Under the pieces are notes generated by a model, which ran no database searches, was not told the origin of the DNA, and saw nothing but the letters and a program-made list of their open reading frames with translations. 64,000 nt of DNA from Octopus vulgaris (lineage: Eukaryota), in assembly GCA_951406725.2 (NCBI GenBank), contig OX597835.1, forward strand, positions 2,046,001 through 2,110,000. The letters are read 5' to 3'. Made by a program: the position numbers and the translations under genes. Below, in pieces: positions 1 through 64,000 of this stretch. Within the stretch, counting starts at the first letter, position 1. Each line of letters starts with the position of its first letter.

Positions 1-1479
1 ACCTGTTTCAGTCATTTGACTGGCCATACTGGGGCACTACTGTGAAGGGTTTTAGTTGAAGGACTCCACCTCAGTACTTATCTTGTTTAAGCCTGCTGCT
101 TTTTCTATTGGTATCTTTTGCAAAACCACTGAGTTATGGGGTACAAACAAGTGTCAAGTGGTAGTGGTGGCAGGGGACAAACACACACACACACACACAC
201 GTCTTCTTTCAGTTTCTGTCAACCATTTCCACTCACAGAGTTTTGGTCAGCGCAGGGCTACAGTAGAAGATACATACCCAGTCCCTACGCAGTGGGAGTA
301 AACCAAGAACTATGTGGTTGGGAAGCAAGCTCCTTATCATTATAGCCTTGCTTGCACATATACAAACAAAAGACATGTAACATGCCATAGCTATATGAAG
401 TGTGTGTGTGTCAGTGTGTCCAAAGAAAAAAATAATTCACAGTTACTAATCACATGAGAAACAATACTTAAATGTGATTGTTGCAAAAGTTAATTAGAAA
501 AGAATTTTCTGCAATGAAGGAAGATAAGGAAAAGCAACAATAGATAACGAGGAATATTATTTTCACCCATTTTAGCAGAGACAGTCACACGGAAACTGTT
601 GTATTAATTTCTCATTTATTTCATGTGTTGCTGTGTGGTTAAGAAGCTTGCTTCCTAACAATGTAGTCTTGGGTTCAATCCCACTGTATGCCAGTGATGG
701 TGAGTGTCTTCTACAGCCCTAGGCCAATTAAAGTTGTGTGAATGGATTTGATAGATGGAAACTGAAAGAAGCCTGTTGTATGTATGTATGTATATGAATA
801 TGTATATGTGTGTGTGTGTCTGTGTGAGAGAGATTGTGTGTACTCTTGTCTTGGTGTCAGTTAGCATCATCATCATCCTACAAATGATATTGTTCATTTC
901 CAGTCTTCTATGAAAACCATGTCTGGCCATTGGGGAATATTACTATGCTTGGGAAACAGCTGAGGATTGGTGACAAGAAGGGCCTAATACTGTTCTAGAA
1001 AGATATGCCTTACCAAATTCTGTCTGACTCATGCAAGCATGGAAAAGTGGATGTTAAATGATGATATGCCAAAATTGTCATTGTATTATTTCAACCTAGT
1101 CACTGATACAAGTCCACTGTATTGTTTTCTGATGGATAAAACAGGATAGCAGTTAGTTGTACAGAAGGTCAGAACAGGATGTTATCAGCTGAATCTCTTG
1201 ACACCAGTTATCATTGTCACTTAAATATTCTATTTGTGACTTGTAAAAGGCACTTGTGCTGGTGGCTCATAAGATGCACTTGTGCCAGTGACACGTAAAA
1301 GGCACCCGTGCCAGTGACACGTAAAAGGCACCCGTGCCAGTGACACATAAAAGGCATCTGTGCTGGCGATATATAAAAAAGCACCTATGCTAGTGATACA
1401 TGAGAAGCACCCATGTTGGTTAAATGTAAAAGGCACCGCACCGATGCCATGTAAAAGGTACCCATGCTAGTGACATGTA

Positions 1480-1700
1480 CGAGGGGTGGGGCTGAAAAGG
1501 TCCTGGCCTTGGGTAAAAGGAAACACAGGAGAATCACTTAATTATGATTGTATTCAACATATTCCCCTCTCAGATCCACACACTTATTGCAGCGGTCCTT
1601 CATTTTTGCTAATCCTCCTTGTAAAAGTACTTGGAAGGTTGGGCCTACAACCAAGCCTTTCGCGATACCCTTAATGCCTGGAACTTTTCACACCCCCTTG
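1480..1700. mobile_element. Mariner-derived MITE (second copy at about 3911-4107)
   Basis: TA flanks, TIRs ...GCTGAAAAG(G/T)TCC(T/A)GG; the - strand keeps the mariner C-terminus DRCNKCVDLRGEYVE. Confidence 0.75.
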
Positions 1701-3791
1701 TACAAGACACCCAATGCACTCTATGGAGTGATTGGTGTTAGGAAGGGCCATAGAAAATAAGCTAAAGCAGACTGGAGCCTGGCACAACTCTCTGGCTTAT
1801 CAGTTCCAGTCAAACCCTCTAACCCATGCCAGCATAGAAAATGGACAGTAAATGATGATGATTTTCTGCCTGATTAAAAGCATGTAAATATTGGATTGAA
1901 AAATCTTTTATTTGTTTATTTGCATCATTATTTCTGTATGTATTTATTTATATATATTTAGTATAAACATGTTTAGGAGACAATTAGAGTGATGTGTCAT
2001 GTTTATAAAAAGAAAATGTTCTTTCACCGCCTGAAGTCACTTCTGTCGGGCAGACCTGTGTGTAGTCAATGGCAAACTGTCAGTGATCTTTGCATCTTTT
2101 ATTCTGACATAGTGTGAATACATTATCATAATGTATTGTTCCATTTTTTCTTTTTTATACTACTGATCCAATTTTTAGCATGTTGAGTGACCGTTGACAA
2201 GTGCAATTGAAATGTTTAAGGACCGTATTCGTTAAAAACTGAGTGCAATTGTCTTTATTTTACTCAGTTGTTAATGAGGATTTTCATTTCCTGTGTTGGT
2301 CTTTTTGGAAATACATTCGAAACGGAATGAAAGAGAATGTAAAGCAGAGAATATACTGCACAGCATTGGTTAATTAAATACATTCTAGCAGAAGATATCA
2401 TCTGATACTACATCCTCCTCTTCACTAACTCTAACTCTCTCCTTCTTTTCAAAGCTCCCTCTTCAGTGTTCTCCCTCTCTTTCTTCCCTTTTGCTCTGTC
2501 TGTCTGTCTGTCTCCATACTGCTTCTATTCCCTCTAAACTCCCTTCTAACTTTCACTTCTTTCCTATTTATCTCCCAGTCCCTTTATTGTCACCCCCCTC
2601 CCCCAACCTGGCTTCCAAACTTTGCTGATTTTACAGCCTGCAGTTTCTATAATTGACAAACCTGCAAACAATTGAGGTGAAGCAGCCAGCCAGCCAGCCA
2701 GCCTCTCCAAACCAATCATGCCATTTAATCTACCACCACCACCACCACCACCGCCATTCCACAAGCCTCTCCTGGCTCCTCCTCCTCCTCTCCCATCTCT
2801 TGCATACTCAGCACACATCAGCCTCCCTCCCTCCCTCCCATCCTCTTAACCTCACATTCTGCTATCAAGACAAACCTAGGAACAATAAAAATTCCAGACA
2901 TGCCAAACATGAGATGAGGTGTTGGTTGCCGCCACAGAGGTGGAAGAAATGCAAACAACATCCAAATGGAGTCACAATGCACAACGGTGCACAATGCACA
3001 ACCGATGCAATTTACACAGAGATATATTTTGCTGTACAGTTATGCTGTCCTCAAATCAACCCGAATTTTGTATTAAAGATAGATTCCAGCTGTGACCATC
3101 CTGTTTAATAATTTTTTTTTGCAGTCATAGTGTACCTTGGATCACATTATTTGATGTTTTCTTTTTGTTATTTTTATTTCACATCATTCTGTGGTTCCAA
3201 AATTACTTGTTATTTCTAGCTGGTTATTTGCTGTTATATCTCGTGGTTATTTCTAGCAGGCTGTAACAGTGTTCCCCTCTTTGACTTCCTCACTTTGGAT
3301 ATAAACTTATGATCAAAGGGCTATTCTGATCGTGATCATACTTGGCTTACTGGCACAAGGGATTCTGGGACACTGTTTTGACATGTGACGGACACACTAT
3401 TGTAAATGGGAGAAGTGGTTCTCCTGTGACACACAGAACAGTGATGAACATATTTGTATTGGAATCTGCTGGAATGTATTAAGAATAAAAAACACATATA
3501 AAAATCATTGTTTCAAATCTCGCTGTTCACGGTGCAAATAAGATTTTTCTATCAGTTGGCAGATAGAAGCACTGATCAGCAAACTGTTTGCTCACTGAAA
3601 TTATAAAGACAGTGGCTTGTTTGGGCTCAAAAGTCTGCGTGGTTCGGGCTGATGAGGCATAACATGCCAAAACAGCAGTGTTCCAGAGTCCCTTGCAAAC
3701 CGAGTGTATTATTCATGCCATCAAAATAGGGAAATGTTTTCTTGTGACGTGCATAATAGTAATTAGCTTTTTTGCTTTTGAATCTGCCAGA

Positions 3792-3849
<58 letters not shown>

Positions 3850-4149
3850 ATATACACACACACACATATATATATATATATACACACACACACACGTATG
3901 TGTGTGTGTATAGGTGAGGTGCTGAAAAGTTCCTGGTTTTGGGTAAAAGAAAATACAGGAGAATCAGTTAAGATTTTATTCAACATATTCCCCTCTCAGA
4001 TTCACACTTATTGCAGTGGTCCTTCATTTTTTCTAAGCCCTGTAAAAGAACTCCAATCAGGCCTTTTGTGTTACCCTTAAAGCCGGAAACTTTTCAGCAC
4101 CTCTTCATATATGTATGTATGTATATAAGCCAATGGACACACAAAAGTA

Positions 4150-4538
4150 AAATGTTAAATGAGGGTAAATTTGAAATGATGTACTTGGGGGAAAAGACTA
4201 CCCCAACAGCCATATTCTCTTCCTTTAGGAGAACTACTCACAAGATCCAGTAATATCAGGGACTTAGGAGGGATTGTTGACAACAATCTCAGCTGGAGTG
4301 TCCACATCAACAATAAACTTATGGCTTGCTGGATGAGCTCAGGATCCTCAGAGAGCAATGTGTCATCATTCCCCTTTTCACCTTTGTATGGCCACACTTA
4401 GAATATTGTTGCCCCTGTGGTTTCCCTTACACCAAACAAAACATTATGAAAATTGAGTCACCCATGAGAGCATTCACTAGAAAAATTAAAGGGTATGACT
4501 GATCTTGATTATTGGGACCACCTTAAAACATTGAATTG
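4150..4538 (+). mobile_element. CR1/L2-type LINE ORF2 fragment
   Basis: Decayed RDLGGIVDNNLSWSVHIN, FVWPHLEYC, RAFTRKI and DYWDHLK motifs. Confidence 0.7.
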
Positions 4539-5520
4539 TCCACTTTGGGAAGCTATGCTTTAAAGGCAGGGCTGTCCTGTTATTTTCAGCACACATGACA
4601 ACCATCTCAATGACGGTGACAAAAATATTTGATCTATAAACAAGTCTGCCTTTTTTTAAATACAAAGCGACGTCTCGTGTGAGTAGTCAAATCGATAAAA
4701 GTGCATCCTTATTCTAGGCGTGCCTAGATATCAGTAAAAGCACATAATTTCTAAAAATTCATTGTCACCCACAAAATGTTCATATCGCCTGCCAAAATCT
4801 CAAATCATCCACCATTTTCTAGAAATTCGCCCATCACCCACCTGTAAGTTGAAATCGCCCACTTTGGGAAGCCATGCTTGTTGGAGTACTGATTTCACTA
4901 GAGGAAGGAAGGAAGGAAAAAAGGAAGGAAGGAAAAAGGAAGGATGGAAGGAAGGAAGGAAGGAAGGGAGGGAGGGAAGGAAGGAAGGAAGGAAGGAATT
5001 TTGAGAGTGACAAGTACAGATGACAGCTTGGTATGGTTTGGTGTGAGAAAAATCTTGAAGCTTAAACACTGTTTCAATGCATGACTCTGTGGTTAGTAGT
5101 GTGGGGCCTTAATAATTATATAATTAAAGCACATCTAAATTGGGCTATAATTAGCTTCCCTCTCCTTTTTCTTCTTTTTTTTAATCATTTGCTGCATTCC
5201 ATTTATCTTCCTCTGCTTACATTGGTTGGTGGCCAGGACTTGCTCAGGTTCTTTGGACTCCTCCTTTCCTACTGTTTGTTAATCATTCTTCTGTGGAACA
5301 AGAAGGGAAACACTTCTTACTTTCTTATTTCGTTTCTTTTTCTCTTTAAATGGGGTTCACTTTTAGAGAGGGAGAGAAAGAGGAAGAATAATTGTGTGTG
5401 TGTATGTTGTGCTGAGAGTAATACAGGACAGGAATTGGCAAGCCACAGCCTGCAGACCTAATCACCTATCAATGAGTAAGAGGTGTTAAAAAATTCTTTA
5501 TGTTCTTTAGAGAACAGTAA

Positions 5521-5685
5521 GGCATAGGAGTGGCTGTGTGGTAAGCAGCTTGCTTACGAACCACATGGTTCCGGGTTCAATCCCACTATGTGACATTTTG
5601 GGCAAGTGTCTTCTACTATAGCCTCGGGCCAACCAAAGCCTTGTGAGTAGATTTGGTAGATGGAAACTGAAAGAAGCCTGTCGTA

Positions 5686-5728
<43 letters not shown>

Positions 5729-5968
5729 GTATGTGTGTATATGTTTGTGTGTCTGTGTTTGTCTCCCCCCCACCAACATTGCTTGATAACCGATGATGAT
5801 GATGTGTTTACATCTCCATAACTTAGCAGTTCGGCAAAAGAGACTGATAGAATAAGTACTAGGCTTCCAAAGAATAAGTCCTGGGGTCGATTTGCTCGAC
5901 TAAAAGGCGGTGCTCCAGCATGGTCGCAGTCAAATGACTGAAACAAATAAAAAAGAGTAAAGAGTAAA
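5521..5968 (+). mobile_element. tRNA-derived SINE family A (CORE-like domain, internal (TA)n/(TG)n, AAAAGAGT tail); many copies, e.g. 1-355 -, 12950-13310 -, 19795-20157 -, 26446-26855 +, 45491-45878 +, 52972-53425 +, 55870-56253 -
   Basis: A box TGGCTGTGTGG, B box GGTTCAATCCC, CORE-like TTGGGCAAGTG; recurs throughout the window. Confidence 0.88.
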
Positions 5969-7156
5969 ATATCAAAAAATAAAGTCAGTTGGAAAGAATT
6001 TGTTTATTCTTTTATTTCTTTCAGTCATTTTGACTGCGGCCATGCTGGGGCTCCGTCTTGAACCATTCGACCCCAGGACTCATTTTTAAAGCCTAGTACT
6101 CATTCCACCAGTCTCCCTGCCAAACTGCAAACTGTAGAAAAGCAAAGAAAGGAGATGATGCATCTAAAACCATCGTCTTGTCATCCTTGTCATCCTTTTA
6201 CAGCTCCTTTCCCTGCTGGTGTGGGTTCAATCTCAGTTCACAGTCAAAGGCTACTTTTAGATAAGGCAGAGCATCATGTCTCGCTCATTAAGTTCTGTTT
6301 TGGGCCTGGTTTTTATGGTTGGAAACCCTTTCTAACCTGTTTACACTGTAAAATGTTATAAATGTGTTATGCAGTAAACTGTTTGAAGCATAAAAGCCAC
6401 AACGCAGCATCATTTACTGCAAACAAAAACTAAGGAATATTTCCTCAAGAAAAATGTGATATGTTATGAATTGGGAGGGGTTAGGGTGGGTTTTTAAAAA
6501 TATTTAATTAAATAGAGATTTGCTAATTTGCCAAAATGGCATCTAAAAAAATTGGAAATGCTGTTCTACTGAGTCACTTGTCTTGCTAGAAATAACAACC
6601 AAATTTCTCTCACCCACTTTGAATATTTACTGTTATATTTAACACGTTTGTGTATATTCAAAAGTGGAAAGACTGTGGATGCAGACCCAGTTTTAGGAGG
6701 GAAATTCTTCTAGACAATGTCATCATCTGAGTGGAAGCAGCTTATGCTTTTCAAAGCATAGATTGTCTATCGGAAGAATTTCTTTCTTGAGTTGCCCCAA
6801 AGAATGTCTTTTCATGTCTCATTTTATACGAACAAATTCAATATAATTTCACTTACTTATATTTCAAATACCAGTGTTTGGTGTACCCCTATTTAATTAC
6901 ACCTACTTTGAATAGTGTGGTCCTGACTAAGTCTGAAGAATAATGGGATGGTCATAGTTGGAACGTCTGTTTCATCAGGGTTGATTTGGGATTAAGCAAC
7001 CCTAACAGCGTGAGCCAACAAAACAAATTGTATATATTAGAAATAGTAGCTAAATCTCCCTCGAGCCACACCCTGCTACTTTAATAAAGGAAGGACACAA
7101 ATATAACAACAACAAAATATTGAAAATATTCCCAATGTTTTCTTTTGCAGACAATC

Positions 7157-7274
7157 ATGAGGTTCAATAGCAAAGCGCTTGCAAGTCTTTCCTTGCAGAC
7201 CAACACCAAGTTTGATAAAGAAGGTATTGTATGGATGAAAGACAAACAAGATGGACTCTTTAAGAAAGGTGAAG
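7157..7274 (+). CDS. INPP4A: INPP4 coding exon 1 ([39 protein letters not shown]), PH domain start
   Basis: Acceptor ttttgcag|7151, ATG at 7157, donor GAAG|gtaagg, phase 1. The acceptor implies a non-coding upstream exon. Confidence 0.88.
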
Positions 7275-10200
7275 GTAAGGAACATAAGTTTTCTAATACA
7301 CACTGTGTTATACTCATCATCATCGTTTAACATCCGCTTTCCATGCTGGCATGGGTTGGATGATTGGACTGAGGTCTGGCGAACCAGATGGCTGCACCAG
7401 ACTCCAATCTTGATCTGGCAGAGTTTCTACAGCTGGATGCCCTTCCTAACGCCAACCACTCCGAGAGTGTAGTGGGTGCTTTTACGTTCCACTGGCACAA
7501 GGGCCAGTCAGGCGGTACTGGCAACGGCCATGCTCAAATGGTGTTTTTTACGTGCCACCTGCACCTTATTATATTTGATCTATGATCAAATATATTCCAA
7601 CCCTGACCATCTCCTCTTTCTTGGTCTATCTAAAACTATATTATGTACTGTATCATCATCATCATCATCATTTATGTCCCTTTTCCATGCAGGAGTTGAT
7701 AAGACCAGGGGCTGCACCACGCTCCAGTTGTCTTTTCTGGCATGGTTTTCTATGGCTGGATGCTCTTCCTAATGCCAACCACTCCACAAAATGTACTGGA
7801 CGCTTCTTATGTGGCACCAGCACCTGTATCACTTCTGTCAGGGATGGGTCTTCTTGAGTGCAGCAAGGCACCATGTTCTTGTATCCTTCCTGTTTGTGAA
7901 AGACTGAGGGTAATTTGAAGGCATTTTTGCATAACCATTTTCTTGTAGGTTAACCCTTTCGTTACCAACCCGGCTGAAACCGGCTCTGGCTCTTTAGTAC
8001 AAATGTCTTGTTTTCATAAGTTCTGAATTAAAATCTTCCACCAAACCTTAGTCACAATTTATGTCCCTAACTCTTGCTTAATGATAACGATGTTATTTTA
8101 CTTAATTCTTTGTTATATTTAACATAATTGGAAGAAACACTGAGCATCTCAAAATAAATTCAGTAACGAAAGGGTTAAATCCATTGAACTGAAGACGACA
8201 AAGAGCTTTTGTCCAACATCCGACCCATTTACTAATGGATCCCTCTTCTATCCACTGGAATCTCATCCTTTGCTCTCCACCATCCACATTGGTGCAGTTT
8301 AAGATGTGTAGTTAAGAGATCTTCTTTGCAATTCCTTTATTCAGTTCAATCCCTTTGCACTTTGCATTATGGGCTGATGTCTTTTATTATAGTATTGGAT
8401 CAACCTAACTTTGTGAGTGAAATTGAGTAGAGGAAACTACGAAAGCCCATCTGAGGTATTCTATCCATTCTTGGGTGGCAGACTTCATTTTTGGCCCACT
8501 TGGCCACTTGTTTTTGTCTTTAGCCGATACCACATTGTGGGAAATATTCAGAACTAGTTTCCCTGTTTGTGGAAAGCCTGTACTGTTTTCTACTGCAGCA
8601 ACCATAAGCAGAAGTTTCCTTCCCCATTTCTTCCTAATCTTGGTAGCCTTATAAGGGTCCATTGCACTGTACTGATTCTCTGATTGAGCCATGAAAAAAA
8701 ACCTCCTTATTTAGACTCAGGTCTGTCATGAGCTCAAGGGCTCATAAAGTTTGAGCTTAATTCAGTTTCCAAGGTTACAGCACTCCCCACTGAACAGGAC
8801 ACCAGTCCATTGCTGGGTTAATTTCCCATTTATTGCCAGTACTCATTTTTGCTAGCTGAGTAGACTGGAGCAACATGAAATGAAGTGTTTTGCTCAAGAA
8901 CACAACACACCATCAGTTACTAGGATTGAAACCATGACCTTATGTTCATGAGTGCAACAACACCTTCACTAGGCAACATGCTCTCATTGGAAAATAAAAT
9001 GAAAAAAAGTAAATCTGAAAGAATTGAAAAAAGAGGAAATGAAAAATCCACTTTTGGTTTGGAATTTAATTTTTCTTCTGATGATGGCATAATTTTGAAG
9101 AACCGATTGTATCTCTGCTGCCAGTCTTTGCAGGCTGTGTGTATCTGGTAAGGTTAGGTCATTCGGTTTCTAATACCATTGTATGGTGCAGTGGTATGTC
9201 ACAAGGGTTATCCAAGAGTGAAGTGGATTTAAAGAAAATATAATTTAAGACTTTAGGCTCTCTTGTTTTGTAGTGAATATTTATTGTAATAGATGTTTTA
9301 CACGTATTTTGTCACATCATCCTCCTTTAATGTCCATTTTCCATGCTGGCATGGGTTGGAGCACACTGTAAAGGGGTCGGTATTAGGAAGGGAATTCAGC
9401 CATTATTGGACATTCAGTTATACATACAACACAAAAAATATATATACATCCACTGGTTCAATGGTCTTTAGGTGTATATTGGTTTCAGATGTCAGAACAC
9501 AGTGTCACATGGGGTGCACCATGATGCATTGTATGCACATTGCATGTAATACACCTTGAGGGTCACATTGACAGGTGTGTCTTCACAGTGATACCCTTCC
9601 AGTAATAATACAATGGTTTACATCTCCCATAGTTGTGGCTCAGCAGTAATTTAGTCAGTTTTGAGAAGAGAAGTGAAATTTCAAACAATCACTTTAAAAA
9701 TGCCTTACTTGAAAAACCAGAGTAATGGTTGGCAGCAGGAAGAGCTTCCAGCCATAAAATACCACCTCTGTAGGTTACACTAAATCCATGCCAAGATGGG
9801 AAAAGCAGTGGAAAAATGCAAACAAAACAATGATATCCTATAGGGAGTAGGGATCCCCAACCAGTGGGCCACACAGAAAGAATAAAACAGTTTAAATTGT
9901 ATTTCTATTTTATTGACTATCACAGTCTTCTGGGTGTTTTAGCATTGTATATGTTTTATGAATGTGATGTATATGTATTATCCATGTAATGCATGGCTCA
10001 GTGGTTAGAGCGTCGAGCTTACGATCGTGAGGTTGTGAGCTCGAATCCCGGACCGGGCTGCGTGTTGTGTTCTTGAGCAAGACACTTTATTTCACGTTAC
10101 TCCAGTTCACTCAGCTGTAGAAATGAGTTGTGACGTCACTGGTGCCAAGCTGTATCGGCCCCTTTGTCTTTCCCTTGGATAACACTGGTGGCGTGGAGAG

Positions 10201-13099
10201 GGGAGGCTGGTATGCATGCGCGACTGCTGGCCTTCCATAAACAACCTTGCCCGGACTTGTGTCTAGGAGGGTAACTTTCTAGGTGCAATCCCATGGTCAT
10301 TCATGACCGAAGGGGGTCTTTATATTACATACATGACACATATATAATTGTATACCAGGCAGCACACTTAGCTGCGTTTCATCCGTCTTTTCTATTATAA
10401 AGTTCAAATTCTGCCAAGGTCGTCTCTGCTTTTCACCCTTTTGTAGGGGGGGGGGGGATAAAATAAACACCAGCTGAGTGCTGGGGTTGATGCAGTTGAC
10501 TTACCCCCACCCCTGAAATTGCTGGTCTTGTGCTAAAATTTGAAACCATTATATATCACACATTTAACACACACACATATACAAATAGTATGTATGTATT
10601 GTTTAATTAAATTGTATGTTATCCACTTTATTGTAACTTGTTGTGTGTGTGTGTGTGTGTGTGATCCTCCTGTCTGTGGAAAAATTGTCTTGTTTGACAC
10701 TGGTCTATAGTCTAAAAAAGGTTATGGAGAGTATCTTGAAAAAAAAAGAGAAAAGACAGGTGAACAAATGTTTTACAGTTTTAAAAGATCAAAAGATTTG
10801 TAACAAAGAAGAGGACTGTGCAAACCTGTTTCCCACGGTCCATGAATACAATTGCTTTTGTGACCTGAATTCAGGGCAATGAAATTAGCACGAGGGAAAA
10901 AAGAGTAATATTAAAGGTTGAGAAACTTACCTGCTGAATAACGAGGTCATGTATTCATGCATTGCATACAACGATACTCCGTCACCTGTCGCAAATATTT
11001 ATGTTGCACAGCATTAACCACATATTACATTTTATTGACTTTTATTGCTCATTGTGTGACTTGTGTCACAACTGTCAAATTCCTCCACGTTAATCACCTG
11101 TCAGTGTTACCGACATAGTTCATTCATTATATGCACATTGTCAGACCCCGCCGTAACACTGTTCATTCAGTCACGTAGAGAGACACCAAGGATCTTATGA
11201 AGACCCTGCATTCGGAACAATTCAAGCTTGTTCAGATCTCAGCGCTGTAGAGGAGGATGAGCAGTACCAGTGTGTGGGAAAGATGGGTGAAACAAATTGA
11301 GGAAGACCTGAAGTTGCAGTGCCTCGACCTTGAGCATGCTAAGGCCAGCACCACTGATTGGAGAGAGGGGGAATAACATCGTTATCACCAGAGTCTGTCA
11401 TCTAGTGGCACCCACAGCAACATATTGGTTGAGGGGGCAGCCTCCCTCTCTGGTCACCAGCTGGGAATTTGAGAAAAAGAACAACACTCTGTTATGACAT
11501 CTCCTAAAATCAATATACATTTAAAGACCATGGCCAGTGGGTGTATATACATTTCTTGTGCTATATGTATAACAAACTGAATGTACAATAATGTTATGCA
11601 TTCTATTTAATGAGAAAAATACAAGGTGCCTAAGATATTTGAGGACAGATTTATGTTTATAAAAAAACAGATATATGATAACAGATGATAACTTTATTTA
11701 TCAAAAAATGCTGTGAAGTTGAAAATTAGATCTTCTTTTCTATAATCTTATTCAATAAAGCCACCTTCAGTTTCAATAACTGCTTCATTATGAGATCTAA
11801 ATCATCTACATGCTCGAATCAAGTGGTCCTGGTTCATTTTGGACATTACTCTGACTATGGCGGCTTTCAAAGAATCTTTGGTGTTATGGGCATGTTCATT
11901 GACCTCTCTCTCAACAATGCTCCACATATAAGTCCAATGGATTGAGATCTCGGGAATTAGGAGGTCAAATGTTAGGGGCTATGTGACCATGAAAATTTTC
12001 AGCCATCCATTCCTGTGTTACTAGAGCCATGTATGATAGTACGGAGTCTTACTGAAACCCATATGGCCTTCCATTGCATACACTGTCTATCCAGGGCTTA
12101 ACAATTGTTTCTAGGACCTCAATGTAGGCGGCAGAGATAACTCTAAAGCCTTGTGGAAAGAAGTAAGGAGGCATCACATGTCCTTCATTGCTGACAACCC
12201 CTAAAACCATGATAGTTGCAGGAAATTTTGTATGCATAAAACTTGGAACTTGAGAAGGGTCTACACATAACCATCTGTCATTTCTTCTGTTAACTTTTTG
12301 ATCTTGGTCGAAGTTTTTCTTGTTTGAGAAAAACCAAATCAGATCTTCTGCTGGATTTTTCGTTTTTTTTAAGAGCCTTTTAGATCTAATGTAGTGATTT
12401 TCTTTTGCTTTTTGTAAAATAAATTGACCTTTCCTCATCATATAAGACTTATATCTGATGTCTTCGTGGACAACATTCATGAACTGTTCCTTCAGATACA
12501 TGAAGATCTTTTGCAATTGACCTCATGGATTTTCTGGGATTGTAATTAATGGTCTGTTGAACTTGCTGAGTAAATTCAGGTGTTCTGATGATTTCAGAGC
12601 ATTTAGAATGCTTTTCATGCTTTTATGCAGGTGATACACTTCTATCTTCAGTCTCTAACTCCTTACGAACTCTGTAGACAAAAGATCTGGCAACTTTTTA
12701 AAATTGAGATATTTCTAAATTGCTATGCTCAGCCTTTATAACCACAATAACAGCATACCTCTTCATTTCTGGAGTAAGCTGAGAGTCTGCCATTATTATT
12801 TTCTGAAACAAATATTATACAGAGTTAGCAAAAAATGTGCAGTGCCCCCCAAAAAGGTATGTCCTCAAATACCTTACACGCCCTGTACAACATCTATCAT
12901 AACAAACATTCACTATAAACCAAGAAAGCCTAAAATCTTAAATCAGAGGTGGTGGTTGACCCCAGTAATTATATTTTTTTTATACTTGGTACTTATTGTA
13001 GCAGTCTCTTTTGACGAACTGCTTAGGTATAGGGATGTAACCACACCAACACCACTTGTTAAATGATGGTGGGGGACAAAGAGACATAAAGACACACAC

Positions 13100-13142
<43 letters not shown>

Positions 13143-14304
13143 TCACACACACACCTACACACATATACAGTGGGCTTCTTTCAGTTTTTGTGTACCAAAT
13201 CCACTCACAAGGCTTGAGGCTATAATAGAAGGCACTTGCCTAAGGTGGCACAGAGCAGGATTGAACCCAGAACTATGTGGTTGGGAGGCAATCTTCTTAC
13301 TACACAGCCACTTATATTTCTACCATTTTCACTCACAAAGCAATGGTCGGCCTGAGGTTATAGTAGAAATGTTCTTATCCTAAGTAGCTGGAATCACTGG
13401 TTGCAAAATTAAGTTCATAACCATACCTGGTTCATGGGGAAGTTTTTTTGGGACATATTGTGTTCAAAATGAAACTCTTCTATTTCCATAATTTTCTATC
13501 AGTTAAAAAATGTCTTTTGTACCTGTTCCTTGCTGTGTGTCTGGAACATGAAAGTTCTTAAATCCATTCTCACTGATGCTGGACCTTCATGGTCTGACCT
13601 TTTGGACGAAGTAGAATTGGTGTCACAATTTAATCACTATAAAGAGGCTGCAATAAATTGCCAACATTACTTCATCTCGATGATGAGACCTTTAAGGGTT
13701 CTTGAAATGTCTAGAAATGTTGACAACTTTACTGCTCCAAACAAACTGCAAGAAACTTTTTTTTATTATGAACAGACACATCTCCTCACCTTGATCACAA
13801 CATTTCAGCTGATGTACTCTCCAGCCTTCATCAGGTGTTTTGGTGGAATTTCAAACCCAACCCTTTATTTAACTAATGGGGTACTCTCTTCTCATTCCTA
13901 AAGTATGTTGCTGGTGTTATTTTGCCGTTGATATTATTTTTCAAGGCCCTCCTGGGATCGAACTTAGAATCTGAGGGTTAGTGACCCATGCTCTTATCCA
14001 CTATGCTATATGCCCATGGGCAGTCATAGAGTGAGAACAGGAATGAGAACAATGTACCCCGTTAGTCAAATAAAGGCTTGGGATTTGAAATTCCACCAGA
14101 AAACCTGATGAAAGCTGGAGAGTACATCAGCCGAAACGTGATAGCAACAAACAAGATGAGGGCACCTCTCCATCCATTGTAAATAATGGACATAATTCCT
14201 CATCTCAAAAATATAGGATAATGCAAGAAATTTGCATGAAAGTATGATAATGCATGCATATGTACAAACATTCATGTAGTTGTATGTTTATCTAAATTTG
14301 GTAA

Positions 14305-14340
<36 letters not shown>

Positions 14341-15160
14341 CTTTGGCAGCCTTTGTGGAAAGATTCTGTAGACTAAAGGGGAATATGCTGTTTTATTTCA
14401 AGAGTAAAGAGTTCACAGTGAGTAATTCATCATTTGTTTTGTTTTTTCTTGTCATTTTAATGTCCGTTTTTCCATGCCAGCATGGGTCAGATGGAGTTTA
14501 TTATTGAGGCTAGATGTCCTCTCTGTTGCTACCCTCACCTGTTTGCAAGTAAGGTAAGATTTTCCCTTGGCCAGACAAGTGGAAATGAAGGACAATCATT
14601 TTACAAATATCATGTGATATCAAGACAAAGACACACACACCACCACCACCACCACCACCACCACCACTTAACATCTGTTTTGCATTCTGGCATGGGTCGG
14701 ATGGTTTGGCAGGAGCTGGGAATCCCAAGCACTGCCCCCACCTCTACACATATTTATCTTACCCAAGGGTTTGACTTTAACCTATTAATGCACAGCGTCC
14801 AGAAAAATGGATGCAGGAAAATTTACTATTACTTGTTTCATGTGTGTATAGTTGGTTTGTTTGCATGCAGTGCCTGCTCACTGATAGAGCACCAGTTTAG
14901 AAGCAGACTATACCAAAAATAAGCTCAATCGGTAGTTTACTTAACGAGCAATAGTAACTTTTCCTGCGTCCATTTTTCTGGAGTCTATGAGGTTCCTAGG
15001 TTAATCAGAAACAGATTGTCGTGCTTCTCATAAACCTCCTTTGTAGTTTGATTATTTGGTGAAAATCAAACCTCCAAAGCAACTTAAACCATACAAAGGA
15101 CGGGCGCGTTTGCTAGTATATATATATATATATATATATATATGAATATGTGTGTGTGTA

Positions 15161-15211
<51 letters not shown>

Positions 15212-15303
15212 GAATGGAGTTGAATGACGAATTAACAAAATTTGCTACCCAGGTATCGGTTAACCGAATTATCCATAACAAGATAATTCATTCTACTACT
15301 CAA

Positions 15304-15366
<63 letters not shown>

Positions 15367-18300
15367 CTAGTAAATGCATAATCTTTTACTCTCTTACGTG
15401 TTTCAGCAATTATTCATTATTTCAGGGTAGTATAATAATACAGGTGTTTTTTTTTCATTGCAGAACACAGATCCATTGGGTGTGTTGATTATTGAAAGAT
15501 GTACAGTAGAATTAGACACAGACGATGACAACTTACATGGATTTATGCTAGGCAAGTAGTTTTTATCTTCAGTTTCTTGGAACACCACAACATAGTCATT
15601 TTCCTGTCTTTCTGTCACCATTACCATGTTTGCTAACTCTCCATGTTTTGACCTGTCGTAGCCATTTTCTGTTGCTGTTTTAAGAATTCATCTATATTTA
15701 TGCTAAATGCAAAATAGGTGTGCCTCTGGTAAACTTATGTAATGGACACACACACAAACAGACTGGACAGTAAACTAGATATTGCACGACCTCATGGCTA
15801 CACTTCGCTCTACTCAACATATTTCGATTTTCCTACTTCATTCTGTGGAGGCACATGACCTAGTAGTTAGAGCAGCGGACTTGCGGTCGAGGGATCATGG
15901 TTTCGAATCTCAGACTGCATGATGTGTGTGTTTATGAGCAAAACACCTAAGCTCCACGTGGCTCCGGCAGAAGGTAATGGCAAACTTCTGCTGACTCTTT
16001 CACCACAACTTTCTCTCACTCTTTCCTCCTACTTCTGCCACAAAGCAGAGGAACCATGGTGTAACCCACTATGGTGCGGTAAACTTTCAGACCCTAGTCT
16101 AGATTGCGAATCCTCTGTACCCCAGGATGGTTCAGCTCTCCACCCATTAAAATGCCACCGTTTACGGAATGAGGATAACAACGTAGCTTTCGCACCCGTG
16201 CAACCGCCAGTCTATCGCGTGTGGTGGACTGGATCTTCAAGTTGCCACATGCATTTTTAGTAGCTCAGAGTAGGCTCGAATTAGAGATTATTCTTTGTGG
16301 CTAATGGCGTGAGTCCTGATTGGAAGAAGACAACAGCAGCAGCATTTTATATTCCCTTTTTCAAACTGGTTTGGCTTGGATGGTTTTTCCGAGGTAATGT
16401 TTTATGGCCAGAGGACCTTCTTGTTACCTTCTTTTGTTCCCTCTTATACCAAATAAGGACACAGGACACCTATTTTGACCCTTCAGCATTCAGATTGTTC
16501 TGTCAAATGTAATGCTTATTCATTCACATTGGTTTCAATCACTCTTGTATTGTCTTGAACTCTTCAGATTTCAGTGATGTAACTATTTATGTTTTGGGTG
16601 GGTGTGACAGGCCAGACCCACTCAGGTTGAACCTAATATTTGGGCCAGATATTGGCTGGTTTGAATCCTAAGGGGCTAAAGCTGAGATACAGTTTATAAG
16701 AATTAATTACAAATGTGGTATAATAAATGGATCTTGGTCAGAGTTTCCAAAACATGAGTTTTTAGGTGTTTGATCAACTGAAGTATCTTCTCGGTGAATC
16801 AGAATGAAAGTGGCTGAGTACTTTCACTAATATTGTTGTCGTCATCATCATCATCATCTTCATCATCATTTTAATGTCTGCTAACTGTAAAAAAAGAAGA
16901 AGAAGAAGAAAATCTAAAGACACAAATATTCTAACAAGTAAGACATAACTTTGTTGCAAACTTGGGAAAATGGATATGAAACAAAAAAGGAAACTTTTAA
17001 AAATTATATTTGAATATCATCATCATCATCATCATCACCATTTGACATCTGTTTTCCATGCTGGCATGGGTTGGATGGTTTGACAGGAACTGACAAGCAC
17101 AGGGGCTGCACCTGATTCCATTTGTTTGTTTTGTTTTGGTTTCTATAGCTGGCTGCCCTTCTTAATGCCAAATAATTCTTTTTTTTTTCCCTTTTGTATT
17201 TGCAGTGTATGAAGGAGATGAGAATCCTGTCCATTTTGCCACACGCACAGAAGAACAGAGGGATCAGTGGATTCAGACATTACACATCGCTAGCTACGAG
17301 TGTCTCAAAATGCAGCTGCAAAGTTTACGGGAACAGTTGGTTAGCAAAACAGGTCACGATCCACTTGATAGAATGCCTCAACAAGATACGTGCTCCACCA
17401 ACCCTCCAGGTAACCAATATTTTGTGTTCAAGTTTCGTTCTGGCCAGTGTTATTCTGTTGCTGCAGTTTCATTCTGGTTGCGAGTCAGGTTTGTTGTGAG
17501 TAGTTTATTGCTGTTGCTTCAATCTGTCAACTTGGCAATGTTTATCATACAACTATAGCTAACCTTTATGTTGTTTCTGTTGAACAGTTTATGGGCCTCG
17601 TGGCTAGTGGGGTGGGTGGATGGTGGAAATGTTTTATGAATAATGCTCTGAAAGTTTTCTGTTTACTTACATAGTATATGTCACTATTATTAACCTCCTT
17701 TCTGTGACCTCTTTTCCATGCTGATACAGGTAGGACATGACTGTTTTAACACAGCATCTTGCCATGTGTTGGAATCCACAAAAGAGAGGCCCAGCATCCG
17801 TAGATCAGACCTCATCACTTTCATTTGTAGGTTCCACTCTCAGCACTGTATCACTTTTTAACCATCTACCGTTCTTCAAACTGCACCTGTCTAACACCCA
17901 TGGACATGTTTACAAAGTAAGAAAACAGCACAGCTCCCATGACTTCAGGAAACATTTTTTCACGCTGAGAGTTGCTGAAGCATGGAACAAACGGCCGGCA
18001 TCAGTTGTTAGTTGTCGGAGCACTGCATCCTTCAAAACTTCCATGCTTCCTGAGATTCGCCAACACTACACCTGATTTTCTCCCCTACATACACACGCAA
18101 GCATGTATCTGACTCATACACTGTTCACTTCCCAGACATTTGTACATTACTGCATATGCTTTATATGCACTTTTGACAAGTTGTGGTGCACCTGAGCACT
18201 GTATACAATAATTTCATTATTATTATTTTTATTATTTCATATGCATTGCTTTGAGGATCATAAAAACCCTACCAAATCTAACAATTGTGCTTGGCGCAGT

Positions 18301-18373
18301 CCTGTGGCTTGTTGAATTCTATCAAACTGCTCAACCCGTACCAGCATGGAAAACAGGCCTTAAATGATTACGA

Positions 18374-18413
<40 letters not shown>

Positions 18414-21400
18414 TCGTAATCATTTAATTAAGCACATATATATACTTGCCTGCTACACACATATAAATATGTGTATACATAAATATATGCTTATAAACAT
18501 AGTTCAAATTTACAGAAAACAAAAGATGAAGACAGTTGAAGGAACAACAAAGCAGGTTTATTGGTTTAATGCTTGGGAAGAATGGGAAAGTCTTTGGCAT
18601 TTTGAGCTTCTTTGACAGAAAGGGTTGAGAGGGAAAGCAAAGGTTCAGGTATTAACACGCATACATGTATATTCATGCACAAATGCAAAAAAGATATTTA
18701 TACACGCATACACAAATATATGTAATTACATATACACACACACACACACATGCTCATATTATATATAGATGTGTTTTGTTTATTTTTATAGATCTTTCTG
18801 GTGAAGAACCATGTGTTGAGATATGTATCGGTAAGTCTTTGACCTTTCTATGTTGCTGGCTGCCATGCATTTATGCGTGTGTAGTATTATGTTATATGTG
18901 TGTGTGTGTGTGTGTGTGTAGATCCAACTTAGGGTTTGGTTTTGTACTTTGGGTTTGCTTTCATTTATGTTTAATTAGATTATTGATATAAAATAAAACA
19001 GTGGCAGTTTCAGGAAAAAGCACTTGGTACACACAGTAAATACTATGATAATAATAAAAGAATTATCTGCAATAAGTTGTATGCCCTTTTCACTCTTTAA
19101 AAAAAAAAAAATTCTCCACCGAAGATAAAAAAATGAATATATTTAGAAACGATTATCTCCCCCTGAGCAGCAACTCTCTTTCGTTCTCTGTTTCTAACAC
19201 AGTATATACAGCTTCCTGTAAGACAGCCACAGTAAATTTTGTCTCCCCTGTATTTTATGTCTAACTCTTTTGTCTCCATCCCAAGCTATTCTACTCCAGT
19301 GGAAGTGACCTGGCCAAGTATCTGACTTATTGGATTGTCCAACTACCAACCTTCTCGCTCATACTTCAAATTCAAATCCATTTATAGTTTTAGGGTGTGT
19401 TTCTGAGGCAGAACACTTTATTCAGCAAGGCTTCTGATCAGCTAGCTGTCAGGGATTATATATATATATATATATACCAGATTATCTGGAAAAGTTATCT
19501 GCGATAGACTGATCAGAGATACACTTATGGAGAGACGTATCTCTCATTTCAATAAGCCAGAAAACCAGAGGAAACATTGAATTTCTTAGCTGGTCATTTA
19601 GGGGACCAAAAACCAGAGGAAACATTGAATTTCTTAGCTGGTCCTTAGGGGACCAGGGGAGATATTTACATCATCTTCATCATCATGAGCATCATTGTTT
19701 TTACATCTGCCTTTTTTTTCTGGTCTCCTGGGTTGGATGAGACTTATTGAGACAGTATTCAGGGTGGATGTTTTTTCTGTTGCCAACCCTTCCTTTATCT
19801 GTTTTCTGTCTCAGTCATTAGACTGTGGCAATGCTGGGGCATTGTCTTGAAGAACTTTTAGTTGAATGAATCATCCATAGTATTTACTTTTGTTGTTAAG
19901 CCTGGTGCTTATTCTATTGGTCTCCTTTTGCTAAATTGCTAACTTACGGGGGACATAAACAAACAAACACTAGTTGCCAAGCAACTTTCATTTTCATGGG
20001 CTTCTTTCATTTTCCATCTACCTAATCCACTCACAAAGCTCTGGTTGGCCCTGAGGCTATAGCAGAAGACACTTGCCAAAGGTGGAATACAGTGGGACTG
20101 AACTTGGAACCATGTGGTTGAGAGGCAAGCTTCTCACCACACAGCCATGCCTCTGCATCTTATCTGTTTTCCATGGAAGATATTTCTTGTTCCACTGGTT
20201 TTTAAATGTGAAAACTAATGAAACCACCAAACTACAGGACGAATTGTAAACACTTAATGTAAACACAGCAGGCTTCAGTACAGTTTTTGCTTACCAATTT
20301 CGTTGATGAGTCATTGGCCTACTTGAGTCTTATCCAAGATGCCATACAGTAGAATGGAACCTGAAACCATGGGATTACAAAATGAACTTCATAACAACCA
20401 TTGCTGCTCCTTATGTTTTAAAAATCTAATGCAGTGATTCTCAACTATTTTTTTACCTATGGACCCCTTTGATTCCTATTTTACTTGAGTGGACCCTCAT
20501 AGCCATTCAATGTTTAGCCCTTTAAACCCTCTAACATTTAGACTGGCCATGTCTGGCCAAATAGTTTTACCTGTTTTATGCTCAAACTGGTCAGCTCTGG
20601 CCTCTCACACCTGCCGTACAATATTGTTCTAAAAGCTGACAGTTACCTCATCAAAATATCACAGATGGAAGATGAATGATTGACCAATTCAAAGCTATGT
20701 GAATAAATAAGCATCACATTCAACACAGTGTCAATGGTAAATGGTTAAACAATCCGATTATATTTTTATAATTATTATTAGGAATTGTGGGGAAAATTAA
20801 AAAAAAAATATTTTGTGCCCTTTAAGAGTATATCTAACCAATTTATTGCCCACAAATTTTCACAACAAACTTTTATATGGACCCCAAAGATCCTCATGGA
20901 ATCTGGTTGAGAACCACTGATCTAAATTTACTCATAAAGAAGTAGAGATACTGAAATTAGTAGTTGAATTAGCAAAAGTTCAATACCTAAAGTTTTGTGA
21001 TTGATCATTGATTGATATTGCCATCATCATCATCATTTTACACCTGTTTTTCCATGTTTTCCATGGATGGAAAAGTCCATCTCAGCACAGCAGTATCTTG
21101 CTACTTGTTATTGTTCCTTCTCATCTTCACAATATCCAGCATCCCAAGCTCAGCATTTACTGTTTCTTTCTAAACCTCCCTCTCCATCCCTTTCCAATTG
21201 GATTTCTTAGCACTTCATCATTTAATTCTCGTCCTTCACATACATCACACATCTTCACCATCACTGTCAGCCTCTCTTGCACCCTATGGCCAAATGCTCA
21301 TTCATGCATGCAATTCTTTCCAGTCATTGCACATCTTCTGCATCATGTTTTACTATCATGCAACATTGCATTTCTTACACATGCACTCTATGTCTATCCT

Positions 21401-24400
21401 TAACTCAGACAAAATAGTTCCCTGAACTGGTTCCACCCCATTCCTATACCCTGGTTACTACACTTTCATAACACTAGCTGTCGACTATTTCTAGTAAGCT
21501 TCCTGGGTAATAAAAGGTAATCTCATCCTTTTTGTATATTGTGGATGTTATTGTGCAGTGTGTTGTTGTTGTGTAGCTCAGGTCAAGCTTAATTGAACAG
21601 ATCTCAGACCTATGATCAAAAACATGTTAGCTGTGACCATCCTGTCTTATTTGACCTCTGTTGGATTGCATTACCTAATGTGTCTCTTCATTATTAAACT
21701 GTTTCCATACCAACCTAACTAGGATTGTCCCCATTTCTATGGTAAAACCTTCCAACATAATTTTATTCAAGTGCCTTTTGTTTATTTTCAAATTATACTT
21801 CATGGGCAGCACTTTGTGGAGAGGGGATGAGTTGATTACTTCAACCCCCAGTACACAGCTGGTAATTAACTTATTGACCCTGAAAAGATGAAAGGCAAAG
21901 TTGATCCTGGTGAAATTTGAACTCAGAACGTAGCAGCAGACAAAATACCTATTTCTTTACTACACACAAGGGGCTAAACACAGAGGGGACAAACAAGGAC
22001 AGACATAGGTATTAAGTCGATTACATCGACCCCAGTGCGTACAGCTGGTAATTAACTTATTGACCCTGAAAAGATGAAAGGCAAAGTTGATCCTGGTGAA
22101 ATTTGAACTCAGAACGTAGCAGCAGACAAAATACCTATTTCTTTATTACCCACAAGGGGCTAAACATAGAGGGGACAAACAAGGACAGACATAGGTATTA
22201 AGTCGATTACATCGACCCCAGTGCGTAACTGGTACTTAATTTATTGACCCCGAAAGGATGAAAGGCAAAGTCGACCTCGGCGGAATTTGAACTCAGAACG
22301 TAGCGGCAGACGAAATACCGCTCAGCATTTCGTCCGGCGTGCTAACGTTTCTGCCAGCTCGCAGCAGACAAAATACCGCTCAGCATTTCACCCGGCATGC
22401 TAACGATTCTGCCAGCTTGCCTCCCTACCCACCAAAGGAATAACGACAGTTGTTTTACCAAATTTCATAAAAAATTCTTGATTACTTTTGTAGCTAAAAG
22501 CCACATTAGAAATATGGGCATAAAGTGCAATTTCAGTGATATTTAGCTGTTATTTCTCGCAAGTTAGGCAACTGTGTAGAGGTTTTCTCTTTTAGTGATA
22601 GGATGTTGTTTAGTCCCAGGTTATTCATGGTTGAGTAGACCTAAGCTCAAAAGCATTCCAGTTGAGACTATCAGGAACTGCAGCAATTTTGCACTCCTCC
22701 CCCACCATTTCATTTATTCATTTCTGGGGAAAAAGTATACAAATGACATTTGAATTGTCTATGAAACAGGGAGAGGGCCATGAAATGGATTCTTGCAAAG
22801 TTCTTGATTGTGGTGGAGGTGTTTAGTTGCTTTGGTTGGCCCTGATCCAGCAGACCTCCAACCAAAAGCATTCAGTCCACCCTGTAAGGTGGTTGCCAAA
22901 ACAGACAGTGAATCCTGGTGCACTCTTCTATCTAGCCAGCCCCTGTCAATCCATCCAACCCATGCCAGCATGGAAAACAGATGTTAAATGATGATGACGG
23001 CAATGTCTTAGACACCACATATATTGTAAGGAGTATTTGCCTCAGTGAGCCATTGAGGGATTCCGCAAATTTTTACTTCCAAGAATTGACCCTTCTCACA
23101 AATCCTAGGCCTTTAACGGGTCTGTTCAGCCAACAAATTTTGAATTCATCTTATAGACCCTCACTTTCTTTCTTTGTTGACCCGTTTCCCCAGATTTCTG
23201 AGACCCCAGGTTGAAAACTACTGTCCTTTGGAGATTAGAAATAGCAGCCAAATTTCTCTTGAAATGAGATGATACTGGACATTGTAGTCGAAGACAACAC
23301 AATACCTGAGAGGACAATTTGATCACAATTCAAGCACTTTTGATCATAGGCTGGCCCAGACAGGGTTGACCATGGGGGTACTTCTCTGTCAAAAGAAAAA
23401 AAAAACCCAGAATTATGCTTAGTATAAGGTGCACATCAAACATTAAGAGATCTGATGGTGATTGTAGGTCAAACTGATTGAAGTGGTTTGATCTCTGATG
23501 ACAGTCATAATTGAAATATTTTTATATCTAAGGGTGAAGATATTAGTCAGAAGGATAAGAATATTATTATTACCCTTTTCAAATTCTGCTGAGGTTGACT
23601 TTGCCTTTCATCCGTTTTGGGTCGATGTAATTGATTTATCCCCTCCAATATTATTATTATTACCCTTAGTTTAGAAATAGTGGTTCTTAGTTCAAAACAG
23701 TTTAGGATAACGTACACATCCAGGAATATGGCACCTGATGATGACTATGGCCAGAGATCAAACCATTTGAAACACTGGGTAAATGTAAATCTTTAATCAT
23801 ACAGCTGATAGATTGAGAAATCTTTATCTGAATGAAACTTGACTCTTATTACCATTTTTTTCCATAAATGCCAGCTTCCTGTCAGAGTTCTGGTAGTTTC
23901 AGTAATTCTTTCATTTCAATACTTTTACACAGACATCTTTTCTTTTTGCAGGTTAGAAAAATCTCACCAACTTTTTTAAAAAAAGATGATCAACTTTTGT
24001 ATTCTCTGAGTAAAATCAGTTGTTTTTTTTTTACTTCTTTTTATAGGAATTTAGAAACAATTTTTTTAATTTAAAACATTTTTTTTTTCCTGATAAATAG
24101 ATCTAACCCCTTTGAGACAAATAAGGGATTTTTATTATATATTTTATACTTTTATATGGAATAATAAAAGAGAATATTTTTTTGTAAAATAGTGATTTGT
24201 GTATTTTTTTTCTCAAAAGAAAATTTGCAATATCTTTATTGCAGAGCAAAATTTCTGAAGACAAAGCTATCGTATAAAAATGGTTTTTGTTTTTTAAGTC
24301 TAGCCTCTCATCCATTCTGGGCCATCTCTTGTTTTCTTAAAAGAGTCTCATAAAGCCATATCATAACCCTTTTAAGGCTGGGTATAAATAGCAAGTCTTT

Positions 24401-27400
24401 TTGTGTGGGACACCAAAAAAGTGGGCGGGGGAAAGGCATGATGATAATCAAATAACTTATCCTGCAAGTGTAGCTGATGTACCACACCCGTCTTCTTCAC
24501 AATTCAGCAGTGTGTCAATAAGCCCCACCCATCATCTGTGGAAGAAAGCATGTTGTGTCAATACGCCAGAACCGACCTTAATGGGTTAAAACAACAATTT
24601 TAGCAGATTTTAAAATAATCACTCTGGTTTTAGTTTATGTTTTTAATTGCTGATGATTTTCTTGGTATTTAGTTGGGACCCATTAACGATCTGCATTCAT
24701 TTCCCCTTGCGGTAAGCTTTGTTTCCTTTGATAAAATAGGCCTCAAAATTTGAAGGAGGGAAATGGTTGTTTTTACTGATACCAGTACTTGACTGGTCCT
24801 TTTTATCACTCAGGGGCATGAAAAACAAAGTTGACCTTGGAGGGATTTGAACTAGAATGTAAACCACCACAGCTAAAAACTGCACAGCATTTTGTTTGAC
24901 TCTCTAATGACTCTTCCACTCCTCTCCTGAGTTGTTGGAGTATCAGACAAATGCTGTATAGTATTTGTTCTGGCTCCTTTATATTCTGAGTTCAAACTCC
25001 ATCATGGTCAACTATAGATTATCATCATCTCATTATACTAGTCTTATTATTATTGCTCATGTTTTATGTTGGATGAGATGGTAAAACTTCATAGTATTTA
25101 GTTTCATTCCTCTATGTGCTGGGTTCAATTCTTGCTAGGGTTAACTTGCCTTTCATTTCTTCAGGGCTGATAAAGTAAGGAGCAGTAACATACTGTTATA
25201 GCCCCCAATCTCTCTCTGCCCCTGCCTAGTTGTGTGTTTTTGATAGTAATATGCAATTTGAGGGATGATTGTCTATTATTTCTTGCAAGCTGAGAGACTG
25301 TGTAGAACAGTACTTCCCAACTTCTTCACTGTCAAAGCTCCAGCCTCGCCTGGCCTCCGTGCCAGTGGCATGTAAAAAGCACCATCCGAGCGTGGCCGTT
25401 CACCAGCCTCATCTGGCACCTGTGTCGGTGGCACATAAAAAGCACCCACTACACTCACAGAGTGGTTGGCATTAGCAAGGGCATCCAGCTGTAGAAACAC
25501 CGCCACATCTGACTGGCCTGGTGCAGCCTTCTGGCTTCCCAGACCCCAGTTGAACCGTCCAACCCATGCTAGCATGGAAAGCGGACGTTAAACGATGATG
25601 ATGATGATTTTTTTTTTACATAGATTCTAGGTTTTTGGAAATTCTGTCTACTTAACTGGTTTTGAACTCAATTTCATGGACTTGCTCTGCTTTCTTTGGG
25701 AACCTCAGGGCTCCGCAGATCCTAAAGCACTGACACAAAACTTTTCTTCATCAGCTTCTCTTTTGTCATTTTTGATGGCTGAGAGGATATCTTTGTTCTC
25801 TGCCTGTGAAAAATGGCCCAGTCCACTTAGCCGTAAATAAGTGGCTTGTTGTAAAATGCATGATCAGCTTGTCCTGTTTTCTGTTCAGAAGAGGTATTGG
25901 GTCCCACTGTTGTTCTCTCTATTTCTAGATGTACAGTAGCTGTAACGATAGTCTCTCACCCACAGATATCAGGATACGAAAATGATTTGATTGTGTGTGT
26001 GTGTCCCTATCTGTCCGTCCAGTGTAGTCCACACCCTGGCTCCTACCATATGGCACCCTACAGATAAGAAAACTCCCTCTCTCTACTGCAACTTTCACCA
26101 CTTGTTAAATACCAAGCAGTTGGCCGCTGACATCTATTCTACAACACTCTCCACATGTTCATACTGCCACATGTTCATACTGCCACACTCCAACCTTTGC
26201 ATGTCCTGGCTGCTACATTATACATCTTTTACAACATGGCCATTCTACAATCCTCCACTTTCAACAACCTTCACCACATGTGCTACAACACTACAGCTCA
26301 CTCGCACACTGTAGTGCATATGTACACACACACACACATGCATACATACATACATACATATACACCCCCACCCACTATAACTCCAGCAAGCAATGGTACC
26401 TCTACATGGTTGTTCACTTTACTAAAAATAGCAACCAAATATAGATGCAGGTGTGGTTGTGTGGTAAGAATACAAGTGCAGGCTTGCTTCCCAGCCACAT
26501 AGTACTGAGTTCAGTCCCACTGCGTGTTACCTTGGGCAAGTATCTTCTACTATAGCCTTAATCCAATCAAAGCTTTTGAGTGGATTTGGTAGATGGAAAC
26601 TGAAAGAATCCCATTGTATATATATATATATAAATATATATGGGTGTGTGTGTCTTTGTGTATGTGCTTGTTCCCACCACTGTTTGATAACTGGTGTTGG
26701 TGTGTTTATGTCCCCATAACTTAGTGGTTCAGCAAAAGAGACTGATGGAATTAGTATAAGGCTTTAAAAAAAGATAAGTGTTGGGGATCAATTCTTGCAA
26801 CTAAATATTCTTCAAGGTGGTTGCAGTCTAATGAAACGAGTAAATGAGAGAAGATAAGCATCTCTCACCACTCTGCCACCTTAAAACAAGAAGAAAAAAA
26901 AAAAAAGGGAAACCCACAAGATAATTTGGTCCTAGATAGCTTTAAAAATGTGGGAGAGTCACTGTTGGAATGCCTTTGATTACAATTCTTCTGCATTAGA
27001 TTTGACCTCAGATTAAACATCATCATCATCAATAGCTGTTACTACACCACAGTTCGCATATGTTCCCAGTTACCGTATTATAACTTGCGCCACATTCACT
27101 GAACAATGCCATGGCACACAGTTGTGCCTGTGACTGTTTAGCATTTAAGTTTTCCTCCCTTTTTAAATAAAGGAGACAAAGACCCCTGGCAGGTGGTGGA
27201 GAGGAGAGGAGAAGCTAATGTTTGATATTGTTATTAGAGGAAATGTTAATTGTTGTGTAGGAAATAAAGAAATCAGTTTTGTGTGATAGTTCTGTCACCT
27301 ATGCAACTAAACCATTAATCTATGTCATGTGATATGCCACTTGTAATGAGCCTACTGACTAACCTTTAACCCATGCTATGTGATATGTCATTTACACTGA

Positions 27401-30400
27401 CTAACCCCTAACCCATATCTGGACCCCATATTCTACTTTTTGTTCAAACTGTCTAAATCTACTTTCTTACACATGTCCTCCAAAGGCATTCTAAAGTTAA
27501 GCAATCACAGCATTGAAATCCTGAGGCTATAAGTTAATGATGATTAATTGAATAAGGATTATATTTGACAGAGCAATCTGACTGCTAAAGGGTTAATCTT
27601 TGCTATGAGATAACTGCTTGATGTGATAAGCTGTTAGCTAACAGTTAATCTTTTGATACCAAGTTGCTCTTCTTGTTCTATGACACAAAACTGTTCTCTT
27701 TTAACGTGTTCAGGGTTAGAAATGCTTCCATCCATAATTCAATGTAAGCACCTTTTAACCCTTTAGCATTCAACCTGGCCTTATCCAGCCTAAATATTCT
27801 ACCTGATTCATGTCCACTCTGGCTGGATCTGACCTCTCACACCTACCCTACAATGTCATTCTAGAAATAAACAATCACATCACCACAGTCTTAAAACTAC
27901 AAGATAATCATCATCATCGTTTAACGTCCGTTTTCTGTGCTAGCACTGTTTGGACGGTTTGACCGGGGTCTGGGAAGCCAGGAGGCTGCACCAGGCTCCA
28001 GTCTGATCTGGCAGTGTTTCTACAGCTGAATGCCCTTCCAAACCCCAACCACTCCGAGAGTGTAGTGGGTGCTTTTTACGTGCCACTGGCACAGGTGCCA
28101 GGGGAGGCTGGCAGCGGCCACGATTGATTGGTGCTTTTTACGTGCCACTGGCACAGGAGCCAGTCAAGTCGGTGCTGATTAATTTGAATTGATAAGCATT
28201 ACATTTGACAGAGTAATCTGAATGCTTTGGCGTTAAGTTACATGCCAAACACCTGAGAAAAAAGGTGCCATTTATTAAATCTTCCTGAATTGTTAATTAT
28301 TTTCAGAAAATTGAAGTGCACAGACATTATAATATTTCATTAGAATTACAGTCAAGATGTGTCCTTTTCAGATGTTAGAATTCTAATATGCATGTTTTAT
28401 GCTAAACTATTAACTCATTAATTTTTATTGTATGTCATAACACTATACTGACCTCAGACCAATCAGGAGTCAGTGACTTTTTGTCATCTATCATCATCAT
28501 CCATCATCATCATCATCATCATGTCATTATATTAAAATTGATTTAATTTTGTCATGTGTAATTAATGTAATTTTGTATTCTACCTAAAATCATTTTAAAT
28601 TAATAATTATTTATTCTATAAATACTTATTCTAACAATTGCAGCGTGGAAGGTGTTTAGAAGCCATTTAAGAAACACACAAAAACTGTTAGATTCACTTC
28701 AACATTTGAATTTAATTTGCCAAAATATTTTCGTCGCTTTGACACCGCGACCTGTTCACTGACAAAATTCCATGCTGCAGCACAGAATTTTCTTAAATGT
28801 CTTATAAACACCTTCTATGCTGCAATTGTTTTCGTTACAGCATGTGATCAGGTCACTTGCTATGCAAGTACATCTCCATAATTCTTATTCTAATTTATTC
28901 TGCAAACAATCTCTTTGCTATACACTTGTTTCAACATAAACACCACCACGTCCTGCACACTGTACCACCACTGCCTCTGCTCCCACCACAACCTCCACCA
29001 TCACAACTACCAAAACCATTATCTCCACCCTGATCACCTTTACCATCTCTACTCCTATGACCACTATTCCTACCACCAAGATCAACACTACTGTCACTGC
29101 AATCTCTCTCCAGGGCGGTGGTGAGCTGGCAGAATTGTTACCTTGGAGCGAAATGCTTACTGGCATTTCACATGTCCTTATATTCTAAGTTCAAATTCTG
29201 CTGAGGTCGACTTTGCCTTTCATCCTTTCAGGGTTGATAAAATAAGTACCAGTTGAGCACTGAGGTCAGTATAATTGATTTACCCCTTGGCCCAAACTTG
29301 CTGACCCTTTTCTAGTATTTGAAACCAATGTTACTTCCTTAGGCTCACAGCATAAAAAAAGTTAAAAAAAGAAAAAAAAAACAGTGGTTAAGACAACTAT
29401 TGATGTTGACAGAATTGTGTTGATGACTGGATATAAAGTAGTTTGATGATGTGGACTGTATAGACACAATATGTAAAAGGCCCCTGTGCTGGTGACTTGT
29501 AAAAAGTACCTGGTACATTCTGTTGAGTGGTTGGCATCAGGAAGGGCATACAGCTGCAGAAACCAAGCTAAAACTGACCGGAGCCTAGTGCAGCTTTCTG
29601 GCTTACCTGTTCCAGTCAAAACGTCCAACCTGAGCCAGCATGGAAAACAGATGTTAGAGGAGGAGGAGGATGAGGATGACGATGATGTTGACTGAATGTA
29701 AAGGTGACGTTACTTGTTCCAGGACTGTGTTTCAATCAGTGGAAAATGCATCCAGACCAATGATGCATTGCCTCAAATGGAGGAGAATTCTTTGAAGGCG
29801 ATAAAAGTGTAAACATGTAAAACTAAGGGAATTAAATCTATATGCACATACATATACACATGCATACATACATCCATATATGTGTGTGTCCTTGCTTTCT
29901 CTGTCCCTGCTTGACAACAGGTATTGGTTTGTTTATATCCTTGTAACTTACCAGTTTGGCAAAAAAAAAAAATTGATAGAATAAATACCAAACTTAAAAT
30001 AAATACTGGATTGTACCTGCGTCTGATCGTTACCTGTGTCGCCTTACTGGCACTTGTGCTGGTGGCACGTGAAAACACATTCAAGCGAGGTTGTTGCCAG
30101 TACCACTGGACTGGCTCCTGTGCAGGTGACACATAAAAAACACCATTTCGAGCATGGCCGTTGCCAGTACCACCTGACTGGCCCTCATGTCAGTGACACA
30201 TAAAAGCACCCACTACACTCTCGGAGTGGTTGGCGTTAGGAAGGGCATCCAGCTGTAGAAACTCTGCCAGATCAGATTGGAAGTCTGGTGCAGCCATCTG
30301 GTTCGCCAGACCTCAGTCAAATCGTCCAACCCATGCCAGCATGGGAAGCGGACGTTAGACAATGATGATGATTATGATGATGATTATGATGATTGGTTTG

Positions 30401-31039
30401 ACTAAACCCTTGAAGGTGGTTTCCCCAGCATGGCTGCCATCTGATGATTGAAACAAGTAAAAGATAAATGATAAATTATCTTTATCTTCAACTTGTTTCA
30501 GTCATTAGACTGTGGCCATGCTGGGGCACTGCCTTGGAGAATTTTTCTAGTTGAATGAATCGATCCAAGTACTTTTTTAAACCTGATGCTTATTCTATTG
30601 ATCCCTTTTGCTGAACTGCTAAGTTATGGAAATGCAAAAAGACCAGCCCCAGTTGTCAAGCAGTGGTGGGGGACAAACACAGATACAAAGACACACAGAC
30701 ACTGATATATATATATATATATATATATGTGAAATAGAAAGATGAATAATCTTGTAGTAGATTAATCAAAAGTTTAACCGATACCTTAGTAGCAAAAATC
30801 ACAGCAGTAAACAGCACAGTTGGAGGTACAACCATATGGTGTTGCAACCGTGCGTTGGTGCGGATAATTGAAATTAAAACATTATTGTGAATTGAAGAAA
30901 TGGAGCTGAACGCAGATTGAACAGAAATCGTTTTATTTCATTCTACACGTGTTTCGAAAGGCACAAATCGGATTTTGGTAATTTGTGCCTTTCGAAACAC
31001 GTACGATTTCTGTTCAATCTGCGTTCATATTTCAATTCA

Positions 31040-31096
<57 letters not shown>

Positions 31097-32759
31097 CATA
31101 CATACATACAACAGGCTTTCAGTTTCTGTCTATCAGTCTGATCTGGCAGAGTTTCTACAGTTGGATGCCCTTCCTAACGCCAACCACTCCATGAGTGTAG
31201 TGGGTGCTTTTTACGTGCCACCGGCACAGGTGCCAGGGGAGGCTGGCAACAGCCATGATCGGTTGGTGCTTTTTACGTGCCACCAGCACGGAAGCCAGTC
31301 AAGGCGGCACTGGCATCGGCCACGTTCGGATGGTGCTTTTTACATGCCACCAGCACAGGTATCACAACTACAATTTCCTGTCAATTAACCATGTGTCACA
31401 TGGTTAAGAAAACTCTCCTCCGTCAGTAGAAACATTATCGACTTTGTAAAAATCAACAAGTTGGTTTGTTTACTTCTTTCCTGTGCTGAGTTCAATCCTG
31501 TTTCTCTCTTCCACAAGCCTGGAGGAGCCATTTTCTCTACTCAGCCTCAAACTAGATTCCACCATTTACCAGCATCTTGATCCTCTTCAGCGAGTGGATT
31601 CAGTCCTTACCTCTGGTGTGAGAGGCTGTGTACGATTAACTGTTCACAGGCAGCAGCTCATTTAACTCATTCATGGACATAATGACAGCAGTCCAACTGT
31701 GACCATCCTGTCTTTATTTCAAACATATTGTATTGGCAGACTGCATTATTCAATACATCCTTCCGTGTCATTGTTGAAGCTCGAGTCAGTCCTGAACCAG
31801 CAAACTTCGGATCAAAGACTTCATCTGAAATATGTTCATCCTGTGAAGACGATGAAGATAGGAACCTGTTCTCTGATGTCTTCATTTTAAGACAGCAATA
31901 TGATTTGAGGGAAGTTTGGCTTTTTCTTTTAGCAGTTCACATAACTGCATAGAAGCCTTCCTTGTTTTAATATTTTCAACGATGGAAGCAGTATCATTTG
32001 GGTTTTCGTCACCCTTGACAAAACAGATGCCTCCCCTATGATCACCATGTTGTAGCTGTGATCATCCTACGTTATTTCATTTTTACCTTTTTTAAAGAAG
32101 GTACAGTTTGAGAGAGAATATACTTCCTATTTTTAGCAGGATAGTTATCATGTAAAGAGTGTTTACCTTGTTATAATTCTCAGTACACTGTTTCAATAAG
32201 ACAAGACCAAGGCTGACCGGTTGCACTATTTGCACTAGTCTTCTCTTTGCCTTATCTAGGTGTGCTATAGATAAAAAAAAATATATTTAAGGCTTTAGAA
32301 AATCAATTCAAATTCCTGAGCACCTGGAAAAATGTATTCATAAATTTGTTGTAGAGCATAAAATTAATAAAATAAGGTAAGCAATAGTTTTCTATATTTT
32401 TTTCTAATTTTTAATTCTAAAATTTTTCTTTAAATTTCCATGGGAAGTGATCAGTAATTTTTTTTTCATTTTTCACATGAAGAGCATCTGTAGTTTTTGT
32501 TTTTTTGTCTGATATTTAGTGCATTACCAAGTCAAAAATATTAAGAGCCATTGGGCTAAGCAGTGCAGCTTGGCTTCAACATAACAATAAACACATATAT
32601 ATACATAGGTTTGTACCATGGGTTTGATATTGCATGGTTTTCTATGGCTCGATGCCCTTCTTAATGCCAACCACTCCAAGAGTCTAATGGGTGCTTTTAT
32701 GTGCCACCAGTACAGGTGCCATTTGCATGACTCCAGGATACTTCACTCACACACACACA

Positions 32760-32797
<38 letters not shown>

Positions 32798-35700
32798 TAA
32801 ATAAATGCGCCCTTTTTAAAGCCTAGCCTGGCTCATGGGCCCGGTTTCTTTGGTGTATGTGTTCTCCAGCTTGACGGTATGCCAGTCCATCACAGCGTTA
32901 CTCATTTTTACCAGCTGAGTGGACTGGAGCAACGTGAAATTAAGTGTTTTGCTCAAGAACACAACATGTCGCCCGGTCCAGGAATCGAAACCACAATCTT
33001 ACAATCATGATGCTGACACCCTAACCACTAAGCCATGCGCCTCCATATATATATTTATATATAAAATACCATATCTGCTCAAAGCTGTCTTCCATCGAAT
33101 TCCCAGACACAGTTTGTCTGTGAAGTCTTCCTCAGTGGGAAATACCAAGGAGAGATAACTCTAGGCAGACTTAAAGCTGTAGCTTTAAGTAAAGAAACGG
33201 TCAACCGCATTGGCTGAGTTGTGTTCCTAGGTCGCCTGGTCAGGGATCAAATCAACAATATCAGTGCCAAGCAGTGTTTAGGCATAAGCAAACTTTAGCA
33301 GCTTAATTAATATATATTTGTGACATATTTTACCTTCTAAAGGCAAATTTACAGCAGTTACTGTAGAGAAAAAAACAAACAAATTCTCTCTTATGGTCGA
33401 AGGTGTAAAAACACTATGCTTGGGGATCTGATAGGGGGCAGCACTAGGCAGATGTGGTGTTTTTACACGTTTTACCAGAAGAGAGAATTTTGTCTCCTCA
33501 GTAACCACTGTGAATTTACTTTTCAAAGTTGAGATGTGTCACAAATGTATTTTAATTAACTTAAAGCTTGCACGCATACGTGCTCCCCACCCCACATATA
33601 AGAGTGTGTGTGTGTGTGTGTGTGTATAGCATTTTATCCGTAAGAACAGTTACCCAACCGCACCATTTTCCCCATATAATTCTCTGTGCAACATTGTAGC
33701 GTTCGGTGTGAGGCTTCCCTGATTCACAGCCCCTCATACAGATGTGTTTTTAGCCCCTCATACAGATGTGTTTTTAGCCCCTCATACAGATGTGTTTTTA
33801 GCCCCTCATACAGATGTGTTCTTCCTTGTTTCTCTATTTGCAGCTGCTAAAGATTTACCCAATGACCGGACTGGACAACCTCCGAACCCTTTCGTCATGA
33901 TAACGACAATCACTCCACCTCAACAGACGTGGACCTTAAACAGCCACACTGAAATCATTGAGGTAGGATCATTTAAATCTATTCACTTCAGGTTTCTCCC
34001 CTCATTGACCTGGCAGACGGGGATATCTTTTACTAGATCCAGTCAGTAGATTGTGGCCATGCTGGGGCACTGGCTTCAAGAATTTTCAGTCAAATGAATC
34101 GATCCGAGGACTTTTCCTTTTTAAGCCTGGTACTTATTTTGTCAGTCTCTTTTGCCATACCTCTTAGTTATGGGGATATGAACATACCAACACTGGTCGT
34201 CAAACGGTTGGGTGGGTGGGGGGCACGCACACACACACACACACACATGATTGGCTTCTTTCAATTTCCGTCTACCAGATCCACTCTCAAGGCTTTGGTT
34301 GGCTCGAGGTTATAGTAGAAGACACTTGCCCGAAGTACACTCTGCAAAGTGGTTTGCACTAGGAAGGGCATCCAGCTGTAGAAACCACGCCAAAACAGAC
34401 AACGGGACCTGGTGCAGCTTCTGGCCTTGGCAGCTCCTGTCAAACCATCCAATCCATGCAAGCATGGAAAATGGATGTTAAAGAATGATGATGGTGGTGG
34501 TTGTGGTGGTGGTGGCAGCTCCAGCAGTGGGCACTCAGTTCAACAGCGCCACCATGTGGTTATTGGTCGTCTTCAGTAGAATGCACATGTATTTATTCAA
34601 GCTTTCTGTCTGAGGATTCTTTTCTTTACTTCCTCTTTGAAAAGTCTTGAAGAGACTACAAGGGATCGTCGTGCTTACTCCCTGTCCTACGTGGTCTCTG
34701 AAGCAGTGGTTCTCAACTGTTTCTTACCTACGGACTCGTTTGATTACCATTTTACTCTGTTGGACCTCCATTGCCGCTCGAAGCTCAAAAACTAGTTTTA
34801 TAGATATTCCTTTAAAAAATTCTTATTTTGTTTTTCACACATTCACTTGTGTCTAGGTTGAACTACGTAAAATGTTGGAGAAATAAAGCTTGCTGTTTCT
34901 TCCAATAAATACATCTGAAAGAAAAACTTTTTTCATAGACCCTTAAACTACTACTGTAATTTGCTTGCGTGGACCCCCCCAAAAGTCTTATAAGGACCCC
35001 AGTTGAGAACCACTGCTCTAAAGGTTATGAAAGAAAGAGGGAGTGGAGGGAGGTGACCCTGGAAGCATTCCCTCAATGGAGACACGAAGGCTGAAGGTGA
35101 TCAGAAGAACAACAGTTTCCATTCCTCTCTGTGTTGTTATCAGCACTCTTTGCTGTGTTTCCATTATTGCCTCTCTATTTACTTTGTGCCATTTTCTATT
35201 TCTCTCCTTTTTCTAGAGAAGCAATGATCCACAATTTCTGAAGACCATTGGTTTTGGGACGAACATCAAACTGAAGACACGAGTAAAGTTTACGGTTTAT
35301 CACGTCAATGAAAGGATGACCAATACAGTGAGTCCACACTGCTTACTCTCCTTCTCCCCCTCTTTCTCTCCTTTGTGTTTTTACTCCTTTTTCTATTTCT
35401 TTTTTGTCTCCGTTTTCTCTCTTTCTTACGTTCTCCTTTACCTTCTCTTCCCTGCTTTTATTATTTTAATTTTGTTATAAAAGACCTGAATACTTGTAAC
35501 ATAATGTATTCTGCTAAAGATACCCAGGGGCTGGGTGGTGGTGTTGATAATTCAGGCAATGAATTTAAGTCTACTACCTAAGAGTAGTGACAACCTTCCA
35601 TACAGTTTCTTATTTCTTTACTGCCCACAAGGGGCTAAACATAGAGGGGACAAACAAGGACTGACAAAGGGATTAAGTCGATTATATCGACTCCAGTATG

Positions 35701-38700
35701 TAACTGGTACTTAATTTATCGACCCCCGAAGGGATGAAAGGCAAAGTCGACCTCGGCGGAATTTGAACTCAGAACATAACAGCAGACAAAATACTGCTAA
35801 GCATTTCGCCTGGCGTCCTAACGTTTCTGCCAACTCGCCAACTTCCCACACAGTTTCTGCCTACCAAATTTCACCGAAGACTGTAGTTGCTTCCAGACTA
35901 TGATTTAAGGCACTTGCCCAAAGCACTGTACTGTGAGATAAAACCTAATAGCCTCTAGGATACTTATGCTCAGACTAGTTTTACAAAATGGAGCAGCAGC
36001 AACTATTATTTCTGCCTCTACTCCTCAACTGGGGCTACCAGAGAAACACAAAGATTGACTTTGTAACACCCTTTTGCAGACTCCCTCATCAACAGATGTC
36101 AGTGACCTTCCCTTCGTGACCAGTGACTTCAGTGGACATGTTGGGCACCATCCAAGAGGTTTCCCGAGAGTGCATGGAGGCCATGCAGTTGGTTCCTGCA
36201 ATGAGGTTGCTGGGGTTCTGTGATGCAAATGACCTTACAATCTGCAATACTAACCCCAGAACTCCAACCAACTACCTGTTCACCTATCAGTCCAGTAGAC
36301 ACACAAGTCAGGTTGGCTACATTCTCACCAGAAAGGGACTGACATCTTGTTCAGAGGGAAGTCTTGTAATCTCAGTCATTAATTTGTATGGAAACCAAAT
36401 GAAGCTCTAACCTTATGAGTCCTAGGGTTTATAATGGACCAAAGTCTAACTAAAAGTTTCAACACTCTTCTTGACAAGGACAGACGAGGACCCTTAGTTT
36501 AGGAATAAGGATTCCTAGTTTTGAATCTAATCTGATACTATTTACATATCCTAGAATAAGACACATGAAATCAAACTAACCGAAACATAGAATACAAGAA
36601 AATGGATTAGGCTTGGCTTATAAGCCCAGGCATAAAGGCAAAGGCATTTGAAATATGCCACAAACACTTGGTTTTGGTGGGGCCAGTCTCACTGGGTGAG
36701 GACCTGGGCTAGCCTAGTGGTTCTTAACCGTGGACCATATGGCCTTTGGGGTCCATATAAGATTTTGTTGTTAAAATTTATATGCAATAAACTGCTTATA
36801 CTTCTACAATATACTTTTTTTATGCAATTCCTAATAATATTTAATGATAAAAATAATGTAGGATTTTTTTTTATACATACATTGGTTGCCTACGGAGGTC
36901 CAGAAGAGAAAAATAGGAATCAAAGGGGTCAGTTGGTAAAAAATGGTTGAGAACCTCTGATCAAGTTGATTGTTACAATGGAAGTGAAATTTCATAAATT
37001 AAAGACTGTACTGAAGCTCATCATATATGAACGAATGTGTGTTTGTGTGTGTCTTTGCATCAACACTGCTTTTGTAGTAGAATGTCCCACAGCAGTTTGA
37101 TGTGTGGAGAATAAAGTACCTTACTTGAAAAATAAAGAATTGGCATTAGGAAGGGTGTCTGACTTTGGAAATAGTATCTTGACAAGTCTCAGGTAACCCA
37201 TGCAAAGCATTGAAAAAGCAGGTATTAAAACAATGGTATTCCATCTCTAAATCTGAAGTTAAAATTCTGAAATTTTATTACAAAATTTTATTACAAAAAA
37301 AAAAAAAAAATCATCTCAAACATTTAGACATTTAACTTGTATTCTTGAACTTTTAATTCGTTAATCTCTTATTCTTTTAATCTATTTCAGATGTCACAGT
37401 TGGGTTATGTGATGTTTGATCTGAAGTCACTTCTGGCGAAACCTGATAAAAAATTGCATTTACCATTAATGTAAGTTTCTGTCTATATATTCCTTCTCAA
37501 ACCCTCCAAGAAGCTTTTATATCCTTTTAAGTGAACTATATCACATGCAACCCTCCCCTTTTCTACAAATTTGTCTTTGTGCCTATATTAGAAGAACTGG
37601 CTAAATTGATCTAATCTTGCAATCATTTTGGCTCTTTACATTCTGAGTTCAAATTCTAACAAGTTCAACTTTTGCCTTTTTATCCTTCTGGGGTCAATAA
37701 AATAAGTACCAATCAAATAAGTGGGGTTGATAGAATTGACTGTTTCAAAAGATTTCTGGCAGTCTGTCTACAGCCCTGGTTGTAAACCATTTTCCACCTG
37801 TCGGCTCTTTTCATTACTACTTTGCTCTGGTGTCTCCCCCACCCCTTCAATGTTTAAAAACTAGTTTTATAGATACTTCTTTTGAAATTCCTATTTTGCT
37901 TTTCCTGCATTCACTTGTGTTGGTTGAACTATGCATAACATTAGAGAAAGAAATCTAATAAATACATCTAAAGGAAAACGTTTTCACAGACCCTTAATAT
38001 ACTCTTGTGGGCCCTCAATTTACTATTTTGGTTGCATGGACCCCTAAAATCTTATATGGACCCCAATTGAGAACCACTGGTCTACAGCAAGAAATTATTA
38101 TTATTATTATTAGCATGTTGGGCAAAATGCTTAGTGGCATTTTGTCTGTCCTTACGTTCTGAGTTCAAATTCCACCAAGGTTGACTTTGCCTTTCATCCT
38201 TTCGGGGTTGATGAAATAAGTACCAGTTACGCACTGAGGTTGATGTAATCGACTTGCCCCCTCCCCTCAAATTTCAGGCCTTGTACCTAGAGTAGAAAGA
38301 GTAGCAGAATCATTTGCTTGCTGGACAGATTGTCTTGTGTCTGTTCTGACTTCTTTGCCTCTTATTAAAGTAAACTTGACTGCAATTTCCAGCATGTTCC
38401 GTGACTACATAGAGATTTGCCTGTTGTAATATCCTCTGTGTGCAAACCTGTGTTTTGTAGGTCCCCTGATTCTTCTCCTGCTGGTCAAATACAAATTACT
38501 GCTTGGGTCCACGATGAATCCATTCTTATTGAAGATAATTCCAGGGTAATTATGCTCTCTTTTTGCTCATTTTATTCTTTGTCTGATGTCATCCAGTTGG
38601 TTGGTTATGGCCATGCTGTAGCAAAGCTATCATCAGAAAAATACTTCATCTAAATTACTGATGGTAATTAATATTTTACTTGTAGAATTGTTAGAGCATT

Positions 38701-41700
38701 GGACAAAATGCATTCTAGCATTCATTACAGTTCTTTAATTTCTGAGTTCAAGTCCTACCAAGGTCAGCTCTGTCTTTCATCCTTGTAGCACTGTATTTTC
38801 TCAATCCTAAGTACTGTGTTTGAGTTAATTCACTAAACCCTTCCCTGAAACAACACAATTGAGATCCTAAAACCAAGGTACCACTAAAAAGCATTCGTAT
38901 GGGTGCTGATGCCCTGTAAAATGTACCCAGGAGAGTCTGCAAAGTGGTTTGCACTAGGAAGGGCATCCAGCTGTAGAAACCATGCCAGAACAGACAATGG
39001 GACCTGGTGCAGCTCCTGGCCTTGCCAGCTCCTGTCAAACCATCCAATCCATGCCAGCATGGAAGATGGATGTTAAATGATGATGATGATGATGATGATG
39101 GTAATGTGCCCAAGTTAGAAACAATTATTACTGAGGGAATTTAAATGGGTTTCTCAACCTCTTTACCCACGTCGAAATCTGTGGCCCGTGTGGTGTAGCA
39201 GGAAGGTAAAAGTTTTAGTACAATATAAAGGACAGTGAATTAAGTTGTCACCACCACCACTGCCGCCACCGCCACAACAACAACAACTGCCAGCATCAGC
39301 AGCATCAGCAGCATCATAATCTTCACCATTTTTAAACATCCAACATGGGTCAGATGGAATTTAGTGAAGCAGATATTCTGCAGCCCACAACCATTATATC
39401 CCCCATAACACTGCCACAAACTTTATCCTTACTTCATTGCCAAGTGAAATTGTAGTCGTGGCTGATGCTGGTGTCACAGAATTGGCACCTGTGCCAGTGG
39501 CATGTAAAAAGCACCCATTACACTCTTGGAGTGGTTGGCATTAGGAAAGGCATCCAGCCGTAGAAACCCTGCCAAATCAGATTGGAACCTGGTGCAGCTC
39601 TCCAGCTTACCAGTCCTCAACCAAACCCTCTAACCCATGCCAGCATGGAAAGCGGACAGTAAATGATGAGGATGAGGATGATGACTGCCATCATCTCCAC
39701 TATTACCACCAACATTATCATTATTCTCCTCGGCAACATCATCATTGTTGCCACTAGTCAAAGAAGCCTCTGTGCAGTTGCTTGTCCTGCTGGAAATAGC
39801 TGCCAAATATTCCTCAGACCATACACTCTTGATAAAAAGGAAAGATTCTCTGCATAATATACTCTTCAATATCCTAAAAAGACAGGATGGTCCTGGCTGG
39901 AATACCTTGATCATAGTCTGCTTGATTAGGGTTAGACAACAGTGACAACATCGTCACTACAAATCCCTGTTACTATCACAAATGACATCATCTTCAAAAG
40001 GGCCCACAACACCAGCCACTGGTACGAACAATAGTACTCTCTTGAGTAGGTATCATCAACACCACCACCATCAACATCAACATCACTATCAGCATCATCA
40101 CTATTGTCACCATCAACATTACCATTTACCATTCTCCACTCCCCACTTATTCTGAAGTCTTGTTTATTATTCTCAGCAATTTTCTGTTTCTTTCTAGGGT
40201 TCTGTTAGTTATGGAGAGAAATTGCAGAATCGGGGTTTGGGTAATTTGAAAATCATGTTCTCTAACCCGATCAAGAAGACGTTTCGGTTTGACACGAACA
40301 AAGCAAGAATGCAGTTGTTTGTCCAAGAAGTGATGGCAGAGTTTAAGTGGAACTACACACTCCCACTCCAGCTGCTGTGAGTATCACTTACGATAATAAA
40401 TAGGAGTAAATGGATTTCTGTCTCTTTTGATGATGGATATTCAGTTGTTTAATCAGCTGAATTATCTGCTTGTGTAATTGGTGTGTAAATGGTTGAATAT
40501 TCCACAGTTATGTGGATGGTTGATAAAGTTCTTCAGCAGAATCAGCATGATTGTATGACAAGGCTGGATCTTTAATTGTTTAGCATTTAAACTAGTCATA
40601 TCCAACCTAAATATTCTGCCTGTTTTATATTTAAGCTGACCAAATCCAGCTTCTTACACATGCCCTACAATGTCATTCACTTGTTTATTATTTTTCTTAT
40701 TTTATCTTACGTCCATTGTCTGGAAATCTTTTGTAACACATCTGTGACCTCTTCAGTAACCTTTTCCATCCATGTGTATCCTCCTACTCTGCTTAGTCCA
40801 TTCTTGTAGATTTTCATTCTTTATCTAAATTGCTGATGTGAGTTACTTCACAGAGAACTGAAAACCTATTCCTATTTTACATGCTTTTCTTTTAGGAAGC
40901 TCTTCATTGAAGAAGAACGGGAGAGAATTAATATGCTCCAAGACCTTGGTGAGGTAAGTTCTCTTAAAGAATATTTCTCTGTCTTCACAAATCTTCTTGG
41001 TTCTTTTGTTATTGGGAACCATGTACATTTTGATAACTTTTATCTGCTCTGATTGTAGTAGAAACAAGTCTGTGTGTCAGTTGTTCGTTGTTGGATGGCT
41101 AAGGAATAGGTGAGGGCGGGGCTGTAAGGGCAAGCAGCCAGGGACCAATTATTACTGATGTTGGTTTATGTATTTACATGAGTGTAATGCAATCTTGAAT
41201 ATGATTTGACTCAAACTTTTTGTAGTTGACAGTCAGTAATATATTTTATCCTCGTATATAATGCAGCCCTCGAGTTCAGCTGGAGTCATACTTTTAAGAA
41301 ACCAATCTAATATCATGACAAACTTCAAAACACTAAAGCTGGCATGGTTCCTGTTTTTGGCCAGCAACTATTGATTAAAAGCTATCATTGCTCGACTAAA
41401 GGTGGTGCCCCAGCATGGACGCAGTCAAATGACTGAAACAAAAAAAAAAAAGAATAAAAGAATTAGTCATAAAGTATGTTTATCACTTCAAAACCATAAA
41501 AAATCTGACCCATCATTGATTATCCAAATAACTCGAACCATTCTTTTGGATTTAGCTTTCTCTTAAAGCCCTGTCCAATCATTTCATTATTTTCTTTATC
41601 TAAAGTTACAGCATTGTCTGTAGTTAGTTCCACCCTGATCATGCCACAATCTGATGCCAGTCTTTAAAAAGCTCTTGCAGACTATGTTCCAGTAAATCAG

Positions 41701-44700
41701 CCGAAGCTACATTAACCCTGCTGGTATCAGCGTCCTTGAGCTTATCTCTTCCTTTTTTTCCCCCCTTCATCAGATATCCAGGATATCCAATGCTTCCAAA
41801 CTTCGTCCTTAAATATTTTGTTCAATGCAACATCAAGGGGCTGAAGTAGGTTTACCAAACATCATAAAACGGCTTGACGCTTTTCATACCTTTCATCATG
41901 TGATTCACTGGCTCTGTAAGGTGAGCTCTAATTCGGCCCAACACCAACATTACAGGTGTCTTTTAAGAAGCTCTGAATTATTCTGTACTTTCTGAACCAT
42001 TCCTCTTCCATCCATCCATCCATCCAAAGTGGAAATTTTATATCTTTTTGGAATATTTTTTCTTCTTAAAATAATCACATTTAGTTTGCTTTCCATTAGC
42101 TAAAAAACATAAAAGTGCAATAAAATATTTTTTTCACAGCCTTTTCTTCTGGTAAATTCAGTTTTACTTTTTATTGTATCCAGTGTCTCAAAAAACACAT
42201 GTATCTTATTCATATTTCTAGTTTTATTCAGTTTCTGTGAAATTTTTGTTTTCCAAAGATTCTTGAAGACTCTCTGCATCATCCATTTGAAAATCGGAAA
42301 GATTGGCTGACTGCATCTATTTCAACATGTGACACTTTCTCCGCTTGTGTTATTTTACAGACACTCTTCTTACCATTTATTTGTCTTTCCTCTTCCACCC
42401 ATTCATCTCCTTCTTTTTCCAGTTCTGGATAATCTGTTTGCTTTCTCTTTAGAAATTGTTTACTGCTTCATATTCGCTGCAGTTGGGCTCCCTTCATCGC
42501 CCAATGTTGCTGTTTTCCAAATTTCCAAGAGATTTGCACAATTTGATTTTTTCCTTTCAGCAAGTTCCATAATTCTAAGTTTAAATTTTCCACTCGAGGC
42601 AATATGTCTCTTTTTTCACGTATGAACTTTTATTATAAGAAGGTATCGTGAAGATTTTTCTAGTTGTCAGCACAGTTAAGTAAAGTAAATTTCAAACTAT
42701 AATCTTTTAAGTTAAACAATCACTTTTAGCCCTTAAGCTCCTTCAGGTTCCTCTGCCAAATGTGATGCTTATTTATTCACATTGTTTGGAATTAATCATG
42801 TATTTGCCTGGTAGCTTTGAGATTTTGATGTGATTGTATATTTTTAGCTACATGTGAGAGGCCAAATCTGGCCAGTCTGAGCATAAAACAGGTAGACTAT
42901 TTGGGCTGGACATGTCCACCTTAAATGCTAAAAGATTAAAGTATTGAGTGTATAACCACATAGCACCAGTTTGCCAACAGAATTAACAATTGCCATTGGA
43001 TGTACTCACTATGATTTCAGTACTTCATAACTAACAGCAATGAAGTGTATACATTAGGGGTCAGATGTGTCGAGGCTGCCACTTTTGGGGTCTTCTTTTT
43101 CACAAGTTTATTTCTGTGTTTATTTTTCTTGGCTTAATGGTGTAGACCTATGATTCAGGCACAATGTATCTAGGACTACATTATTCCAATGTGTTCTGCA
43201 AAGCTTGTTGTTATTCCATTGTGATCATCCTGATTTAATCCCAGGAAAGGTTTCAATGTCTTTCGGCCCCCACATGTGCCCCACAACCTCTCCTCATAAT
43301 GCTACAACTTTCATTTATTCCCACCAACTCCCTGTAATCTCACAACATGCAATGCAGTCCCACAACCAGTCCTACAACCAGTCCCACGACCAGTTTGCAT
43401 GTGATTTATCTGTTAAAACTTTTGGTTTGCTTTCTTGAAGTTGTTGCCTTTTTTGTTTAAGTTTTAAATGTTACATACGTTTATGGTGGTTTACGGTGTG
43501 TCTGTGTGTCTGGACAACTGTTTGTGGAATGTTGCCAACAAGGGAGCCTCGATGCAGTCACTCAACCAGCTAGAAACATCAGCCAATCCTCTTGCAGATC
43601 ATTTTCTAAATATCTTTGAGAAAGAAAGTGTACATAGATATAGAACTGGGTGGTCATAGCTGGACCTAATCATCATCATACGTTCATTTTCCTGGCGGCA
43701 TGAGGCTGTCCTGCTCTTTATCTGTTCCAATCCCAATAGGAGCACCTTTGATCATTAGTCTGATCAGGTCTGACCTTGGGTTAAACAACAACAACTAAAG
43801 TCACCAATAATATCTTCTATGGCCACCACGAAATAATGAGAGAACCTTTACAGGATCACTCAACTTGCTAAAAATATCAAGCAAACCCCCTTCAGATCAA
43901 AGGAAGGACATGTTGGATGATGTAGTCCTGATGCGTTGAGTAAAAGACAGGATGACGACAAATGGGACTCGTTTGGTTGTAGATTTGCTCAATCAAGGCT
44001 GACCGCAGATTCAACAACAACAACATGTTTGTGGAACGTACGTGAGTAATTATTCGTTAGACAGAGCTCAATGTTGATTGAAACAGACCGGTTATGAAAG
44101 ACGTTCCATACGTGACCGTCCTGTCTTTTGTGTGCCTAGGATTTATATTGTCTGTTGTCTTTTCTTTTTCTTAAGACGTTAGTGTGAGGTTAGGACATTT
44201 AGCTGCTATTTCTAGCAGATCAAGTGACTACATAGTGGTGTACTTAACATCTGTAAGTATGTTATGTGTGTAGGCGTCTGCTTATGCATGCAAATGTATT
44301 TCTTTTGTTTGCACGAGTGTGTGTGTATAAGGGTACCTGTGTATTTTGGCATGTCTGTATGTGTGTGTCTTTGCGAGTTAAAGTTATGTGTGCGTTCATG
44401 TTAGCAAATGTCTATGAATCTTCCCTCAGGCTTAAATGTTGATTTTTTTTTTTGCCATATTAATCTTGATTACCTCCTCCTGATGTGGTCACTCTTCAGC
44501 AGATATAAAAACCTGTTGTCATTTTTCAGCTGCCCATTACTTTAGAAAGCCAACAGCAAGCCTGGATCTTGGCCATAGCCATTTCGACCGGCCTTTACAC
44601 CGAAGCTGTCGACCAACTGGTGTGCCGGGCCATACCAGGGGAAGTAACTGCAGGTGGACCAATTTACGAAGGGCCGCATTCTGGCCCTTCTCAATGCTCT

Positions 44701-44942
44701 GTTCTTTTTGCAGCTTGCGGCTTGCTCATAACACTTTAACCTTGTCATCATGGTACTTTGTGCATGCCACAGAGTAAGTATAAGGTGAGAGAAAGGAGAG
44801 AAATAGAGTCGGTGGGATCGGAGAGAGAGAAAGATAAAAAGCTGAGGGTATCTTGCTGCTTGCTGCATTTGTATTCTTTTCAGTTTGCTATGATTTTAAT
44901 TATCTTGCTCTGCATATATATATATGTATGTATATATATATA

Positions 44943-44978
<36 letters not shown>

Positions 44979-45432
44979 CGAAATAAATCATTTTTCTTCT
45001 TTTTCAGAGTTTCCCCATGTATCATACACACATGCAACTCTCTCTTTAATCACCATCATCACATCCACTTTTCATGGGTCAGGTGAAATTTGTTGAGGCA
45101 GTTGCCCTCCCTATTGTCAACACTCACCTGTCTCCAGGCAAGGTAATATTTCCCCATAGCCGGACGTTTTCCATTGAAGATTGGAAACGAATAACCTCAC
45201 CTGTATAACAGTGATGCTCATTTACAACCATTACATGATGTCTACACAACAGTACATGCACACACACACACACACACACACACATACATGCATACACACA
45301 ATGGGTTTCTTTCAAATCCACTGACAAGGCTTTAATTGCCCTGTGGCGCCTTAGGAGAAGACAATTGCCCAAGGTTCTGCACAGTGGGACAGAACCCATG
45401 ACTATTTGGTTAAGAAGCATACCTCTTATATG

Positions 45433-45483
<51 letters not shown>

Positions 45484-46948
45484 TTATATAGGCACAGGAG
45501 TGGCTGTGTGGTAAGAAGTTTGCTTCCCAACCACATGGTTCCGGGTTCAGCCCCACTGCCTGGCACCTTGGGCAAGTGTCTTCTGCTATAGCCTCAGACT
45601 GACCAAAGCCTTGTGAGTGGATTTGATAGATGGAAACTGAAAGAAGCCCGTCATATATATATGAATGTGTTTGTTATTTGTGTCTGTGTTTGTCCCTCCC
45701 AACATCGCTTGGCAACCGATGTTGGTGTGTTTATGTCCCTGTCACTTAGTGGTTCAGCAAAAAGAGACTAATAAGTACTAGGCTTATAAAGAATAAGTCC
45801 TGGAGTTGATTTGTTTAACTAAAGGTGGTGCTCCAGCATGGCTGCAGTCAAATGACTGAAACAAGTAAAAGAATAAAGGAATATGTGTGAATGTATTAGC
45901 ATCACAATTTTACATCTACTTCTCATGTTGTCAAGGCCTGGATGTGTTGTCAAGGCCTGAATCAGTTCTTATTTGGAAGTTGTTGTTTTCCTAGATCAGT
46001 TGGAGGATCACATCTCACTTGTACCTTCAATTGTCTGTTGTTGTATGTGTGTGTGTGTGTGACATTTGTGCCTCCTCGTCATGATGTTGCGTGATAGTTA
46101 TAGAATGTGTGTCACCGTCATACAAGCGGTGCCATAGTTTTATCTTCCATAATGACATGTCCTGTTCCTGGGGAAATCTTACCTTGTTTGAGACAAATGA
46201 GGGGTGGTGGCAGGAAAGACGTTTGGCCAGAGAAACTCTGCCTCAAGGGTTTCCATCCGACCCATGCAGACATGGAAAAGTGGACGTTAAAACAATGACA
46301 GATACACACACATGCACACGTACATACATAGGCGCAAGCACATACGCTCACATGTGTACGCACACGTGCACACACACACACACACACACACATGTGCACA
46401 AACAAAGCAATTAGATATATCTATAGATATATAGTTAAAAGAGAACTGGTGCATGCAAAATTATGAATTTACAGATTTTGTCTACCCAAAAGTAAAAACT
46501 GAAAAGATAAAAAAAAACGTGTTAATGAACTGTGAGTAAACAGGGCAGCAATATAAACCTCCAGATTTTAAAAAAAAGAAGTCCATTCAAATATTAGGAA
46601 CGTATTTCAATTAACACTTTCAGGCCATAAATTTCGAATGCTGGTAAATATTTATTGAAATCACTTGAATGTTAATTAGTATATATCTGGAAGTGCTTTG
46701 GGAATTTTCCAGAATTTGTGTTCTTTTTTTTTCCAGACATTTGTGTTTTCCTTTTTTTCATTGCTTTTGTTTGTTTCTTGGTTTATGCATGCTTGAAATT
46801 GTAGGCTCACAATATGACTTGTCACTTCGACTTTGCATGTAAAGTGCTACTTTGGGATGTTTTAATTATCTCTATGAGTATGTGCGCATGCATGCGTGTG
46901 TGTGCGTGTACGCGTGTATATGGTTGTGTATATATATATATATTTATG

Positions 46949-46988
<40 letters not shown>

Positions 46989-48112
46989 GGTTATGTCTAT
47001 ATATTTGTATATGTATGTATGTATATATAAAATATAAATGAGAGATAAAAACCACTATTATGCAACTCAAACAGTGATAGACATAAACCAATACATAAAT
47101 AACAAATAAAATATATTTTTATAAAACATAAAACCAGATCTCAAAAAGTATAAAAAGCATAAAAACTTTTTGAGATCTGGTTATATGTTTTATAAAAATA
47201 TGTATTATTTGTTATTTATGTTTTGGTTTATGTCTATCATTGTTTGAGTTGCATAATAGTGGTTTTATCTCTAATTAATATTTTATATATTTAAACTGTG
47301 AAATTTGATTTAATACTAAACTGAATTTTTCCCTGTAAGTTTGGAGTTAGACTCCCTAATATTATTATATGTATATAATCCCGGGGTCGATTTGCTCGAC
47401 TAAAGGCGGTGCTCCAGCATGGCCGCAGTCAAATGACTGAAACAAGTAAAAAGAGTAAAAAAAAAGAGAGAAAAAAAAGAGTATATATATATATATATAT
47501 ATGTATATATTGTAGCTTTTAAATGATTCTATCCACTGGCCAACATTTTGAATCATGAAAACCATTTCTGTAGAGTTCTTTCAGTAACAGTGCCTTCTCC
47601 ATGCACAGCACAAATGTTCTTGAGTGACTTTGACAGCTTTGGAACTGTTTGACCATTGAAAGTGAAGAGAAGCAAGCGCTTCACCCTTTGCCATTCAGCT
47701 TACTCTACCAAACACGATGCTTATTTATTCACACTGTTTTGAATTAATCAGGCATTTACCTGGTGGCTTTGAGATTTCGATGGTGTGTTGGTTTAGCTTT
47801 AGAATGACATTGTAGGGTAGGTGTAAGAGGCTGAATCTTGCCAGTTTGAACATAAAACACCTGGAATATTGAGCTGGATATAACCTGTTTAAACAGGTTT
47901 GTTTTTCTACTTGACACTCTATCGTTACACGTCTGAAAAGAAATGAGATTTATTCAAATTTTAAAAGCAGAAAAATGAAAGTTGTAGAGATAAGATAGAG
48001 CTACAAAAATCCGTAAAACACTGATAAATATATTGTCAGGTTGAATCAAATAACATTATAAAGAAAATTAATAATTTATCTGACAACCTAACACATGTGC
48101 GTGCAATATATG

Positions 48113-48147
<35 letters not shown>

Positions 48148-51091
48148 TTATGCATATCATCATATATTAATACTGAGTTACTTTGCACTCTTAAATAATT
48201 TATTACACATGTTTCAGAGATTATTACTAATACTCAGTGTCTAAGACGGTTGCCAACCACATCTTTTGGCACTAATATTACCGATATCTTTAACATTCTG
48301 TGACTTTGACACAGCAGATATTTCTTTTCAGTCGGTTTGTTTCTCATCTTCATGGACGAATTTTTATTGTCTACTTCGTTCCAAATTTTATTTTTATTTT
48401 TTAATATTTCTTCCGTTTTAATTTCGAACTTAATTTTTCAGTGACACGCTCTCTCATTGGGCAGACTTCCGGTCAAAGGCGTTCTGTCAATGTGGCAGAG
48501 CTTAGAAAAACCATCAGCAAGGCTCCTTCATTCCTCAGTTAAGTTGTAAAAGAAGTAAAAATGGATCTACTGATTCCTCAGCCGGTTGTTTGCTAAACTA
48601 TAATACTTGTTCTAAACCGGCGATTCTCAACTGGGGTTCACATGGCCCTTGGTGGGGGTGGGGGTGGGGGCATCAATACACAAAACATCTTAACAGTTTT
48701 TTTTAATACAATTCCTAATAATATTTAATTATAACAGTATAAAACATTGACTGGGTATGAGGGTCTAGTAGAGTGAAATAGGGATTAAAGGGACCCATAA
48801 GCAAAAAGTGGTTGAGAAACACTTCTAAACTATAATATTTGTTCTCTAATAACTGTTTAAATAGTCAGAAATGGGCTTTTGTTGAAGGATCTCTGGAGTA
48901 ACGTTACTTGACTGGGTGCATAGCTTGGGTGCATAGCTTGGGTGCATGTTACTTCTCTGCATTGAGGGGGTCTCAGCTCCAGTACTATGAGCCTGGGATC
49001 AATGTGTCAGAGAAAAGAATTGCGTGAGAGATTTCTTCAAGCTCAACCAACCAGCAGGAGACCCCAGGCTGGAGCAAGAATGAAATGGCTGAATGGAATC
49101 CTTGGTCTCAGTTGGTGATGTTTGGGGATCCAACAGGAAAGTCTATTGACAATTGCTTCTGAGGACTCTCCCCCCATGACTCTTCCAGGAATAATAGATG
49201 GAGATGGATGATGTGATTGTAATCAGGTTTCTTTTATTTCCTGACAACTAAATAAAATGGTAGATTATTGGGAGGAGAAATGTCGATTCCATGAATTGGT
49301 CAGTTGTTTGGTCTCTGAGAGCAAAGTCTTCAGTTATATTAATGACCAGAGGTTAAGGGGTTGAGTCAATTTTTTTTTTTACCATCTCTGATTATTCTCT
49401 TTTGTCTTTTCTGATCAATCACTTGGTCTTCTCTGACCAGTGACTTAATATTCTTTTATCACTCAATTGAATCACTCATTGTTAATCTATGATTAGTCAC
49501 TTCGTAACTGACAGAGTGCCACTTAGATCTGTTGATGTGAGGCCAGAATGAAGTGATTGCTGTGATGTCCTCGTCTTTCCCAAGGGCAATGACAGAGCAA
49601 CAACTAGCAATCAGTGCCAGCTGATACAGGTTCAATTCCCAGATAGTTTGTCACCTTTCTTCAAAATTCTCATTCATAAATGTTTAAAATATGTATCTCG
49701 ATATGTTAATGCTAACATTGCAATGAATGGAGCATTCAAAGCTAACTCGTGGTAAAATAATAACCAGTTAGACCAACAGATAGATGGCTATTACAAAAAA
49801 GTTAGAAACTTTGGAAGCTGATTAGAAATAATTATGCCATAAGGAAAAAACAAACGAACAAATTATTAGTAAATCATTAATGTTTTTATTTGTTTACAAG
49901 TATGGGAGATAACTTTAGATATGTTTTAGTATTAGTCTGACATCATCAGTGAAGCTTTGTTTTCTCCATACTTGTCACAGTATTGAAGCTTTTGTAGAGT
50001 AGAGGGTCTGTCTCACGGACAATTCTCTAATTGGGCTCCACACTTCTTACCACTGGCCCTGGGTGGCAGTGGTGAGGAAACAGATACAAACACAATGAAA
50101 CAATGTGATGATGGCTTTTTGCTGTTGCTAGTTTCTTTATACAATCTAACACAAATATTGCAAACCACGGTAGAGATGGTCTGGAGCAGTGACTGGGGTC
50201 CACATGACCCTTGTTGGGTCCATATAAGATTTTGTTGTTAGAATTTATCTGCAATAGATTGGTTATACTTCTGTAATACACAAAATATTTCAACTTTTTT
50301 TAAATACAATTCCCAATAATATTTAATTCTAAAAATATAAAATGATTTTTTAAACATTGAAACATAGCTATGTGGGTCCATCAAGTAAAGTAACAATGAA
50401 AGGGGTTCAGAGGTAAAAAGCAGTTGAGAAACAATGGTCTACAGAGACAATTATAGAACATAATTTGATGAAGGGAGACGTGATGATGACGATGATGATT
50501 GCTGTTGTTGCTAATCTATATATATAAAGCTGAAGTTGTCTGTGTGTGGCAGGTATTGGTAGCCTTCAACTAACACTATCTCCTTCGAGATCCTGCGGCG
50601 CAAGTTGACCAAAATTGAGAGTATGGTAGAAGAAGGCTTGTTCTTCATTCCGTAGAAGAAAAAATTCAAATCGGACCATGTTAACCCCAAAAACAATTTA
50701 CATCAAAAAGGTGCTTTTTTTCTATGAGAATCCCTATTTTTTACGATTTTTGACTGCTGTGTTGCCATTTTTCGGTGTATTTCAACCAGAAAAATGTTCA
50801 CTGAAAGAGAATAAGAAGCAACATAATGCAAAATTTTTACTTTTAAAAAATTCCAATTCTAAAGGGTCGAAAAGAAATCAAACCCGAGCAATGCCAGGCG
50901 ATACTACTAGTTACTTTATATTGTCTGACATAATATTATGAACTGTTGTGGTGGTGGAGAAACATTTAGTGATATTGGTGTTGCTCATAATGATGATGAT
51001 GATGATGATACCAACTTCTGCTATCACTAATTCTTTTTTATAAGATGTATATAAAACATGCATAAAACTCAATTTAATGATCTTGATAAAG

Positions 51092-51123
<32 letters not shown>

Positions 51124-53128
51124 CATTATTATTATTATTGTTATTGTTAAGGCGGTGAGCTGGCAGGATCGTTAGCACACCAGGCTAAATGCTCCGTGGT
51201 ATTTTGTCTGCTGTTACATTCTGAGTTCAAATTCCACCGAAGTTGACTTTGTCTTTCATCCTTTCAGGGTCGATAAATTAAGTACCAGTTGCGTACTGAG
51301 GTCGATCTAATCGACTGGCCCCCTCCCCCAAACTTTCGGGCCTTGTGCCTCTAATAGAAAGGATTATCATTATTATTATTGTTGTTGTTACGAAGGTGGT
51401 GAACTCACAGAACCATTAGCATGTCGGGCAAAATGCTTTGTGGCATTCTGTCTGTCTTTAAATTCTGAGTTCAAATCTTACTGAGTTCGATTTTTACCTT
51501 AAATCCTTTTGGGATTGATAAAATAAAGTATGAGGGTTAATATCTAGATCTGCACCCGGTGGGGAAAAATGGAAACGAAAATGTGCAACAGTTGTAATGC
51601 ATCGGTATATTAAAGGAATATGAGGGAAAAAATGCAGGGGTGGGGAGAGGGCTCGGAAAATTCCCACCATCAACCATACAGAATTGTTGAATAAACATTG
51701 CATTAGAAGTAATAAATGATTTCTGTTTCACTCCTGGGACCGGGTGTTGAGGTTTAGCGCTCAGATTCTGAACGGGTGATCGTGTGAATTTTCCAAGCGC
51801 CCTCTCCCCCCGCCCGTTTGTCAGCATGCATTTTTCCCCCTCATATTCCTTTCATATATGGTGCATTACAACTGTTATGCATTTTTGTTTCCATTTTCCC
51901 CCACCGGGTGCGGATCTAGATATTAAACCAGTATCAGCTGAGCAACTGGGATTGATGTAATCAACCCCACTCCGCCCCAAATTGCCGGCCTTGTGCCTCT
52001 TCACTAGCAAGAATTATTATTGTTATAATTATTTATTATTTCTGCCTGTTGCTTATTCCTTTATAGGCGCTGACATCTTGATATAATATCATGGATCAGG
52101 AATGTACATGCTTACAGAGAAACACACATTATATGATAATGATGATCGTGGCTACAATGGTGACGGTTTCAATTGTAGTTGTGATGGTGGTGGTGGTGGT
52201 GGTGGTGGATTTGAAATGAAATTTGAAGGTTTCTTAAACACAGACTAAGCTTCTTTCTTTTCCTTCCTTGCTGTTAATGTGACTGTGTTATTGCTTTTCC
52301 TTTATTGCCAGTTAGTGGAAACGTTCAACCGATGTCGTCAAGAGTGCCTGGACTTCCACATGAGCTCAGTAACAATGTACACACAGAGCTGTCGCAGTTT
52401 GTCCACAGCCACACCGCAAGGTGAATAATAATAATAATAATAGTAACAGTAATAATAATACAATCCAACCTCTACAAAAACAAGTTTGGTTTTTTTTTTT
52501 GTTGCATGTATCTATTCCTGGTGTATTATTTTGTTTTTCATTTTTGTTTGTAGTGTGTTAAAAAACCCCCTGAAGGCAGAGGTCCCTAAATGGCATGGCA
52601 TAGTACACCGGTGTGCTTTGGGAAGATAGGTGTGTAGTTATGTGCACTGCAAAAATAATACCTAATTGAGAGAAGCCTGTTGTGTGTGTGTGTGTGTTTT
52701 TGTAAGTGTGTGTTTTTGAGTTTCTGTTTATAACCCCCCCCCCCTCTTGACAACTGGTGTTGTTGTGCTGATGTCCCTGTAATTTAGCAGTTCAGCAAAA
52801 GAGACCAATATTGTGAGTACCAAGCTGAAAAATGATATGTACTAGGGCCGATTTGTTTGACTAAAGCCCTTCAAGGCAGTGGCCCGGTATGGCTGCAGTA
52901 CAGTGACTGACTGAAACAAGTAAAAGATAAAAGATATATGTATGCATATATATATATATATATATATATATAGGTGCAGGCATGGCTGTGTGGTAAGAAG
53001 CTTGCTTCCCAACCACACGGTTCTGGGTTCAGTCCCACTGCATGGCACCTTGGGCAGGTGTCTTCAACTTTAGCTTCGTGCCAACCAAAGTCTTGTGAGT
53101 GGATTTGGTCAATGGAAACTGACAGAAG

Positions 53129-53177
<49 letters not shown>

Positions 53178-55478
53178 AGAGAGAGAGAGAGATAGTTGCG
53201 TGTGTTTTTGTGTGTGTTTGTCACCCCATCACTGCTTGACGATCAGTGTTGGTGTGCTTACGTCCCTGTAACTTAGTGGTTTGGCAAAAGAGACTGATAG
53301 AATAAATACCAGGCTTAAGGAATAAGTCCTAGAGTCGATTTGTTTGAATAAAACCCACGTGGCCATGCTGGTGGTGCTCCGGCATGGCCACAATCAAATA
53401 ACTGAAACAAGGAAAGGAATAAAAGAATCCACACATGAAATTAATAGTGACCGAAGCATTATTAAAGCCAAATTCTGGCAGTTCTGACCGGTGTGGTGGC
53501 CAGTCTCTGCTCACCAGCAATATAAAAGCCAATTGCAGTCCATACGAGAGGTTCTCTCACGGTAAATAACACAGTATTCGGTGTTTTAACTAAACATCCA
53601 CTTTTAGTGGGTGATAAATATTAACTTGTGTGTGTGTGTGTGTATGCATTTATGTATTTGTATGTTAGTGCATGTGTATGTGATTTCTGTGTGTATGGTG
53701 CTCCAACATGGCCCAGCAGGCTGAAACTGGTAAAAAAGAAACATATATGATGTCTATATTTGTACATGTATAAAGAACCTCATTGGTCAAGAATGACCAT
53801 CGGTTTGCACATAGAAGTTGCTCTCTAAGACACAAGTCCGTGCAAAATTGTTTGTGGAAGAGCAGCAGTCACCGATGCACACCAGCCTCCCCTCTGCATG
53901 TCACTGATGTTATCCAAGGGAAATGCAAAGGGGCCGATACAGCTTGGTACCAGTGATGTCACATCATCTCATTTCTACAGCTGAGTGAACTGGAGCAAGG
54001 TGAAATAAAGTGTCTTGCTCAAGAACACTAAGACACAGCCCAGTCCAGGAATCGAACTCACAACCTCACGATTGTAAGCTTGACAGTCTAACCACTGAAC
54101 CATGCACCTTTATGTGTCTATCTATCTATCTGTGAGTGTGTGTGTGTGTCTATGTGGAGTATGATAATTCTTTTTTATGCTTCCCAAAACAAATTTGGTG
54201 ATTCTGGTTTTTGTTTGTCCATTCATTTGTTTTAAACAATATTTCCACTTCCCACTCACAGACTGTAATTTTGTTTGCACCTGTCTCGTTTCATTTCTGC
54301 TTTTTAATTAAATTGGTGATTAGCAATCAAAAGAAGAATTCAGTATTGAAACATTTTGTTGTTTTTTTCCCCCCCTCCCATTTTCTTCTTTTTGTTTTCC
54401 ACCCCTAAAGACACACAGACATCAACAAAATGTTTCTGTGTATCTTTTAAATTAGTCCCATCGTTTATTTTATTCAATTGTTCATGTTGTAATTTTGTTT
54501 CTTATATTTTGTTCTTTCTTCTTTGTTTTTTTTAAAGAAAAAAATAAGGCAAACACTACAAAGAAAGTTAAGACATTTTGGAACAAATGTCCTTGCATTC
54601 TTTCATCTTTCAGTGTTGGTGGGTAAATAAAATAAGCGAAATTTAATCATTTATTTTGTATAGCATCTACATTTTTTATTAAATTCCGTTCATTTTAGTG
54701 CTGATAAAAATTGCATTGTATTTTTACCACTAGACTGCATTTCGATAGCATTCTTCACCAGTTGATCCCATGTCTTATTTATGGATTGCATGCGGTTCCA
54801 GACTGGATTTGAAACGGAAACCTTCATTAAAAAGAAACAGTTGATCCCATGTCTTATTTATGGATTGCATGCGGTTCCAGACTGGATTTGAAACGGAAAC
54901 CTTCATTAAAAAGAAAAACTAGGCCACTTAATGCATGTTTACATCCAGTTTGGCTGCTTTCTACAGTTTGAGGAATTAAGACATGTGATGAAGATCAGAG
55001 ATAAAAATCATGAGTAAATAAATAATCCAAAATTCTAATATCTGAAAGTTGATGAACAAACTAAACTTGTTTCTCCATTTTCTTATTTGTATTATATATA
55101 TATATATATATATATAGAAACCTGGTGTAATATATAATCTTCAATATTCTTGATAAACCTTGGCAATCTGGAAAAGAAAACAACTCTGTCTTTACCCACC
55201 AACCTCCAGCTTGGCTTCACTTGTAAATTTATATTTTACACAGGCTTCTTAAGCATTGTTTTTTAATCTCTTGATTGCCTTCGATGTTTCTCTTGGTGCT
55301 CATTGCTTGAATTGCCTTCATTCAAATGTGTGTGTCATTATTTTGCTTGTTGTTTTCTTCAGTATTTTTTGGCTTTTTGTATCTTGTCTTGCATTGAACA
55401 CTTGAAATAATTTCCACAGGAAAAAGTGCCTTTGTTACATATGTTTGTATGTGTATACACATATAAAAATAAGTAAAT

Positions 55479-55575
<97 letters not shown>

Positions 55576-56902
55576 ATGTAAAGCATTATCAATACACACA
55601 TGCACACTTATGTGTGTGTATACAAGGTCCAATTGATAAGTATCTGAACTGTTAATCTAGTAATGAACCTAAAGCATGCAGACTAAAGCCACTTAGTACT
55701 GATTGACCTTGAACTCTGTAGTGCACGCGCACTAAGTTTTAACGTTCTCGCTCACTTCTGCTGTTTCCAGCAGTGCTTGGAAGGAAGGTGTGTAGCGTGT
55801 GATTGTTGCATTGAGCAGAGAATCTGCATCAAATCTTGCCACATGCTTGGTGATATCGGTTCAGAGGCCTTTTTAATTATTTTTTTTATGTTACTGGTTT
55901 CAATCATTTGACTGCAGCCATGCTGGAGCATCACCTTTAGTCGAACTAATTGACTCCAGGACTTACCCTTTGTAAGTCTAGTATTTATTCTATTGGCTTC
56001 TTTTGCTGAACTGCTAAGTTACAGTGATGTAAACTCACCAATATCGGTTGTCAAGTGATGATGGAGGGAACAAACACAGACATATATATATATATGATGT
56101 GCTTTCAGTTTCCATCTACCAAATCCACTCACAAGGATTTGGTTGGCCCGAGGCTATAGTGGAAGACACTTGCCCAAGGTGCCATGTAGTGGGACTGAAC
56201 CCGGAATGATGTGGTTGGGAAGCAAGCTTCTTACCATACAGTCACACCTGCGCAAAGTTTTCAAAACGTTTTCATAATTCTCAACACAATGAAGGTGATC
56301 TTGTACCACTGAAACCCGAGTGTCTTTTTGGTCAGCTGGAAGCAGTTTTGGCACAAACTTTACAGACGTGCGCCTCATAGCCAAATCTTCAGTGATGATG
56401 GACAGAACTGAACCATAACTAATCTGTACATCCTCTGATAACTCATGGATGGTGATTAGATGATTTCCCCTCACAGCTGCATGCACATCTGTGATGTTTT
56501 TCCCAATTCTGCTGGTTGTGGGTCTCCCAGAACTTTCGTCAATATTGACATTTTTTCAGCCATCTTGGAAACCACTTGTACACGGCTCTTATATTCCTCT
56601 CCATACACTTTCTGCAACCTTGCATAGGCCCCTGAGAACGTATTGCCATGACAACTTTCACAGTCATGGTCAAATCAATGATCACACACTACACACCTGC
56701 CTTCCAAGCACTGCTGTAAATAGCAGAAGCGAGCTAGAATGTGAAAACTTAGTGCACATGCACTACAGAGACTTCAAGGTCAATCTGTGCTGAGTGACTT
56801 CATTCTGCGTACTTTAGCTTCGTTACTATGGTAACAGTTGTGATACTTATTAATCAGACCTTGTATATACATATGTATGTATGTATATTATATATATGTG
56901 TG

Positions 56903-56939
<37 letters not shown>

Positions 56940-56958
56940 ATATGTGTGTGTATATATG

Positions 56959-56991
<33 letters not shown>

Positions 56992-57232
56992 GTGTATATG
57001 TGTGTGTATATATGTATATATATATATATGTATGTATATATATATATATGTATGTATATATATATATATGTATGTATATGTATGTGTGTGTATATATGTA
57101 TATGTATGTGTGTGTGTATATATATATATATATGTACATGTATGTATGTATATATATATGTGCATATGTATATATCTATGTGTATGTGTGTGTGTATATA
57201 TATATGCATATATATATATATGCATATATGTA

Positions 57233-57282
<50 letters not shown>

Positions 57283-59730
57283 TATATGTATGTATTGTGT
57301 GTGTGTATATATACATATATAGATATGCACTCACATATATGTCTTGTCATCATTCAACGTCCAGCTTTTCCTACTTGCATCTGTCGGATGGAATTTGTTG
57401 AGGCAGACCTTCTTCAGCTCAATGACAAAGGTACCCACAAACAATATTTACTGGAGAGCAGCCCTCAATGCCCTTCCTGTCACCAAGCAAGGTAATATTT
57501 TCCCATAAACACAGACGATGCCTGGTCTGAGAATTGAAACCACGATCCTACGACCACAAGTCCACTGCCCTAACCACTGGGCCATTGCACCTCCACATCT
57601 GTCTATGTGTGTGTGTGTGTGAGTTGAGTGAGCTTATTTGTTGAACAAGATTGGAAGAACTGAGGTCCAACACTTTCCTCTGCAGCCGAGCGCTCATCAG
57701 TTTCTTCATTTCCCACTTTTGCATTTGCAGGGATGGGGGTGACAGGACGGAAGATGGAACGGGATTGCTGCTCTTCAGTAAATATTGTTTGTGGTTACCG
57801 TTGTCTTGGCATCCGGTGATGGCTGGAAACGAGCACCGTTGTCAACGAAGTTGTTGAGGTTCATTTTCAGTCTTCCTTGAAAACATGTCTGGCCACGAGG
57901 AAAATATTACCTTATTTGAGGAACAGGTGAAGGTTGGTAACAGGAAGGGCATCCAACTGTAGAAAATCTGCCTCTGTAAATTCCATCTCATCCATGCAAG
58001 GCTGAGAAATGGATGATGTGTATATATATATATATGTATATATAAATATGCTCACATACACATGTATTTATGTGTGTTTTCTGGTGCCTCTTTGAACTGT
58101 AAAACACAACAATAGTTCTTTAATAACAAGATCAGTCGTTTTTGTACCAATTAATTAAACCTCATTCATTGGTACCTAATTGTTTTATGTGTTATCATTC
58201 ATACATGTGACATGTTCACATTAATTAGCTAGAAAACCCGAGTCTCTTGTTAATGAATTTTTTCTCCATATACTAATAATGTTGTGTCTAATATATCTAA
58301 AAGTTAATTGTTTAATAATGTGAATGTTCTCTAATTATGCAATGTCAGTTAATTACATTCATGCATGAGTTATTGGTTGGACTTATTTTAAATTTTGCTT
58401 TTGTTTTTTTATTTTCCTAAACTTCCTGTCTTGTGTTCTTTACAATATAATTTTGACTGACTTATGAAAGGAAATGATGATTATTATTATTATTATTACT
58501 TGTATTACTACTGTGAAGTTTTGTCATTTAGCTGTTGTTATAGGTATATTGGCAGAATTGTTATCATGCTGGACAAAATCCATTTCACCTGTCTTGATGT
58601 TCTGAGTTCAGATTCCACCAAGGTTGACTTTACCTTTCCATTATTTCAAGGTTGATGTAATGAGCAGTAGTTGAGCTCTACCAATTAATGTAATTGACCA
58701 GCCCCCATCCTGAATTGCAGACCCTTCGGCCTATAGTAGAAAGGGCTATTATTATTATTATTATTTTTATGTTAGTGGAGCATCAGAATTAGCAGAACAT
58801 TGGACCACATAACTTGTGTCATTTAATTATATTTGTATTCCGAGTTCAAATTCCACCAAGGTCAGCTCTGCCTTTCATTAATTCCAAGGGCCTATAAGAT
58901 AAAGTGTCAATCAAGTAATGGATGCAGTTTAATCAGTTAACATCTCTCCCTCCTCTATTGGTGGAAATACATGGCTTAGTGGTTGGGGGTGTTGGACACG
59001 TGATCATAAGATTGTGGTTTCAATTCCTTGACTTTGCGAGGTGTTGTGTTCTTGAGCAAGACACTTCATTTCACGTTGTCCCAGTCTACTCAGCTGGCAA
59101 AAATGAGTCATCCTGCGACAGACTGATGTCCTGTTTGGATGGGGAATATATGTGCCATGGAAACCGGAAAACTGGCCTCTAAGAGTCGGGAAAGAACTTT
59201 ACTTTTTACCTCCAATTAGCATTCACAAGCCTTGCATGTGTTATAAATTATATGAAGACAGAGAATTGGTGAAATCACAAGAGCTTTCTACAAAAATGCC
59301 TTCAAGCCTTTGTTCTTGCTCTTTATGTTCTGTGTTCAAATTCTGCCAAGGTTTTTCTGCCATTTATCCCCCCCCCCCTTGGGAGAATAGGATGCGGTGG
59401 TGATAAAAAAAAAAATGTACCAGTCTCAAACAGTCCTTGACTCCCTGATTTTATGTCTATACAAGACTCTAAAACCAGGGAGGGGTTACTAAAAGGAAAA
59501 TAATTTCTTGTATAGAAACTATTGTCCTTTCAGTAAGTTTCCTTTCTCTTTGTTGTTGTTGTTGTTATTTCACTCTTTCACCTCATTACTCTTTCCCCCT
59601 CCCCTTCCCAGGTTAACTCAACCCATTAATTTTGATTTGATTCTTTGGTTACTCAGATCTTTCTTTCTTTCTTTTCTTTTGTAAGAGAAATATGTGATTT
59701 ATGTTGATTCTCTGATATTTGGGTTACATG

Positions 59731-59798
<68 letters not shown>

Positions 59799-62710
59799 TG
59801 TGTGTTTGTGTGTGTGTGTGTGTTTGTGTGTTTGTGTGTGTGTGTGTGTTTGTGTGTTTGTGTGTGTGTGTGTGTGTACTGAATTTACAGCACTTTAGAA
59901 ACATGCCTTGTGCCATTTGTTTTGGTTCCATGCATTTTGAGTTCAAATATGAGGTTAATATGACTTGAATGACTTTAATAAAGTAAAGTACTAGTCTGTA
60001 TACACTGGTGAATATGCACACACACACACACACTAATCGCTTCCTCCAAAATGTCAGGCCTTGTGCCTTTAGTAGAAAGGATTCTTATTATTATTTCTCT
60101 GTATCACAAGTTTTGTCGGAGCTCCTAGAATCTTGCAAACGTAGCGGGCTTACTACCTGCAGCCTCTGGTACTATACAATTCCTTCTTTTCACCTACCTA
60201 ATGCTTTCCTGATTATTCTGGCCATGCCAAGGAGGCAAACCTTTTTTAACAATTCTACTGGGCACTCTATTCCAATTCCCTTTATATTCCTCTTGATGCC
60301 TTCTGATATTGTCCTCAACGACCCAACATTAATTGGCATTATCTTCACCTTCTTCATTTTCCATAGCCAGGCTATTTCATGCTTAAGAGGGTTGTATTTA
60401 TCTATCTTTCTGCCTTTCTTCTTGACTATCCATGGGTCAAAGGAGTGTGCAACATCAACTATATGGCACATGTGGTGCGTCTTGTTGACCACCACCAGGT
60501 CCGGTCTGTTATGCCCTAGCACCTGATCTATTTGGATTGGGAAAACCCAGAGGATTTTACTAGTCTCCGACTCCGCCACTCTGTGGTTTGTGTTCATACC
60601 ACATCTCGCCTCTCTCCCGCCCCCACTTTTCACACAATTTCCAATGTAGCACTTTGGCTACCTGGTCGTGTCGCCACAACTTGTAATGGTTTTGGGAAAG
60701 TCTAGGGCATTCGTTTGTGATATGGGCAATAGTTTCATCCTCTCTATAACAGATGCAGCACAGCGGAAACACTTGCTCATTCCAAAGGTTGACTCTCCAG
60801 TTTGTGCCAGTATAGTGCTCTTGGTCTCTTTTATTTAGTTTTCCTTTCATCAGCCAATCCCACCTATTTTTTCCAGTTACTTTTGTTGTGTCTACATGGA
60901 ATTGATTCTGTAGTCTCTTCCTGCGTAATTCTTCTTCATGCTCTTTTTGTATTTCTTCCGTTGATTTTTCCTTTTTTTGCTACTCTCAATAATCCCTCGT
61001 TCCTAGCTGTGACTAACAAGGTTTCCTTACTTTCGGCTACCTATCTCATTAAGCTCTCGAGATTGATACACATGCAGTCTTCCCTACTTATCAGTCCTCT
61101 TCCTCCATTTGCTCTCTTCATGTATAAGCAATCAGTGTCTGCGCGTGAATGATGAGCACCATGCATCGTTAGGAGTTTTCCTGACTTCCTGTCCATCTCC
61201 TTTAGCTCCTCCTCCTCTGTCCACTTCAGGATTCCAGTGTGATTCTGAACTTCTGTGACTGTGCAAGAGTTTATTGCCGAAATTATGTTTCTGGCATTCA
61301 GCTTTGAAGCCAGTATTTCTCTCGTTCACCTCAGCTTCTCTCTTTTCGTCTTTTCCTTCATGTCATTGTCTTTGATTCCATCTGCCTCAAGTATTCCCAA
61401 CTGGATTGAGGTTGAATTGCCTCCATCATTTCACCACTTGGCAACCCTTTGCATTCTCTCCGGACAAGCTCTCCTTGTCTCATTGCCATCGTAGCACAAT
61501 TTGAGAGCCCAAACTCCCAACTTAATATCATTGGAGAAAATCCGCACAGACTGGACTAGGCTGTCCAACTATTATTATTATTATTGTTATTATTATTATT
61601 ATAATAATTATTGTTATTATTATTATTATTACTATTATTATTATTATTGTTATTATTATTATTATTATTATCATTATAATAATTATTATTATTATAGAAT
61701 CGTTGTTCAAAGCAAGCAGTATCAAGGCTGACAAGGAGTATGAGTTTGTACCCATCAACCTCCACTTACAGAGAATGCAACTAATTGATGAGAATACCAA
61801 TACAAGTGAGATATATCTTTTTGTCTCTGTGTCCTAAACTTAACTGCAAATCTTACATTAATCTTATCTCAGATTATATTCCTGACACCAGCTCTCTCTC
61901 TCTAATCTTATTCCTAACTCTATCACTAACACACCAGCCACTTCCTCCATCCCGATTACAATTCACAATCATGGCCTCTGCCCCTATTACAAACTCCATC
62001 CATAACTCTGTTTCTATTGCAAGCCCTAACCTTCATCTCTATCCTAATCACATACACCAGTCATTTTCTCAAACCCTGACTATGACCTCTGCCCCTATTA
62101 CAAACCTTAACCTATCTCAATTACTGACTCGAATCCTAACTTTAATGTGGACCCTAACTAACAGACAGTCTTAATGTTAATCTTATCACCAACTCTGACA
62201 AGGACTTCAATTCTATCCCTAGTTCTGACTCCTAACCCTAACTCCACAACTCCATTCGAAGCTTGTTACAATATTATTCCTCATCATAACCTTGACCAAA
62301 ACCCTAACCTTGACTATAATCCTAACCATGATCATATCCCTAATCTTCATCATAGCCCCAACCTTGACTTTGATCTTAACTCCAACACTGACCCACCTAA
62401 CTTTAATCTTTACTATTCTTTTCTTCTTCCAGCTTGTTGCTATGACTGCATCACTCATGGTTCTCTAGCAGCTTTCTCCCAGAAATTCAAATCTGGTGGA
62501 CTTCTACGTATTCTTGAGGATCTACGAGAGACGCGTGCCCCAGAGGGTTGCCATGGCAAGCAGTCGAAACTCGACAGAGCCTGCCATTTGCTGAACTGCT
62601 TGGCATCTCTGAAACATGCTGTACACTTCCGGTGTTCGCGGCTGTGCCGTGTTGCAATGCAAGGAACTGCAGCGGAGCTGAAAGAAGCAATGGAACAACT
62701 AAATCTCCAG
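7157..62710 (+). CDS. INPP4A: Inositol polyphosphate 4-phosphatase (INPP4A/B co-ortholog), 14 coding exons, 3'-incomplete; PH + C2 + central region
   Basis: Exons 7157-7274, 14350-14417, 15464-15551, 17206-17409, 18792-18830, 33844-33962, 35217-35327, 37391-37470, 38461-38545, 40198-40376, 40896-40953, 52312-52420, 61698-61805 and 62433-62710 join in one stop-free frame (1644 nt). Motifs recalled from INPP4 proteins: PNPFV..T.TPPQQTW...[48 protein letters not shown]. Confidence 0.92.
7954..8174. mobile_element. piggyBac-type MITE
   Basis: TTAA|CCCTTTCGTTAC ... GTAACGAAAGGG|TTAA. Confidence 0.82.
9991..10320 (+). mobile_element. tRNA-derived SINE family D; related copies at 8760-8980 -, 15846-16030 +, 32795-33045 -, 53770-54108 -, 58960-59190 +
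   Basis: A box TGGCTCAGTGG, B box-like TCGAATCC, central TGTGTTCTTGAGCAAGACACTTT. Confidence 0.8.
11622..12885 (-). mobile_element. Full-length decayed Tc1/mariner DD37D (maT) transposon
   Basis: TA-flanked ~29-bp imperfect TIRs (CAAGGTGCCTAAGATATTTGAGGACA and its near complement). Pseudogenised transposase at 12793-11748 ([12 protein letters not shown]...WFFSNKKNF...[13 protein letters not shown]...PLD...GGFIE*) with 37 residues between the 2nd and 3rd catalytic Asp. Confidence 0.9.
13795..14220. mobile_element. Penelope-like inverted-repeat element with two hammerhead-like motifs and a tRNA-like head between them
   Basis: Arms about 13800-13899 / 14039-14140, each with CTGATGA-A-(G/A)GCTG(GAGAGTACAT)CAGC(T/C)-GAAA; A and B boxes on - at 14015-13945. 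Confidence 0.65.
14350..14417 (+). CDS. INPP4A: INPP4 exon 2 ([23 protein letters not shown])
   Basis: ttggcag| ... |gtgagt; PH beta2-beta3 motif R.C.LKGN.LFYFK; phase 1 to 0. Confidence 0.92.
14781..15000. mobile_element. piggyBac-type MITE with internal inverted repeats
   Basis: TTAA|CCTA ... TAGG|TTAA; arms TCCAGAAAAATGGATGCAGGAAAA / TTTTCCTGCGTCCATTTTTCTGGA. Confidence 0.7.
15464..15551 (+). CDS. INPP4A: INPP4 exon 3 ([29 protein letters not shown]), GC donor
   Basis: cattgcag| ... AG|gcaagt; PH motif P.G.I..E.C.V; phase 0 to 1 fits exon 4. Confidence 0.88.
17206..17409 (+). CDS. INPP4A: INPP4 exon 4 ([45 protein letters not shown]...)
   Basis: tttgcag| ... CAG|gtaacc; PH C-terminal helix with conserved Trp; phase 1 to 1. 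Confidence 0.92.
17850..18232 (+). mobile_element. CR1-clade LINE 3' end
   Basis: [36 protein letters not shown]....ASFK, then a 3' UTR and an (ATT)n tail. Confidence 0.8.
18792..18830 (+). CDS. INPP4A: INPP4 exon 5, 39-nt microexon ([13 protein letters not shown])
   Basis: tttttatag| ... G|gtaagt; resembles the INPP4A DEPILEFSL segment preceding C2; phase 1 to 1. Confidence 0.82.
19561..19654 (+). repeat. ~49-bp tandem duplication
   Basis: AAAACCAGAGGAAACATTGAATTTCTTAGCTGGTC...AGGGGACCA x2. Confidence 0.9.
21060..21460 (-). mobile_element. RTE-clade LINE fragment (others at 11160-11400 + and 36200-36340 +, the latter endonuclease)
   Basis: Decayed motifs G..GWNQFREL and ACVRNAMLH here; [10 protein letters not shown] at 11.3 kb; [16 protein letters not shown]...TYQS...QVGYIL at 36.2 kb. 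Confidence 0.6.
27759..28232. mobile_element. piggyBac-type MITE with a nested SINE (27907-28175); relatives at about 16480-16680, 20525-20745, 27405-27592, 42730-42936 and 47687-47890
   Basis: TTAA|CCCTTTAGCATTCA ... TGAATGCT...|TTAA; shared internal sequence among the copies. Confidence 0.7.
28716..28766 (-). ncRNA. Putative minimal type I hammerhead ribozyme with a G3:C8 core variant, inside a Penelope-like fold-back element (28633-28885)
   Basis: - strand UUUGUCA-GUGAACA-G-GUCGC(GGUGUCAAA)GCGAC-GAA-AAUAUU-U-UGGCAAA: helices I and II pair and helix III is palindromic. Confidence 0.6.
30887..31040. repeat. Fold-back inverted repeat (Penelope-like terminus)
   Basis: TGAACGCAGATTGAACAGAAATCGT...ACGTGTTTCGAAAGGCACAAAT is mirrored at 30981-31027. 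Confidence 0.8.
33728..33820 (+). repeat. 24-bp minisatellite, about 4 copies (AGCCCCTCATACAGATGTGTTTTT)
   Basis: Exact repeats directly upstream of the exon 6 acceptor. Confidence 0.95.
33844..33962 (+). CDS. INPP4A: INPP4 exon 6 ([40 protein letters not shown]), C2 domain
   Basis: atttgcag| ... GAG|gtagga; phase 1 to 0. Confidence 0.92.
34704..35015. mobile_element. hAT (Charlie/Buster-like) MITE; relatives at about 20432-20919, 36715-36959, 37775-38079, 48620-48822 and 50165-50436
   Basis: TIR CAGTGGTTCTCAAC/GTTGAGAACCACTG with an 8-bp TSD CTCTGAAG/CTCTAAAG. Confidence 0.82.
35217..35327 (+). CDS. INPP4A: INPP4 exon 7 ([37 protein letters not shown])
   Basis: Long pyrimidine tract, ttctag| ... 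|gtgagt; C2 motif NP.F...F...K.TVY; phase 0 to 0. Confidence 0.92.
37391..37470 (+). CDS. INPP4A: INPP4 exon 8 ([26 protein letters not shown])
   Basis: atttcag| ... |gtaagt; C2 motif LG...F.LK.LL; phase 0 to 2. Confidence 0.9.
38461..38545 (+). CDS. INPP4A: INPP4 exon 9 ([28 protein letters not shown])
   Basis: ttttgtag| ... AGG|gtaatt; last C2 strand G.I.I.AW; phase 2 to 0. Confidence 0.88.
40198..40376 (+). CDS. INPP4A: INPP4 exon 10 ([10 protein letters not shown]...[11 protein letters not shown]...[19 protein letters not shown])
   Basis: tttctag| ... |gtgagt; INPP4 motif F.F....L.V.E.MAE....LP.QL; phase 0 to 2. Confidence 0.9.
40896..40953 (+). CDS. INPP4A: INPP4 exon 11 ([19 protein letters not shown])
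   Basis: cttttag| ... GAG|gtaagt; phase 2 to 0. Confidence 0.9.
41560..42640 (-). mobile_element. Highly decayed pogo/Tigger-like transposase remnant
   Basis: - strand fragments [10 protein letters not shown] (Brk-type DNA-binding domain), YPELEKE..EWVEEER (CENP-B HTH) and [17 protein letters not shown] (DDE_1). Confidence 0.6.
47041..47272. repeat. Near-perfect AT-rich palindrome (~108-bp arms, ~15-nt loop)
   Basis: AGAGATAAAAACCACTATTATGCAACTCAAACA... is mirrored by ...TGTTTGAGTTGCATAATAGTGGTTTTATCTCT. Confidence 0.9.
50515..50910 (+). mobile_element. Non-autonomous Helitron
   Basis: A|TCTATATATATAAA start, subterminal GC-rich imperfect hairpin (CCCGAGCAATGCCAGGCG), CTAG|T end, no TSD. 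Confidence 0.8.
51151..51380 (+). mobile_element. tRNA-derived SINE family C ((TTA)n tail); copies at 21810-22420 -, 29114-29328 +, 35608-35840 -, 38110-38300 +
   Basis: GGCGGTGAGCTGGCAG head, B box GAGTTCAAATTCC, central GACTTTGCCTTTCATCCTTTCGGGGTCGATAAA..AGTACCAG resembling the MetaSINE-type domain. Confidence 0.85.
51535..51929. mobile_element. MITE with ~140-bp TIRs and an 8-bp TSD (Merlin- or Mutator-like), inserted into a SINE
   Basis: GGTTAATATCTAGATC...GATCTAGATATTAAACC; flanks AGTATGAG / AGTATCAG; interrupts a SINE central domain. Confidence 0.8.
52312..52420 (+). CDS. INPP4A: INPP4 exon 12 ([36 protein letters not shown])
   Basis: ttgccag| ... AAG|gtgaat; phase 0 to 1 bridges exons 11 and 13 with the expected length. 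Confidence 0.82.
54759..54916 (+). repeat. Exact 79-bp tandem duplication
   Basis: CAGTTGATCCCATGTC...CATTAAAAAGAAA occurs twice, starting at 54759 and 54838. Confidence 0.95.
55623..56863. mobile_element. Mariner-derived element made of two facing 5' ends, with a nested SINE (about 55870-56253)
   Basis: TA|CAAGGTC...GACCTTG|TA termini; ~190-bp inverted arms. The + arm encodes EQRICIK; the - arm encodes SGRPTTS...[17 protein letters not shown]...KFVPKLL. Confidence 0.82.
56864..57330. repeat. Long compound (TA/TG) microsatellite; others at 59709-59877 (TG/TTTG), 4902-4998 (GAAG) and 61571-61695 (TTA)
   Basis: Direct inspection. Confidence 0.95.
60096..61570 (-). mobile_element. 5'-truncated R4/Dong-clade non-LTR retrotransposon (RT end, zinc knuckle, restriction-like endonuclease), decayed
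   Basis: [25 protein letters not shown]....[25 protein letters not shown]...IVDVA...KIDKY; frameshifts; (TAA)n on both sides. Confidence 0.88.
61698..61805 (+). CDS. INPP4A: INPP4 exon 13 ([36 protein letters not shown])
   Basis: attatag| ... A|gtgaga; highly conserved INPP4 motif FK.S..K....LEFVP.NLH.QR; phase 1 to 1. Confidence 0.93.
61835..62405 (+). repeat. Degenerate CCTAAC/CCCTAA hexamer low-complexity tract
   Basis: Repeated cctaac/ctaatc/cttaac units filling most of intron 13. Confidence 0.65.
62433..62710 (+). CDS. INPP4A: INPP4 exon 14 ([28 protein letters not shown]...MEQLNLQ)
   Basis: cttcttccag| ... CAG|gtgaac; motif YD..T.G..AA....FK.GGL; phase 1 to 0. Confidence 0.92.
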
Positions 62711-63047
62711 GTGAACATTGTCTTCGAGTTTTTCTTTTCAATTTATTTTGTAGTTTTCACAAGCTGTGGTTATTATTTGAGTTGAGAAGGGCATCTGTTA
62801 TTTGATCGGTTATTTTGTTGAGTATGTGGTGGATGATTGTAGCATCTGTTGTTGGTGTGTTGAGATTCTTGTGGTTGGTTTTGATAATTATAACTGGACA
62901 GTACGTTTTGTGGTCAGTTTCGACAAATTATCATGTCTTCCTCCTGTGTTTGATACATGTTTACACCATTTACTCCTTACTTTATGTGTTGAAACATGTG
63001 AGGCTACATGGCCTAGAGGTTAGGGTGTTACACTCAAAATCCTAAGA

Positions 63048-63403
63048 TCATCATCATCATTTAACGTCCGCTTTCCATGCTAGCATGGGTTGGACGATTT
63101 GACTGAGGACTGGTGAACCAGATGGCTGCACCAGGCTCCAATCTTGATCTGGCAGAGTTTCTACAGCTGGATGCCCTTCCTAATGCCAACCACTCCGAGA
63201 GTGTAGTGGGTGCTTTTAAAGTGCCACCGGCATGAGGGCCAGTCAGGCGGCACTGGCAATGGCCACACTCAAATGGTATTTTTTACGTGTCACCTGCACA
63301 GGTGGCCAGTCCAGCAGCACTGGCAACAACCTCGCTCGAATGTTTTTCATGTGCCACCGGTACAAGTGCCAGTCAGGCGACGCTGGTAACGATCACGTTT
63401 GAA
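63048..63403 (-). mobile_element. SINE family B with a (GAT)n tail and variable 5' tandem modules; copies at 1232-1860 +, 7316-7560 -, 25340-25607 +, 27907-28175 -, 30040-30393 +, 31135-31380 -, 39460-39684 +
   Basis: Shared GGCATTAGGAAGGGCATCCAGCTGTAGAAAC ... CCAACCCATGCTAGCATGGAAAGCGGACGTTAAA(GAT)n. Confidence 0.85.
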
Positions 63404-64000
63404 TGGAAATGACATGCTGTACTGCTTGGCATTTGCACTGGAAGCTCCAATATCGACATTTCGGAGTGTTTAGGTGTCAGTCTGAGGACATGTACCGAGA
63501 GTGATAAAAATCAAAACATCCTGTCAACATCATGGTGTTTGGAGTGATCACTAGTGATGGCTACCTTATGCCTCCAACAGGACTTTGTACCATGCCACAC
63601 AGGAGAACCTAGTCATGGCTGTCAAACATTTTCTACAACCACATCACCCTTAACACCTGGCCACCTAGCTCCCCAGACTGCAACCCTCTTGATTATTATG
63701 TGTAGGACGCAGTTGAGCGAGAGACCAACAAAACTCCTTGTAACACCAAAGATGAACTGAAGGCAAGGATTATGGCAGCATTGACCAACTTAAACAAGGA
63801 GACCATCCAGAAGAGTTGCAGGAGGTTCTGAAATCATCTGGAAGCCGTGGCTGAAGCTAATAGCGAATTTATTGAATAAACTTACTCTTTAGTATTTCAA
63901 GATATTTTAATGTAATTTTGGTAAATATATCTGTTAAAATGAGATGTCAGTGTTATTTTCACTTTTGCATAATTTAGATGACAGTTTATTCACCTCACTT
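63404..64000 (+). mobile_element. Internally deleted DD37D (maT)-like transposon of a second subfamily
   Basis: Translated fragments KHPVNIMVFGVITSDG, QQDFVPCHT, WPPSSPDCNPLDYYV and EAVAEANSEFIE*, with in-frame stops. Confidence 0.82.

Follow-up and report, generated by a model that had tools for sequence, protein, structure and literature searches.

The window is the whole 64,000-nucleotide stretch of Octopus vulgaris DNA that was analyzed. On its minus strand, at 28766-28716, lies a minimal hammerhead motif inside a truncated pseudo-LTR (pLTR) copy of a Penelope-like element. The motif had been predicted from the letters of the window, and its place, helices I and II, the GAA and the palindrome were all confirmed. 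Compared with the box CUGANGA, the core reads GUGAACA and is changed at positions 3 and 8 (G3 at 28759, C8 at 28754). The features of the insertion, followed by those of the motif in the 5' to 3' order of the minus strand, are:

28625..28634: left copy of a 10-bp target-site duplication, with a 2-base overlap with the element end
28633..28779, minus strand: truncated pLTR copy with the hammerhead, 86% identical to the pLTR of locus L051 and 96% to a closer copy
28633..28666, minus strand: first 11 codons of the element ORF (ATG 28666-28664, 49 nt past the hammerhead), with a start shared with the L051 and L052 ORFs
28776..28884, plus strand: inverted second copy, with a 16-nt pLTR start, an internal deletion, and the ORF start plus about 50 bases
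28884..28893: right copy of the 10-bp target-site duplication
28760..28766, minus strand: 5' arm of helix I, pairing with 28716-28722
28753..28759, minus strand: catalytic core box GUGAACA, aligning with CUGANGA of the sister families
28752, minus strand: an additional, unpaired G that separates position 9 from helix II, in 21/21 aligned rows
28733..28751, minus strand: helix II, 5 bp from G10.1-C11.1 (28751-28747 with 28737-28733), and a 9-nt loop
28730..28732, minus strand: G12-A13-A14
28724..28729, minus strand: A15.1 to U16.1, the 6-nt palindrome AAUAUU that replaces helix III (a 4-nt palindrome in an older family)
28723, minus strand: U17, with the predicted cut 3' of it (28723/28722), as follows from hammerhead numbering
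28716..28722, minus strand: 3' arm of helix I, with one G-U in the window copy

The motif had also been placed inside a fold-back element. Inverted arms are indeed present (28633-28674 / 28789-28830, 90%), but a separate fold-back element or MITE was rejected, since the arms derive from two partial pLTR copies that face each other and whose ends vary across loci. The insertion has the usual form of an inverted Penelope pair, its second copy being partly deleted, and the deletion takes out the hammerhead of that copy. Inverted pairs were found in many of 30 loci of the repeat, and this form is common in Penelope-like elements (Craig et al., 2021; PMC8557442; this and the other cited papers are used as far as their text was accessible). 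As a truncated lone relic whose neighbouring copy is without the motif, the window copy is likely inert. A convincing long frame was sought in window 20000-38000 and none was found. Around the insertion, at window 27999-28177, 29479-30375 and 31134-31359, lie several copies of other dispersed repeats in either orientation.

Folding and pair counts closed both helices I and II of the three-way junction. The 51-base fold contained both helices at -13.2 kcal/mol (z -1.93), and 6 of 200 shuffles were equally good. In the minimum-energy fold helix I was slipped by one base, the hammerhead register being 1.4 kcal/mol dearer. Folding by itself is weak support for a hammerhead and, judged from sequence comparison, the case rests on homology. 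The window copy lacks the literal CUGANGA box, and GUGAACA stands in its place in 7,036 of 7,671 matches of the family, hence the motif is a variant and no plain member of the class. Its positions 3 and 8 are Watson-Crick complementary, and U4, G5, A6, A9, G12, A13, A14 and A15.1-U16.1 are retained; the pair G10.1-C11.1, like the extra base after position 9, occurs in all 21 aligned rows.

An Rfam search of the window stretch gave no hammerhead match, which, together with the modest folding z-score, would fit a chance look-alike within the repeat that is unrelated to hammerheads. Rfam also gave no hammerhead match on seven loci, among them five with canonical motifs, so the canonical motifs were missed in 5/5 loci given. 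The miss of the window motif is therefore not due to the swap. A look-alike is moreover contradicted by column-by-column homology with the canonical CUGANGA motifs of sister elements, which supports the hammerhead identity of the motif, and its probability is considered next to negligible. The expectation that CUGANGA-based searches miss the motif holds for searches in which CUGANGA is fixed; Rfam misses the canonical sisters too.

The stretch that holds the motif is a repeat, with 2,035 first-look candidates, 40 of which were scored, and full-length units were reached by tracing the sequence downstream of motif copies. These units are about 4.3 kb long. At locus L051 the motif is present in both flanking repeats (at 742 and 5003, 4,261 bases apart), which are 98% identical over 921 bp. 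The Penelope context was borne out: the motif lies in the pLTR just upstream of a single ORF in which reverse transcriptase (RT) motifs and a C-terminal YQI...YIGET motif can be read from the translations, and which we take to be an RT and GIY-YIG frame. Pfam searches with three ORF pieces gave nothing above the cut-off; among the 120 homologues listed, two carried PF00078 and one PF01541. The element also had pLTRs in a partly tandem arrangement, truncated copies in inverted orientation, and AT-rich targets. The Naiad clade, with an N-terminal endonuclease and no canonical hammerhead, was rejected, as the endonuclease is C-terminal here. At L075:2471-5545 (minus strand) about 130 residues separate the RT motifs YPSID and GGAIG, which looks like a fingers insertion in a protein with a C-terminal endonuclease; the usual YPSID-GGAIG spacing is the basis for calling it an insertion. 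Such RT insertions have been tied to clades with an N-terminal endonuclease (Craig et al., 2021; PMC8557442). The RT motifs of the element were not found in the supplement of that paper.

Upstream of the motif, a branch-point-like and an acceptor-like sequence were retained in 9 of 51 copies, the acceptor-like stretch lying just before the base at which 12 of 51 copies have another fixed start, GAG. Start forms were seen at L051:4960-4990 and in L036, L037, L065, L093 and L187. The GAG-start and acceptor-like copies are possibly spliced and unspliced forms, respectively; a splice donor for a pLTR intron was sought in the element copies and not found. At L056:1540-2900 about seven same-strand pLTR copies stand 170-190 bases apart, a natural tandem where dimers could form.

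The proposed family-wide fixation of G3:C8 was checked across the genome with a 22-letter pattern. G3 and C8 occurred together in 7,036 of 7,671 matches, while 228 had another base at position 3 and 407 had G3 with another base at position 8. The reversed control of the pattern gave 0 matches against 7,036, thus the motif is not due to chance. By eye, the first 100 of the 228 non-G3 matches included eight with C3 and none with C3:G8, and the first 100 of the 407 non-C8 matches were divided into G8 (34), A8 (15) and T8 (51). In contigs of three runs, coded as organisms B, C and D that may not be distinct, no other letter reached 5% at positions 3 and 8 among the 40 of 49 rows listed.

The family consensus keeps GUGAACA and the pairing of helices I and II. 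Helix II was paired in 96% and showed two-sided changes in 4/5 pairs. On 21 chosen rows the covariation score was reached by 0 of 500 shuffles, and all slid controls scored lower; three metagenome rows in this alignment are partly misaligned. As positions 3 and 8 were kept constant when these rows were picked, their 21/21 pairing of 3:8 is by construction.

The direction of the swap was judged from relatives of the element. Family B, the nearest RT relative of the window's family (family A) in the genome, is 63% identical to it in the RT core and carries a C3:G8 motif at the homologous place, in the same stem frame and just upstream of the homologous ORF start. A canonical-core pattern in the same helix II frame had 1,520 genome matches; the canonical copies fetched (20 + 13) belong to B and related families, and in most of them the homologous ORF start follows. 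One protein with the source label Octopus vulgaris is 98.9% identical to the sister family. In an RT tree, midpoint-rooted and built without named reference proteins, A and B are sisters with support 100/99, and three canonical metagenome relatives fall outside. These three (L116, L118 and L128, of 31 metagenome relatives) have a canonical C3:G8 motif just after the ORF. The other 28 loci, many of them too short, were without a hammerhead at the thresholds used, and G3:C8 was found in none of the 31. The swap is thus compensatory as predicted, with C3:G8 in the homologous sisters and G3:C8 in family A. Since the sister families and 3/31 metagenome relatives carry C3:G8, G3:C8 appears to be derived and to have arisen once, as a single event and without repeated covariation.

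The family-B protein of L070 contains a long, low-complexity Asn/Ser-rich insertion at ORF residues ~250-510 that family A does not have. No RT relative was found in viral contigs. The G3:C8 pattern occurred there in 39 stretches, of which five passed a loose helix scan and none had both a palindrome and a usual N17, and these were read as chance. One of the viral contigs (L151:290-345, minus strand) has GUGAGCA with a 4-bp helix II and a 9-bp helix I, but G17, and is probably a chance occurrence in GC-rich DNA.

An older and more decayed family, E, gave 85 matches when positions 3 and 8 were left free. Among the 30 of these that were fetched, 16 were G:C, 13 were singly or doubly decayed and one was C:G, the last being a family-B copy. 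Over the core, inner helix I, helix II, A15.1, U16.1 and N17, all 33 constrained positions are identical between E and the younger family-A consensuses; in the A-old consensus one of the 33 differs and yields a G-U. E and A differ at N7, loop II and helix III (4-nt and 6-nt palindrome, respectively), and their flanks are identical in 93 of 132 columns (~70%). By our own arithmetic, the odds of 33/33 identities are ~1e-5 to 2e-4 at a background identity of 70-77%. The core and stems thus seem to have been kept in E and A while free positions and flanks changed.

This comparison also bears on an origin by drift, in which two unrelated substitutions in a founder element would have become fixed at positions 3 and 8 without any selection to pair. 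That only one event is seen, and that core selection in the clade is leaky, would agree with such an origin. If two of the nine fixed core positions changed at random, however, the odds that they would be 3 and 8 and that the new bases would be complementary are about 1 in 100 (own arithmetic), and G3:C8 has lasted from E into three or more A subfamilies, over a flank divergence of ~30%. Drift is accordingly regarded as quite improbable.

Taken together, the motif is best read as a minimal hammerhead with a G3:C8 core in the pLTR of a Penelope-like element. It is likely to have kept slow cleavage, in dimeric form and probably aided by the protein of the element; we give this reading a probability of roughly 0.65. 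In such a ribozyme G3 would pair with C8, so that the 2'-OH of position 8 would still serve catalysis. Within a tandem transcript, the palindromes of two copies would pair to form helix III, and a slow, protein-helped cut after U17 would trim the RNA to unit length. The core would have originated by one ancestral double change via an unpaired intermediate, which could survive because cleavage may not be strictly needed for transposition. In a protein-requiring Penelope/Poseidon hammerhead, engineered C3G/G8C partly restored cleavage (PMC11167929), and G8C is described as partly rescued by C3G (review, PMC8495972). According to PMC3884650, positions 3 and 8 pair in no state other than the active conformation, and G3-C8 works better when C17 is absent, the latter being a 'data not shown' remark. 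In the G3 families N17 is U (23/30 in E), and in the C3 sisters it is mostly C (9/13). U17 is not unique to G3 families, as it was also found with C3 in a young B subfamily and in three other copies. The bias of U17 towards G3 would fit the C17 remark and is taken as a lead only.

Several observations argue against a ribozyme that the element requires. The young B subfamily (L070:1629-1678, L070-L074) has the core CUGAUGC (A9C), with 3,609 exact matches and intact 1,312-codon frames, while older B members retain A9. G3:G8 was found in 238 family-A copies and is an estimated ~8x commoner than the mirror change at position 3; these copies are not one clean subfamily, as the 30 of them that were fetched (L245-L274) sit on mixed subfamily backgrounds. 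The clade can therefore spread with non-consensus cores. Moreover, the palindrome duplex is all A-U and nearly without stability (-0.2 kcal/mol), and two-strand folding favoured a different dimer in which helix II is paired between strands. Mutation of the PAc ribozyme left in vitro insertion unchanged, and none of the RNA ends coincided with the cut site (Frangieh et al., 2024; PMC11167929).

The A9C sister with its intact frames, the G3:G8 copies, the weak helix III, the dispensability of cleavage in vitro for PAc and the location of the motif, downstream of a likely 3' splice site and ahead of the start codon, would all suit a hammerhead-derived fold, including the 3:8 pair, that has negligible cutting activity and is retained for a structural or protein-binding role (in the recognition of the RNA, its splicing or the control of its translation). 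However, the retained positions are exactly the catalytic ones while the free N7 varies, and a pair confined to the active conformation speaks against such a role, which is judged unlikely although it is the most serious competitor of a slowly cleaving ribozyme.

A further step would be to regard the motif as the first G3:C8 hammerhead that occurs in nature, is under selection and is active, present in thousands of copies, in which a C17-to-U17 change avoided a G3-C17 trap and which was reached via a tolerated unpaired intermediate. From the sequences compared here, this fuller account is put forward tentatively, as possible but doubtful. The hammerhead survey of Lunse from 2017 is said to hold ~150,000 variants. 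That survey and some supplements lie outside the coverage of the searchable literature, in which no natural G3:C8 but only engineered mutants were found, and an earlier report is possible. G3:C8 is not mentioned in the accessible text parts and one supplement file of PMC4209133, and no natural G3:C8 appears in the accessible text of PMC6765202, PMC10085705, PMC6155905 and bioRxiv 10.64898/2026.07.22.740005.

The octopus motif is nature's equivalent of the classic exchange by which the C3-G8 tertiary pair was proven in the laboratory. With homologous C3:G8, G3:C8, G3:G8 and A9C forms, one genome offers a panel on the role of cleavage in Penelope transposition. Searches in which CUGANGA is fixed, as in the accessible methods of PMC8557442, are blind to swapped motifs. 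If the G3:C8 core is active, CUGANGA censuses miss a ribozyme class, and retroelement clades said to be hammerhead-free may hide swapped cores.

Of the changes at the 3:8 pair, natural U3:A8 and engineered C3G/G8C were already known, and what appears to be added here is a natural, family-wide G3:C8. With the minimal type I hammerheads of metazoan Penelope elements (Cervera and de la Pena, 2014; PMC4209133), the octopus motif shares the place in the pLTR, the extra base after position 9, G10.1-C11.1, a palindromic helix III, H at 17, mostly lone truncated copies and inverted pairs. The core covariant of that study is U3:A8 (~1,300 hits in Schistosoma), whereas the octopus covariant is the reciprocal G3:C8, two transversions away from the consensus. 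Covariation of 3:8 is likewise shared with the natural hammerhead core variants of Perreault et al. (2011; PMC3088659), where, in the accessible text, it is U3:A8 only. PAc (Poseidon, Anolis; PMC11167929) has the same swap with partial rescue and protein-assisted cleavage, but as a laboratory mutant, whereas in the octopus it is the natural state of ~7,000 copies; the PAc motif overlaps the start codon, whereas the octopus motif lies upstream of it. In its architecture the octopus element resembles Neptune/Nematis (Craig et al., 2021; PMC8557442), with which it shares the RT, a Cys-rich linker, a C-terminal GIY-YIG, pLTRs, inverted truncated copies, and AT-rich and (TA)n targets. This likeness is one of architecture, and the octopus RT differs by its long insertion between two core motifs.
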